This document shows, one piece after another, positions 1 to 64,000 of a stretch of 64,000 bases of DNA. How positions within the stretch are numbered: position 1 is the first letter of the stretch; every line of letters begins with the position of its first letter. The notes below the pieces were generated by a model. The model had not been told where the DNA came from, searched no databases, and worked only from the letters and a program-made list of their open reading frames with translations. Made by a program: the position numbers and the translations under genes. The stretch spans positions 16,926,001 to 16,990,000 of the forward strand of contig NC_090342.1 of assembly GCF_035084215.1 (NCBI RefSeq), given 5' to 3'. The DNA is from Heptranchias perlo. Lineage: Eukaryota.

Positions 1-931
1 AATCAAGCGGGCTGCTTTGTCCTAGATGGTGTCAAGCTTCTTGAGTGTTGTTGGAGCTGCACTCATCCAGGCAAGTGGAGAGTATTCCATCACACTCCTG
101 ACTTGAGCCTTGTAGATGGTGGAAAGGCTTTGGGGAGTCAGGAGGTGAGTCACTCGCCGGAGAATACCCAGTCTCTGACTTGCTCTTGTAGCCACAGTAT
201 TTATGTGGCTGGTCCAGTTAAGTTTCTGGTCAATGGTGACACCCAGATGTTGAAGGTGGGGGATTCGGCAATGGTAACGCCATTTAGTGTCAAGGGGAGG
301 TGGTTAGACTCTCTCTTGTTGGAGATGGTCGTTGCCTGGCACTTGTCTGGTGTCAATGCTACTTGCCACTTATGAGCCCAAGCCTGGATGTTGTCCAGGT
401 CTTGCTGCATGCAGGCACGGATTGCTGCATTATCTGAAAGGTTGCGAATGGAACTGAACACTGTGCAATCATCAGTGAACATTCCCATTTCTGACCTTAT
501 GATGGATGGAAGGTCATTGATGAAGCAGCTGAAGATGATTGGGCCTAGGATACTGCCCTGAGGAACTCCTGCAGCAATGTCCTGGGGCTGAGATGATTGG
601 CCTCCAACAACCACTACCATCTTCCTTTGTGCTAGGTATGACTCCAGCCACTGGAGAGCTTTCCCCCGGATTCCTATTGACTTCAATTTTACTAGGGCTC
701 CTTGGTGCCACACTCGGTCAAATGCTGCCTTGATGTCAAGGGCAGTCACTCTCACCTCAACTGTGGAATTCAGCTCTTTTGTCCATGTTTGTACCAAGGC
801 TGTAATAAGGTCTGGAGCCGAGTGGTCCTGGCAGAACCCAAACTGAGCATCGGTGAGCAGGTTATTGGTGAGTAAGTGCCGTTTGATAGCACTGTCGACG
901 ACACCTTCCATCATTTAGCTGATGATTGAGA
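1..931 (-). mobile_element. Fragment of LINE family A (CR1-group RT), runs off the window start
   Basis: Near-identical to 1899-2830. ORF 201..914 has the RT motifs LDIKAAFDRVWH, GVPQGSILGP and FTDD. A frameshift lies near 250. Confidence 0.95.
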
Positions 932-1074
932 TGCAATATAGGTTGTAATGTAGGGAAATGTGGCAGCTATTTTGCACACAGAATGAGAGAAATGTCTGGA
1001 TAATCTATTTTAGTGGAGCTGGTTGAGGAATAAATGTTGGCTAAAACATCAGAACAGCTCCTCTTGGGCCCTTG

Positions 1075-1393
1075 AGAAGATCGGGGATGGGGAGTCTTGG
1101 AGAAGATTGGGTGGAGGGGGGTTGGGGGTCCACCATCCGAGGAGTCAGATTCACCATCGGGGTGGTTCTACCATTATTGGGGGGGGGGGGGGGGTGGTGG
1201 GTGGCCGATCACAGGGGTCCGATCACGCCAGGTGAGCTTGTTGGGCCTGAATGAACCACTCCTGCTCCCCCTGGCCCACGAGCAGTGCAATAAAGGCATT
1301 CACCTCATGGATCTGGCCCTTCTTGCTTGCTTTCACCTGATGAGAATCGGAAGCGATGGGAAACCCCTGCAGGTAAGGTTAAATACATTTTAC
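1075..1393. mobile_element. Left part of a Harbinger-type non-autonomous element that hosts the CR1 insertion
   Basis: GGGAAACCC...GTAAGGTTAAAATACAT joins to 6554-6783. The joined sequence matches the uninterrupted copy at 46380-46677. Confidence 0.6.
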
Positions 1394-1535
1394 CTTTTAC
1401 AAATACATAAAGGGCAAAAGAGTAACTAGGGAGAGAGTAGGGCCTCTTAAGGATCAACAAGGTCATCTATGTTTTTTTTTTATTCGTTCACAGGATGTGG
1501 GCGTCGCTGGCAAGGCCGGCATTTATTGCCCATCC

Positions 1536-4457
1536 CTAATTGCCCTCGAGAAGGTGGTGGTGAGCCGCCTTCTTGAACCGCTGCAGTCCGTGTGATGACG
1601 GTTCTCCCACAGTGCTGTTAGGAAGGGAGTTCCAGGATTTTGACCCAGCGACAATGAAGGAACGGCGATATATTTCCAAGTCGGGATGGTGTGTGACTTG
1701 GAGGGGAACGTGCAGGTGGTGTTGTTCCCATGTGCCTGCTGCTCTTGTCCTTCTAGGTGGTAGAGGTCGCGGGTTTGGGAGGTGCTGTCGAAGGAGCCTT
1801 GGCGAGTTGCTGCAGTGCATCCTGTGGATGGTACACACTGCAGCCACAGTGCGCCGGTGGTGAAGGGAGTGAATGTTTAGGGTGGTGGATGGGGTGCCAA
1901 TCAAGCGGGCTGCTTTATCTTGGATGGTGTCGAGCTTCTTGAGTGTTGTTGGAGCTGCACTCATCCAGGCAAGTGGAGAGCATTCCATCACACTTCTGAC
2001 TTGTGCCTTGTAGATGGTGGAAAGGCTTTGGGGAGTCAGGAGGTGAGTCACTCGCCGCAGAATACCCAGCCTCTGACCTGCTCTCGTAGCCACGGTATTT
2101 ATATGGCTGGTCCAGTTAAGTTTCTGGTCAATGGTGACCCCCAGGATGTTGATGGTGGGGGATTCGGCGATGGTAATGCCGTTGAATGTCAAGGGGAGGT
2201 GGTTAGACTCTCTCTTGTTGGAGATGGTCATTGCCTGGCAATTATCTGGCGCGAATGTTACTTGCCACTTATGAGCCCAAGCCTGGATGTTGTCCAGGTC
2301 TTGCTGCATGCAGGCTCGGACTGCTTCATTATCTGAGGGGTTGCGAATGGAACTGAACACTGTGCAGTCATCGGCAAACATCCCCATTTCTGACCTTATG
2401 ATGGAGGGAAGGTCATTGATGAAGCAGCTGAAGATGGTTGGGCCGAGGACACTGCCCTGAGGAACTCCTGCAGCAATGCCCTGGGGCTGAGATGATTGGC
2501 CTCCAACAACCACTACCATCTTCCTTTGTGCTAGGTATGACTCCAGCCACTGGAGAGTTTTCCCCCTGATTCCCATTGACTTCAATTTTACTAGGGCTCC
2601 TTGGTGCCACACTCGGTCAAATGCTGCCTTGATGTCAAGGGCAGTCACTCTCACCTCACCTCTGGAATTCAGCTCTTTTGTCCATGTTTGGACCAAGGCT
2701 GTAATGAGGTCTGGAGCCGAGTGGTCCTGGCGGAACCCAAACTGAGCATCGGTGAGCAGGTTATTGGTGAGTAAGTGCCGCTTGATAGCACTGTCGACGA
2801 CACCTTCCATCACTTTGCTGATGATTGAGAGTAGACTGATGGGGCGGTAATTGGCCGGATTGGATTTGTCCTGCTTTTTGTGGACAGGACATACCTGGGC
2901 AATTTTCCACATTGTCGGGTGGATGCCAGTGTTGTAGCTGTACTGGAACAGCTTGGCTAGAGGCGCAGCTAGTTCTGGAGCACAAGTCTTCAGCACTACA
3001 GCTGGGATGTTGTCGGGGCCCATAGCCTTTGCTGTATCCAGTGCACTCAGCCGTTTGTTGATATCACGTGGAGTGAATCGAATTGGCCGAAGACTGGCTT
3101 CCATGATGGTGGGGATATCGGGAGGAGGCTGAGATGGATTATCCACTCGGCACTTCTGGCTGAAGATGGTTGCAAACGCTTCAGCCTTGTCTTTTGCACT
3201 CACGTGCTGGACTCCGCCATCATTGAGAATGGGGATGTTTGCAGAGCCTCCTCCTCCCGTTAGTTGTTTAATTGTCCACCACCATTCACGACTGGATGTG
3301 GCAGGACTGCAGAGCTTTGATCTGATCCGTTGGTTGTGGAATCGCTTAGCTCTGTCTATAGCATGTTGCTTCCGCTGTTTAGCATGCATGTAGTCCTGAT
3401 TTGTAGCTTCACCAGGTTGGTACCTCATTTTTAGGTACGCCTGGTGCTGCTCCTGGCATGCTCTTCTACACTCCTCATTGAACCAGGGTTGATCCCCTGG
3501 CTTGTTGGTAATGGTAGAGTGAGGAATATGCCGGGCCATGAGGTTACAGATTGTGCTGGAATACAATTCTGCTGCTGCTGATGGCCCACAGCGCCTCATG
3601 GATGCCCAGTTTTGAGCTGCTAGATCTGTTCTGAATCTATCCCATTTAGCACGGTGGTAGTGCCACACAACACGTTGGATGGTGTCCTCAGTGCGAAGAC
3701 GGGATTTCATCTCCACGAGGACTGTGCGGTGGTCACTCCTACCAATACTGTCATGGACAGATGCATTTGCGACAGGTAGATTGGTGAGGACGAGGTCAAG
3801 TAAGATTTTCCCTCGTGTTGGTTCGCTCACCACCTGCCGCAGGCCCAGTCTAGCAGATATGTCCTTCAGGACTCGGCCAGCTCGGTCAGTAGTGGTGCTA
3901 CCGAGCCACTATTGGTGATGGACATTGAAGTCCCCCACCCAGAGTATATTTTGTGCCCTTGCTACCCTCAGTGCTTCCTCCAAGTGTTGTTCAACATGGA
4001 GGAGGACTGATTCATCAGCTGAGGGAGGACGGTAGGTGGTAATCAGCAGGAGGTTTCCTTGCCCATGTTTGACCAGATGCCATGAGATTTCATGGGGTCC
4101 AGAGTCAATGTTGAGGACTCCCAGGGCCACTCCCTCCTGACTGTGTATCACTGTACCGCCACCTCTGGTGGGTCTGTCCTGCCGGTGGGACAGGACATAC
4201 CCAGGGATGGTGATGGAAGAGTCTGGGACGTTGGCTGAAAGATATGATTCTGTGAGTATGGCTATGTCAGGCTGTTGCTTGACTAGTCTGTGGGACAGCT
4301 CTCCCAATTTTGGCACAAGTCCCCAGATGTTAGTAAGGAGGACCTTGCAGGGTCGACTGGGCTTGGTGTTTTGCCGTTGTCGTGTCCGGTGCCTAGTGGT
4401 CCGATGCCGGGTGGTCCGTCCGGTTTTATTCTTATTATGACTTTTCGTAGCGAGATT
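1536..4457 (-). pseudogene. APE endonuclease plus reverse transcriptase ORF of LINE A (about 973 codons) with one in-frame TAG at 3909-3911
   Basis: ORF-track pieces 3909..4316 and 1536..3833 are in the same frame. The frame is open upstream to a TAA at 4458-4460. EN motifs: LTNIWGL, PDIAILTES, YRPP, GDFN, LDLVLTN, SDH. RT motifs: YRPISLLS, QFGFR, GVPQGSVLGP, FADD. C-terminal WNSLP. Confidence 0.93.
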
Positions 4458-4724
4458 TTACAACTGAGTGGCTTGCTAGGCCATTTCAGAGGGCAATTAA
4501 GAATCAACCACATTGCTGTGGGTCTGGAGTCACATATCGGCCAGACCGGGTAAGGGCGGCAGGCTTCCTTCCCGAAAGGACATTAGTGAACCAAATGGGT
4601 TTTTACGACAATCCGGTAGTTTCATGGCCATCATTACTGATACTAGTATTTTAATTCCAGATTTTTATTTAATTAATTGAATTTAATTAATTAATTGAAT
4701 TTAAATTCGCCAGCTGCCGTGCCG

Positions 4725-4798
4725 GGATTTGAACTCATGACTCTGGATTTTAGTCCAGGCCTCTGGATTACTAGCCCAGTAACAAAACCACTATGCTA
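4725..4798 (-). promoter_or_regulatory. Type-2 RNA polymerase III internal promoter (tRNA-like A box and B box) at the 5' end of LINE A
   Basis: On the sense strand the A box TAGCATAGTGG lies at 4798-4788, beginning at +9 from the element start. The B box GAGTTCAAATCC lies at 4736-4725. Confidence 0.8.
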
Positions 4799-6553
4799 CC
4801 GTACCCGTGCGGAGCCACAAGAGATGGGTGAGATCCTGAATGAATATTTCACATCGGTATTTACGGTTGAGAAAGGCATGGATGTTAGGGAACTTGGGGA
4901 AATAAATAGTGATGTCTTGAGGAGTGTACATATTACAGAGAGGGAGGTGCTGGAAGTCTTAACGCGCATCAAGGTAGATAAATCTCCGGGACCTGATGAA
5001 ATGTATCCCAGGACGTTATGGGAGGTTAGGGAGGAAATTGCGGGTCCCCTAGCAGAGATTTTTGAATCATCGACAGCTACAGGTGAGGTGCCTGAAGATT
5101 GGAGGGTAGCAAATGTTGTGCCTTTGTTTAAGAAGGGCGGCAGGGAAAAGCCTGGGAACTACAGACCGGTGAGCCTGACATCTGTAGTGGGTAAGTTGTT
5201 GGAGGGTATTCTGAGAGACAGGATCTGCAGGCATTTGGAGAGGCAGGGACTGATTAGGAACAGTCAACATGGTTTTGTGAGAGGAAAATCATGTCACACG
5301 AATTTGATTGAGTTTTTTGAAGGGGTAACCAAGAAGATAGATGAGGGCTGTGCAGTAGACGTGGTCTACATGGACTTTAGCAAAGCCTTTGACAAGGTAC
5401 CGCATGGTAGGTTGTTACATAAGGTTAAATCTCACAGGATCCAAGGTGAGGTAGCCAATTGGATACAAAATTGGCTTGACGACAGAAGAAAGAGGGTGGT
5501 TGTAGAGGGTTGTTTTTCAAACTGGAGGCCTGTGACCAGCGGTGTGCCTCAGGGATCGGTGCTGGGTCCGCTGTTATTTGTTATTTATATTAATGATTTG
5601 GATGAGAATTTAGGAGGCATGGTTAGTAAGTTTGCAGATGACACCAAGATTAGTGGCATTGTGGACAGTGAAGAAGGTTATCTCGGATTGCAACAGGATC
5701 TTGATAAATTGGGCCAGTGGGCCGATGAATGGCAGATGGAGTTTAATTTAGATAAATGTGAGGTGATGCATTTTGGTAGATCGAATCGGGCCAGGACCTA
5801 CTCCGTTAATGGTAGGGCGTTGGGGAGAGTTATAGAACAAAGAGATCTAGGAGTACAGGTTCATAGCTCCTTGAAAGTGGAGTCACAGGTGGATAGGGTG
5901 GTGAAGAAGGCATTCGGCATGCTTGGTTTCATTGGTCAGAACATTGAATACAGGCGTTGGGATGTTTTGTTGAAGTTGTACAAGACATTAGTAAGGCCAC
6001 ACTTGGAATACTGTGTACAGTTCTGGTTACCCTATTATAGAAAGGATATTATTAAACTAGAAAGAGTGCAGAAAAGATTTACTAGGATGCTACCGGGACT
6101 TGATGGTTTGACTTATAGGGAGAGGTTAGATAGACTGGGACTTTTTTCCCTGGAGAGTAGGAGGTTAAGGGGTGATCTTATAGAAGTCTATAAAATAATG
6201 AGGGGCATAGATAAGGTAGATAGTCAAAATCTTTTCCCAAAGGTAGGGGAGTCTATAACGAGGGGACATAGATTTAAGGTGAGAGGGGAGAGATACAAAA
6301 GGGTCCAGAGGGGCAATTTTTTCACTCAAGGGGTGGTGAGTGTCTGGAATGAGCTGCCAGAGGCAGTAGTAGAGGCAGGTACAATTTTGTCTTTTAAAAA
6401 GCATTTGGACAGTTACATGGGTAAGATGGGTATAGAGGGATATGGGCCAAGTGCAGGCAATTGGGACTAGCTTAGTGGTATAAACTGGGCGACATGGACA
6501 TGTTGGGCCAAAGGGCCTGTTTCCATGTTGTAAACTTCTATGACTCTATGACT

Positions 6554-6783
6554 AATACATAAAAAATTAAGTGCCTTACCTATCGCATTGCGGTACATTA
6601 CCCCTTTAACAATCCACCTGCCGTCATTAAGTGGGGTCGGGACTTCTGGGTTTTGGATACTTGCGTGTCCAAACGTGCCCGGGTTAATCCCAGAAGTAGG
6701 CACACTGGAGCCGGGTTGCGGTCCCACTTCAAAAAACTACAATTTTTACCAACCCACCCGTTCTTTGGGGTTAAAGTTACCCC
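6554..6783. mobile_element. Right part of the Harbinger-type non-autonomous element
   Basis: Similar to 46435-46677; ends GGGGTTAAAGTTACCC. Confidence 0.6.
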
Positions 6784-6789
6784 GCTGGA

Positions 6790-8240
6790 GATCAGTCTTG
6801 TAGCACTTCCATGAAGTTCCACCATGACATGGGTCTTAACGGCCAGAACATGATACAATACACAAGGTGTGGCATGGCCAGATCACTATTCAGTTTGAGC
6901 ATAACTTCTTCTGACTTTACTCTACAGTTCTGTCTATATAATTCAGCGGTCTGTTTGCTTTGCTGATTGCTGCTCTGCAATGATTGGATATGTTGAGCAT
7001 TGAATCTCCTAGAACACCTATATCACTTTTTACTTCTCCATTATTTTGACACTAACATGGAGAAAAAAAATTCTTCTTAATAGGCAGTACTTTACCGTTC
7101 ATCATATTGGGCCAGAATTTACTGTAGCCGGTGAATGATTGGCGCCCTTCATTAGTTAGACTTGCCCTTGCCCATTTAATCTCCATGATTAAACTGGCAA
7201 GGGCCATGAGATCTTGCACTGGAAGCTGCTGTAAGTGTGAGATGGAAACGGTGCCACGCCCTCTACAGGGCATCTGCGATCTGTGTGAACAGCGTAAGCA
7301 ACTGTATATCTCCTTAACCAATCAGATTGAAGGATTGTGAAATAACCAGCGCAGAGTCTGAACTTGGAAGTGTAAGTTAGAATAATGAATTCAATGTCAA
7401 ATTAGGTACAGAAAGAGAAATAAAGATTGGATTAAAAGAGAGAGGAAAACACAGACAGAAAGAAAAAGTAAAAAAAAATTAAAAATTTTAATCTCCAACA
7501 ACAATTAAAAGCTGAAGGAATAAGACTCCACACTTGTAATAGTTAATTTTCAATGCCAGAGAGGTTGTTTGGCAGTAATTAACACTTATCATGCCATTAA
7601 AAAGGGTACTTAGACTGAAATAGATACGCCCTAACTTTCTGTGGCGAGTTTAATTCGAATCTACCATGCAAGTACAGGAACTTCATGCCGTTCAATACGT
7701 TTGAATGGTGGGTCAGACAGTAAGATGCTGTTTTCATGAAGCTAACAGCGGAGCGGTGCATCTCGGACAGCAACTTCTGGATTTTTGTGTTTAACCGCGT
7801 ATCTGCCCCTCGCCTGAAGTTGCTGTGCAATTTGTGCTTAAGTAACAGTGAACGCCTTTAGCCTCACCATTTTTTGACAGGAAAATCTGGGCCATTATGT
7901 TTCATTTGTCATTGTTCTGTCCAGTTAACATATTTTGTCAAACTCGGTTTGTAAGTCCCTAGCTGTCTTCTCAGAAACAAATGCTCATTCTAGTTTGATA
8001 GCATCTGTAAGTATAACTAATTTGCATTGAGTTTCTGAATCCAAATCGTTAACGTAAATTAGAAATGGTAGGAACACCCCACTCACTGCCTCTACCACCC
8101 TGTTGTAACACCTCTAAGCAAGCATACACTGTTTTCTACTCTTCAGATCCATTCTGATCCATTCCCAAGTTTCACCCTGATTCCCCACTGCTTCGAGCTT
8201 AACCAGTAATCTTTCATGAGGAACTTCCTCAAATGCTTTT
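6790..8240 (-). mobile_element. Old decayed CR1 remnant interrupted by a MITE
   Basis: The translation KSEEVMLKLNSDLAMPHLVYCIMFWP resembles the CR1 ORF2 LKLYKTLVRPHLEYCVQFW region. Further weak similarity at 7900-8240. Confidence 0.55.
7110..7894. mobile_element. Non-autonomous DNA transposon (MITE-like)
   Basis: Ends are GGCCAGAATTT and AAATCTGGGCC. The interior is the reverse complement of 55258-55634 plus 57650-58011. Confidence 0.7.
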
Positions 8241-9070
8241 TGGATCTTCTGCTGGAATCTCAGTAGGTGCTGGACACAATAACAGAAACTGCATGTGAAA
8301 TTATATTGATTTCAGACCAAACTCTGAAATGGCAACCCCCTCTCCCTCCCTCCCTCCCTCCCAAAAAATTGCATCTTTAAAACCCTGTAATGGAGATTCA
8401 ATAATAACTCACTGATTAAAAGACAAAAACACCAAGATAATCAAACAGGAAATTAATGGTTTGCTTATGTCCTTTGGATATACAGATAAGGGGCCTAACA
8501 TCTGTTTGAGGCACCCACTGTAAGATTACTTTGCCCTTAGGCAGCTGGCAGTGGCTGCATTCAGGAAAACCAGGTCTACATGCGGCCTAACATAAAGCAT
8601 GAAAAGGCCTTAAGGTTGCAAACATTGTAACTGTGGAATTTTGTTATACTGATCACTGCTTGTGGCGATTAGTCACTTCTAATGATTAAAATCTGCTTTT
8701 TAAAAACCACAACACATTATATACTGCAAATCTTTATAGCAATCAATGCAGGTTAGTTATGGTGGTCAATATAGTGGCAGCTCCCCATTGTCTTAGTTGT
8801 AGCATTGTAAATCTGTACAATATAACATATGAATGGGTAATAACATTACTAAAAGGCTGTTAATTATGCCCAGATAATCTTAAATGGTTAAGTATAAAGG
8901 ATCCTGAAGATGCTCAGTACTCAGCAGCACTTTAGAAAGATTTGCCGTGCTCAACTCAGAATAGTGTTTGGATCGAAAACAATGAATGGAACAAAAGCAC
9001 TAACATTCTTTTTATAGCCCTAACATTCTGAGCAGGACATTGGAAGGATAGGTTAAGCAACTGTTTTATC

Positions 9071-9370
9071 ATAAGAACATAAGAAATAGGAGTAGGAGTA
9101 GGCCATATGGACCCTCGAGCCTGCTCCGCCATTCAATAAGATCATGGCTGATCTTCTATCTCAATTCCACTTTCCCACCCGATCCCAATATCGCTTGATT
9201 CCCATAATGTCTAAAAATCTATCAATCTCAGTCTTGAACATATTCATTGACTGAGCATCCACAGCCCTCTGTAGAGAATTCCAAAGATTCACAACCCTCT
9301 GAGGGAAGAAATTTTTCCTCATCTCGGTCCTAAATGGCCGACCACTTATTTTGAGACTATGACCCTCAGC
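9071..9370 (-). mobile_element. CR1 3' end fragment
   Basis: Translation EMRKNFFPQRVVNLWNSL...FKTEIDRFL, plus a 3' UTR with an AAGAACATAAGAA tail on the + strand. Confidence 0.85.
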
Positions 9371-9416
9371 CAGTGAGTACTGGATAATATTGCTCATCAG
9401 TACAATATGGGTCATG

Positions 9417-9635
9417 AGGGTGAATTTCTGCAGCATTTCTCCCGATTGTCCGTCGTAGCTTCGGTGGAAAACCCTCAGAAACCCTGGAAAACAGTGTAAA
9501 CACAGCTTACGCTGTGTTTCTGGGATTTCTGTTTACGCCTTTTTTCTGGCATTTCCGTTTACACCGTTTTTCTGGCATTTCTGTGGCTCTCCCACCAAAG
9601 TTACAGTGTACGAGCGGGAGATTCCCCATGAAATA
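9417..9635. mobile_element. Small foldback/MITE-like element with an internal approximately 25-bp tandem repeat
   Basis: Imperfect inverted arms (TCTCCCG...CTTCGGTGGA and TCCCACCAAAG...CGGGAGA). TTTACRCC..TTTTCTGGCATTTC is repeated about 3 times. Confidence 0.5.
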
Positions 9636-12600
9636 TTTGTATGTCACTGAAACTCATTCAACATTAACTCAATCCTAAGTACTATTAAGCAAATAAATAA
9701 AAATAAACAAGGCTATTTTCTTCAATTAATCCATGTGTGCATCACACAAAAGGGCTGATTTGGTATTCCCAGTAGAGAGCGCTCACAAAGAAAGCATTAT
9801 GGATAATCGTGGGTGTATGGATGCTACAATTAATTAAGTGTTTACATACAATAAATTGCTTTTAAGTGAAGTGACTTTTGATCTGCAGGCAAACATTTTG
9901 CACAAAGGAAATTCCCATAAACTGCAGTAAGGTGAATGACCAGTTAATCTGTTTTTGGTGCTATTGATTGATGAAGAACCAGGACACTAAGACAACTATT
10001 TGCTTCTCTTCAAATAGCACTGTGGGATCCTTAATGACCTCGTGAACCATTGGATCAGACGGCCAAGACCTCAGTTCAAAACCTCATCTAAAGATTTGGT
10101 ATCTCCAACATTTCAGCATTCTATTTTTGTTGGATCTTTGCAGTTCTTCATCAAATCTATATCAATAACTGTAGACAGTCAAGTCTCTATATTTCTGTAC
10201 TGATATTATTTTGTTTAAAGTATTGCTTAATTGGTATTACAACAATATACTTTGAAATAGGGACACGATAGCTTAAATCATATATATATATTGCCTTTTT
10301 CTTTGGGATCCTTTTAAACTTCTCAGAACAAAATGACAAATATTAACAGGATCAAAATCTTTTCAGTACACAAAAAACTTTTTCAGCTTTCAAAATACTT
10401 TTTCTTCGTATAATATATCTTCAAAAATTATATTCCTTAAAGTTTGTAGTAGCAAATATAATAAAGTAAGAATTATAGAAATGCATATAAACTAACAATA
10501 TTATTTAATTTTATCGTCTATTGACAATGACCTTAAAATCTGTTTTATATGCCAAGGCTTCATGCATATTTATTTTTCTTGAAGTTATGGGGAGTATGGT
10601 ATAGGGTAGTTTATAGAGTTCTTTTTACCAAAATGGTAATCATAAAATACACAGATGTCTCCTCCATATAAGATTTTATGGTAACTGGTAAAAAGCTTGT
10701 TAGTCTTGTTTTATTTTCAATTTTGGTGCAACAATATTTCTTCAGTAGTCAAAAGGTTTAAACTTTTTAGTTTATTCTAAAACTCCTGTAAGTTTAAACA
10801 ATTTTGTGGGTTTTTTTACATATCATTTTAAAATTATTACAAAATTAGAAATTTATGGAAATTATCTTGCAAAAGGTATCACACAAAATTGAGGTGCATA
10901 TTTTGGAACATGGATACTGAATGGGTTAAACAAGATAGCTTATACTTGTTAAAAATTGGCTCAAAAAGTTTACTATGAGAAGTACTGAATTATCATCAGC
11001 ACTATTTGTTTCCCAAAATGAAGTAATTAATAAGCTTGTAAGATAGCAGAAGGTATATCATATTAAAAGTACTTATCCAAAGGCTGTGATTACATCATAA
11101 AAAACTTCATAGTATATTTATAGAGTATTTTGATTTCTTTTGAATGAAAAATTGTAAGGATGGTATAAATTACAGTACAGGATGGAAATACTTTATAGCA
11201 TATCCTGCATTTAGTCTCCACCTACTGTCCTTACATGACCTGGCATCCATCACTGCAGAGCGTTATATCTAGTCCATCATTACAAGAAAGCCAGAAAAAG
11301 ATGGCTCCTGGCACTAAACAACACATGCATAGGAACTCGAGAGACTTGCAGATAACTGACAAAATAATTCTGTCATTAATGATTGACATTTTAGGACTAT
11401 TCATTTCTAAATTTAGTTCTTGCAATTTTTATTTAACAATTCTCAAGTCATTTCTTATTGCTATAACCAGGCACAAAGAAAACAAACACATTTAAGCAGA
11501 GCGAGCAACAAATCCTCTCTCTCAAATATGCCCTTTCATTTCTATTATCATTGTAGTGACAGAATGGTTAAATTATCAATACAGCAGTTTTTAAGTATAG
11601 GTGCAGTTAGTTCTTCACATAACAGTGCCTGTATAATTTGCTAAAAATCAGATAGAGATCCCGTGAACTGATAGGCCCTAGGGTGCCATATGTACTGATG
11701 TGCAAATCAAATTGTTTACAAAAACAAAACATTCATGAGACAAAATATAGCAACATTGTGCTGAGAGAAAACTCCCGTAGTGCTGTAAAGTGAGACATTT
11801 TAATTTGCTTCTTTAAAGTTGCTGAAGGAACAAATACATTGAATGTGTATTTTAAAAAGCATGCTTACCTACTTCTACAACTGTTATACTCCCACTCCTT
11901 CAGGACGATATATGGAAGGTACATGGTGAGTATTGGGATTTTACTGAAAGATTGAGCCACCAAACAACATTGGTTGTATAATTCATGACCCTAAGTCACA
12001 CCGGTCTAATTTACTTACTCCCTGTAAACCACTGACTTCCATTGTACATAATGGGTATCACATATTAACTGACTGCATGACTTTAGTTGGATTACTTTTG
12101 TATTCTATGTTATCTAATTTTACAAGTTTAGTTGCATTATTTTTAAGATTCACATACACAATGGGGGAAATTGTCACTCTCACTGCTTGGGCAGTAAACT
12201 GATGGAGCGAATTACCTGCCCGTCATAGAACCTATCTAATTCCCATTTCCATTGATTTGAGAAATAGTTCACACAAATTAGCCATCAATATACAATATGC
12301 AATTTTTGTAGAAGCCTTCTTTCTTCTTATTTGTCTCCTGTCACCATTGCAGTTCCATTTGGGAAATAATCATAAGGAGTCAAATAAAACCAAGGGAAAA
12401 TCTCCATATACAGAAAGAAAATGCAGCCCTTGATATTGCAGTATCAAGTATCTGAAGCTTAGACAAATTAATTTTTTTTAGTTATTAACATGTATACTTA
12501 ATAACATGCTGGGAATTATAATTATGTTCACCAGCTACTTGCTTTATGTACGACTAAAAGAACTACAATTCCCAATGTGCATTACAGTCAACACTGCTGC

Positions 12601-13299
12601 TATTTCAAATAAAATCTGTAAGGTCAATGCTCAGATCTATTTTTTTCTTATAGATCTTAGTAATTCACTTTAATTAATTTCAGGTTTTTTGTTTTAATAA
12701 ATAATTGCTTCTGGAGTATTAGACATTTGTAGTATAAAGAGACCAAATATCAAAAAGATCACAAAAGTACACAAAAAGTAGACCATTAGATCCATCTAAT
12801 TCATCCTTCCTTAGAATACTGTGATTTCCCCCCCCCCACCCCCCTCAACACAGGGTCTAACTGGCATGGATTTTTTATGATGCTGGCTACCAGTTGTAGT
12901 GGCATTAATCAGGTGACCAGTATTGCAAAAATGAGCAGAAGTTCTGGCCCACTGCACTCTGTCCACTTTTTGCTGTGGCAAAGTCTCCAGACAATGGGGA
13001 TCAGTGAAGTGGGAAGCATCTGCCTTAAACAAGCACTTCATTTAAATATGACTGAAGGCTTATCTGTTCTGCACAATATTGTTCCATGTGGTCACCTCTA
13101 AAGGACACTCATTTGCAATGGGCATCGAGGATTGCTAGGGAATCAGCTGTGAGGTTAGCTGATTTAAAGGATACAGGTAAGTTACATTAATATTTCAGTC
13201 ACTTTTTTGACTGTTATTATAATTTTAGTTCTTTTTTAATGCTACTTAGGTTCCCATGAACCTTGGTGTTACTCATGATTATCTTCCCCTGTGCCTCCA

Positions 13300-13650
13300 T
13301 CCTTATCCACCTTTTTGGTGTGAAGAACTGTATACCTATTGTATAAGTTCAGACTCACAGAGTTTTCCTATACTCGTTCCTTCAGCTTCCTGTTCCTCCT
13401 GCAGGAAATCACCCTACTTCACTATTTCTCTCCATTTGCGGGGTAGCCACCTTCTGGAATGTATCTTCCAGAAATAATCCTTCCTGCATATGTTGTATTG
13501 TGTTGCCAGCTGGTCCTCGTGCTCAAAATTCCTCTGCTTGAACAACACAAAATTCTGACACTTCATGCATGTGTATTCCTTCTGCATAGAATATCCCACA
13601 TCATACATGCCAGTCTAGCTCCTGATGGTAACATTTTGATTATCCCAGAT
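13300..13650 (-). mobile_element. Possible decayed CR1 ORF1 N-terminal (zinc finger/zipper) remnant
   Basis: CMMW...EYTCMKCQNFVLFKQRNFEHEDQL resembles the CxxC plus heptad start of CR1 ORF1. Confidence 0.35.
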
Positions 13651-14730
13651 GCTGTGCTATTCCCGGCTACTAATTTAGAAGTGATCTGTTTTTTTACTGG
13701 GTCCCACTCCTTCTTAGGACCAACCTTTCTCTTACCTTCTCTCAGCTCAAACTAGCTCCATCACCTTCTTGCTCAAATGGCCTCTAGTATCTTGGGTGTC
13801 CTCTCACTTGCACACAATCTAATTTTATACTATTTTTTTTACAGTTGCTGTGTATGTCATGCTCCTGGTAGTCTCTCACTCCCATTTACTGGCATAATAT
13901 AATTTTAAATATCAAGGAGCTTTAAATTCCTGGGCCTGGGGAGGCACTTCTGAGATGGTAGCCAGGAAGGGCCTGGGGGCGGGGGAGCAGAATTTGGGAT
14001 ATGTCACTGCTGTAGATGAAGCAAAATTCCTATGGGAGGGGAGTCAGACTCTTAAGTCATCTACCCCCTACCCCAGTGCTGACATCAGAAGAAGAGGCAG
14101 AATTGGCAAGATGACATCAAACAGAAGAATAAAACCTTTAGAGATGTGCTTACTATGCACAAGAACAACACACGTATATTAATTAATCATACATAATGTA
14201 ATTAGTGGTTACGAAGGAGCAAGTTACAAGTCTCATCTAAGTAAGAGTTCAGAATGAAATTACCAACAGCTGAGCCAAGAGCCAGTAGTTTAAATGCTTT
14301 TAAATGTTAAGAGTTATTTTATGTAATTACTTTTAAATACTGGATCATATTATTTGAACACATTCAGAAGAGCTATTTAAGGCAGCAACTTAACAAAAAA
14401 TTAATTTTATACAAATAATTTCATTAAAATAAGTGAGTGTACTTATAGTCTTATAACAAATAATCATAGCAGTTTCCAATCCATGTTAGCCCTAAAATGT
14501 AGGTGCAAAAGATCTGCAGGGATGCATCCCAGGCATTGGGAGTCTCCATCCCTGATTCTCTGATCCCGCCCCTTTCTACGTCAGTAGCCTTGATTGGGGT
14601 GGGCAGAGACTCCGTCCTTTACAAGGGCCCATGGAATCCCCAAAAGACCGGGATCCTGCATATCCAGGTCCCGCTTAATTTGTGCCCTTTCCTGCCGGAA
14701 GTGCCGTTGATTATTGACACTATATTTTCA

Positions 14731-15030
14731 GTCACCTGTGATGGCTCAATAGGTAAATGCACCATGCAATGTGGTAGTTAGCTGTATCAACCAAGGTGAT
14801 TCCAAGTTTATTCCCTGGTCTCTTGAGTTAGCTGATCTCAGCAGAGATGGGGGGGAGTTGGGGGATAGAGAATTGACCTCAATATCTACAGCCTAGATTG
14901 GGGAAAAGATTAGCCAGAGTTTCCACTCCTAATTGCAATCCAGAAACTCCTACTGGAAAACTCATGTGTGTGGATATCAGACGGGACAGCATCAGTCTCC
15001 TCTGTAATGCCCTAGCCCATTAACAGCCCC
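14731..15030 (+). mobile_element. Old tRNA-derived SINE; related copies at about 20190-20500 (-) and 49185-49420 (+)
   Basis: A-box-like TGGCTCAATAGGT and a shared GAGTTAGCTGATCTCAGC block. Confidence 0.5.
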
Positions 15031-15060
15031 ACCCCACATCAAACTGCTTACAGGCACTCA

Positions 15061-15943
15061 GGGCTCAATTTTGAAATGGTGGCGGGTTGACAATGGTGGG
15101 GGGGTGGTGAAGGTGCACGTGGCAAACCCGAATAAAAAAAATTACCGTTTCCGACACGATCGCAATGTAATTGATGGTGATTAAAGTTCTTTCCGGGTTT
15201 CACGCTCGGCAGCCAGCCTGATACAGGAGATGTAACGCCGAGGGAGGGGGGACAGAAAGAGAGAGAGCGAGACGTCATCTGGCACTGGAACAGAAGATCG
15301 GGGGCGGGGGGGGAGAGTGGAAGATCGGGGGAAGATCGGGGGGGGAAGGAAAGATCGGGGGGAAGAGGGGAAGATTGGGGGGAGAGGGGAAGATCGGTGG
15401 AGCATGAGGGGGAGAGGGGAAGATCGGGGGGAGAGGGGACGATTGGGTGGAAGAGGGGACGATCGGGTGGACATCGGGGGTGGGGGAAGAGGGGGAGATT
15501 GGAGAGGGAGACATCGGACATCGGAGCAGGGTGGAAAGGTAGGTTGATTTTGTGTTTTAACTTTGTGCAATGGTTTGTTATTTAATTTATTTTGTTTCTT
15601 TTTTGCCTGATCCGGCCCTTCACGCCTGGTTTCACCAGGTATGAATCAGAAGCCGTGGGAAAGCCGCCCAGGTAAGTTAAAAATTGTTTGAACTACCTAA
15701 TATGTCACAAGTAAAGTGCCATAAGTACCTCAATGAGGTACATTTGGTTCTTTAACTATCATCCCGCCAGCTTTAATTGCCGGCGGGACTTCTGGATTCG
15801 GGACACCCGCGCAAACAGGTGGGCCTGTGGGAAACTCGGAAGTCGGCGGGTTGGAGCCGGCTTCTGAACCCGCTCTGCATTTCTGCAATTTTCGCAGCCC
15901 CCCACCCCCAACGCACCCACAATTTACGTTCAAAAATGAGCCC
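15061..15943. mobile_element. Harbinger-type MITE with a G-rich internal minisatellite
   Basis: TIRs GGGCTCAATTTTGAA and TTCAAAAATGAGCCC, with a 3-bp TSD TCA. Subterminal regions are shared with 28435-32759. Confidence 0.9.
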
Positions 15944-17578
15944 TCATTGTTTAGTTTAACTCATGAAGAATCGTATTTGGATGTAGAACTAGAGAGTTGG
16001 CATCGTCTTACCCCAGCAAAAGTCACTGCCTTGAGGAGAGGAAAGGAAGAATTAGAGAGGTGGGTGAAATATATCCTGAGGATTTATCGACCGATATAAA
16101 TTTTCTGCTAAATGCTTATCGGTATTTCCACACAGCAACAAATAAAAGTTTTATAATTGGTGAATTTTATCCTCATTGCGCTAATTTATTGTTATAAACA
16201 AAATGCCCAGGAACATCTCAGTAAGTTTGATTTCATCTTAACTGAGTTTATAGTGACATCAGCACTTCAAAGCCAAATTACAGGCAGATCAATCATTGTT
16301 TTTGTTTTTTATCAGAAAAGATCTATCACATTGCTTGCGTACACTGTAAACTTTTGCAGCGCCATACTGCTGTGATTTGACATTTTTGTAAAAAGTATCT
16401 CATCTCACTGAAATAATGTCACTACATCCTTTAAAACAGAACAATAAAACCTTTAGAGATGTGTTTACTATACACAAGGACAACACAAGTATATTAATAA
16501 ATCATACATAATGTAATTAATGGTTACCAAGGAGCAAGTTACAAGTCTGATCTAAATAATTGTTCCAGCTGAGCAAAGAGCCAGTAGTTCAAAAATGCTT
16601 TGTAATTTTAAGGGTTATTTTATCTAATATGTATATGCTGGCTCCATAAGTGCTGGGATATGTCTGTCGGGAACATTCACCGCTGACTCCCAAGGACTTT
16701 CAGGTTCAGGGGGAGGATTCCTAATTCTAATAATTTGGGTGGATGCCCATGTCACTGCGGGTGCAACTTGTCACCCGTCAGTTGGATAAGGCTGCAAAAT
16801 GTGGCAGAGGCAGTCCCCTCTTCAATAGTGGAGGGGGGGTGGTGGTGAAGGGGTCCCTCCCAGAAACGTATGGATTGTGGCTGAACAACCCCCTATTTAT
16901 AGGGGCAGAAAAAACTTGCAAATTGTGTAAATCATCAAGTGTCCAAGCCATGTTCTGGGACTGAACCCTCGGTGGGGGGGCAATTTCCATTGGCCCGTGA
17001 GCTGGCACATCTCTTCTCGCTGGGTGTCGCTGCCTGCCAGTGAATTCCCAGGTCAGGGCAGTGGGAACTGCTGGGCTGGGAGCCCCCTCCCTTGGTCAAT
17101 CCCTCTGAGGCAGATGGTCTTGTTTGAAGCGGATAGACACTCCATCTTGATTCTGTCTGGACCACTTTCTTGTGCACATCATTCTTTGCTACAGCATGTA
17201 TTCCTCCTTCACCAATATACATCGCCTCATCCTTTCTTACCTATTCTGTCTTCCTAAAAATATTATAACCTGATATGTTTATTTTCCACTCCTGCCCATG
17301 GATATTACATCAAATTCAAATTATTTAAAATAAGCAAGTAAATTGTTCACAGATTACTACTGCAATTATACCCACTGAGAAGTGGCAATAAGCTTGAGGA
17401 CTGTTAAGAGATTTTCACCGGAATCAGCACTGTGACATTTTAGTTTAATTACTTCAAGCTGTGGGTCTAAACATTTGATTTCCTGAAGTCTGTAGGGGTC
17501 TGTAAATCTGTAGCAGTAGAGAATAAGTATTTCATGTGCTGAAAAGTGCTGCAGGCGTGAATTTTCATAGAAATCCAG

Positions 17579-18172
17579 GGGTCGGTTTTAACTCGCGGGC
17601 GGGAACCCGGCCTAGCGAGTGGTTGCCCTGTCTGGGAGCAACAGTGGCAAAACCCAGCAGATTTTAATGGCCAGGTCTCATTTACATTCTGCAGGACGGA
17701 TTCCCGCCCGAACCCGGTGGGAATGACGAGGACACTGGTGAGTCGGAGTGGGACAAAGGTTCTCGGCGTAAGGTAAGTGGCTGGGGAGGGGGTGGGGGAT
17801 CCGGAGGGAGGTTGCAGTTGGGGAAGGTGGAGGGAAGCTTGGGGCAGGGGAGGCTGAAGGATTCCTTGCGGGGCCTGGAGGAGCAGGAGTGCTCCTCCGG
17901 ACCCACAAAGAGATTAAAACAAATTTCTAAAAAATCTACCTCGCTGGGCCTCTTCTTGCCATGGTTCCTGATCTCTCCAGGTTTGGCCTGGCGGGGAAGC
18001 CACAAGAGCTTCACTACACAGGCCTGGGGTTCTATTTAAACAAAGGTGGCAGGTTTCTTTGCTGCCTGCAATTTAAAATTGCAGTCTGCAGGATTGGGGC
18101 AGTAATCCCATTCCATTTTAATTGCTCCTCCCCACCCGGTTTCCACTGAATGGGGGGGAGTAAAACAGCACC
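17579..18172. mobile_element. Degenerate Harbinger-type MITE
   Basis: Ends are GGGTCGGTTTTAACTC and GAGTAAAACAGCACCC. It contains the GGAGGAGCAGGAGTGCTCC block also seen near 38210. Confidence 0.55.
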
Positions 18173-18838
18173 CCCCCATACCAATTATTAGATTATTTAA
18201 TCATGGAATTACTTCATAAATTTAACTTGTCATTGCATGAAAAAATTACTAAAATTATTTTACTTTATCTTTTCAGATCAAGACCTCTGGATTCTCGGTA
18301 AAGAGAAAAGCTGAACTTTAGGTCCTTCCCATTAAGGTATAGATCAACCATAATTCTTAGGACTGGTTACCACATCACCATTCTTCAGCTGGGACATGAA
18401 GGGAGATCATTTTGTCTCTGTGTTAGAACTACTGAATACATTCATTTCTCACACCTCCTAAAATTACTCCTAGCAAAAAACAACTGTAAGACATTGACCC
18501 TGCATTTCTGTTTTAATTTTAGGCTTCTAGCATTTGTACTTCTTTTTTCTCTTAAACATCTCCTACATATGATGGGATAACACTTTTCACTTCCAACTCA
18601 TACTTCCTGTTGAAACTTGCTTTGCAATTTCATCCTCGCAGTTTTGAAAAATTGCCGACTTGTTCCCTGAGTTGATGTTTACGTGTTTTTAAGCTGGTTG
18701 AAAGGATCAGCATGGAGTTCTCCCAGTCACAACAAAAAAGTGCTCAATGTGTGTGCACCGGGCATGGGAATTAACTAACCTTTGTAGGTTTGAGCTCATT
18801 AATTGCATGGATAGTAGCTTAACAATGGCTTGGCAGTA

Positions 18839-19627
18839 TTTTTTTTATTCGTTCATGGGATGTGGGCGTCGCTGGCGAGGCCAGCATTTATTGCCCATCC
18901 CTAATTGCCCTTGAGAAGGTGGTGGTGAGCCGCTTTCTTGAACCGCTGCAGTCCGTGTGGTGACGGTTCTCCCACAGTGCTGTTAGGAAGGGAGTTCCAG
19001 GATTTTGACCCAGCAACGATGAAGGAACGGCGATATATTTCCAAGTCAGGATGGTGTGTGACTTGGAGGGGAACATGCAGGTGGTGTTGTTCCCATGTGC
19101 CTGCTGCTCTTGTCCTTCTAGGTGGTAGAGGTCGCGGGTTTGGGAGGTGCTGTCGAAGAAGCCTTGGCGAGTTGCTGCAGTGCATCCTGTGGATGGTACA
19201 CACTGCAGCCACAGTGCGTCAGTGGTGAAGGGAGTGAATGTTTAGGGTGGTGGATGGGGTGCCAATCAAGCGGGCTGCTTTATCTTGGATGGTGTTGAGC
19301 TTCTTGAGTGTTGGAGCTGCACTCATCCAAGCAAGTGGAGAGTATTCCATCACACTCCTGACTTGTGCCTTGTAGATGGTGGAAAGGCTTTGGGGAGTCA
19401 GGAGGTGAGTCACTTGCTGCAGAATACCCAGCCTCTGACCTGCTCTCGTAGCCACAGTATTTATATGGCTGGTCCAGTTAAGTTTCTGGTCAATGGTGAC
19501 CCCCAGGATGTTGATGGTGGGGGATTCGGCGATGGTAATGCCGTTGAATGTCAAGGGGAGGTGGTTAGACTCTCTCTTGTTGGAGATGGTCATTGCCTGG
19601 CACTTGTCTGGTGCGAATGTTACTTGC
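18839..19627 (-). mobile_element. 5'-truncated LINE family A copy
   Basis: Near-identical to 1473-2265, including the 3' UTR and oligo(A). Confidence 0.95.
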
Positions 19628-21059
19628 TGGTGCAGGCTGATTGGTTTCTCAGGTGTGTGTTAGTTATGACGCAATATCCTCAGAAAGTACATTGAGTAAA
19701 ATTCACCTGCCAGTGCAGGAAAAAGGAGAGTCGAAATTAGCTGTCATTTAACAAATTCTCAGTGTGCTGAGGAAATTAACCCTCTATAAAACCTAGCTGT
19801 GAAACTATTTAACGTAACAAATATTAGCAAAACAATTAAATGATTTCTATTTCATTCGGGTTGAAATCCATCTCTGTACTATTTTTAGTGCACTGGTTGA
19901 TGCATTTGTGGCAAATTTCTATGCTTTATTTTGACAGTCATTAAATTATTTATAGTCAGCTTTGGTTCATCAGAGCTTTCTAATACTGTAGCTCCAAAGA
20001 ACATACTTATCTAGTTCAGAGTTAAAGCAATTTCACTATGCTGCAAAATCACGTTTTGACCGCTCCAAGATTAAAAATCTTAAATAAATCAGGGATAAAT
20101 TTCTGTCAGTCCTTTTTTCTCTTTTCTCACCAATTTTCCTCTCTCCTCTCTCCAATGTATTGACATGTTTCACTTATGATTTATTAAATGACAGGTGTTC
20201 TCCACCACGTTATTTATGTGCACCCGTTGATGGTGAGTGTTGGCAGACTATTTAACTATGTGGAGCATCACAGCCAAGTTGTTCCTGTCCTCACTAGATG
20301 TCATGCATATGCACCTCCAGTAGGGATTGCTGGATAGCAGTCAGGAATGGGAAGCCTGCCTTATTTTCCTCTTCCTAACTCAGTAGCACTGACACCAATT
20401 ACAGTGGCCCTACCATGGGTCTGGCTGTAGCTCAGACAAGACTGGGATTGAAACTCATTTCCTTGTCCATTTGGTTGCTATTGGATAAACTTGCTGAAAT
20501 GTTGGAGAACTCCAGTTTTGACCTTATTATTAGGCTTGCTGAGACACAGTATAGGGCTTAAAATGGATTTAACAATGCTAACAGGCTGGTAACACATCAA
20601 TTGTAAATGAAGTCATCTAGGTTTCTAATGTACTCTGTACATTTTCAATGCACTGATTATGCTAGTTTATTTGCAAAAATACAAATTTATTTCAAACGCA
20701 ATAAAATAGCACAGACAGGAAGTTAACCTGAAAGTATTAACCAGTGTGCTAAAAGAAGCGCGCAGAGTAAATTAGACTGAACAGTTACTCATGCGAAAGA
20801 CCAAAGGCAATTAAAGAACAGGAAAGATGGGCAGTTTCCAAGACTATTTTAGGTAAAGTGTAAAGGAGAATCGAAAATCTGTAACAGCTTCATAGATTGT
20901 AACTAATAATGACTAGGTCATTGCCAGCCTTGGGGTTCACCTTGGCTGGTAAAATAATGGGTGAAATATGATTTAGGAGTGTAATGTGCTCTATGCATTA
21001 AGCTGGTGTATGCATTATTTCTGTATTAGGAATAGCAACATTGTGTCAATGTTAACTTT

Positions 21060-21338
21060 TAAAATTTGTTTTTGAGATGTGGTTGATATTGGCAAGGCCA
21101 CATTTTTTGCCGATTTTAATTGCTTTGCCAACTAAGAGGCTTCTAGGCTATTTCAGAAGGCAGTAGCGTGGGCTAGAGTCACATGCAGACCAGACCAGAT
21201 AGGGGTGACAGGTTTCCTTCTCTGAAGAATATTAATGAACCAGTGGGTTTTTATGATAATCTGGCAACCTTCGTGGTCATTTTGTCTGAGGCCTGACATG
21301 ACCTCTGAGCTGCTAGTCTAGTACCATTACTACTGTAC
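21060..21338 (-). mobile_element. Diverged SINE made of the LINE A 5' UTR joined to the LINE A 3' UTR
   Basis: 21075-21127 matches 1494-1545. 21129-21282 matches 4461-4633. 21300-21336 matches the tRNA head. Confidence 0.75.
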
Positions 21339-21599
21339 AACATATCCCAATTGATGGGGTGTTAACCTTTTCTACATAACTTGTTTGTGAGAGTAAATAT
21401 TTCTAATGCATGCTAACATACAGAACTGGCATTAACACTTTTTTGGTTGTTAACTGGTTCTTAACTAGTAATTAATGTTCGGTGTATGGATTTACTCAAG
21501 ATTTATTTAATCACACACAGTATTAACTTCTGCTATTTAAAGCTGTTGCAACAACATCAGAGGGAGATTCAAGCTCCAATGGTGAACAGAGAAGGACAC

Positions 21600-22420
21600 A
21601 TTAGTTAATGGAGGAATCTTTTGGTGATCTCTGCAGTATAGATGCCACTTCAAATCTAATACTAGATACTTTGGAGGAGGAAGAGCAGCAAAAGCAGGAA
21701 ATCACAGCCCAGGAGAATTTGCTGCTGACGCATCGCTTATCTGGACCTCAGCAAAGAACAATGCAATAGGAGGCTGCTCCTTGAGGAATGTGACCTCAGA
21801 TTTGCATCTGCTCTTGGAACCAGACATGCAGCCATTGAGCAAAAGCTAGGCAGCTTCCCCAATGGGACTAAAAATGACCACTGCACTGAAATTTTGCACT
21901 ATTGGATGCTTCTGAGCACCAAAAAGAGTCGCAGTTCATTAATGCATTACTGGGGTAACAATTTTTCTCTTATACCACTTCTCCCTCACACTCAGATGGT
22001 GTGCAAACTTCGTTAAAAAATTATGCAACTCAGTGCTTGCATTCTGGGAAGTACTTATGCTGCACACATGTTAAGGGAATCAGGGTACCAGAACTGTTTC
22101 AGGGGAAGACAGAATACAAAGTTGGCTTCTGGAAGATACATATTACCAATCCAGACATGGCTGTTAACACTACTGAAGAATCTCACAAGAATGGGGCTAC
22201 AACAAAGTGCATTTGTATGGCTGAAATATAAAGGAACAGACTGCTGACTTCCTAAAATGTATCTGATGTTTGGATTGCTCTGGTGGTACCTTGCAGAATG
22301 AGCAAGTTGGCAGAATAATAGTATATTGCATGCTACACAATGTTGCACTGAACAAGAACTGCAGCAAGGTAGGCCCCAGGAAGAGGACAACGGTGGGAAC
22401 ATAAATCTCTGAAGCACATC
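21600..22420 (+). pseudogene. Highly decayed PIF/Harbinger transposase
   Basis: Fragments LLLEPDMQP...LKMTTALKF, HMLRESG, PIQTWLLT, CLDCSGGTLQ and CMLHNVAL parallel the transposase at 28990-30071. Confidence 0.7.
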
Positions 22421-24074
22421 AGTCAGTGCCTCAAGTGTCACAGGAGTGACAGGAATTGATCACTATACTTTTTTTCTCTTTGACACCTGCACACAGCACT
22501 TTCTGCAAACAGGATAGAATATAGAATCTTGTACATACATTTTAACGAAAACTGTTCTGCATTTTTAGGGGACACACAAGGTTAAATGCTTCTTTTTCTT
22601 TGCCATGATTATATGCAAAACAAATTATTTTTTACATTAGTTTGGTTCTGAAAAAGTGCAATTACAAATTTTATTAGTGCAAGAGTGCATCTGTGCCATA
22701 TCTTTAACAAGATGTGCCACTGTGCCGTCCTTCTGTGCTTTGTGACCTGCTTGTAACAGTTAAGTGGTTTTATCTGTGGCATGCATCACCAGCTGAGGCA
22801 CAGTGCTGCCTGTTGAAGGCCATCTGCATAGAAAAAAGCAGTATGCATTGCTTGACATAGTTTTGCAGAGAGAAGCAAAGTCTGCACAGCTGTGTACATA
22901 TTGTCAGGTCTAGTAGAATGAAATGTAAAATACCTTTCTAGCTGAATGTGGAAAAGCAGACCAAGTGCTTTAGTGTAGCCAGTTCTATCTGTGCATGTTC
23001 TTTCTCATATACGGTTTCTAAGTGATAGCCAATTTAAAGTAGTAGATGTGGAAGATTCCTGAGAGATCGCCTGAGGATCTATTTATTATTCAGCTGTCTA
23101 CCTACCTCCCAATGTACTGGGAATAGTCTCTGTGCTAGGAATAAACTTCCTTATTCTGAATGTGGGACCTGCAAGCTTTGGGGGAACATCAGTCACTTGC
23201 CCAGAAGCAAGTGACTGCCAGCAACTTAAGATTCACCTGTTTCTATGCTTCTACTTACATGATACTTTTCAAAGCAGCCACTGATCTCTGTGTAGACACC
23301 TTTGTGCTGCTGCAAGGTTTCTGAATCTCTGCTTGATAGTTGTCAATGGTAGATTACCAAAGGTTGAAAAACCAGATTTTATCATACCTTAGACTATGGA
23401 CCTCAATGCCTCAACATCATCAGCAGGAGCATTCCTGAGAGATGATCCGTCTGCGTTCACCACCTGTGTACTTGTGGTCATGCTCTTAAAGGATCCTCAG
23501 TTTTATTAGTAGTCCTATGATGTCAGAATCATGGAGCAGTTCATCAAAGCCTGAGCAGAGATGATAGATGGTAATTATAAATCTGCACAGCAATGGCCAG
23601 CTCTTCTTCATCTACCATCTCTGCTCTTCCTCAATCATGATCAGTGACTCACCCTATGTTACCTTTGTTAAATTCATTGATAAACTTTATAATATGTGCA
23701 GCTGAACTGATGCCTGCTTCAAGTGATGTGAGTGATGCAGAGTGCTGAGATGTGCTTGATGATCCTGCAGTACTGACTTCCTCCTTTCGGATTTGTAACC
23801 TTTTGTATAATAGCTAATAGGAAAAGTTAAGTATGTGCAAGGTTAGCCAAAGTTAAGAAGAAAGAAGATAACTGAAGAAAAATAAAGATGACTCGCCGTA
23901 GACACTTCCCAGACAGAGAAAGTATAACTGCCTGACGCTGCAGCCAGTCTGCCACTTGAGAGAAGATGTATGATTTTATGCTCATATTACCAAGAGACAG
24001 GAAGACTACCGACAATACATTGATTATAGACTGTAAACTAAGCCTTGCCAAGTCCATACTGTAAACTTGGACAT

Positions 24075-25048
24075 TACTTTTCTTGTTATATATAAATGAC
24101 CTGGACTTGGGTTTCGGGAGCACAATTTTGAAGTTTACAGATGATACAAAACTTGGCAACGTAGTAAATAGTGAGGAGGATAGTAGCAGACTTCAGGAGG
24201 ACATAGACAGGCTGGTGAAATGGGTAGACACATGGCAGATGCAATTTAATGTGGATAAGTGTAAAGTGATGCACTTTGGGAGGAACAACATGGAGAAGCA
24301 GTATAATCTAAATGGTACTATTTTGAGGGGGGGTTCAAGAGCAGAGGAACCTGGTGGTGTATATTCATAAATCTTTGAAGGTGGCAGGGCAAGTTGACAG
24401 GTGGTTAAGAAAACAAATGGGATAGTTGGCTTTGTAAATAGGGGTATTGAATACAAAAACAAGGAAGTCACGCTAAACCTTTACAAATCACTGGTTAGGT
24501 CTCAGCTGGAGTATTGGGTACAATTCTGGGCACCACACTTTAAAAGGATGTCAAGGCCTTGGAATGGGTACAGAGGAGGTTTACTAGGATGATGCCAGTA
24601 ATGAGGGACTTCAGTTATGTGGTGAGATTGGAGAAGCTGGGGTTGTTCTCTTCGAGCAGGGAAGGTTAAAGGGAGACCTAATAGAGGTATTCAAAATAGT
24701 GAGGGGTTTTGATGGAGCAAATAGGGAAAAACTGGCAACTGCGTCGGTGACCAGAGGTCATAGATTTAAAATAATTGGCAAAAGAACTAGAGGGGAAATT
24801 AGGAGAATTTTTTTCACACAGAGGGTTGTTAAAATCTGAAACGAACTACTTGAAAGGGTGGTGGAAGTAGATTCCATAGGAACTTTCAGAAGGCAATTGG
24901 ACATGTACTTGAAGAGGACTAATTTGCAGGGCTATGGGGAAAAAGCTGGTGTGTGGAACTAAATGGGATAGCTCTTTCAAAGAGCCGGTACAGGCTTGAT
25001 GGGCCGAATGGCTTCCTTCTGTGCTGTAAGATTCTTTGATTCTATGAT
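24075..25048 (+). mobile_element. 5'-truncated CR1 LINE, frameshifted
   Basis: LYINDLD...KFTDDTKLG and LYKSLVRSQLEYWVQFWAPH, with a GATTCTATGA tail. Confidence 0.92.
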
Positions 25049-28000
25049 TGAATATAACTCTCATATAGTTACTGAGCAAAACCCAGCTAATGCTAAAATA
25101 TTATGTCATAGAAAATTTCTCCCAATATCTCAGAATTAGATACATTCTAATGTATCAAATTAGAATACATTCTAATGTATTCGAATTAGAATTTTCTCAG
25201 TAACTGTATAAGAATTATGTTCAATGTTCACGGTTACAAGATCACTGGTAGGCTTCTCATGTTAGAACTGTTTCTTGGTAACAGTAAGCATGAAATCATA
25301 CAACATCCTGACTAGCATGCAAGCTGCAGAGTCGGGCAATTCTGTCTTCCTATGTGTTGCTTTGGCTTCTGTCCATTACGGATGGAAATTATAGGCAATG
25401 TATCCATGATTTTTTGCAGAGTTACCCAATGCATACAAGACCCCATTAATGGTGTGGGGTCTTGGAAAATTCCACCCAAAATGATGCCTACAATTAAGTT
25501 TATTGTTGTGCTTATGATCATTTAGATTCTGTTGACTGACATTAAGTATCAATTTATTTGTACTGTAATCATTAATGCCAAAATTTGTGATTTAGTTGAT
25601 TGAAGTAGTATTAGTAACTTATCTCTGTGTATGAATAGTATTTGAATCCTCTGGCAAGTAATTATCTAATTGTATTTCACTGTGTACTGTGGTCCTGCTG
25701 TGGACAAATCTGGCTTGGTTATTTTTTGAACTGGGTAACAGGACAGTTCAAAACATTCTAATTTAGGCATGGTATATGAAACCCTTTGCATAGATATTAA
25801 ATGTTGATTTAATTTTCATATATATGGTAGTGAAAGAGGGGGGAAGATTCATCTGATACAATTCAATTAATGCAAGTACATATTGCAGTTTCTCAACTCA
25901 ATATTTCTGACAATTCAATGCATCCGCTCAATTAATGGGTGAACATGATTGAAAAATTAGATGGAGTTCCATTATGTAATCGCCACTCCTTTTGCTCTTG
26001 CCCCATTTCCCACTGTTACTTCCAGTCCCTATCTATCGTTGGGTGATTTCAAATCAGGGGGCCATCAATGAGTTACACTACATGCTGTTAGCAGACTTAC
26101 AGCCCACCTCCAGCACAGGTCACGCAGCAGTAGTTAAGGCCACAATTGCCTTTAACACTTATGGTACTTAGGCTGCCACTGGGGACATAAGTAATATTTG
26201 CCAATGAACTATGCACAGATGCATTAAGCAAGTCACAGATGCATTGCTTGCTACAGCCAGTAATTTCATCTTCCCAATGGACAAACGACAGCAGCGTGAC
26301 AGGCTGCTGCAATTTTATGGAGTGGTAGGATTCCTGAAGGAGTCATAGATTGCACCCAAGTGGCCCTACATACTCCCATGTTCATTGCCACTACCTATGT
26401 CAACAGGAAATGATTCCACTCTCTCCATGTGCAGCTCCTCTACAACTGGCAACACTGTAACATGGAATCAATGTTCACTTCTCTGTGAATTGCCACAATG
26501 TCTTTATTTTAAGGCAGTTCACCATGCAAGCACTGTGACCCAGAAAGGCAAGTCTCAGATGGCTCCTCAGAGATCAAGGTTAATCTCTGCAACCATGGCT
26601 CATGACATCTGCACAGAATCCCAGGACACACGTTGAGCACCAGTATAATGAGGTCCATTCATAGACCATAGTATTAATTGTTCACAATTTGGCAGGTTGA
26701 AGGCATGCTTCTAATGTATCTATGTGGGGACACCATTCAATATAGTCTGATTAATCATGGCTGTGTGCTGCATGCTGCACAACTTTCCTTTATAAAGAGG
26801 CCTCATCATGGAGGCCCCAGGGGAGGAAAGCCCCAGTGGGGAGCAAGGGAATAGACAAGGGGAGTAGCAGCAGCATAAAGAGGATATGAGGATAACCCAT
26901 AGCTAGCAAAGGGACATTCATTTCACTTCCATATGATAGGTTATGCCTTAACTTTTACATCTGACTACTGTATTAACAATCCTGTCTACATCTTCCTCCT
27001 TACCTCCACAAAGATACCATTACCATAGACCATACTCTGTACTCAATAATTGACCAAATCCTATTGATGCTACATGAGGAAAACTAATTTCATGCCTCTG
27101 CAAAAACAATGGTTGCATACACAACTTTAGTGCTATCATAATTTTAATGAAAACCAACATTTTGGACATGCCTAGTCCTTTTTAACACAGTGCTTCTCAT
27201 TTGTGCCAGTGTCTGAAGTCTGAGTTCATAACCTAATGCTTATGCTCCTCACCAGATGCTACCTCAGCAGCAGGGTTGTATCTGCTGGCTGCTGTATTGT
27301 AACTGGAACCTCTTGGAACTGAGGTGGCTTTTATCTCATGATAGCTAAGTCCTTAGGTAGTCCTGCTGCAGGCTGCATCTCTTGGACTGCATCCCCCTGT
27401 ATTCTTTTCTGCCACATGTGCACGCATCAGATAAGGCTTACAGGAGATTCTGCCTATGTTGCCATCTTGAGAGACTGTATCATCATCCATGCTTATTCCT
27501 TCTATCCCACTAGTACTGAGCATTGGCTTAGCATGGCCAATGATGTGCAGAAAAGCAGCCTTAATGATTCAAATGTGAACAGTAACGCTTTTCTGCAACT
27601 TATCCCTAATTGTTTGGAGGCCAGAAGAGGAAGCCCTCCGCAATTTGGCTCCACAGAATTCTACAGCAGCAGTCTGAGCAATGATGGAAAAAGCATAGGC
27701 TGCCCATAGAGCTGCTGTCATGAGCGTCTCTGCTGCAAATATCTTTGGAGCTGCTATGTCCTTCAAGTTGGACTGCAGAGTGGTGAAACTGTCCTCCAAC
27801 ATCCTATGCATGATGCTAGTGGATATCTACAATTGAGCCACCATCTGCAGCACTCTGTCTGACATAGTCCCAACATCCCTGCACCCATCATTCTTTTAAA
27901 AGCTGGATCCATAAGATCCTGATCCCCAGGTTCTTTGTCTAAGGGGCTTTGCAAGCTGACCCTCCAGCCAGCAACATCTTTCTCTGTATCTGCCATCAAC

Positions 28001-28989
28001 AGTTCCTCTTGCTCACATGTGCTCCATGTATCATCCACTAAACTCCCTTCTGGGTCACTTTCTAACTTCCCAGAGTGCAAATCTCTGAGTTGCTGCTTGG
28101 CAGAGCTTGCCTGTTCTTCTTCTGAGAGGCTACAATGGTTTCATGCAAATTATAGTATAGAGTTTCATGATATGGTTTGCTGACAGTTTATACCGGGTAC
28201 AATAAGATGAAAAGGATGAGAAGCAAATGTTTATGTCAAACCTATAGCTGAAACATACCTTCCGCCCTCCCCAGGATTTGCTGCACTTGCTCCCTGTAGG
28301 GGATGAGAGGTCAGAGATGTGCGAGGCCGCCAACTGTTGCAGCTCTCTCTCGTTGTATGGGTCATCTTTTGCTTGCAAAACAATGTAAAAAGTGAGAACT
28401 AGCTTTTGTTACCATGCCATGCAGTAAAAACCAGGGGCTCGATTTTAAAACGGAACTGCAGGTGCGTTGGGGGGCGAGAGGGTGGGGGGGGGGGGGCGAC
28501 GAAAATCGTGATTTCCAGAAGCAGGCAGAAATCTCGACTCCAACATGCTTAAGAACCGGCACGACCCAGAGTCGTCAGGGTGCGCATGCCGTTCCCGAAC
28601 CTGGAAGGCCGACAATTAAAGCCGGCGGGACGATATTTAAACAAGGAATTCAAGTACTTAAAGTACTTAAAATGTACATAAATCTAATTAAGAGTGAAGG
28701 CAAGCAATTTCAATGCTGCCTCAGTGTGTTTCCCATGCTGTGTGAAACGTGGGGAACGAGTTGTGTTTCAGCCGGCAGCCATTTGGAAATTTAAATCCCT
28801 GTTTGACAGATAGGGATAAAAGGTGAGTTATTGCAGCAGGGCACTCAGTTCCCTCAGATAAACTTTTGGTTGGGAGTTCTTTGTGGTTAGACTGAAAATT
28901 CTTGGTTCCCACTTGGAATTGTTCTGTTAACACATATTTACCAACTTTTCGGACCCCCTCAAAATGACACCATCAGGATTGGGGGGGGG

Positions 28990-30071
28990 GCGCGATGGCT
29001 GGAGGCACTACCCTCATCAGAGGGTCTACAGACCGAGGCTCAGCTTCCTGGACCTCTCTGAGGAGCAGTGCATACGGAGGCTGAGAGTGAGTCGCCAGGT
29101 AGTCACAGACATCTGCAGCCTCCTTCTTGCCGAGCTGCTCCCGGCTGGGCCTGGCGGCATCTCATTACCCATCGCTGTTAAAGTGACCTCAACTTCTTCG
29201 CCTCCGGATCATTCCAGGGTGCCACCGGTGACATCCCCAGGGTCTCTCAGTCATCTGTACACAAGTGCATAAGGCCGGTCACCGACGGTTTGTTGTGCAA
29301 GACCTCGCAATACGTCAACTTTCCCATGGACGACCTCAGCCAGACGGAGAGGGCAGTGGGATTCCACTCTGTGGCTGGCTTCCCACATGTTTAGGGTGCA
29401 ATCGATTGCAGGCATATAGCAATCTGAGCACCTCCACATGAGCCAGGACTGTTCATCAACAGAAGGGGGTATCACTCCATCAACGCTCAGCTCATTTGTG
29501 ACCACCACAAAAGATTTCTTCACGTGTGCGCCAGATTCCCTGGCAGCTGCCACGATTCCTTCATTCTGAGGGAATCCAGCATCCCGGGCCTCTTCCACGC
29601 ACTGAACACCCTTAAGGGCTGGCTCCTCAGGGATACCACCTGCACACATGGCTCATGACACCTCTGAGGAACCCCATCAGAGAGCAACAGCATTGATACA
29701 ATGACAGCCAAATTGCCACCAGGCCTATAATTGTACATGCGATAGGACTGCTGAAGATGCAATTTCAGTGCCTTGATCTTTCTGGGGGAGCGCTTCAATA
29801 CACACCAGTGAGAGTGGGTCGCATTATAGTAGTGTGTTGTGTCCTGCACAACATGGCACAACAGAGAGGGGGACTGGTTGAGGAGGCCCCATGCCCTCAT
29901 CCACCATCCACATCTGCCATCCACATTGAGGAGGAGCTGGAGCAGGAGGAGGAGGAGGAGCAGGAGAAGGGGAAGGAGAAGGAGGAGGAGGACAAACCCA
30001 TGGGCAGAGCAGGAGCTCACCTGGTTGCTCACGAGGCTAGGGAGTCACTCAAATGTGAACGGTTCTCGTAA
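28990..30071 (+). pseudogene. HARBI1-like DDE transposase with stops and frameshifts
   Basis: RVYRPRLSFLDLSEEQCIRRLR, NFFASGSFQ, GAIDCRHIAI, NRRGYHSINAQL, FPGSCHDSFILR, WLMTPLRNP and CCVLHNMA, followed by an acidic tail. Confidence 0.92.
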
Positions 30072-30387
30072 GATCAGAAAGTGAGAAGAGTCCAGTCCTC
30101 ACACCGCCTGGAAAGAACAGCACCAACACCAGCAACCCCCCACCCCCAATCCTGCACAAAACAGTCCTGCAACTACACATACACCCACTGTAAAGTGACC
30201 CACTGGGTGGCATCAAGTGTCGTCGTTCACGGTGACACACAAGAAAGGGCGCTATCACAAAAGCCAGTCAAGAATAAGCAAGACGTGGCAGTAGTGGTGA
30301 GAATGATAACATTTAATGTGACTTTAACAAAAAACAAATATGAATGAAAAACATGACAGTCGTCCCTCTTGTGCATTCCCTTTGTGA

Positions 30388-32500
30388 TCACAAATCCTTA
30401 GCATTTCTCTTCCTACCATTTCTATGTGGTGTATCTCCTGTGGCTGCAGCAGAGGTAGTGGCAGGTTGCTCATGTTCATGCCCAGACTGCTTAAATGCTT
30501 TCGGCCCATGTCCTCTGGGTTTTGGAGCCGGTGAGGGCCCCTCTAAAGACTGCTCCACGTGCACCTGTGCAGGGGCAGACTCAGTCACCTGGAGAGGAGG
30601 CAACATTGCGGGTACTGGTTGTGAGGGGGCAACGGGTGAGACATGGGAGCACTTTGAGTGCCGTCCACACTTCCACGTCCCCTTTCGCCATCATCCCTCT
30701 CCTGGACCAGGCCCACATCACTCCTACCACCCTGTTGGACAACAGTTTGGAGGACATGTATGATGCCTTGGAAGCCCAGTTGTAAAGTTTCTGTCTGCCT
30801 GTTTAAGGTGGCAGAATGTTGTTCACCGTGAGTCCTAACGGCCTTGTCAGAGCCTGAATGGACTCATTGTTGAGCCATGCTTGAAGCTCAACGGTGGCTA
30901 GCCTTCTCTCCATCGCAGACATTCCCGCACTTACCCGCGACACTATCTCAGACATTTCAGCAGTTACGAGCGACACCATCTCAGACAGTTGCTCACGTTC
31001 TTGTGATGCTATCTCAGAGATTCCCTCCCGTACCTGTGCCTCCATCCTCTGCACTATTTTGGAGAGTGTGCGTGGCACCTGTTCTAGTATCTCGCAAATG
31101 TGCTGCGGTCCCTCGATTATTCTCCTTTTAAAGGATGACCCCGGGATTCAGCATCTGCATCCAGCTGAGCAGAGCCTGGAGAGGAGTGTGCCCACTGATG
31201 CGGACTCCCCACAGCTGCCCCTGCCACCAGTGTCTGCTCGTGCTGACTTGTGTGTGGTGACTCACCAGGTGCCAACCCAACTAACTGACTACAAGGACCC
31301 ACCGAGGTGTGAGTATCTGCGCTGGTGGATGGCTCACTAACATGTGACGGTGAGACCTCAGAGGCTGGGAGCTCTTCTGAGGAATCTCCCTCTCCTGTCT
31401 CTCTGGCCATTGAAGGGCCTGTAATAGAACAGAAGGCAATATTAAGCATTAACGCAGATGTGTCATGTTGCAATGAGCGTGGTCAACATGACAGAGATGG
31501 TTAACATGCCAAGCATTGTTAACATCAATTCATGTTGTGTGTGGTTAATGTTAAGGTTGTGTCACCAGATGTTTGTGGGGTGCCAGTCTTGGAATCCCCG
31601 ACGGACAGGCACTCGAGGGTGCGGCCGATCTCCAGGGCCACCTCTTCCGCGTCTGTGAGGACCACTATTTGTTGTGGACCCCCTCCAGTCCTCGCCCTCT
31701 CGTGTGCATTTTGCGCTCTGTTCTCCTAAAAGGGGGGAAAGTACAGACATGAGGGTGAGTGATGGTGAAGTGGCCAGCCGATGAATGCATTGCTTTGGTT
31801 GAGGCTGACCGTGAAAGAGGTGTTTCAGAGGGTGAGTACGAGACAGAGCCCTCACATTGGATCAGGATTGGGGTGAGTGGTAGTGGTCGGGTCACAAATG
31901 GGGAGGTGAGGAAGTGCTCAGGGAGTGCAGGTAAGTTGAGGATGAACCTTAAGTCACTTTTGCTGACCTATTTAAGTCACTGAAATGCTTCCTGTACTGG
32001 ACCCAGGTGCGGCAGATGTTGCTAAGGCTGGTGACCTCCTCTGCCACCTCGAGCCAGGCCTTCTTGGTGGCAGAGGCAGGGTGCTTCCTCCTGTCGGCTG
32101 GGTAAAATAGTTTGCTCCTCCTCCTCACCCCGGCCAGTAGCAGCTGAAGTGAGGAGTGATGTGATGGAGTAATCTTGGCAGTGCAGAATGAGTTGGGGTG
32201 GGGGGGTGAGCGGTGGTGATGTGCACCATAAAATGCAGGAGAATCAATGAATGTACTCAATTTTACTGACCTAGTTAGGTCAATGAAATGCTTCCTGCAC
32301 TGGACCCAGGTGTGGCAGATGTTGCTGCTGCTGGTGACCTCCTCTGCCACCTCAAGCTAGGCCTTCTTGGTGGCAGAGGCAGGGCACTTCCTCCTGTCGG
32401 CTGGGTAAAATAGTTCACTCCTTCTCCTCACCCTGGCTGGTGGCAGCTGAAACGAGGCATCGCTGAATCTTGGAGCAGCCTTGCCCCTGTGTTGCTCCAT
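30388..32500 (-). pseudogene. Harbinger Myb/SANT-like DNA-binding protein gene (multi-exon, decayed)
   Basis: APRFSDAS...VRRR..LFYPADRRK...KKAWLEVAEEV...RTWVQCRKHFxDL occurs twice. Downstream are a coiled-coil (ISEIASQ...MSEIVSRVSAGMSAMERRLA) and a basic C-terminus. Confidence 0.8.
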
Positions 32501-33194
32501 TGGGTCTTCTTGCTCTTTGCTCCAGCAAAATCCATTGGAGCAATGGCCCTTTAAATCCAGACGCACCAGCTGACAGCCTGTCATGTGGGTGCGCAGTCCG
32601 CCCACTGCACAGCTTTAGGACGGCAAACCCGGAAACAAGGATAAGGGGCACCAATTAAGTCACATTCGTGTGGGGAATGATTAGATTTTATTTTTCAGGT
32701 TTGCCACGCACCCATTGACCCCCCCCGCTGCCATCTGCCGTCCTTTTAAAATCGAGCCCCAGATGTCAGCATGCAGCCCATCATGGGCATTTTGACAGGT
32801 GCATGCAACAAGTAATACATTTCATGCAAGGTTTTTGTGGGGTCAATGCTTGTAAAGAATTGAGTAAAAGTACACTTTTAGTTGAAGGTTGTGGGTGTCA
32901 AGGGCATGGTAGCTCATGGCACTGATGGCAAGTTATCAATCTTTAACAGTGTGATGGTATAATAATATAAATAGCAAACGTGCTTCGTACAGTGCATTCC
33001 TGGAAGGTGCGGCTGCCTTCCTTCTCTTACCTTAGCTGACCTGATAAAGTCATTAAACTTTTTCTGGCACTGGATGGCCTAGCAGGGGTGCAGTTGCCAC
33101 AAACTTTCCTGGCAATACTTTTCCCCATGCCATTGCTTTTGGGCAGCTCTCTTTGGGGCCCTGTAGCTCTCTTTGGCAAAGAATATCGCTTTCC

Positions 33195-33353
33195 TTTTTG
33201 ATAGATAGCTTTTTGGCAACCAAAGGTATTAAGGGATATGGGCCAAAGGCAGGTATATGGAGCTGGATCACAGATCAGCCATGATCTTATGAAATGGCGG
33301 AACAGGCACGAGGGGCTGAATGGCCTACTCCTGTTCCTATGTTCCTATGTTCC
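33195..33353 (+). mobile_element. CR1 3' tail fragment
   Basis: AAGGGATATGGG...GGCTGAATGGCCTACTCCTG followed by (TTCCTATG)n. Confidence 0.8.
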
Positions 33354-35374
33354 TTTTCCTTACTTCTTGCAACAATATTTCTGCTGCTTCATCACAGAAT
33401 CTCCTGCAGGTGAGGCAGCAATTCTGCAATCTCAGATCTTCTTTTCCTGAACACAAACAGTAATGATGATACCTGCCCCTTTAAGCTGCTGCAGGTGCAC
33501 TATTATCTACCTCAAACAGGCTAGCTCTCAGTTAGAGGGGGTTCTAATGCTTGATGTTCGCCCAAAATGTTATAATATGGCTGAATCAAGGAATTATGAC
33601 ATCGCTGATCAAATTGAACTTTACTGTACGTTCAGTCAGACTTGCATCCTGATCAGAAATACAAGCTATATTGTCAGTATCATGTGGGATTTAGTGTTCA
33701 CATTTCCTACATGCACTTCCACCAATTTAAGATATTTGGATGATCTCCATGCACAGGAATATAAAATAGTTGGCAGTTATATCCATACATAGCAGTGTAA
33801 CAACTGACGGTGATCCCCATTGCTTACCTTGGCAGTTATCTTCAAATTGGATAGATTCTCCTGCACATTTCTCAAGTAGAGTGGGTTGCTTCCCATGTCA
33901 GTTTAGTAGTAAGTTGCCCTTCTGACCTGCAGGATGCTTTTCTCTGATCCATCATGTCATCAATAATAATCTGAAAGGCTTCATCAGAAAATGACCCCTT
34001 CTGAGTTTTATTGCCTGCATCAATTTTCCAATTTACAGTCTATGGTTACTTATAATTACAGTTGCACACCTATTAGGTAGGGTTAATAGGTAATTCAACA
34101 TCATTCTTGCAGTTTTTTTCTGATTGGGTAGCCAGTTAGTTGTAACACGTTTGGGTTCCAATACACTGAGTGAACCTATGCGTTCTTGCAAATGTGCTAA
34201 AATGGGAGAAAGATTAACTCTCATTTAATTCAAAATCAGCATGTTCACACAAAATTAAACCACCTACTGTCTCCAAAATATGTTATTGTTACATTACATT
34301 CAACTTTTGTACATCTGAATGGTCAATAGCTATTCAGATTCTGTTATAACAACATATCGATCCCCAATAGTTTCTCTTTCTTCCTTTCCAGATCATGATC
34401 AAGAATTGAACTTCCATGTTTACCATCAGTTGTAAAACATACGGTTTGGAATTGCACTGTGTTATTAGTTACAAATGAGCTCATACATTTGTATGAAATT
34501 TCTCAGTGTGTTACTTTAATAAATGCATTAGCCTAACTACTTTAATCAGGATAATGCCTCTGTTCAAATTCTGGACAGAGGGATTTCATATGAATGTGTT
34601 GATGCATTTATTGCTAACATTGCATTGCATAATTTCAACCCAATAATGGTTGGACCAATATTTAGGTAAATGTAGCAAGATCCAAGGAATCAGACAGAGA
34701 ATCCTTGTCACTGTACTCTGGCTTATTGGATGCACCATGTGCTGCCAAATGATCTCCTTAACTTTGGTAGGCTGAAAATTAACGCTCTATCAGAACATGA
34801 CCCAGGCTACAAACCATTAGATAAATTTCATGGAATCATAGAATGGTACAGCACAAGGAGAAGGCCATTTGGCCTTTTGTGCCAGTTCTTTGAAAGGGCT
34901 ATCCAATCAGTCCCACTCCCCTGCTCTTTCCCCATAACACTGCTTATTGAACGTTAAACAGGTAAATAAACAATAACAAATAAAACAGAAGATTCACAGT
35001 AAATATAGACTTCACAATTCTCCTCAAATCAAAAACAACAAACTAGCTTGCCCTGCACTAACTGACCACATAAAAGTGACCTTTGAAACATGGTTCCATT
35101 ATTTTATACACGGCCAGTGCCTCTGATTAACCTCATATCTCTCATGGTTTCTGTCTGATTTCCAAGTTGCTGCTTAACAGCCCAAATGCTCCAAATTCCT
35201 TTGAAGACATCCCAGAATAAAGGGAATTTAAAATACCTATTTCTCCAATACAGACTGAGCTGTCAATCAAACACATACTTTAAAAAGATCCACAGGATGT
35301 CAAATCCAAAGGATGTTTGTTGGTCAGGTAATTTTCTAGAATCCTTTGAAGCATTTGCAGCTATTTCACATCTT

Positions 35375-36311
35375 GGGCTCAATTTTAAAAGGGTGGTGGG
35401 ATGGCAGCGAAGGAGTTAATGGGCGTGCGGCAAACCTGAATAAAAAAAATTACTTTTCCCCATGCGATTGCGTGGTAACTGATGCTCATTAATCTTGTTT
35501 CCGGGTTTCGCGCCTGGCTGCCTGCCTGATTGACAGGCTGGTTGCAGACAGTTGCTGCAACGTCGAGGTAGGGGGGGCGAAAGAGAGAGAGAGACCTCAT
35601 CGGGCGCTGGAACTTTGGGGGGGGGGGGACACGAAGCTCGGGGGGGGACAAAGATTGGGAGGGGACAAAGATCGGAGTGGGGTACAAAGATCGGGGGGGG
35701 GGACAAAGATGGGGGGTAAGACAAAGATGGGAGGACATCAGACTTCATCGGAGGGGGGGAGACATCGGGAGGTGAGACATCGGCGAAGAGACATCGGAGA
35801 AGAAACATCATGGGGTGAGACATCAGAGAAGAGACATCGGGGGGTGAGAAATCGGTGAAGAGACATCAGTGGGGGGAGGCAACGGACATCGGAGCAGGGG
35901 GGAGTAAGTGACATTGTTTGAAAGGTAGATTTATTTATTTTTTTAACTTTGTGAAATGTTATTTTATTTAATATGTTTTAGTTTATTTTTGCCTGATCCA
36001 GCCCTTGTGTGATTCGGAAGCCATGGGAAAGCCGCCCAGGTAAGTTGAAAATCGTTGTAACTACCTACTATGTAACAAATAAAGTACCTTAAGTACCTCA
36101 GTGAGGTACATTTGCTTCTTTATATATCGTCCCGCCGGCATTAACTGCCGGTTTCCAGAACCCCACGTGCACACAGATGCGTTTGTGTGAGAAGCGGAAG
36201 TTGGCGGGTTGGAGCCGGTTTCCTTAACCGCTTGGGATTTTACCAATTTTCGCTGCCCCCTCCCCCCCGCCGTCCCCAATGCACCCGGACTTTCGTTTGA
36301 AAATCGAGCCC
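35375..36311. mobile_element. Harbinger-type MITE with a G-rich internal minisatellite
   Basis: TIRs GGGCTCAATTTT and AAAATCGAGCCC, with TSD CTT. Both ends match 28435-32759 in inverted orientation. Confidence 0.9.
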
Positions 36312-36315
36312 CTTG

Positions 36316-36460
36316 TGTCAGATTTGGCTCAGTGGTAGCACTTAGGCCTCTGTGTCAGAAGGTCATGGGTTTGAGTCCAACTCTGGAAATTTGAGCACAT
36401 AATCCACGCTGACACTTCATTGCAGTACTTAGGGAGTGCTGCACTGTTGGATGTGTCCTC
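36316..36460 (+). mobile_element. 5' part of a tRNA-derived Deu-type SINE
   Basis: TGGCTCAGTGGTAGCAC...GGGTTTGAGTCC...GGGAGTGCTGCACTGTTGG, matching 48160-48290. Confidence 0.7.
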
Positions 36461-37194
36461 ATACAGTTTGATGAATCAGTTAGCCATGCTTAATTTTAAC
36501 CCAATGTGTATTATAACCAGCAAGAAAGAATTCAATAAATAATTCATCGAAAGAAAGACAGAAAAACCTCACAAAGAAACATTAGCCCACCTAGTTCATT
36601 GATTGAAAAGGAACTGACTGCTATTTTGTGGAGAATGCAGGGCAAATGACTCCATTAATGGTACATTACATTTCTCTGCCATCAATGCAAACCTTGTCAT
36701 CATAAACTGCTATTTCAGTATTTTCTCTCCATCACTATTTTTGTATAATATTTATTATTACATGAACACAGACATATAGCCATACGGATATTAAACTACA
36801 TGTTTGTTCATGTTTGAAGCTTTTGTGAAGACTGAATTCCATTCAATATGAAGTATAATGGTTGAGTTTCTCTTCATTGCTGTAACATAACCTACTGGAC
36901 TATCGCATGAAAATACTGCACAGAATAATATTGGTAGGATTATCATCAGAATGCAGTATGTGTCAACACGAACTACTAAGCTATGGCAAGATATCCAAGA
37001 CAACAGAACCTTCGGCAATATTTTTTCTATGCATGCTGCAAAGTGTACCAAAATAAATGAAAATCTAGAACCAAATGAAATGATGTAAATGTGTTCATTA
37101 GATGAACAAAATCCCCAAATATTTGCTACAACTGTGATTTCTCTTCAAATGGCTTCTCCTCCCTGCCCGCCTGGTCACCTCCTGTGGGTCACGG

Positions 37195-39020
37195 GCTACG
37201 TTCCTCCCATTCATCATTTACATACTACATTCAGCAACATCATTTGCAAGCACACAGTCAAATTTCAGCTTTACCTCTCTGCCACCAACTTTCACTTGAG
37301 AACTGTTGCTTTACTATTCAACTGGATGTTTGATACCAAGTCCTGGACTAGTCAAAATTTCCTATAGCTTAACACTGGCAAAGTCAAATCCATTCTGTTC
37401 AGCTCTCACCAGCACTTATATACCTCTGGCTCAGACTCCATCAACCTCTCTGGTTATCCACTTAGGCTAGATTTTAGTTTGATCCTAGTCACCAGGAATT
37501 TCTTCTTACGTTTTATGCCCTCCCTCACCTCACCACCGCCGAAATTTAATGATGCATTTGCAAACAAGAGGGGCTGAATGGCCTACTGCTGTTCCTATGA
37601 AACCCTTATCCAAGCCTTCATTTTCAGATTTGATTTCTCAAATGCTTTCTGTGTAGGCTTCCTCACCTCCACCTTACACGAACTTGAGTTAATCCAGAGC
37701 ACCCCAGCCCAGGTCGCCACGTTCTCAAAGTCCCATTCATCCATCCTCCAGTCCTCGCCAGTGCCCACTAATTCCCTGTGCCCCAGCAAATTGATTTCAA
37801 GATTCTCATCCTCATTTAAAAATCCTTCCATAGACTATCACTACCCTATATGAGAAATCCTCTCACCTCATGGGCGTGATTTTAAAAGGGAAAAATGGGT
37901 GGGTTGGGGGCATTCAAAATTGCAACCATTTCGGATCCACCCCCAACCCACTCCCAACCTGCCTCCAACCCAGCCACATCCGGTTTTCACCGGGGTGAGG
38001 TGAGGGGCAGGTGACCAACCAGCTCCCAGGAGGCAGACTGGTGATTAAAACGTTTCAAGGAGGCTGCAGGCCCCCATTTTTCCAGAGTTTCCAATTTCAA
38101 CCCCTGGGGGCCGGGATTCCCGGGCCTTCTTTTTTACGCCACGTGAAAAGAGGCGAAAAGGCCCAAAACTAACAGGTATGTGCCTTTCTGGCACAGTTTG
38201 TGGGCCCGGAGGAGCAGGAGTACTTCCCCCAGGCCCAACAAGCCGACCTGCAGCAAACCCCCAGTGATCGCGGACACCCCCTGATCTCCGACACCCCATA
38301 ATCATCACGGACCCCTCGAATCCCCGCGATGACCCCTGATCCTGACACTCCCGCCCCCCCCGTGACTGACCCCTGATCCCTCCCCCCATGACTAACTCCC
38401 CACCACCCCGTGACACCCATGCCCACTGGTGCCCCCATGCCAACCTATGCCAACCCATGCACCAGCCCATGCTCACACATGAACCCTGTCACCCGTGCCC
38501 ACCCATTCCCCCCATGCCACTCTTCCCATCCATACAAACAAAGACTTACCTGAAGACTTACCCGAACACGTTCTCTCCCTGGCTGCTCTACCATCCGACT
38601 GAGACCAGCCTGTCAATCAGGCTGGTCAGTCGGACGGCAAACTGACAAAAAAAGAGACATCCCTCTGTCAAAATCGTAAAGATATCCGGGAAACCCGTAC
38701 TTCCGGCTCGGGGTCAAAATCATGCCCCATATTTCCCAGCCTGTGCCTTCTGTTCCTCTACACTTATGCTTCTTCATGTTATTGTTATTACTGTTATTAG
38801 AGGCGAATCCTTCATCCACTATGGGAAACCAACTTCACCTTTCTACCTCTCACTCTTTCTCTTGCTTTCAAATGCATCATTAAAACCTATCTTTGCACTA
38901 TATCTTGGGTGACCCTGTCTAAATTCCTTCACATTTTCCTTTGTCTCCATCACCCCATTTGCAAATTGCACTGAAATGTTCTTTCATGTGAGAAAAGCCA
39001 TATAAGTATAAATTGTTGCT
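37195..39020 (+). mobile_element. Old L2-clade LINE remnant interrupted by a MITE
   Basis: DTKSWTSQNFL and ETLIQAFIFRFDFSNAF...LELIQSTPAQV resemble the L2 ORF2 C-terminal region. Confidence 0.6.
37872..38727. mobile_element. Harbinger-type MITE
   Basis: TIRs GGGCGTGATTTT and AAAATCATGCCC, TSD CAT, C-rich repetitive interior. Confidence 0.85.
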
Positions 39021-39579
39021 GTGTTTCCATGTTCATTTCCTATTCTGCAGACTAGAAAGAGTAGGGTAGATGTTAACTTTCGTGTGCCAGACCAGCAGAG
39101 CGTGCTGTCCAGCCGGCCAATAGTGCCAGCTGGAGGCCTGGTCTATTTTGAGAGCCGGGCCTCATTAACATGCCCGCTGCTGCTCACCGACTCTGGACTG
39201 GTGCAATATCGAGTAGCCCAGAGGCAACCTGGCCAACAGCAAGGGGTGGCGGTGGCCCATGTTAATCTTGTTCAACCCGAAAGAGTGCGTCCTCCTGGAC
39301 TCTCAGAAATTATTTTAAACTTATCGTTTTTTGTCCTCTTTGGCTGTACCGTAAAACTGAGCGGTCATGGCGCATGGTCCTCCCAGTTTTCTCCCAAAAT
39401 GGCAATCGGGGTCCTACGTCCGTCTTATTAAAAGGGCTTACCACCTGAAACATGCGGCCCCTTTCAGGATGGCATCGACTGGATCAAGTGTTTGAACAGG
39501 ATTTTCCCCGCAATTTTTGGGACGCTACTTACTGCCCTGATTAAACCCTTTGAGCCTGTGAAAATCTCCTCCCTTTAAA

Positions 39580-39997
39580 AAGAAAAATCTGTAAATGCTG
39601 GAAATTTTGTCATTAAAACAAATAGTGAGGATATATAACAGATCAGTCAGCATCTGCAAAGAAAAAAAGATGGTTTAACATTTTGGGTGCAGGCCCTTCA
39701 GCAGAACTGGAAATTAGAAAATAAAAGAGAGTGAGAACAACAGGTAAAAAAGAATTAATAACGTTGCCTTCTATCACTCAGAGGCAGATAATAGGTTTAC
39801 TGGGTTTTTCAGAGGTAAAAATTGATGAAAATTACACAAAAGACTTCTTGGTGAGGTAATGAAAAGGCATTAAAAGATATGAAAAAAATTATTTTCCAGT
39901 TCTGACAAAGGGTTTATACCCAAAACGTTAGTCTGTATTTCCTCTTTTTAGATGGTGATGAACCTGTCAGATATTTCCATCCTTTTCTGTTTTTATT
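39580..39997. mobile_element. Inverted pair of decayed Penelope 3' tails (family 2)
   Basis: 39580-39715 and 39893-39997 resemble 58755-58890 in opposite orientations. Confidence 0.55.
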
Positions 39998-40045
39998 TAA
40001 AAGAGCTCCATCCCTATCTGAATGCATATATCCTAAGTCATGATA

Positions 40046-42140
40046 TCATAGAATCATAGAAAGGTTACAGGATGGAAGGAGGCCATTCGGCCCATTGAGT
40101 CCGCACCGGCTCTATGCAAGAGCAATCAAGCTAGTCCCATTCCCCCGCCCTATCCCCATAGCCCTGCAATTTTTTTCCTTTCAAGTACTTATCCAGTTCC
40201 CTTTTGAAAGCCACGATTGAATCTGCCTCCACCACCCCCTTGGTCAGTGTATTCCAGATCCTAACCACTCGCTGTGTAAAAAAGTTTTTCCTCATGTCAC
40301 CTTTGGTTCTTTTGCCAATCACTTTAAATCTATGTCCTCTGGTTCTTGACCCTTCTGCCAATGGGAACAGTTTCTCTCTATCTACTCTGCCTAGACCTTT
40401 CATGATTTTGAATACCTCTATCAAATCTCCTTGCAACCGTCTCTGTTCCAAGGAGAACAACCCCAGCTTCTCCAGTCTATCCACATAACTAAAGTCCCTC
40501 ATCCCTGGAATCATTGTCATAAATCTCTTCTGCACCCTCTCTAAGGCCTTCACGTCTTTCCTAAGTGCAGTGCCCAGAACTGGATACAATACTCCAGTTG
40601 TGGCCGAACCAGTGTTTTATAAAGGACCATCATGATTTCCATACTTTTGTATTCTATGCATCTATTTATAAAGCCTGAAAGCTTTTTTAACCGCTTTCTC
40701 AACCTGCCCTGCCACTTTCAACGATTTGTGCACATATATACCCAGATCTCTCTGTTCCTGTACCCCTTTTAAAGTCATGCCCTCTAGTTTATATTGCCTC
40801 TCCTCGTTCTTCCTACCGAAATGTATCACTTCGCATTTTTCTGCGTTAAATTTCATCTGCCACGTGTCCTCCCCTGCCACCAGCCTGTCTATATCCTGTT
40901 GAAGTCTATCACTATCCTCCTCACTGTTTACTACCCTTCCAAGTTTTGTGTCATCTGCAAATTTTGAAATTGTGCCCTGTACACCCAAGTCTAAGTCATT
41001 AATATATATCAAGAAAAGCAGTGGTCCCATCATCGGCCCCTGAGGAACACCACTGTACACTTCCCTCCAGTCCAAAAAACAACCGTTCACCACTACTCTC
41101 TGTTTCCTGTCACTTAGCCAATTCTGTATCCATGTAGCTACTGTCAACCTTTATTCCATGGGCTGCAATCTTGATGATAAGCCTACCATGTGGCACTTTA
41201 TCAAACGCCTTTTGAAAGTCCATATACATCACATCAACTGCACTGCCCTCATCTACCCTCTCTGTCACCTCATCAAAAAACTTTATCAAGTTAGTTAAAC
41301 ACGATTTGCCTTTAACAAATCTGTGCTGGCTTTCCCTAATCAATCCACACTTATCCAAGTGACTGTTAATTCTGTCCCGGATTATCATTTCTAAAAGATT
41401 CCCCACCAGTGAGGTTAAACTGACTGGCCTATAGTTGCTGGGTTTATCCTTACACCCTTTTTTGAACAAGGGTGTAACATTTGCAATTCTCCTGTCATCT
41501 GGCACCACTCCCGTATCTACGGATGTTTGGAAGATTATGGCCAGTACCTCCGCAATTTCCACCCTTACTTCCCTCAGCAACCTAGGATGCATCCCATCCG
41601 GACCAGCTGACTTATCAACTTTAAGTACAGCTTGCCTTTCAAGTACCTCTTCTTTATCAATTTTTAGCCCATCCTGTATCTCAACTATACCTTCCTTTAC
41701 TGAGACTCTGGCAGCATATTTTTCCTTGATAAAGACAGAGGAAAAGTAACATTTAGTACCTCGGCCATCCCCTCTGCCTCCATGAGTAGACCTCCTTTAT
41801 GGTCCCTAATCGGCCCCACCCCTCCTCTTACTACCTGTTTACTATTTACATGCCTGTAGACGTCTTTTGGATTCCCTTTTATGTTGGCCACCAGTCTATT
41901 CTCATATTCTCTCTTTGCCCCTCTTATTTCCTTTTTCACTTCCCCTCTGAACTTTCTATATTCTGCCTGGTTCTCACTTTGTTATCAACTTGACATCTGT
42001 CATATGCCCCTTTTTTTCCGTTTCATCTTACTCACTATGTTCCTTTGTCATCCAGGGAGCTCTGGCTTTAGTTGTCCTGCCTTTCTGCCTTGTGGGAATG
42101 TGCCTAGATTGTACCTGAACCATCTCTTCTTTAAAGGCCA
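40046..42140 (-). mobile_element. 5'-truncated CR1 LINE with frameshifts
   Basis: ORF pieces 41697..41939, 41110..41592, 40662..41147 and 40131..40589 carry CR1 RT motifs. The tail reads TCATAGAATCATAGAA on +. Confidence 0.95.
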
Positions 42141-42480
42141 TATAATCACTTTTGTCAAACAAAGTCATTGATCTTAACAAAGGTTTAATTTGCTCAGAGT
42201 TAAAGTATTATCTTGGGCATTAGATTTCACAGTAAGTGGTATTAGGTTAAAGTTTATGGTCATTTATGGCTGCCATCATGTTATTAATGTTACACGTAGA
42301 GATAAGAATCAAAGTTTAAAAAAAATCAATAATCTGTGTAGAATTAAAAGTTAATGTATAGCTATAGCAGAACAGAAAAAGGCATTGTACTTGAGGCGCT
42401 ACAGAGCAATATCATGGCAAATCTTTAATCACGTCAATGGAAACTAAATCAGTAGCTAGACCTCTGCTTGATTACACACA

Positions 42481-42609
42481 TGATGTGGAGATGCCGGTGA
42501 TGGACTGGGGTTGACAATTGTAAACAATTTTACAACACCAAGTTATAGTCCAGCAATTTTATTTTAAATTCACAAGCTTTCGGAGACTTCCTCCTTCCTC
42601 AGGTAAAAC
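42481..42609 (-). mobile_element. Solo Penelope pseudo-LTR (129 bp) with a hammerhead motif
   Basis: Matches 49800-49925. 10-bp TSD ATTACACACA. Sense strand reads CTGAGGA AGGAG..CTCC GAAA GCTT GTGA. Confidence 0.88.
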
Positions 42610-44298
42610 ATTACACACAAACTGAGGACCATAGGAAAATGCAAGACCAAGGAAGTCTATCTGGCTGGAGAGGAAAGTAAGGATAATTCAAGTCTCTAGA
42701 TTTCTAAAATGAGGGAAGGGCCTGTGCATCAGTTCAGACTTATAATTTCCAGTGTCTACTCCTGCTGCCTCAGAAAGCATTTCTCTCTAGTTTTTCTATC
42801 TCCATTATCTCCTGTTTTTAGTCATCCACATGAGTGCAGAACCTACTGTTTCATGTTCTCAGTATGGACATCCTTTTCTGAGGCAGACTGGTCAGAACCC
42901 AACAGATCTTGCTAGAGAGACCACAAATTGAATCAGGGTCTTCCAGTAAAGTAAGTGCCAGTAACATTCGGATCTACGAAAAAAAAATTCCACTTTTGAC
43001 ACTGTGCCTATCTTTAATAATCCCAGTGGAGGGTAAAGAATTTTGTAAGAACTTTAACATGAAGAAGGTGCAATCCAACATTAAAGGGAGCTTTGTCAAC
43101 ATTTTTACACATTTTACAACCTTTAGTGATTTATAAATTTATATTATGATGAGTGAGGATATAATCTTTATTGCAGAAGGAAGGGAGCGAAAAAGACGAT
43201 GTCAAAGAACAAAATATAAGAAAAGGCAAAGAAACCAAGAGAAATTATACAAAAGAAAAAAGGCAAATTGAAATATATATATAAAAAAGAAAGTAGGTGA
43301 AATGGAAAAATAGTTTAAAAAATTACAGGATAAAAAAAATTATTCCATTAAAAAAGTTGTTACAAACAGAAAAAATGGAGTATATGTTTGTGAGTGTCTG
43401 AGGACAAATGAAAATATAACAAAGAAAGCAGGAGACATATTCGCCTTGAGCAACAATTTTCCTATTTCTCATTATTTTCCAGTTAAGCTGTGAAGCTTAA
43501 AGGGTATTTCCAAGAGTGCTGGCCTATTGATGATCTTCATCAATGCCACTTGAATTTCTTGTAACCTTCAATTTGGGTACTTTAAAATGAGAAACCCCTC
43601 ATTATTTGGGTAGAATTCATTAGATTGCCCAATTTATAAATAGGAGTTTGGTTCAATTCCTGCTTTTTGTCCCTAAGGCCGTTCCGTCCATACATCTCCA
43701 ACAAGGAAAGCAACATATTTCCACATAGTTTGAGAGATGAATCTCCCTGTGCCTACTATTGCCGACTCTACACCCACCATGTTAGTTTTAATACAAGATA
43801 TTTCTCAACTTCGGTGAGGCCCTTTAGAGTAGAGCTTTGTTGTAAATGTATTGCAGCAGCCAATTTCATCTACTGTATGCTCTATATATCACCACACTAA
43901 GAAAGTTACCTGAAATGGAATAATATAATAAGGCTGAATAGAAGGGATATCAGTCATATTTTATAAAAACCTTAACTAATATTATAAACATTTATTGGGA
44001 AACACTTGGTAGGTCTAACCACAGACTAGACTCCTTTTAAGAGAGTATCAGTTGAAGTCTATAAATTAACTGCCATCAAACTCAGCTATCCTTAGCCAAT
44101 GGGCTTTCTCAGGCATAGCCCAGTTAAAGCATTCACAAAGTCAGAGTGCTTCACTGTGTGAGAAGAAACTGCATTCCTATCCTGCTTTTTGAAAGCACGA
44201 ATTCAAACTGTCTCAGTATAGTATTTAGAGTAGTCTGTGACCAGAACGTCCCATTTCCTTTCTGAAATAGAATACCATGTTGCCAGGGAAGTGACATA

Positions 44299-45260
44299 GG
44301 GCACGTTTTTAGCATGGAGCCAGGAACTGAGCGGGTGGGTACATTATCGCGTGGGGAACCTGGAGGTCAAGTTAGCATGCTGGATTCTGCGATCGCAACT
44401 CAATTGAATGCAATTGATTTTACTTCTGGGTTTCCTGCGCGACAGCCAGCCAGATTGACAGGTTGGAAGGCTGTCGGGAGGGAAGGCAGCTGGGAGTCGG
44501 AGAGGAGGAGGGAGGGACAGATTGTGGGCCATGGAGGATATGGGTGGCGGGGAAGCCTTATGCCGGAGATGGCCAATGGGGGGAGTCTCGACCATACTGG
44601 GGGGTCTCAACCATTGTGGGGTGGGGGGGGGCTCTCGACCATGGGGGGGTTCTTGACCATGGTTTTTTTAAAAATTCATTTATGGGATGTGGGCTTCGCT
44701 GGCGAGGCCGGCATTTATTGCCCATCCCTAATTGCCCTTGAGAAGGTGGTGGTGAGCCGCCTTCTTGAACCGCTGCAGTCCGTTGGTCTCAACCATAGGA
44801 AGGGGGGAGTCTCAGCGTGATTGATGGTTTAATATCCTAACCAGCAATTTGTGAGATGGGGGTGGTTGGGGGTAATGAGAGTTTGTGATCCGATACCAGA
44901 ATTTCCACTCAGTGGTGGGGAGGAGAAGGCTTGTTGTCCTAATCTAGAATTTCTGCTATGTGGTCGTATGTTGTGGGGATACATTTGGCCTTATGGTCAT
45001 TTTTTGGGGGGTGGGGGGGAGGTTGTCTCCGGATATATACTTACTGGCTTGGTTCCCCATCTTTGATCAGTGAGTGGGTTTTGATTTTTATTTTTTGCTA
45101 AATTGAGTGGGGGCAATGTTTATTATTGTACCGGGGGTTGTAAAAAGTGATGCAATGGTGGTGCTGTAGGTGAGATATATCTTTTCATTGGTTGCAATAC
45201 TTGCTAGTTGATCTTCCATGGAATTGCACGTGGGAGTCAAAACTAATGCAATTTTTCACG
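44299..45260. mobile_element. Degenerate GC-rich non-autonomous DNA element containing a LINE A 3' tail (44668-44783, -)
   Basis: TTCTGGGTTT...GACAGCCAGCCAGATTGACAGG block is shared with the MITEs. 44680-44783 matches 1492-1590. Confidence 0.55.
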
Positions 45261-45289
45261 TCATAGAAGGGAGATATTTGAACCAAGAC

Positions 45290-45563
45290 AGGGAGGGGAG
45301 GGGTAAGAGAAAGGGAGAGAGTGAGAATAGTGAAGGCAGACTGAGTGAGGGGGAGTGAGGGAAGGGAGAGGCAGCGAGGGGAGGAATGGGGAGGGGAGAG
45401 AGGGTAGATACAAGGTCAGGACAGGGGAAGGGTGGGGTGAGGGAGAGATGAGGGGAGAGAAGGATGGTAAGGAAGAGGAGAGAGGGAAAATGAAAGAGGA
45501 GGGGATGAATAGAAAGGGAGCAGGAGAATAGGAGGGGAAGGTGAGGTGGAGATGGAGAGAAGG
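45290..45563 (+). repeat. Polypurine (G/A-rich) low-complexity tract
   Basis: About 270 bp of almost only G and A on the + strand. Confidence 0.85.
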
Positions 45564-46379
45564 GATTTCAAGATCAGTGCAATATAAGCAACATTCATTT
45601 TTTGAATTTCTTAACAGCAGTAGCGTTAGCATTAAAAGATGAAAACCGTAACGGATGTCCCTGACAGTTATATTCACTGCATATGGCAAATGTGGTGGAT
45701 TCAATCAAAAGGCCTGTCAACCACTGCTGAGGGAAGGCTCAGCTGAGGAAAAAGAAGGACCTTTAGGAACTCTGGTGTGGAAAATAGATTTATTAGAGCA
45801 GATATGAAAGAGAAGGAGAAAATTAGAGAAATGGATGAAGTATTACTGGAAGTGGGGTGGGAAGAAACACAATCCAAATATTTGTGGGAGTCCGAGCTTG
45901 TAATAAATATCTATGGAAAGCCTGTTGCCAAAGATGGAGAGAGAGAAAGCCAGAAAAAGAAGGGAAGAGATGGACCACACAAAGGCAAATAATGGATGAG
46001 AATTGAAAACACATTTGGAGATCTACAATTTTTATTAACAATACAGTCAAGTTCTTATAAAATGTTATGATCCTTTCAAATAACTTGACTGCAGAATCTT
46101 CTAATATTTCAGATGTTGTCATCATTCTTAAAAATATAAGTTTGTGCACACACTCAACTTTGATTCAGGGTGTTAACAATTGATTATTTTCAGTTTATTT
46201 AATTTAACTGAGTGATGGCTGGAAGAGTGAATAGAGACCCAACACAAACAACTCTCAGCCAAATGTTTGCCTGAGAGAACTGAGAGACCAGCTGCAATCC
46301 ATAAGCTTTTCTGGAGATGTGTCAATCAAAGGCCAAATTAACTTCTGCAAGAATCTCGCTTCTGTTTCACTGGCGAGTT

Positions 46380-46677
46380 TGAGAAGCCATGGGAAACCCA
46401 TTCATGTAAGGTAAAATTCATTTCAGGTTCAGAATCCACAAAAAATTAAGTACCTCAACTGTTTAAATTACCTACATTGCCCCTTTAACAAGCCGGCCGC
46501 CGGCATTAATAGGGGACGTGACTTCCAGGATTCGGATGCCTGTGCGCATCTAAACGCGCCTGGGTTAAACCCGGAAGTGGGCGCGTCCGAGCCAGGTTGC
46601 GGTCCCACTGATTAAATCAACAATTTTTACCACTCACCCGCCTCAGCCCACCAGTTCCAGGGGGTTAAAATTATCCC
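46380..46677. mobile_element. One end of a Harbinger-type non-autonomous element
   Basis: Matches 1350-1393 plus 6554-6783. Confidence 0.6.
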
Positions 46678-48156
46678 ATAGTGTTAATGTGATGGAAGAA
46701 AACTGATTAAGCAAATAAATACATTTCATTTTCACATTATACAAAATGTAATTCCTATAAATTGACAAAGCAGAACTGCGACTGTTTCGCTATGTATTTA
46801 AGCAACTGTCATGTTCAGACAACTAATAGAGAACAATGCCACCTGGTTTCTTACTTTTAATCAGCATTCTTCTTATTCTAACTTTGTATTTGAGAATTCT
46901 GCATAATCTCTACATTTAGATACCAGCAGTTTTTGTTAGAATTGGTTGTAAATTTGTTTTTAATACCTAGATCTCCACAAGGAGCAATTTTAATATCAAG
47001 ATTTGCACTGTTCAAATATTTAATGTGAAATACCAGTCTGGCCACAATCCAATTACCAGCAAAACAAACTCATTGTAGTAAATGATATCAATGTTGTACT
47101 TAAATAAACTAAACAGGTAATTATCATTTTAAATATAGTGGTACCCCTTTATAATTGTTACTTGCCATATTAAAAGATTATTACAAGTGGGGTTTCACTC
47201 TAAAGGAAAGTGCTGTAGATGGGCTTAATAGTTTTTCTTTGTGAATTTGTTGTAGTGTAGCTGGAGACAATGTAAGCACTGTTTCTTTATTTTTCTGGTT
47301 TGTGGGTTTAAGCGTTTGTGCTTTCAGCGTTACATCACTGTCACAGCCGCCTCCCTCCACAAAGTGGATACCATATTCTTGGCACGTCTCTGGCTTTCAA
47401 CCCCAAACAGACCATGCCCCCTGCTCTGTATGTCTGTTACAAGCACATGGCAGTCTGGCTCCTTGAAGTTTGATACTCATTTCTTCGATCTGACTGCCAT
47501 CCTTGTCACCCAGTTTGCCTGCTTCTTCCAGTGCTGCCATTGCCCCTTCAAGCAGCAGCAGATTTTATAACCTCCCCCACCATCCCCGTTCCCCCCGATT
47601 CTGCCCCCATTCTGTCCTCCGGGTAGTTTCCAGGTCCCTCTGCAAAGGCCCCATTTAGGGCTTAACTCCCACCTGCACTGTACTCCAGTGTATCTGAGGC
47701 ATTACAGGCTATATTTACACAGCCTGCAGCCATCTGCTTATTTAAATTAGCTGACCTCGTAATTTATTATGGGGTCAACACTGCGATCTGAAAACCAGGG
47801 AAAGTCCCACAGTTCCTCAGTTACATGGCATCTTGCACCATCAGACTTTTGGGCCCAAAGACGTTAATCACATCAGTCAGTTTTAGATTCAAACCAAAGT
47901 AATAAGCTTTGGAAGTAAAAGGTCAGCGCATTAAGTCACTGCATAACTAGTTCCATCACTGATATGTGTTTTAAAAGATTCATAATTTATTTACCTCACA
48001 TATGATGTAAAATAAAATAATCTCTCAAATTAGTATTAAGACCCTAATAGTCCCTAGAGATTGGAGGAGGAAACTGTTAGCTGAGGTTCCTTAATATGCA
48101 CATGTATCATCATGCATTGAAGAGAAAACATATAGGGAACTATTTAAATATATAGG

Positions 48157-48592
48157 TGTCAACCGTGGCACTTTCACCTCTAAGTTAGAAGGTTCAATTC
48201 CCGCTCTAGAGACTTGAGCACAAAATCTATGCTGACACTCCAGTGCTGTATTAAGGGAGTGCTGCACTGTTGGTGTTGCTGTCTTTCAGATGTGATGTTA
48301 AACTGAGGCCCCGTCTGCCCTCTCAGGCGGATGTAAAGGATTACATGGCACTATTTCAAAGAAGAGCAGGGGAGTTATTCCAAGTGTCCTGGCCAATATT
48401 TATCTCTCAACCAACATCACTAAAACAGATTATCTGGTCATTATCACATTGCTGTTTACAGGACATTGCTATCTGCAAATTTCCCACATTACAACAGTGA
48501 CGACACTTCAAAAGTACTTCATTGGCTGTAAAGCACTTTGGGACATCCTGAGGTCATTAAAGGTGCTATATAAATGCAAGTCTCTCTTTCTC
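48157..48592 (+). mobile_element. Near full-length tRNA-derived Deu-domain SINE (SacSINE1-like); fragments also at about 935-1065, 9880-10120, 54110-54545, 60020-60300 and 63840-64000
   Basis: tRNA-like head, central GGGAGTGCTGCACTGTTGG...TTAAACTGAGGCCCCGTCTGCC block, and an L2-like tail GCTATATAAATGCAAGT. Confidence 0.75.
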
Positions 48593-49799
48593 TTTTAAAT
48601 AAATGGTTCGAAAACCATGCTCAGTGCATGCCCAAATTTCCTATTTGTGCTCCCAAAAGGTGAAGCTCCATGCTGAGAGTGCCAGGTAAGAAAATTGCCC
48701 CTAAGGTGCAAAAGACCCATAACATGGAGTCTCTCAGACTAGGTTTGGAACTGGATCAATGGAGCGCCAGTACACTTTATCTACATAGCCTGACAATTTG
48801 TACATAAGCCTCTAGGTAGTAATTCAATTCTGTTAGTGGCTGGAAAACAGTTCAAATGATTGCAAAAACTAAAAATGGAGCTTATTTACATTTTCAACAG
48901 GATCATTAGATAATTGTGCAGCTCTTAAATGTCATTAAAAAAACATATCTTTTTATTAATTGCAAAGGGAAGGTATAAGGACAATTAAGTACTGGTATGC
49001 TTAACCCCAAGTCTTTCGATCAAAGGAAATAGTTTCTCCTACATCAGCAATTCTTTCATAGATAGCTCCAGATCCTTCAAACAATTTAAAATATTTTATC
49101 CAAGGATCCTAAAAAAGGCATTCTCTGAAGAAAATAATAATGCAAATAGATTTTCAACTTCATTATATGAACAATTAAGGATGTCTCCTTGAATGACTAA
49201 GCTGGTTGAGGTGATAGCTGGGTGTCTGGACCATACATTCAAGGAAGGTCCCAAGTTTAATTCCTGTTTTGTGCTGAGTTGGCTGATGTTAGCCAGCAGA
49301 TGCACCTCTTGATTACTAACCAGTGATCCCTGCTTGAAACGTGAATTTGTGGACAGGGACTGGGGACAAACTAATCTTAGCTGCGATGCCTGCCCCAACC
49401 ACCAGTTGTCTAGGGTAACACATTAAGAAATAAAAGACAATGTCAAGTTACTGAAGACCATCTGACACTCTTTCGAACCACAAACCAGCAAAATATCAAC
49501 ACCTTCAGGAGAGGAGAAAGGGCAGGAGGAAAAATGGAGAAATAAAGAAGGAAAAAATGTCACATGGAAGAGAGCCTAGAAGTGCTGGGGAACATATTGT
49601 GGGAGTAGAACTTGCTCTTTAGTGCATGAAGTATACACAAACCTGCTAGAGTTCAAAATTATTTATCATCATTAATATTATTGTTATTTTGTTCTCATAT
49701 ACTCGAATATGGTGAAAGTGATGCCTTCCAATTTTGTGGGAGTTGAAATCAAGACAGAGAAACAATTTCTCATTTTTTGATTCACTGGCCAGAATTTTA

Positions 49800-51838
49800 T
49801 GATGTGGAGATGCCGGTGATGGACTGGGGTGGACAAATGTAAAGAATCTTACAACAACAGGTTATAGTCCAACAATTTTATTTTAAAATCACAAGCTTTC
49901 GGAGATTATCTCCTTCATCAGGTGAGTAGTGAATGAGAGGTTCTCAAATCGCATATCTTATATTAGGCTGGGACACCATCACACCAATCAAAGGTGTCGT
50001 TGGTGTTCAGACAGGTTAGCCACGGAAAACAGTAGGTCCCAGTATGCTGAATACACAATGTGTCAAATTACACAAACAAAGAGACCCGAAAGGCAGAGAG
50101 AGAGAGAGAGAGAGAATTTCCAGTTGTATTAAAAACAGATAACTTTTTTTTCCTTGCTGGTGGGGTTACGTGTAGCGTGACATGAACCCAAGATCCCGGT
50201 TGAGGCCGTCCTCATGGGTGCGGAACTTGGCTATCAATTTCTGCTCGACGATTTTGCGTTGTCGTGTGTCTCGAAGGCCGCCTTGGAGAACGCTTACCCG
50301 AAGATCGGTGGCTGAATGTCCTTGACTGCTAAAGTGTTCCCCGACTGGGAGGGAACCCTCCTGTTTGGCGATTGTTGCGCGGTGTCCGTTCATCCGTTGT
50401 TGCAGTGTCTGCATGGTCTCGCCGATGTACCATGCTCCGGGGCATCCTTTCCTGCAACGTATGATGTAGACAACGTTGGCCGAGTCACAGGAGTATGAAC
50501 CATGCACCTGGTGGGTGGTGTCCTCTCGTGTGATGGTGGTATCCGTGTCGATGATCTGGCATGTCTTGCAGAGGTTGCCATGGCAGGTTTGTGTGGTGTC
50601 GTGGACGCTGTTCTCCTGAAAGCTGGGTAATTTGCTGCGAACAATGGTCTGTTTGAGGTTGGGTGGCTGTTTGAAGGCGAGTAGTGCAGGCGTGGGGATG
50701 GCCTTAGCGAGGTGTTCATCGTCATCGATGACATGTTGAAGGCTGCGGAGAACATGGCGTAGTTTCTCCGCTCCGGGGAAGTACTGGACGACGAAGGGTA
50801 CTCTGTTGGTTGTGTCCCGTGTTTGTCTTCTGAGGAGGTCTATGCGAATCTTCGCTGTGGCCCATCGGAACTGTCAATCGACAAGTCGAGTGTCATATCC
50901 CGTTCTTACGAGGGCGTCGTTCAGCGTCTGTAGGTGTCCATCGCGTTCCTCCTCGTCTGAGCAAATCCTGTGTATTCGTAGGGCCTGTCCATAGGGGATG
51001 GCCTCTTTGATGTGGTTAGGGTGGAAGCTGGAAAAGTGGAGCATCGTGAGGTTGTCCGTGGGCTTGCGGTAGAGTGAGGTGCTGAGGTGCCCGTCTTTGA
51101 TAGAGATATGTGTGTCCAAGAAAGAAACCGATTCTGAGGAGTAGTCCATGGTGAGTTTGATGGTGGGATGGAACTTGTTGATGTTATCGTGTAGTCTCTT
51201 CAGTGGGTCCATAGGAAGAAAATGTCGTCTATGTATCTGGTGTATAGCGTTGGTTGGAGATCCTGTGCAGTGAAGAAGTCGTGCTCGAACTTGTGCATGA
51301 AAATGTTGGCGTATTGGGGTGCGAGTTTGGTCCCCATGGCTGTTCCGTGTGTTTGGGTAAAGAACTGGTTATCGAAGGTGAAGACATTGTGATCCAGGAT
51401 GAAGCGGATGAGTCGTAGGATGGCGTCTGGAGATTGGCTGTTGTTGGTGTTGAGTACTGAGGCTGTTGCAGCGATGCCATCATCTTGGGGGATACTGGTG
51501 TAGAGTGCTGAGACGTCCATCGTGGTGAGAAGTGTTCCTGGTTCAACTGGTCCGTGGGTGCTGAGTTTTTGTAGGAAGTCTGTAGTGTCGCGACAGAAGC
51601 TAGGGGTTCCCTGTACGATGGGTTTCAGGATGCCCTCGACGTATCCAGAGAGGTTCTCACACAGTTTCCGTTGCCTGATACGATAGGATATCCAGGTGTG
51701 TTGGCTTTGTGTATCTTTGGGAGGCAGTAGAAGTCTCCCACGCGGGGAGTACGTGGGATGAGAGCACGTAGGATGCTTTGAAGGTCTGGATCGAAGGTCT
51801 TGATCAGTTTGTTGAGCTGGTGGGTGTGTTCTTTGGTC
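49800..51838 (-). mobile_element. 5'-truncated Penelope-like element (RT plus GIY-YIG) with a 3' pseudo-LTR
   Basis: RT: MDVSALYTSIP, GTAMGT, RYIDDIF, FLD, LYRKPTD. GIY-YIG: NVVYIIRC...YIGET...RMNGH...GLN. Flanked by duplicated GAATTTTAT. Confidence 0.95.
49889..49925 (-). ncRNA. Minimal type I hammerhead ribozyme motif in the Penelope pLTR
   Basis: TCAC CTGATGA A GGAGA TAA TCTCC GAAA GCTT GTGA: conserved core, stems I and II, and a palindromic AAGCTT stem III. Confidence 0.8.
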
Positions 51839-52402
51839 GAATTTTATGAGTCTGTGCTCCTGTTAATGGATGGACAATTGAGGGCAGTTCACATCCTAAT
51901 TTCCAATATGTGCTCCTGGCGGTAAGGCTCCCCACCCAGAGCATGGACTCATGAAATTAACACCATTATCTTTACCTTAATAGAAATCGATAGGGATACT
52001 TCTCATTTTTAGCAATAATGGTTAATTTCAGTCAGGCATGTAAGAAGGTGTATGCAATGTATACAAAATTATTTCAGTGTTATTTCAACAGTAACGGAGA
52101 AAGATTTGGATTGTTGTTCATTCATCGCCATTTTTACCAGAGAATAGGAAGTGGCATGTAGGGCGATGTTGTTGTCTGCAGTTAAGTCCATGGGATGCTA
52201 GCTTGTGGGGGGGGGGGAGGGGGGGAAGGTAACATGGGGTGGGGGATGGTGGCACACATCAGCTGGTGTGTATATAAAGTATAATTGTCAACTTAATCCC
52301 TGGTTTGGATGCATAGTAATTAATTTCAGCTATTTTGTGTAAACTTTACAGCTGATGCAAAGAAAAAACCCAGTTATCTACTTCCTAGGCTACAAGCAAT
52401 GA

Positions 52403-52443
52403 CTAAGGTACTGAAGAAAAATCTAAGGTACTGAAGAAAAATC
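52403..52443 (+). repeat. Perfect 20-bp tandem duplication
   Basis: CTAAGGTACTGAAGAAAAAT occurs twice in tandem. Confidence 0.95.
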
Positions 52444-53523
52444 ATCCAATTTTCTGTTGCTTAATGACTATCCCTGCTATTAGAAGTCAAAATATGTGAA
52501 TGGCTTTGCCTGTCTGCTGAAGGCCTTGTTCTTTAGAATTTTTACTACACAATGATTGAAAGAACATACTTCATAATATAATGATGATCTATTTTATACA
52601 AATGGAAAAATTGCTAAATTCAGTTATACTATACTGCTACAGGCACCAGCATTATAATTTTTAATATTGTTACCTGATTTCCTCTTAGAAAATGATAAAA
52701 GAATAGCAAGCATTTTGGAACTTAAATGACACCAATTGTTTCAGAATTCTCGCATATTAACCACCCAGATATAACATATATGGTGGAATTTGTCTCACCA
52801 ATATAACATCAATACAGCCTATAGTTGCCGCAAGCAATATTCATTTTAGTTTATTAGTAGAAACTGCATTTTTACTGGTATTTGCACGGTATTGAATTTT
52901 CTTCTGACATTGTCTTTGTGTGAATTCTATGCTCTGTGTACAATTTTTGTCCCTGTTTGCAATAATTGGGAGGGTGCTCTACAAATGATTTTCCCCCTGC
53001 TTAGTCATTGTAGATGACTAGAGTAATTAATTCCAGTTGGAGGCTAGTGTTAATCCTGGGCAAACCAAATAAAGGGAATGAATAATTCAAAAGCACAGTG
53101 CACAGAACAAGAGAGCTTTCAGGCATGCTGCCATGATGTGGAAATAGCAAAGTACACAATAAAAGCAATGGTGAGATTGTGCCAATCTAGAAGAAGCATC
53201 CTGCTTTATTGAACCTACAGTGATTTAGCTGATTTTGTCTCCAATAGGTAGACTAATCAAGGAATGTGTATTAAATGCAGCCATACCTAATACTCTCTTC
53301 ATCCTGCCTCCTGGTGTGGATGGATTTGGAATGATTGACCATGTCCAACTGTCTTACATCAAATTTTACAGGAATTTGCTGATCCACTTCACTTTTCAAA
53401 AAGTCCAAACACTTACACTGTAATTCGCAAACCAAATTACGCCAAAAATGAAAAGAATGACAGTCTAAGCATGGAATAAGACAATGGCCTCTTTCAACTT
53501 CTTTACTATTGGATTGTTCATTT

Positions 53524-54052
53524 CTTTTTATTCGTTCATGGGATGTGGGCATCGCTGGCAAGGCCAGCATTTATTGCCCATCCCTAATTGCCCTTGAGAA
53601 GGTGGTGGTAAGCCGCCTTCTTGAACCGCTGCAGTCCGTGTGGTGAAGGTTCTCCCACAATGCTGTTACGTAGGGAGTTCCAGGATTTTGACCCAGCGAC
53701 AATGAAGGAACGGCGATATATTTCCAAGTCGGGGTGGTGTGTGACTTGGAGGGGAACGTGCAGGTAGTGTTGTTCCCATGTGCCTGCTGCCCTTGTCCTT
53801 CTAGGTGGTAGAGGTCGCGGGTTTGGTAGGCGTTGTCGAAGAAGCGCCTACCAGCGAGTTGCTGCAGTGCATCCTGTAGATAGTGCACACTGCAGCCACG
53901 GTGCACCGGTGGTGAAGGAAGTGAATGTTTAGGGTGGTGGATGGGGTGCCAATCAAGTGGGCTGCTTTGTCCTGGATGGTGTCGAGCTTCTTGAGTGTTG
54001 TTGGAGCTGCACTCGTCCAGGCAAGTGGACAGTATTCCATCACACTCCTGAC
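53524..54052 (-). mobile_element. 5'-truncated LINE family A copy
   Basis: Matches 1475-2000. Confidence 0.93.
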
Positions 54053-55257
54053 TACAGTATTGACATGCTGACTGGATTCAGTCATGTTGATGGGGAGAGA
54101 ATTTCTATAGAAAGACTTGTATTTGTATAGCGCGTTTCATTATCTCTGAATGTTCCAAAGCACTTTACAGCCAATGAAGTACTTTTGAAGTCTGGTCACT
54201 GTTGTAATGTAGGAAATGTGGCTGCCAAATTGCGCACAGCAAGGTCTCATGAAAAGCAATGTGATAATGATCTGTTTTGGCTGAGGGACAAATATTGGCC
54301 AGGACATTGGTGCTTAATCCTTGACTTTTACAAATTTATCATTACTTGACCTATATTTAGCCCACAACCAACATCACTAAAACAGATTACCTGGTCATTT
54401 ACCTTATTGTTGTTTGTGGGACTTTGCTGTGCGCAAATTAGCTGCTGTGTTTCCCCACTCTCAACAGTGACTACACTTCAAAAGTACTTTATTGATTTTG
54501 AAGTCCTTTGGGGCATTTTGAGGATGATAAATGCAAGTTCTTTCTTTTCTCTTTCTTAATGTCTTTGCTTTTGGTCTCTATGCTCCTGTATATAAAACCT
54601 AAAATGTGATTTTTTTTTAATGGCTTTATGTACTTGCATTTGCAACCTGTAAAGCCTTGTTAGCATTGCTAGGCTTCAATACAGAGATTATTGTTGACTT
54701 TTTTCTATCCAGAATTGATGCCAAATCCATCTATCCTTGTGTTCCAGAGACATATTGGTAAACCTCTACTCAATGGGTATAAAGTCATGCTATGGGCAGA
54801 TGGTGGGTCATTCCCAGTCTGCAACAGACCCGTAAACCTGATTGCAACAGCACTTTACATTCCTGAAGTCATTATTGAGAGCAATCTGCTTCATTACTTC
54901 TCAGCTTCATTTACCTAGGATATAATTGCATTTTTGCAACAATTTTATCCAAAGATTCCTTCGTTAGTATAAGAGTTCGGGATTTGCCTGTTTTCCAACA
55001 AAAGTTATTTTTCTGAATCATATCTTTTTCACTTTTTGTATATTGGGTGGTATATCAGCAAGATACCTCTGTAGGCAACTGTAATCAAGACAAATGTGAT
55101 GCAAAATTGACCGTAATGTTTGGTGAGAATCTGGAAAATTTGTGTGGCATGCTATTGGGCAAGCCCAGGGTCTCCCCATGCCTAATTCAATAAATGATAA
55201 CAAGCCCTGCATTTGAATTTCTCCATGCAAGGGATAGAATTCCAGGCAAAGATAATA

Positions 55258-58011
55258 GGTCAGAATTTGCTAGCAAAATAATGGCGAGTTTAATGCACAT
55301 GCCGTGATTAATGTGTAAATCGTTCAGCTATTTGTGGTGAGGAAGAGATACCCTGTGAGTTGCAAATCTTTACAAATTGCTGGACGATTTGGGCCGCTCC
55401 ACATTAGCCTCACGAAAATGGCAGCTCGGATCAACCACCCCGTGCCTTTCAAGAAATTGCTGCATTTGCACGTTAATTACCAGTTAAACTCGTGGCAGAA
55501 AGTTACGGCTGGTACTTAACAGTATAAGTACCCTTTTAATGACAAGATTTGCAATGCTACTCAACCTCTCCGGCCCAGAAAGGGAATAGTTGAAACTGTG
55601 GAGCCCCATTCCTGCAGGTAGTAAATTGTTCTTTGAGATTGAGGCACTAGTCAAAAATAAGGAGGCATATGACATGCATAGGCAGCTGGGATCAAGTGGA
55701 TCCCTTGAAGAGTATAGAGATTGCCGGAGTAGAGTTAAGAGAGAAATCAGGAGGGCAAAAAGGGGATATGAGATTGCTTTGGCAGATCAGGCAAAGGTGA
55801 ATCCAAAGAGCTTCTACAAATACATAAAGGGCAAAAGGGTAACTAGGGAGAGAGTAGGGCCTCTTAAGGATCAACAAGGTCATCTATGTGCGGAACCACA
55901 AGAGATGGGTGAGATCCTGAATGAATATTTCACATCGGTATTTACGGTTGAGAAAGGCATGGATGTTAGGGAACTTGGGGAAATAAATAGTGATGTCTTG
56001 AGGAGTGTACATATTACAGTAAGGGAGGTGCTGGAAGTCTTAACGCGCATCAAGGTAGATAAATCTCCGGGACCTGATGAAATGTATCCCAGGACGTTAT
56101 GGGAGGTTAGGGAGGAAATTGCGGGTCCCCTAGCAGAGATATTTGAATCATCCACCGCTACAGGTGAGGTGCCTGAAGATTGGAGGGTAGCAAATGTTGT
56201 GCCTTTGTTTAAGAAGGGCGGCAGGGAAAAGCCTGGGAACTACAGACCAGTGAGCCTGACATCTGTAGTGGGTAAGTTGTTAGAGGGTATTCTGAGGGAC
56301 AGAATCTACAGGCATTTGGAGAGGCAGGGACTAATTAGGAACAGTCAGCATGGTTTTGTGAGAGGAAAATCATGTCTCACAAATTTGATTGAGTTTTTTG
56401 AAGGGGTAACCAAGAAGATAGATGAGGGCTGTGCATTAGACGTGGTCTACATGGACTTCAGCAAAGCATTTGACAAGGTACCGCATGGTAGGTTGTTACA
56501 TAAGGTTAAATCTCATGGGATCCAAGGTGAGGTAGCCAATTGGATACAAAATTGGCTTGACGACAGAAGACAGAGGGTGGTTGTCGAGGGTTGTTTTTCA
56601 AACTGGATGCCTGTGTCCAGCGGTGTGCCTCAGGGATCGGTGCTGGGTCCGCTGTTATTTGTTATTTATATTAATGATTTGGATGAGAATTTAGGAGGCA
56701 TGGTTAGTAAGTTTGCAGATGACACCAAGATTGGTGGCATTGTGGACAGTGAAGAAGGTTATCTAGGATTGCAACGGGATCTTGATAAATTGGGCCAGTG
56801 GGCCGATGAATGGCAGATGGAGTTTAATTTAGATAAATGTGAGGTGATGCATTTTGGTAGATCGAATCGGGCCAGGACCTACTCCGTTAATGGTAGGGCG
56901 TTGGGGAGAGTTATAGAACAAAGAGATCTAGGAGTACAGATTCATAGCTCCTTGAAAGTGGAGTCACAGGTGGATAGGGTGGTGAAGAAGGCATTCAGCA
57001 TGCTTGGTTTCATTGGTCAGAACATTGAATGCAGGAGTTGGGATGTCTTGTTGAAGTTGTACAGGGCATTGGTGAGGCCACACTTGGAGTACTGTGTACA
57101 GTTCTGGTCACCCTATTATAGAAAGGATATTATTAAACTAGAAAGAGTGCAGAAAAGATTTACTAGGATGCTACCGGGACTTGATGGTTTGACTTACAGG
57201 GAGAGGTTAGACAGACTGGGACTTTATTCCCTGGAGAGTAGGAGGTTAAGGGGTGATCTTATAGAAGTCTATAAAATAATGAGGGGCATAGATAAGGTCG
57301 ATAGTCAAAATCTTTTCCCAAAGGTAGGGGAGTCTATAACGAGGGGGCACAGATTTAAGGTGAGAGGGGAGAGATACAAAAGGATCCAGAGGGGCAATTT
57401 TTTCACTCAAAGGGTGGTGAGTGTCTGGAACGAGCTGCCAGAGGCAGTAGTAGAGGCGGGTACAATTTTGTCTTTTAAAAAGCATTTGGACAGTTACATG
57501 GGGAAGATGGGTATCGAGGGATATGGGCCAAGTGCAGGCAATTGGGACTAGCTTAGTGGTATAAACTGGGCGACATGGACATGTTGGGCCGAAGGGCCTG
57601 TTTCCATGTTGTAACTTCTATGATTCTATGATTCTATGATTCTATGATTTTTAAAATTTTAGATTTAAAATTTTTATATTTTTTTCTTCCTTTACCTTTC
57701 TGTCTTTTTTTTGCTCTCCCTTAATCCAATCTACCTCTCCCTCTCTCTATTTCTCTTTCTGTACTTGATTTGACTCTAATTCACCCTATTTTCTTTTCCA
57801 TCATTCCTTTCTCAATCCTTAAATATTATTTGTTTAAGGAGATACCCTGTTGGTCTCATTGTTCACCAAGATCCCAGATGCCTTGGCGCCTGTTATCGGC
57901 TTGCACTTCCAACAATTTGCAGCACAAAAAATTTTCGAGCGGAAGGGTGCGGGAAAAAATCTAACTCACATGATATGCCGTGAGATGCCCCACTCCAGCA
58001 AATTCTGGGCC
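55258..58011. mobile_element. MITE-like element (same family as 7110-7894) split by a young CR1
   Basis: Ends are GGTCAGAATTTGCT and AGCAAATTCTGGGCC. Confidence 0.7.
55635..57649 (+). mobile_element. Young 5'-truncated CR1 LINE (family B) with an uninterrupted RT frame to 57551
   Basis: ORF 55590..57551 has no stops and all RT motifs. It ends in a (TTCTATGA)4 tail and is highly similar to 4807-6553. Confidence 0.97.
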
Positions 58012-58254
58012 AATGTAAATGAAAGAGTTCTGCAAGCAGCAGAAATAGTGTCTAGTGCTTCGAAACAGACTTTCTGAACTGATGATGAAGTGCAATCACA
58101 GCAGATATTGAATTCCTAGCAAAATATAGAGATATGTTTAAAGTACTGTGCTATGGTGCCTTGGTTGTAATGCTCTTCCAGATCAATAATAGGTTGTCCA
58201 CTCATTGTAGAGGATGGGCTCTGATGTAATAAGCCATCTTTGAAATCTAGCCAA

Positions 58255-58892
58255 ATACAATATACAGACTGGGTGATCGCTTTGATGAACACCTCCGCTC
58301 TGTCCGTAAACGTGACCCTGACCTGCTGGTCGCTTGCCATTTTAAATCCCCTTCCCACTCCTACTCTGACCTCTCTGTCCTTGGCCTCTTATACTGTTCC
58401 AATGACACTCAACCTAAGCTAGAGGAACAGCACCTCATCTTTCGTTTAGGTACTTTACCACCTTCCAGACTCAACACTGATTTCAATAACTTCAGATCAT
58501 AACCACTACTCCCATTTTTTCAGTCAGCTAGTGCTGCTGCTGCCATTTACAGCTATTCCTGATCAATCTTTTGTTTATTAACCTGTCCCACTACCACCTT
58601 CCTTGCCTTGCGCCATCATCCCTTATGTTATTTAATCATTCCTGCCCTCTACACTATCACAGATCTTCCCTTTTGTCCTTTCCTTCCCACCCCTCCCTCC
58701 CCCCCTTTCCTTGGCTCTGTACTTGCTCAAAAACTTGAACTCTTTTAACATCTTCCAATTCTGACGAAAGGTCTACGACCTGAAACGTTAATTCTGTTTC
58801 TTTCTCCACAGATGCTGCCTGACTTACTGAGCTTCTCCAGCATTTTCTGTTTTCATTTCAGATTTCCAGCTTCCGCAGTATTTTGCTTTTGA
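58255..58892 (+). mobile_element. Penelope family 2 3' fragment (GIY-YIG end plus pLTR)
   Basis: RLGDRFDEHLRSVRK...VACHF...EEQHLIFRLGTL...LNTDFNNF, with a hammerhead motif downstream. Confidence 0.85.
58757..58794 (+). ncRNA. Minimal hammerhead ribozyme motif (Penelope family 2)
   Basis: AATT CTGACGA A AGGTC TAC GACCT GAAA CGTT AATT. Confidence 0.75.
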
Positions 58893-60647
58893 CAATATAC
58901 AACTGCTGTATGTCACTACAATATGTGCATTGTGCAGTGGTCTTTTATCTGGAATTTGAAACAGAGTAGGAAAGAACAGACTGTTACCATGACAATAAGA
59001 ATAACTAGATTCAATAATTAAAGACTAATAGCATTAGCAAGGAAATTCCATAAATACATTGCAGCTTTTTGACCACATGCCCTGTAGCACTGCATGCAAC
59101 AAAGCTTAAAGCATTTAGGTTCTTACTTTAACAGAGATTTAAACAAAAATGTAATCAATTTAACTTTTTAATTGTACACTTTTATACACATTCAGAAATA
59201 ATAGAAAATTTTAAAATGCAATTTAAAAATGGGACTCCTTGAAATAATTGGACTTTTGAAGCAGCTACTGGTATATTTTACATTATAAAGGATTTAAAGT
59301 GATAATAAATTGATTATTAGCACAGATTCTAGATTTAATTTTAGCCATTTAACAATAATATTAAAAGCATATATCAGAATATATGTCCATCTGGATTGTG
59401 AAAATCTGTTGATGCCATCGAGGCTCATATTGTACTGGCAAACTAAGCAGATTACTATTAGTCATCCTCCTCCCTGCACCCTCAGGCACCAGATCATGGC
59501 TCTGAGATGTTGTTCATATTCTGCATCTATACGAGAACATAAGAAAACACGGAACAATGAAAGACAATTTGATACATTAATCCCACTCCTTCCTCAGACC
59601 ATATATCACCTACTCTACTTCACCTATTTATTCTGCTGAGGGAAAGCATTGCATAAATGCTCCCCAATCCCCAAAGTTAGTCAAGTTAAAATTCAAAATA
59701 TTTATCCATTTCGACCCCTCCACTACTCAATCTGGCTTATTGCCCGCCACAAACAACAATCTCCACCCGAAAGCCTCAGCAACACAGCAGTCTTCATGTT
59801 CCACTGAATGTTTGATCACCTAAATCTATATCATTAACCTTCAATCCCATTTGCAAACAGATTTTTATTCAGCCTCTTTTTTTTGAAAGAGTTAATCAGC
59901 AGAACGTTGCTGCTTTTGATGGGAGTCTGTTCCACATATTTACCATCTCTGTGAAAAAATATCTCCTCTAGCAATATCCCAAAACAACTCATAAACAATT
60001 AATTAAGTTGAAATGCAGTAAGTGTAGTTACGCAGGCAATATGCAGTCATTTTATCCACAGCAATATCCCACAAACAACAATTAAATAATCATTTAATCT
60101 GTTTTTTGGTAGTGCTAGATGAGAATGAAATGTTGCCCTCTATGCCAGCTCTTTTTCAAATAATGCCATGGAACAGGCAGAACCTTGGTTTAACATCTCA
60201 TCCAAAGGATAACACCACCAGCAATGTGCTCAAATCCTTAGCAGAACTTGAAAACAGAACCTTTAGAGCCAAAAACCAGAGTTTTGTTAACTGAGCCAAA
60301 CTAGCCATAGCACCCTACATGTGACACTTATTCCTACTTATCATTCCTTCTACTTCCTATTGCCAAGTCAGTTTTCAAACCAGCTAGCTAATTTGTCATT
60401 CACTTCACGAGCTTAAGTTTTTTTTAAAAATTATGTAAAACCTTATCAAATGAAAATCCATGTAAATTATATTTGAATAGGACTTCCCCATTGGGAGTGT
60501 CAGATCATGAAATTATCCCTTATATCCACTGGACTGCCGCCAACCGCTAGTTTACTTATCATCTCAAAGAATTCCCTTTATCTGTCTGCTCAGCAATTTT
60601 CTCCAAGAATTGGTTATGGTAGTCAAATATAGCTTACCATTCTTATC

Positions 60648-60946
60648 TCGAGAACCAGAGGACGCAGATTTAAGTTGATTGAGAAAAGAACCAAAGGCAA
60701 CATGAGGAAAATCTTTTTTACCCAAGGTAGTTATGATCTGGAATGCGCTGCCTGAAAGGGTGCTGAAAGCAGATTCAATCGTGGCTTTCAAAAAGGAATT
60801 GGATAAATACTTGAAGGGAAAAAATCTGCAGGACTACGAGGAAAGAGCAGGGCAATGGGACTAACTGCATTGCTCTTACAAAGAGCTGACACGGGCTCGA
60901 TGGGCCGAATGGCCTCCTTCTGTGCTGTAACTATTCTATGATTCTA
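60648..60946 (+). mobile_element. CR1 3' fragment
   Basis: Reverse complement of 40050-40350; tail ATTCTATGATTCTA. Confidence 0.88.
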
Positions 60947-60949
60947 ATT

Positions 60950-61895
60950 CAAGCTTATTAATAGTGGTAGGAAAACTGCTAGCAACCATAATAGGGAAAA
61001 GATTAGTGAGCTAATCAGGGACAATCAGCGTGGATTTGTAAATGGCAGGCTATATTTGACTACCGTAATCAATTCTTGGAGGAAATTGCTGAGCAGACAG
61101 ATAAAGGGAATACAACAACTTTGATATGTTTGGACTTTCAGGTGCTATGTAAGAGACTTGTTACAAAGATGCAAGGTATTAAAGTTAAAGTGGTAGCATG
61201 GACAGAAGGATGTCTGAGGATTAGAAAGCAGAGAATACCAGTAAATAGGTGTTTTCAGATTAGAAAAGTGTAGCACACCACAACGATCTATGTGGAATCT
61301 CTCTTGGCTTTCATATACATAATTGAGCTGGGAATGAGCAGAGGGGATAATATCAAAAGTTGCTGATAATACCTATTATGGGGGCATGGCAAATTGTAAC
61401 AAAGAATGCAAGACACTACATAGATGGGTTAGGGGAATGGACAGATATATGGCAAATGCAGTTCAACAAAGATAAATATGAAGTGGGAAAAAGAGAGTGG
61501 AAATATATCCTAAATGATAAAATTCTCAATTAATTGGAAGAACAGAGAGATGTAAGGGTACAGATACACAAAGGATTGCAGATGGAAAAAAGCCATATAA
61601 AGGCAAATGGGATTCTGGGTTTTATATATTGTAAACAATTTTACAACACCAAGTTATAGTCCAGCAATTTTATTTTAAATTCACAAGCTTTCGGAGGCTT
61701 CCTCCTTCCTCAGGTGAACGTTCACCTGAGGAAGGAGGAAGCCTCCGAAAGCTTGTGAATTTAAAATAAAATTGTTGGACTATAACTTGGTGTTGTAAAA
61801 TTGTTTACAATTGTCAACCCCAGTCCATCACCGGCATCTCCACATCATGGGTTTTATATATAGAAGGGTAGTGAATACAAAAGCAAAAAGCCATG
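60950..61895 (+). mobile_element. Old decayed CR1 RT remnant
   Basis: LICLDFQ, VVAWTEGCLRIRKQRIPVN, WQMQFNKDK and KANGILGFI fragments. Confidence 0.7.
61629..61847. mobile_element. Head-to-head palindromic Penelope pLTR insertion with two hammerhead motifs
   Basis: 92-bp arms at 61628-61811 with one mismatch and no spacer. 13-bp TSD TGGGTTTTATATA at 61616-61628 and 61848-61860. Confidence 0.92.
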
Positions 61896-62392
61896 GAAAT
61901 TGCACAACGCAGAGTCACTAGGATAATTTTGTGCTCCTGGCAGGGAGCATTGCTTACAAGAAGTGCATCGCAGAAAATTGTGGATGCAAAGACTGTGATT
62001 TTTTTGGCTGTTAAGATGAATTGGCATCTCCACAAGATGAATTGGAGCATTGGAGAGTTGCACAGGCCCAATAGCTGTGATGAGAGCCTTGAAAAAGTAA
62101 TCGCCGGAACTTTCAATTTGGACGGGGGTATAAAACTGGTGATATCAGATTGACTGCCAATGATACATTCTGCCTGAATTCCCTTTCCATAGAAGTCAAT
62201 GAGGTAGATTTTGACTTTGTGCGATAGTGTAAAATGGGTGATAGTGAGTCGGTCGCCCGTTTTGCACCTCTCCTGATTTTTATCTCCTTTTATCATTGAT
62301 GGAAATAAAAATCGAGAGAGATGTAAAACAGGCTGCCGATTCGCTATCACTCATGTTACATTATTGCACAAAGTCGAAGTGTACTCTAATGT

Positions 62393-63790
62393 AAAATAAA
62401 AACAGAAAATGCTGGAAACATTCAGCGGGTCAGGCAGCATCTGTGGAGAAAGAAACAGAGTTAATGTTTCAGGTCAATGACCTTTCATTAGAACTTGAAG
62501 ATGTTAGAGATGAACAGCTTTTAAGCAAATACAGAGGCAGGGAAGGGGGGTGGGGAGGCAAGAAAAGAACAAAGGGAAAGATGTGTGATAGGGTGGAGAG
62601 CAGGAGTGACTAAATAATAAAGGGAACAATGGTACAAGGCAAAAGGGAGTGATAATAGGGCAATTAAGAAACAAAAGATGGGTCCAGAGGAGGTGTAAAT
62701 TGTTACAGCAGAAAAGCAAAGGGGGGAGGGAAGCATGACAAAGGTGGCAGAGGAGAAGGCTCTCATGGATCAGGAATGTGACGGAGAAAAGGAAGGCAGA
62801 CCACAGGGATGTGGACCATTCCGCTCGGCCAGAATCTCCACCCCAAAGACCAGCTCATACCTCCTGCACTCCCAGTGGTTCTGGTGCAGGCATCCTCCAT
62901 TACCAGCACCGGCTGTCCGAGAGAAAATGGGAGCAGTGGTTAAGGTCTAAAGTTGTTAAACTCAATGTTAAGGCTGAAAGGCTGTAAAGTGCCTACTTGA
63001 AAGATGAGGTGCTATTCCTCGAACTTGCATTGAGCTTCATTGGAACAGCGTAGGAGGCCAAGGACAGAGAGGTTAGAGGGGATGGAGAATTAAAGTAGCA
63101 AGTGACCGAAAGGTCAGGCTCGCTCACTGAATAGAGGTGTTCAGCAAGCCTTCACACAATCTGCGTTTGATGCCCCCAGTGTAGAGAAGACCACACTGTG
63201 AGCAGTGAATACAGTATAGTAAGTTGGAAGAAGTACAAGTAAATTGCTGTTTCACCTAGAAGGAGTGTTTGGGGCCCTGGATGCTGTAAAGAGAGAAGGT
63301 GAAAGGGCAGGTGTTGCATCTCCTGAGCTTGCATGGGAAGGTGCCAGGGGAAGGGGAGCAGGGGTTTGGGGTGATGGATGAGTGGACCAGGGTGTCGCAG
63401 AGGGAATGGGAGGGGAAGGTGTGTTCGGTCGTGGCATCGCGCTAGAGGTGGCGGAAATGGTGGAGGATGATCCATTGAATGTGGATGCTGGTGGGGTGGA
63501 AGGTGAGGGCAAGGGTGGCCCTATCATGGTTCTGGGAGGGAGGGGAAGGGATGGGGGCGGAAGTGTGGGGAAATGGGACAGACATTGTTGAGCGCCCTGT
63601 TAACCACAGTGAAGGGGAATTCTTGGTTGAGGAAAAACAAAGACATTTTTGAAAGCACTGGTGTGGAAGGTGGCATCGTTGGACCAGATACGACGGAGAT
63701 GGAGAAATAGGGAGGATGGAATAGAATCCATACAAGAAGCAAGGTGGGAGGAAGTATAATTAAGGTAGCTGTCGGAGTCGATGGGCTAGT
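62393..63790 (-). mobile_element. Decayed Penelope family 2 element
   Basis: Reverse-complement similarity to 58255-58860. Translated fragments such as LALTFHPTSIHIQWIILHHFRHL. A mutated hammerhead lies at 62458-62496. Confidence 0.8.
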
Positions 63791-64000
63791 AGTAGAAGCC
63801 CCAATGTGTTCTGCCCTAAATTCCTCCCTCAACTGACCTCACCAAAAGGGATTAACTGGTCATTTGCTGTTTGTGGGATATTGCTGTGTACAAATTGACT
63901 GCTGCATGACTGTACTTCAGAAATAATTCATTGATGAAGTGCTTTAGGATGTCTTGAGGAAGTGATAAGGTGCTATATAAATGTAAGTTCTTTCTTTTGT

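Follow-up and report, generated by a model that had tools for sequence, protein, structure and literature searches.

LINEs are usually taken to be coding units transcribed by RNA polymerase II (Pol II), and SINEs to be non-coding passengers transcribed by Pol III. Zenon elements, LINEs of the CR1 group, are described as having "universally lacked ORF1" and as carrying poly-A tails (PMC13343379, 2026). In Lepidoptera, a single-ORF Zenon has yielded short, internally deleted elements named Persaeus, which are described as lacking both homology to tRNA and a Pol III promoter (PMC6740152). SINEs such as Bov-tA, CoeSINE4 and SINE2-1_ACar combine a tRNA head with a LINE 5' part and a LINE 3' tail, so that the head is joined to a non-coding deletion product, and SINEs are stated to be unable to encode protein (PMC5786205, PMC4494074). 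The known Pol III retroposons measure at most about 1.3 kb, which has been put down to weak processivity (PMC10886601). The shark element described here likewise has a single ORF and short internally deleted derivatives, but LINE and derivatives both bear a tRNA-like head, and in the LINE this head is joined to a full coding element.

A Zenon-type element inserted in a CR1

The window, a stretch of 64,000 nucleotides of Heptranchias perlo (contig NC_090342.1), contains a damaged copy of an abundant shark Zenon-type LINE (Table 1). As the sequence-only reading had proposed, this 3,334-bp unit splits a CR1 in two. Its left flank corresponds, at 97%, to 55811-55889 and its right flank to 55888-56380; these matches place the empty junction at 55888-55889 and not at 55881, as had been given before. 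The dinucleotide GT stands on both sides of the element, and 32 of 38 family copies have no target site duplication of 4 bases or more. Two other earlier claims held: the 973-codon frame, which runs stop to stop from element position 350, has one nonsense codon, codon 183, and four further partial copies (91-97%) lie in the window.

Table 1. Features of the window, numbered from its first letter
Feature	Position	Strand	Remarks
Full-length Zenon-type LINE copy inserted in CR1	1473..4806	-	3,334 bp; empty site 55811-56380
Short 3' UTR with AATAAA and A tail	1473..1535	-	AATAAA at 1522-1527
Single 973-codon EN-RT frame	1536..4457	-	No Met in frame before codon 250 (3708-3710)
Reverse transcriptase domain	2130..2876	-	Pfam PF00078 (RVT_1), E=5e-37
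APE-type endonuclease, limits approximate	3722..4331	-	Pfam PF03372 and alignment
Nonsense codon 183 of window copy	3909..3911	-	L033, an intact copy, has Glu
Conserved GCT(A), predicted start of coding frame, cognate to loop	4448..4451	-	
Conserved structured leader core, candidate ribosome-entry element	4448..4613	-	About 165 nt; kept by deletion derivatives
Hairpin with 7-nt anticodon-like loop (anticodon AGC)	4464..4489	-	Upper stem 4469-4483
tRNA-like head with duplicated anticodon-arm-like segment	4715..4806	-	
B box	4725..4736	-	Element +71..82
TTTT lesion of window copy, right after A box	4784..4787	-	Element +20..23; family has A
A box	4788..4798	-	Element +9..19; by eye also in published shark/ray consensuses
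CR1 host, right part of interrupted copy	4807..6470	+	
Partial copy, extends past window edge	1..931	-	94%
5'-truncated copy	18839..19627	-	97%
3'-end-only copy	44663..44783	-	91%
5'-truncated copy	53521..54053	-	93%

Judged by its sequence, the element is a member of the Zenon family that PMC13343379 describes from elasmobranchs. It has an APE endonuclease and a reverse transcriptase (RT) in one ORF, no ORF1 and a poly-A tail. ORF1 indeed fits nowhere in the leader, as had been noted, since the longest ATG-started upstream frame has 76 codons and lies in the +1 frame (copy L033). Its absence, which had been taken as unusual, is normal in Zenon, because these elements universally lack ORF1 (PMC13343379). 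The published elasmobranch consensuses (CarCar, RhiTyp, ScyCan and HypSab Zenon-1; SquAca Zenon-1/2/3) share leader, head and N-terminal coding letters with the window element by eye, as well as the missing ORF1 and the poly-A tail, and the two are not separate families; five published Zenon-1 rows are 3,244-3,314 long, compared to 3,334 here. Within the first 400 letters, compared by eye, the head begins 7/7 of the published shark/ray consensuses and 0/3 of the hagfish/coelacanth rows. The leader motif occurs at 6 places in the supplement, and the two matches listed are both Zenon rows. The family is thus already catalogued, and its published consensuses include the head, which goes undiscussed: the text of PMC13343379 makes no mention of tRNA, promoter, Pol III or translation, and its preprint none of tRNA, Pol III or promoter. 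In the literature searched, largely outside subscription journals, we found no description of the head or of a Pol III-driven coding LINE.

In an RT tree of 34 rows, none of them a named Zenon protein, the element grouped with relatives that include amphioxus P0008 (nearest relatives at 44-49% identity) and apart from the window CR1, to which it is 31% identical; a PDB search matched only the L1 and R2 RTs. Viral contigs yielded no relatives of the element, and neither viral nor GTDB contigs matched a 20-base leader motif. Among 80 metagenome and 80 MAG-contaminant relatives, all at 37% identity or less and so outside the nearest invertebrate lineages, the leader had no meaningful match, and relaxed ARAGORN runs on relatives returned only noise.

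Family-wide linkage of head and endonuclease

The same head-endonuclease join was found in 39/39 other top genomic matches. When 40 copies were picked by endonuclease protein alone, 27 extended to the head (+1..+12) and 13 ended inside the leader, and this set held no alternative 5' end and no conventional 5' UTR with ORF1. Head and endonuclease were also both present at 8/16 old-subfamily loci. A one-off template switch is ruled out by this family-wide junction in the top matches, the endonuclease-picked copies and the old loci. Neither of the two observations named beforehand as speaking against the sequence-only reading, a junction unique to this locus or a conventional 5' UTR and ORF1 in other copies, was made. 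A DNA search with an older window copy returned matches at only about 95%. In these counts the old set excludes L322, L042 was left out of the T4 (run of four T) and ORF counts, and L040 and L061, which have common flanks, were counted as one insertion. Four presumed-RNA contig sets cover head, core and endonuclease, and no listed piece spans the whole stretch.

The head is closest to tRNA-Thr among the host isotypes sampled (Thr and Cys only). ARAGORN called no tRNA in the window, and Rfam gave only a weak tRNA match to the head (16 bits against a gathering score of 29, E=2), indicating that the head is tRNA-like and not a tRNA gene. The A box at +9 and a B box are present, as had been noted before. 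By eye, both boxes persist in sharks and a ray while the intervening letters vary. The TTTT in the head of the window copy, overlooked in the sequence-only reading, is a background mutation, since exact A-type heads number 5,008 and, among the 100 non-A variants listed for that site, T occurs in 23, G in 49 and C in 28.

Among the deletion derivatives selected by their head, 10/11 have the break at L033 339-362, and the leader core is retained. From their sequences, the SINE-like elements with Zenon head and body in the H. perlo genome look like LINE deletion products. Of the earlier proposal of a SINE-LINE hybrid moving as a unit, joint movement in a large family stands, and "hybrid" therefore fits ancestry at best. 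The head with A and B boxes agrees with a tRNA-derived SINE (SINE2); only the deletion derivatives are short and non-coding, as a SINE2 is, and the LINE itself has 3.3 kb and 973 codons. Zenon tails resemble those of the T+ SINEs Can and B2 (PMC9599045) in having AATAAA, a T position of variable length and then an A tail. Can and B2 are short and non-coding, unlike the Zenon LINE, and T runs in A tails also lengthen with age, so the likeness does not discriminate.

T runs and the transcribing polymerase

Which polymerase would transcribe such an element? Following PMC4494074, we took the lack of internal sense-strand runs of at least four T as the mark of Pol III transcription. At the family level there are no such runs; the window copy itself has one, at +20. 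Copies free of T4 numbered 28/38 and 32/40, and the full-length ones hold about 21 A4 runs; in L033, TTTT is the sole absentee among the 256 4-mers. The old-subfamily column majority differs at 187 sites, yet T4 is still absent from it. Among 87 control LINE frames, all have at least one T4 and 86 have six or more. Absence of T4 alone is weak evidence because the sense strand is only 20% T: 2.0-3.1 runs are expected (P about 0.05-0.10 for absence), and the single control with 20% T has one T4 versus 3.7 expected.

The shortage extends to shorter runs. The sense strand contains 6 TTT, compared to 13.7±2.6 in synonymous shuffles (0/1,000 as low) and to 16.9 expected from another null model (P=0.0005). 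The ratio, 0.44 of expectation, lies below every one of the 87 controls (lowest 0.75), and the z-score of about -3.0 is matched by 2/87 controls (-3.8, -3.5). Under a Markov null, CCC was depleted as much as TTT. The window CR1 showed no T-run depletion. In the tails, a run of 2 or more T occurs in 24/106 and of 4 or more in 12/106. Boxes and composition together suggest that the Zenon LINE is probably transcribed by Pol III, from a promoter that would stand in place of a Pol II promoter.

Translation start and competing readings

In 8/8 intact copies, the frame reaches its first Met only at codon 250, past the endonuclease. The leader ends in a conserved hairpin (stem pair probability 0.93-0.98), and a conserved GCU cognate to its loop follows 12 nt downstream, in frame. 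The residues after GCT are A-T-K-S/T in CarCar, RhiTyp, ScyCan and H. perlo, encoded by differing codons; in the SquAca-1 consensus, GCT is out of frame by one base. An in-frame ACG reads ACA in older subfamilies. In the 110 nt after GCT, 6/11 differences fall at third positions, much as in the whole frame (86/157). From these features we consider it likely that the Zenon frame is translated from a non-AUG start.

Type 6 internal ribosome entry sites (IRESs), those of dicistrovirus intergenic regions, resemble this leader: they have a structured core of 150-190 nt, a variable linker, a 3' hairpin that imitates the loop of an anticodon and a non-AUG GCU start (PMC12221177, PMC10516663, PMC10275262), types 6a-6d starting most often at GCU (PMC12221177). 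The Zenon loop, however, is complementary to GCU itself, whereas the known type 6 PKI pairs the triplet before GCU, and L1.1 loop motifs and the nested PKII/PKIII were not seen in the leader folds. Rfam returned no IRES family up to E=5. The loop-codon motif, which was defined after being seen, occurred in 0.4-0.9% of 5,000 shuffles and at 1/65 control starts; the pairing is invariant, so that no covariation supports it. Core folding was no better than in shuffles (z 0.01; -0.2 to -1.2 in a second analysis). Subfamilies differ at 15 places in the core, 12 of them unpaired and two making up one T-A/A-T swap, a single event that also served to set the old group apart in one fold analysis. Dicistrovirus-type IRESs in LINEs have been raised as a possibility only (PMC3894237). 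A factor-free, IRES-like start, predicted from the likeness to type 6, is plausible here, at somewhat below even likelihood.

The explanation that we favour for these data, at about even likelihood on the strength of the sequence, is that the window family is a Pol III-transcribed, AUG-less coding LINE. TFIIIC would bind both boxes; Pol III would initiate at +1 and, with no T4 on the way, read about 3.3 kb until it met a T run at the tail or past it. An uncapped RNA being unable to use cap-dependent scanning, the 165-nt core would recruit the ribosome, and the anticodon-like loop would set the frame at GCU. The Zenon protein would then use target-primed reverse transcription to insert the RNA that encodes it, and internal deletions keeping head, core and tail would spread as tRNA-headed SINE-like elements. 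The fullest version, an autonomous LINE of sharks and rays outside the mRNA system with a 3.3-kb uncapped Pol III RNA, a cellular, dicistrovirus-like GCU-start IRES needing no initiator tRNA and deletions that are ready-made tRNA SINEs, is tentative and we consider it doubtful.

Alternatively, a Pol II LINE might carry a hitch-hiking tRNA head, its promoter lying in the leader or upstream, its capped RNA polyadenylated at the 3' AATAAA and translated beginning at a codon other than AUG, and the A and B boxes persisting for other reasons (chromatin, or use in short derivatives only). The characterized LINE promoters cited in PMC5786205 and PMC10886601 are all Pol II promoters, AATAAA precedes the A tail, and low T content would explain the missing TTTT, as in the nearly T4-free low-T relative. 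Yet the boxes are conserved despite variable letters between them, two AATAAA lie within the first 400 nt, and the deficit of TTT goes beyond every control. Just 3/43 copies show a fourth G at their 5' terminus, which leaves no clear cap-derived extra G, a weak point given that a cap G could be fixed. We regard this explanation as possible but rather unlikely.

Less probable still, under either polymerase, is an upstream AUG start from which the endonuclease frame is reached by -1 frameshift or re-initiation, the hairpin being no IRES. In +1, the 76-codon ATG frame, at L033 296-526, shares part of its length with the main frame, and another ATG in the +1 frame occurs in five published rows. 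However, the first ATG reads ACG in the old-type majority, the second is ATA or ATC in the H. perlo genome, RhiTyp has a linker shorter by one base (by eye), which closes the upstream frame, and a standard slippery heptamer was not seen (by eye); the differing codons for A-T-K-S/T also argue against it. Finally, the join might be a one-off template switch, or the endonuclease might be dead and the element translated from Met 250 to give RT only; the window copy is broken, and no in-frame AUG precedes Met 250. This reading is highly improbable against the family-wide junction, endonuclease catalytic motifs that align with relatives and a 973-codon frame open in about 38 of the 150 best endonuclease matches.

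New here are the T-run shortage, the Met at codon 250, the hairpin-GCU match and the derivative breaks near the hairpin, and intact natural copies of the Zenon LINE exist in the genome. If the Pol III reading is true, an old and abundant Pol III-driven coding LINE would break the polymerase division between LINEs and SINEs, and Pol III would be shown to make a 3.3-kb message. Cap-independent translation would then be needed, with the leader a candidate similar to viral factor-free IRESs, and a single deletion would lead directly from a LINE to a SINE.

Anatomy and family-wide linkage of the tRNA-like head

Mapping of the Zenon-type LINE in the window bore out the anatomy described in the sequence-only reading, from the A and B boxes and the leader to the interrupted frame, the 3' UTR, and the A tail. 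The empty site of the interrupted CR1 was located at 55888-55889. The frame encodes an APE-type endonuclease (EN) and a reverse transcriptase (RT), with a stop at codon 183 in this copy, and the tRNA-like head scored under the Rfam tRNA threshold. Elsewhere in the window, broken frames at 50166-51862 (minus strand) resemble what we take to be a Penelope-type RT with a GIY-YIG endonuclease.

Features of the element copy in the window
Feature	Position	Strand	Remark
LINE copy	1473-4806	-	splits a CR1
A box	element +9	-	sequence
B box	element +71	-	sequence
Leader (349 nt), then 973-codon frame, then short 3' UTR and A tail			window copy

That reading also held that head and EN had moved as one unit, and the other genomic copies agreed. 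A query spanning head and junction returned 2,946 candidates, and all 40 scored were at least 97% identical over nearly the whole query. EN and RT followed the head at the same junction in 39/39 other scored matches, 38 of which reached the 3' end; flanks were distinct, except in one duplicated pair, and the 973-codon frame was intact in 8 of the 38 copies analyzed. Selection for the head was avoided in a second set, the best 40 of 150 endonuclease-protein matches with the query excluded. Here, 27/40 copies started at +1 to +12, 13/40 were cut within the leader (positions 126 to 410), and no alternative shared 5' sequence was found among the 40. In an older, diverged subfamily (∼70 to 88% identity per copy), head and EN occurred together at 8 of 16 loci. 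Exact occurrences of a 25-base head pattern numbered 5,008. In two copies (L051 and L065), the 5' junction carries a short repeat of the copy's initial bases, such as a template jump in reverse transcription would leave. One old copy (L318) is preceded by many tandem repeats of a 21-base segment from the leader core.

Whether the element was already catalogued had been left undecided. The family is: it is the published elasmobranch Zenon, whose shark and ray members are reported to lack ORF1 in every case and to end in a poly-A tail (PMC13343379, accessible text). By eye, in the first 400 letters of each consensus of that paper, the A/B-box head and same leader open all 7 elasmobranch consensuses (five species) and are missing from 3/3 hagfish and coelacanth rows. 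No discussion of the head was found in searchable papers, and the accessible main text of PMC13343379 does not mention tRNA, polymerase III, promoter, or translation. Added here are the terminator-free strand, the AUG-less frame, and the anticodon-codon motif. The nearest database relatives of the protein were ∼40% identical, and the window's CR1 was 31% identical; a tree, with no named Zenon references among its rows, parted element and CR1. One database gene model (P0081), named aldo-keto reductase family 1 member B1-like, holds ∼220 residues of the frame and is likely a mis-annotated or exonized insertion. Many GTDB "bacterial" contigs (L360-L439), notably those from symbiont MAGs, carry intact coding sequences for eukaryotic LINE proteins, probably through host contamination. 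Genes of tRNA-Cys type (L330-L359, G000:C23) lie ∼2.35 kb from one another in large tandem arrays.

T runs and the transcribing polymerase

Vertebrate Pol III terminates at runs of at least four T. A T-run criterion for Pol III has been used as a test (PMC4494074, accessible text). The sense strand lacked TTTT in 28/38 copies of the head-and-junction set and in 32/40 EN-picked copies, with exceptions scattered, and carried ∼21 AAAA runs; the TTTT at +20 of the window copy is a background variant. In L033, an intact copy, TTTT was the sole missing 4-mer, and the frame held 6 TTT, where synonymous shuffles gave 13.7 ± 2.6 and a second null 16.9. The column majority of the old subfamily (2,971 sites called, 187 differences) likewise had no TTTT. 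The observed/expected ratio for TTT was 0.44 in the element versus at least 0.75 in controls, all 87 LINE frames being higher. Equally low TTT z-scores occurred in two of these 87, and the sole control frame with 20% T had one TTTT. Only 2 to 3 TTTT were expected (P of 0.05 to 0.10 for absence), and under a Markov null CCC was as depleted as TTT. The T-run pattern is supportive of Pol III transcription, not decisive. To the main rival, a Pol II LINE with the head a passenger, we give a lower but appreciable probability.

Leader structure and translation start

Can the protein start at an AUG? In 8/8 intact copies, Met appears in frame no earlier than codon 250, downstream of the endonuclease, and the frame is closed on its upstream side by two in-frame stops; either a non-AUG start or recoding is therefore required to make the protein. 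The final 165 nt of the leader (core) are conserved, with a predicted fold that combines one long stem with two hairpins, a small one capped by a tetraloop and a terminal one. One stem pair is T-A in 101/151 rows and A-T in 32/151 (one event), and a second compensatory change is visible by eye in the accessible RhiTyp consensus. Unpaired positions hold 12/15 subfamily differences in the core, where 42% of positions are paired; the whole core was no more stable than shuffles.

The terminal hairpin (stem probability, 0.93 to 0.98) has a 7-nt loop of tRNA anticodon-loop shape with anticodon AGC. The cognate codon, GCT, lies in frame with the endonuclease beyond a linker of variable length, measuring 12 nt in almost every match listed. 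This loop-codon motif, defined after the fact, appeared in 0.4 to 0.9% of shuffles and at 1/65 control starts. By eye, in the accessible rows of other species, GCT is in frame in 4/5, the SquAca-1 consensus being off by one base.

Dicistrovirus-type IRESs are similar in size, with an anticodon mimic at the end and GCU as the commonest start (accessible parts of PMC12221177, PMC10516663, and PMC10275262). Judged from these, the leader resembles them in size and in having an anticodon-like terminal hairpin close to a GCU but lacks their loop motifs; their mimic pairs with the triplet preceding GCU, whereas the AGC loop matches GCU itself. An Rfam search gave no IRES match for the leader. By analogy, the leader may work like a dicistrovirus-type IRES.

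In the young subfamily, 11 leader bases (element 310-320, ∼4487-4497) form a perfect complement to the stretch that runs from the end of the ORF into the 3' UTR (∼1530-1540), ∼6 being retained in the old type; end-to-end pairing is possible, or chance. All lineages seen (by eye) also show complementarity between a 5- to 7-base segment just 3' of the B box (∼4712-4720) and the loop that caps the long stem (∼4553-4560), a possible long-range pseudoknot.

SINE-like derivatives and a reading of the life cycle

Among 30 loci chosen by head variant, 16 had head and EN, 11 were head-core-tail deletion products, and 3 were other deletions or truncations. Breakpoints fell at L033 339-362, the core/coding boundary, in 10 of the 11 products. 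A leader-end-to-tail pattern matched exactly at 156 places, and the junctions varied widely, which points to SINE-like elements having arisen repeatedly from the LINE. On the reading that we consider most likely, and to which we give an even chance, Pol III would transcribe the whole element from its tRNA-like head, the structured leader would direct translation of the uncapped RNA from GCU, and the encoded protein would insert its own RNA along with that of the deletion products.

Follow-up and report, generated by a model that had tools for sequence, protein, structure and literature searches.

The window analysed here, a 64,000-nucleotide stretch of the Heptranchias perlo genome (contig NC_090342.1, positions 16,926,001 to 16,990,000), contains a full-length LINE of the family that we refer to as family A (1472..4806, (-); about 3.33 kb including the poly(A) tail). 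This element is inserted into a CR1 copy, of which the left part ends at 1471 and the right part lies at 4807..6551 (+). Both junctions match an uninterrupted CR1 copy near 55860-55905, to which the interrupted copy is 97% identical, and the target duplication at the insertion is at most 1 bp. The window also harbors a partial family A copy (1..931, (-)) and partial 3′ fragments at 18836-19627, 44659-44783 and 53521-54053.

The element begins with a tRNA-type head (4707..4806, (-)), whose 5′ end is identical in all complete copies, followed by the rest of the 5′ UTR (4458..4706, (-)), in which an AT-rich linker leads into a conserved body common with short SINE-like forms. A single ORF (1536..4457, (-)) covers 973 aa from stop to stop in the majority sequence, with its first in-frame Met at aa 250. 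It comprises an APE-type endonuclease domain (3737..4340, (-); Pfam PF03372 and motif positions), located entirely upstream of this Met, and a reverse transcriptase domain (2130..2876, (-); Pfam RVT_1, E=5e-37). An AATAAA (1522..1527, (-)) is found about 45 nt upstream of the poly(A) tail (1472..1481, (-)), and two further ones (4664-4669 and 4425-4430, (-)) lie within the first 380 nt of the element. No fixed 3′-end terminator is present in the 40-copy majority, which has a single T directly before the tail, and four of the 39 other young copies carry T4-T9 at this position.

Family A is present in thousands of copies, with 3120 exact UTR-ORF junctions in the genome. All 39 fetched copies aligned over nearly their whole length at 96-99% identity, each with different flanks, and together with the window copy (40 in total) they yielded a column majority of 3325 nt with a mean divergence of 0.98%. 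The family shows the hallmarks of LINEs (endonuclease and reverse transcriptase in one ORF, dispersed copies, an A-rich 3′ tail and 5′ truncations), and no terminal repeats were found in it. Head, UTR, ORF and poly(A) tail have moved together as a single unit in three subfamilies that differ in age. The ancient subfamily differs by 7% from family A, its own copies differ by about 11% from their majority, and the link between head and ORF is present there as well; past aa 250 its majority was built on 3-6 copies, contained false stops and was left out of the analysis. An independent SINE insertion adjoining a LINE was rejected, because the complete unit splits a single CR1 copy and is found again at thousands of sites.

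The tRNA-type A/B-box head forms the 5′ end of every subfamily examined. Among 40 loci chosen by a UTR motif, 32 were linked to the ORF, and 23 of those 32 extended to no more than 13 nt from the 5′ end. Of 38 older copies chosen by an ORF motif, 15 were complete at the 5′ end and 23 were truncated into their flanks, and no alternative shared 5′ end was found among them. Searches of the genome with variant motifs for a head-less sibling returned family A copies, CR1 copies and old fragments only.

Family A is only about 30% identical to the CR1 families of the same genome and does not group with them in a reverse transcriptase tree, where it falls in a clade (96/96) of 12 rows together with nine database proteins (P0001-P0090) and the relative L193, the two CR1 rows lying outside this clade. 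The single ORF and the poly(A) tail agree with CR1-Zenon as described in the accessible text of PMC6740152; we treat the CR1-Zenon label as a lead. A search with PF09004 gave no match, and no relative of family A was found in a viral sequence collection. Our literature search retrieved no paper on such an element; an earlier description may be held in Repbase/Dfam or in the supplements of a whale shark preprint, the available part of which reports an annotated CR1-Zenon-like LINE in that species (bioRxiv 10.1101/443036).

A conserved reading frame without an AUG ahead of the endonuclease

The window copy carries a premature stop (3909-3911), and a frame of at least 973 aa is intact in nine of the 40 copies. 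An in-frame AUG ahead of the endonuclease is absent in family A, whereas it is present in 36 of 45 relatives. Nine AUGs occur in the first 350 nt of the element, none of them in frame before the endonuclease, so that ordinary cap-dependent scanning would be defeated. No splice joint supplying an AUG was found among the best 15 of about 800 joints. The 5′ UTR further contains short upstream AUG frames and a hairpin immediately before the ORF. One overlapping upstream frame of 76 codons starts with AUG in family A and, as judged by eye, seemingly with ACG in ancient copies, an observation that is not relied on here.

Purifying selection acts on the part of the ORF that precedes the first Met. 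Over 206 codons of the endonuclease, the young and ancient majorities differ at 20 synonymous and nine non-synonymous codons, and the leader indels between subfamilies preserve the reading frame. These data bear on the possibility that family A with its head is not autonomous but a long SINE-like passenger, for which a sibling LINE with an AUG and no head would supply the copying machinery. The SINE-type head and the missing AUG start would suit a passenger; the predominance of synonymous changes between headed subfamilies, the frame-keeping indels and the whole frame in nine copies would not. Neither would the lack of an alternative 5′ end in the 38 ORF-motif copies, nor the outcome for 40 loci chosen by variant RT motifs, none of which represented another young family of this clade. 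We regard a passenger origin as largely refuted already, and as very improbable.

A tRNA-type promoter head at a fixed 5′ end

The A box (TAGCATAGTGG; 4788..4798, (-)) begins at nt 9 of the element, is exact in 34 of 39 young copies and is also present in older subfamilies, while the B box (GAGTTCAAATCC; 4725..4736, (-)) begins at nt 71, is exact in 37 of 39 young copies and is the same in the ancient majority. They match the A-box and B-box consensus sequences. Among 49 near-full-length relatives, none has A and B boxes upstream of the ORF, six of these having less than 100 nt of upstream sequence. The 5′ end of family A lies 8 nt ahead of the A box whatever the flank, a spacing like that in SINEs.

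The resemblance to a tRNA is limited. Within the head an anticodon-arm segment is duplicated, and the region 4743-4798 gave a weak Rfam tRNA match (16.1 bits, under the gathering score of 29). No Rfam family reached gathering level anywhere in the window, and none was matched at E<=1 in 15 loci. ARAGORN found no tRNA gene at default settings, and the 67 calls obtained with a lowered threshold were mostly spurious and were not used. The head is predicted to pair with nt 145-193 as a long hairpin (z=-3.2) and not as a cloverleaf, leaving the acceptor stem unformed.

A head of this kind might also act on RNA, as a processing signal in a host read-through transcript that RNase P or a ribozyme cuts, giving the fixed 5′ end. 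The constancy of this end in every flank fits such a role, and the missing AUG is consistent with an RNA that carries no cap. LINEs headed by a ribozyme and with a similarly defined 5′ end are known, such as R2, L1Tc/ingi and Perere-3 (in part PMC8501958). In other LINEs, HDV-like ribozymes set the 5′ end. In family A, on the other hand, a tRNA-like module forms the 5′ end, and neither an IRES nor a ribozyme was recognised (no Rfam ribozyme family at E<=10), but Rfam also missed the UTRs of two relatives in which HDV-like-looking motifs were seen by eye. The long hairpin in place of a cloverleaf and acceptor stem also speaks against processing, as does the avoidance of T-runs described below, which processing does not predict. 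We consider this explanation quite unlikely. Cap- or AUG-independent translation, likely for family A, is also a property of R2.

Avoidance of T-runs on the sense strand

T-runs stop RNA polymerase III (Pol III). An initial observation, that the + strand lacks AAAA between 1482 and 4783, was borne out: the AAAA-free stretch extends from 1420 to 4783, and no other gap in the window is as long as these 3364 nt (the second longest has 1376 nt). The run at 4784-4787, in the head, is indeed the only one in the full-length copy. The other copies were likewise claimed to be AAAA-free, which holds for 1-931, 18830-19630 and 53515-54056 but not for the fourth (44650-44790), where an A5 at 44670 corresponds to a sense-strand T5 directly ahead of the poly(A) tail. 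The TTTT of the window copy (4784..4787, (-)) had been suspected of being a copy-specific mutation. This is nearly so, as it occurs in two of the 40 copies while the majority reads TTATG, and it represents a post-insertion or sub-lineage mutation.

The 40-copy majority contains no T4+ run and seven T3, compared to 20 A4+, 12 C4+ and six G4+ runs; 31 of the 40 copies are free of T4 and nine have one (in one of these nine, in flank register). About four T4 runs had been expected, which is right for a base-composition null over the whole element (4.3, mononucleotide, P=0.012); the second whole-element null gives 3.06 (P=0.025). For the ORF, the absence of T4 compares with 1.94 under codon shuffling (P=0.089), 1.44 under dinucleotide (P=0.20) and 3.31 under mononucleotide shuffling (P=0.036), in line with the initial view that the absence is suggestive rather than decisive. 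Counting T4 or TVTTT over the whole element yields one against 5.5 expected (P=0.008). The T3 deficit (seven vs 16.4 expected, whole element, P=0.0003) is a stronger signal than the T4 count, several T-run statistics having been tried, of which the strongest concerns TTT. According to the available text of PMC8466645, TTT alone causes little termination in mammalian assays.

At synonymous C/T sites the use of T falls as the would-be run lengthens (0.43, 0.32, 0.13 and 0/2), also without Phe codons (2/22, P=0.0013). No comparable fall was seen for A, C or G in family A, nor for T in three LINEs of the same genome or in the pooled relatives (0.66, 0.66, 0.64, 0.64). The depletion is limited to the sense strand, and the majority of the older subfamily also has no T4. 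None of 104 relatives has zero T4, and a Tx1-like family of the same genome with 20.5% T has six. Set against codon shuffles and relatives, the predicted depletion held, going beyond all 104 relatives both in the T3 ratio and in the context odds ratio (0.23, against a minimum of 0.40 and a median of 0.875 in the relatives), and was not significant for T4 in the ORF alone.

Other observations temper this picture. By z-score, two of the 104 relatives reach a value as low as that of family A, and two low-T relatives with missing 5′ ends, L193 (0.45/0.31/0.30/0.14) and L112 (0.42/0.32/0.15/0.27), show a similar slope with a weaker trend; L193, from the clade of family A, has an AUG start and T-runs in its 3′ UTR. 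The TT dinucleotide is itself short in family A (77 vs 85.7). Overlapping windows with four T in five gave no significant deficit (3 vs 6.2, z=-1.3), and the avoidance of T3/T4-creating sites by shared variants is weak and not significant (0/264 vs 26/2375 sites; about 2.5 expected by hand count, with low power). The only TVTTT-type motif, TCTTT (4238..4242, (-)), was gained in the youngest subfamily, being exact in 32 of 39 young copies where 31 of 37 older copies have CCTTT; it is a moderate terminator in mammalian assays in the accessible part of PMC8466645. Among 26 ancient copies, the linker 3′ of the B box contains T4+ in ten (mode 3), and their projected majority has one TTTT there.

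These observations lend themselves to a different reading, in which the head is part of the element but Pol II, starting from an internal promoter within the 350-nt UTR, produces the long coding RNA. The boxes would then serve the short forms or be a relic, and the T-run deficit would reflect the U-poor composition typical of C-rich members of the clade. The slopes of L193 and L112, the TT deficit and the gain of TCTTT favour it, as do the boxes, which are not measurably better kept among copies than the ORF (a measure that mostly reflects post-insertion decay), and the consulted text of PMC5786205 counts autonomous LINEs among the Pol II units. Against it stand the T-run depletion, the strongest among the 104 relatives and three same-genome controls, the nine out-of-frame AUGs and the SINE-like position of the 5′ end. 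We see Pol II transcription as possible but rather doubtful.

A candidate Pol III-transcribed LINE and its significance

The tRNA-like promoter head, the missing normal start codon and the T-run avoidance together make a coding RNA produced by Pol III likely. The prediction of selection for Pol III read-through draws support from the fixed head with its A and B boxes and from the T-run depletion, and it is weakened by the non-significant T4 result in the ORF, the trend in low-T relatives and the gain of TCTTT; such selection would be the best single explanation. No depletion was seen for features that a Pol II RNA might avoid: there are 9 pyrimidine tracts (vs 5.3), 3 donor-like motifs (vs 2.8) and the two early AATAAA, which we counted in favour of Pol III. 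To our knowledge, all natural Pol III RNAs are far shorter than 3.3 kb, and this counts against it, as do the missing fixed 3′ terminator and the lack of a recognisable IRES or ribozyme. Overall, we hold Pol III transcription combined with AUG-independent translation of the family A RNA to be slightly on the probable side.

Under this model, TFIIIC would bind the A and B boxes and Pol III would start at the first G, transcribing the element from end to end, selection having cleared terminators from the 3.3 kb, and the RNA would end at a T-run at or past the tail. Ribosomes would enter via the structured UTR with neither cap nor AUG and may start at a non-AUG codon that lies no more than a few codons past the last stop. 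The resulting protein would copy its own RNA by target-primed reverse transcription, and the SINE-like short forms would arise by repeated internal deletion with promoter and tail retained.

Similar derivatives have been described. As far as the accessible text of PMC6740152 goes, CR1-Zenon and its internally deleted derivative Persaeus share with family A one ORF, a poly(A) tail and short derivatives made of the 5′ UTR and the 3′ end; Persaeus lacks both tRNA homology and a Pol III promoter, whereas family A has both boxes and lacks an AUG start. The layout of the short forms (A/B-box head, body and LINE-type tail) is that of tRNA-derived SINEs (SINE2), including bipartite SINEs from LINE ends, in the available parts of PMC5786205 and PMC7245038. 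Unlike SINE2, family A retains, between its body and its tail, an ORF of 973 codons that is under selection, only its short forms being short and non-coding; here it is the autonomous element that owns the head, and the short forms have the look of deletion products of it. By eye, the body did not resemble the Deu, Meta or UCON3 central domains in the alignments seen in the supplement of PMC7245038. The T+ SINEs B2, Dip and Ves, as presented in the accessible text of PMC8466645, likewise carry an AATAAA close to the 3′ end and, in some copies, variable T-runs just ahead of the A tail, but family A has a single T there in its majority, is many times longer and is coding.

A long-lived natural retrotransposon would combine a 3.3-kb Pol III mRNA made from a captured tRNA promoter with a non-AUG start through a new internal ribosome entry, erase the divide between LINEs and SINEs and generate its own SINEs by loss of its middle, a composite that we judge to be evenly balanced between true and false.

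In the usual view, Pol II transcribes LINEs and Pol III transcribes SINEs, and the RNAs that Pol III makes in nature are, as far as we know, short and do not code for protein. An exception that can be tested directly is a vertebrate LINE of high copy number in which a tRNA promoter head has persisted across several subfamilies, the AUG has been lost and T-runs have become sparse. Even under Pol II transcription, the AUG-less start and the head-bearing architecture need explanation. If the Pol III model is true, a coding RNA of 3.3 kb is within the reach of Pol III in vivo, a vertebrate harbors a compact element for cap- and AUG-independent translation, and SINEs would have a simple route of origin.

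The A-run gap and the headed LINE

As originally predicted, the forward strand of the window has a long gap in AAAA (1420-4783, unmatched in length elsewhere in the window) followed by a single run within the head (4784-4787). The AAAA-free stretch is the antisense of the family A LINE (1472-4806, minus strand), which encodes an APE endonuclease and a reverse transcriptase (RT) and interrupts a CR1 copy as a single piece, both junctions matching an uninterrupted CR1 copy near 55860-55905. The head run, suspected of being copy-specific, was present in just two of 40 copies, while the claim that the other family A copies in the window lack runs held for three of four partial copies and failed for the fourth, which carries T5 immediately before its A tail. 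Runs of T4-T9 in that position were seen at window 44670-44674, in the fetched loci L042, L049, L052 and L068 and in many of L360-L389; they are commoner by eye among old copies, and may represent 3' terminators or, as in B2, T-runs that lengthen with age. The sense strand of a Penelope-like element (50166-51862, minus strand), in which pieces of RT and GIY-YIG are found, is likewise T4-poor.

The head carries an A box at element nt 9 and a B box at nt 71; of 39 young copies, 34 preserve the A box and 37 the B box without change. Its match to the Rfam tRNA model is weak (16.1 bits), and it folds into a long hairpin with nt 145-193 in place of a cloverleaf (z=-3.2). Applied to the sequence upstream of 49 near-full-length relatives, six of which have less than 100 nt there, the same box scan gave no A and B pair.

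A genome search with the 5' 507 nt returned 2946 candidates, with 40 scored matches at 97-100%; all 39 fetched matches were nearly full length, with an identical 5' end and unrelated flanks. Since this set of matches is headed by construction, two further samples were drawn. Among the first 40 of 5050 exact matches to a UTR motif, 32 were joined to the ORF (23 extending to within 13 nt of the 5' end) and eight were short forms consisting of head, UTR and tail. An ORF-leader motif gave 3362 matches, of which 40 were fetched and 38 were usable (L416 and L420 were left out); 15 were 5'-complete, 23 ended in flanks, and no alternative 5' end was shared among the 38. The UTR-ORF junction itself has 3120 exact matches in the genome. 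In contigs from four organisms every one of the element's 30 bins is represented, and loose ends in one sequence run fall on the same 5' boundary. In the ancient subfamily (projected from 51 of 52 loci; majority differing from family A at 150 of 2156 called columns; copies diverging from that majority by about 11%) the head, UTR and ORF start are the same.

Eight of 38 older copies (L398, L399, L402, L410, L414, L417, L418 and L419) are 5'-truncated at nt 202-221, a 20-nt zone just beyond the long hairpin of the head (nt 7-193), as though that hairpin stalled reverse transcription. A shark aldo-keto reductase model (P0088) contains a long in-frame piece of the family A ORF (27% of query covered), by exonisation or gene-model error.

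The short forms fuse the UTR (nt 319-396) to a variety of sites close to the 3' end. Three loci (L081, L086 and L308) share junction 319|3268, so that this form spread as a SINE; others differ in their deletion junctions (L076, L077, L088, L091, L093, L108 and many of L360-L389). The short forms look like the products of internal deletion that happened again and again, and some of these products spread as SINEs.

Avoidance of T-runs on the sense strand

The majority sequence of 40 copies has no T4+ and seven T3 runs, alongside 20 A4+, 12 C4+ and six G4+ runs. Over the whole element T4 (0 vs 3.06 expected, P=0.025), T4-or-TVTTT (1 vs 5.5, P=0.008) and T3 (7 vs 16.4, P=0.0003) are all depleted. 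Against a codon-shuffled ORF, the proposed T4 depletion fell short (0 vs 1.94, P=0.089), whereas for T3+ (5 vs 12.2) none of 1000 shuffles was as low; under a dinucleotide null 9.9 T3+ were expected (P=0.036). The T4 gap alone is thus modest evidence, as the original prediction allowed. At synonymous C/T sites T was chosen in 5/41 cases where TTT would arise vs 192/482 elsewhere (P=3e-4), whereas the equivalent test for A is flat (P=0.54). T use drops stepwise as the run it would make lengthens (0.43, 0.32, 0.13, 0/2), and this graded drop persists without Phe codons (2/22) and is T-specific. The older subfamily majority also lacks T4, its 38 copies carrying 19 runs at 16 scattered sites.

Among 104 of 160 related loci with a usable ORF, none had zero T4 (sum 1765 vs 1805 expected), and the lowest odds ratio for TTT-creating T choice was 0.40, compared to 0.23 in family A, which bears out the predicted contrast with relatives. 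CR1 and Tx1-like ORFs of the same genome contain 3-10 T4 runs (two partial CR1 frames: 3 and 4; a Tx1-like ORF at 20.5% T: 6). Two distant T-rich relatives, L251:3501-5534 and L235:3405-5486, have T4 counts of 1 and 4 vs 8.4 and 11.7 under codon shuffle; no head was seen in either, both having undefined 5' ends. Tx1-like LINEs occur in many near-identical copies on H. perlo contigs C38, C13, C725, C1626 and C424 (L340, L341), their 1311-1319-aa ORFs intact; intervals of about 7 kb between several of them suggest arrays, either tandem or site-specific. Eukaryotic LINE contigs in many GTDB metagenome-assembled genomes (L190-L269) represent host contamination.

Several results count against a Pol III reading. 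Most relatives are far T-richer, so just three were matched for composition, with 1, 3 and 3 T4 runs. By z-score two of 104 relatives are as extreme as family A, and a comparable, for the most part weaker, T-use slope is seen in L193 and L112; L193 belongs to the same clade, with an AUG start and T-runs in its 3' UTR. The TT dinucleotide is itself in deficit. The main rival, in which Pol II transcribes from the same UTR and the T deficit is compositional, is a possibility to be taken seriously, if the less probable one. According to PMC8466645, TTT by itself causes little termination, while in human cells TCTTT stops 50% and TTTT 65% of B2 transcripts; the youngest subfamily has a single TCTTT, at a site that is CCTTT in older copies. 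In the ancient subfamily, the T-run in the linker that follows the B box is at most 3 in 16 of 26 copies and at least 4 in 10. These long runs may reflect age-related lengthening, as described for B2 T-runs preceding A-runs (PMC8466645); alternatively, the source of the subfamily may have carried T4.

Probable translation upstream of the first methionine

The ORF comprises 973 codons stop to stop, its first Met being residue 250, beyond the entire endonuclease. Of the nine AUGs within the first 350 nt, none leads into the ORF. Between the young and ancient majorities, the endonuclease region differs at 20 synonymous and nine non-synonymous codons and the basic leader at five and four, and leader length differences are multiples of three. 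The region before the first Met is therefore likely translated, and that family A is a non-coding passenger is a weak alternative and very improbable. In the young family a stop codon directly precedes the leader, so translation would start within its first few codons. In 36 of 45 relatives, by contrast, a Met precedes the endonuclease; the best relative starts M-A-T-K where family A reads L-A-T-K, which hints at a lost start codon, the three-residue match possibly being chance.

A short upstream AUG frame of about 31-34 codons (window about 4530-4634, minus strand; majority nt 173-277) was noted by eye in the young and ancient UTR body. Rfam revealed no known IRES or ribozyme in family A. The 5' UTRs of two AUG-bearing relatives (L110 upstream of 950, L190 upstream of 1091) contain motifs which by eye resemble the HDV-type ribozymes of other LINEs, with no Rfam match.

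Affinities and proposed transcription of family A

The family A RT groups with database relatives at 38-43%, apart from the CR1 families of this genome. A single ORF and a poly(A) tail are shared with CR1-Zenon as described in PMC6740152, a likeness by description, not tree; the label is also applied in a whale shark preprint (bioRxiv 10.1101/443036). In the literature considered, transcription is assigned to Pol II for autonomous LINEs and to Pol III for SINEs (PMC5786205), and internal oligo-T is taken as ground for ruling out Pol III (PMC4494074). Searches of largely open-access papers, as distinct from Repbase or Dfam, turned up none that deals with a tRNA-headed autonomous LINE.

The headed, T-run-poor family A LINE is a real feature. 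We infer its polymerase, RNA ends and start codon; Pol III would transcribe the whole element, and cap- and AUG-independent translation would follow. Among accounts that explain the fixed 5' end together with the boxes, the shortage of T-runs, the loss of the AUG and the success of the deletion forms, this one is the simplest, and we consider it somewhat favoured. Processing of read-through RNA is a weak and improbable alternative. Three features in combination make family A worth a bench test: its promoter head, the graded avoidance of T-runs, and selection on an ORF that lacks an AUG start.
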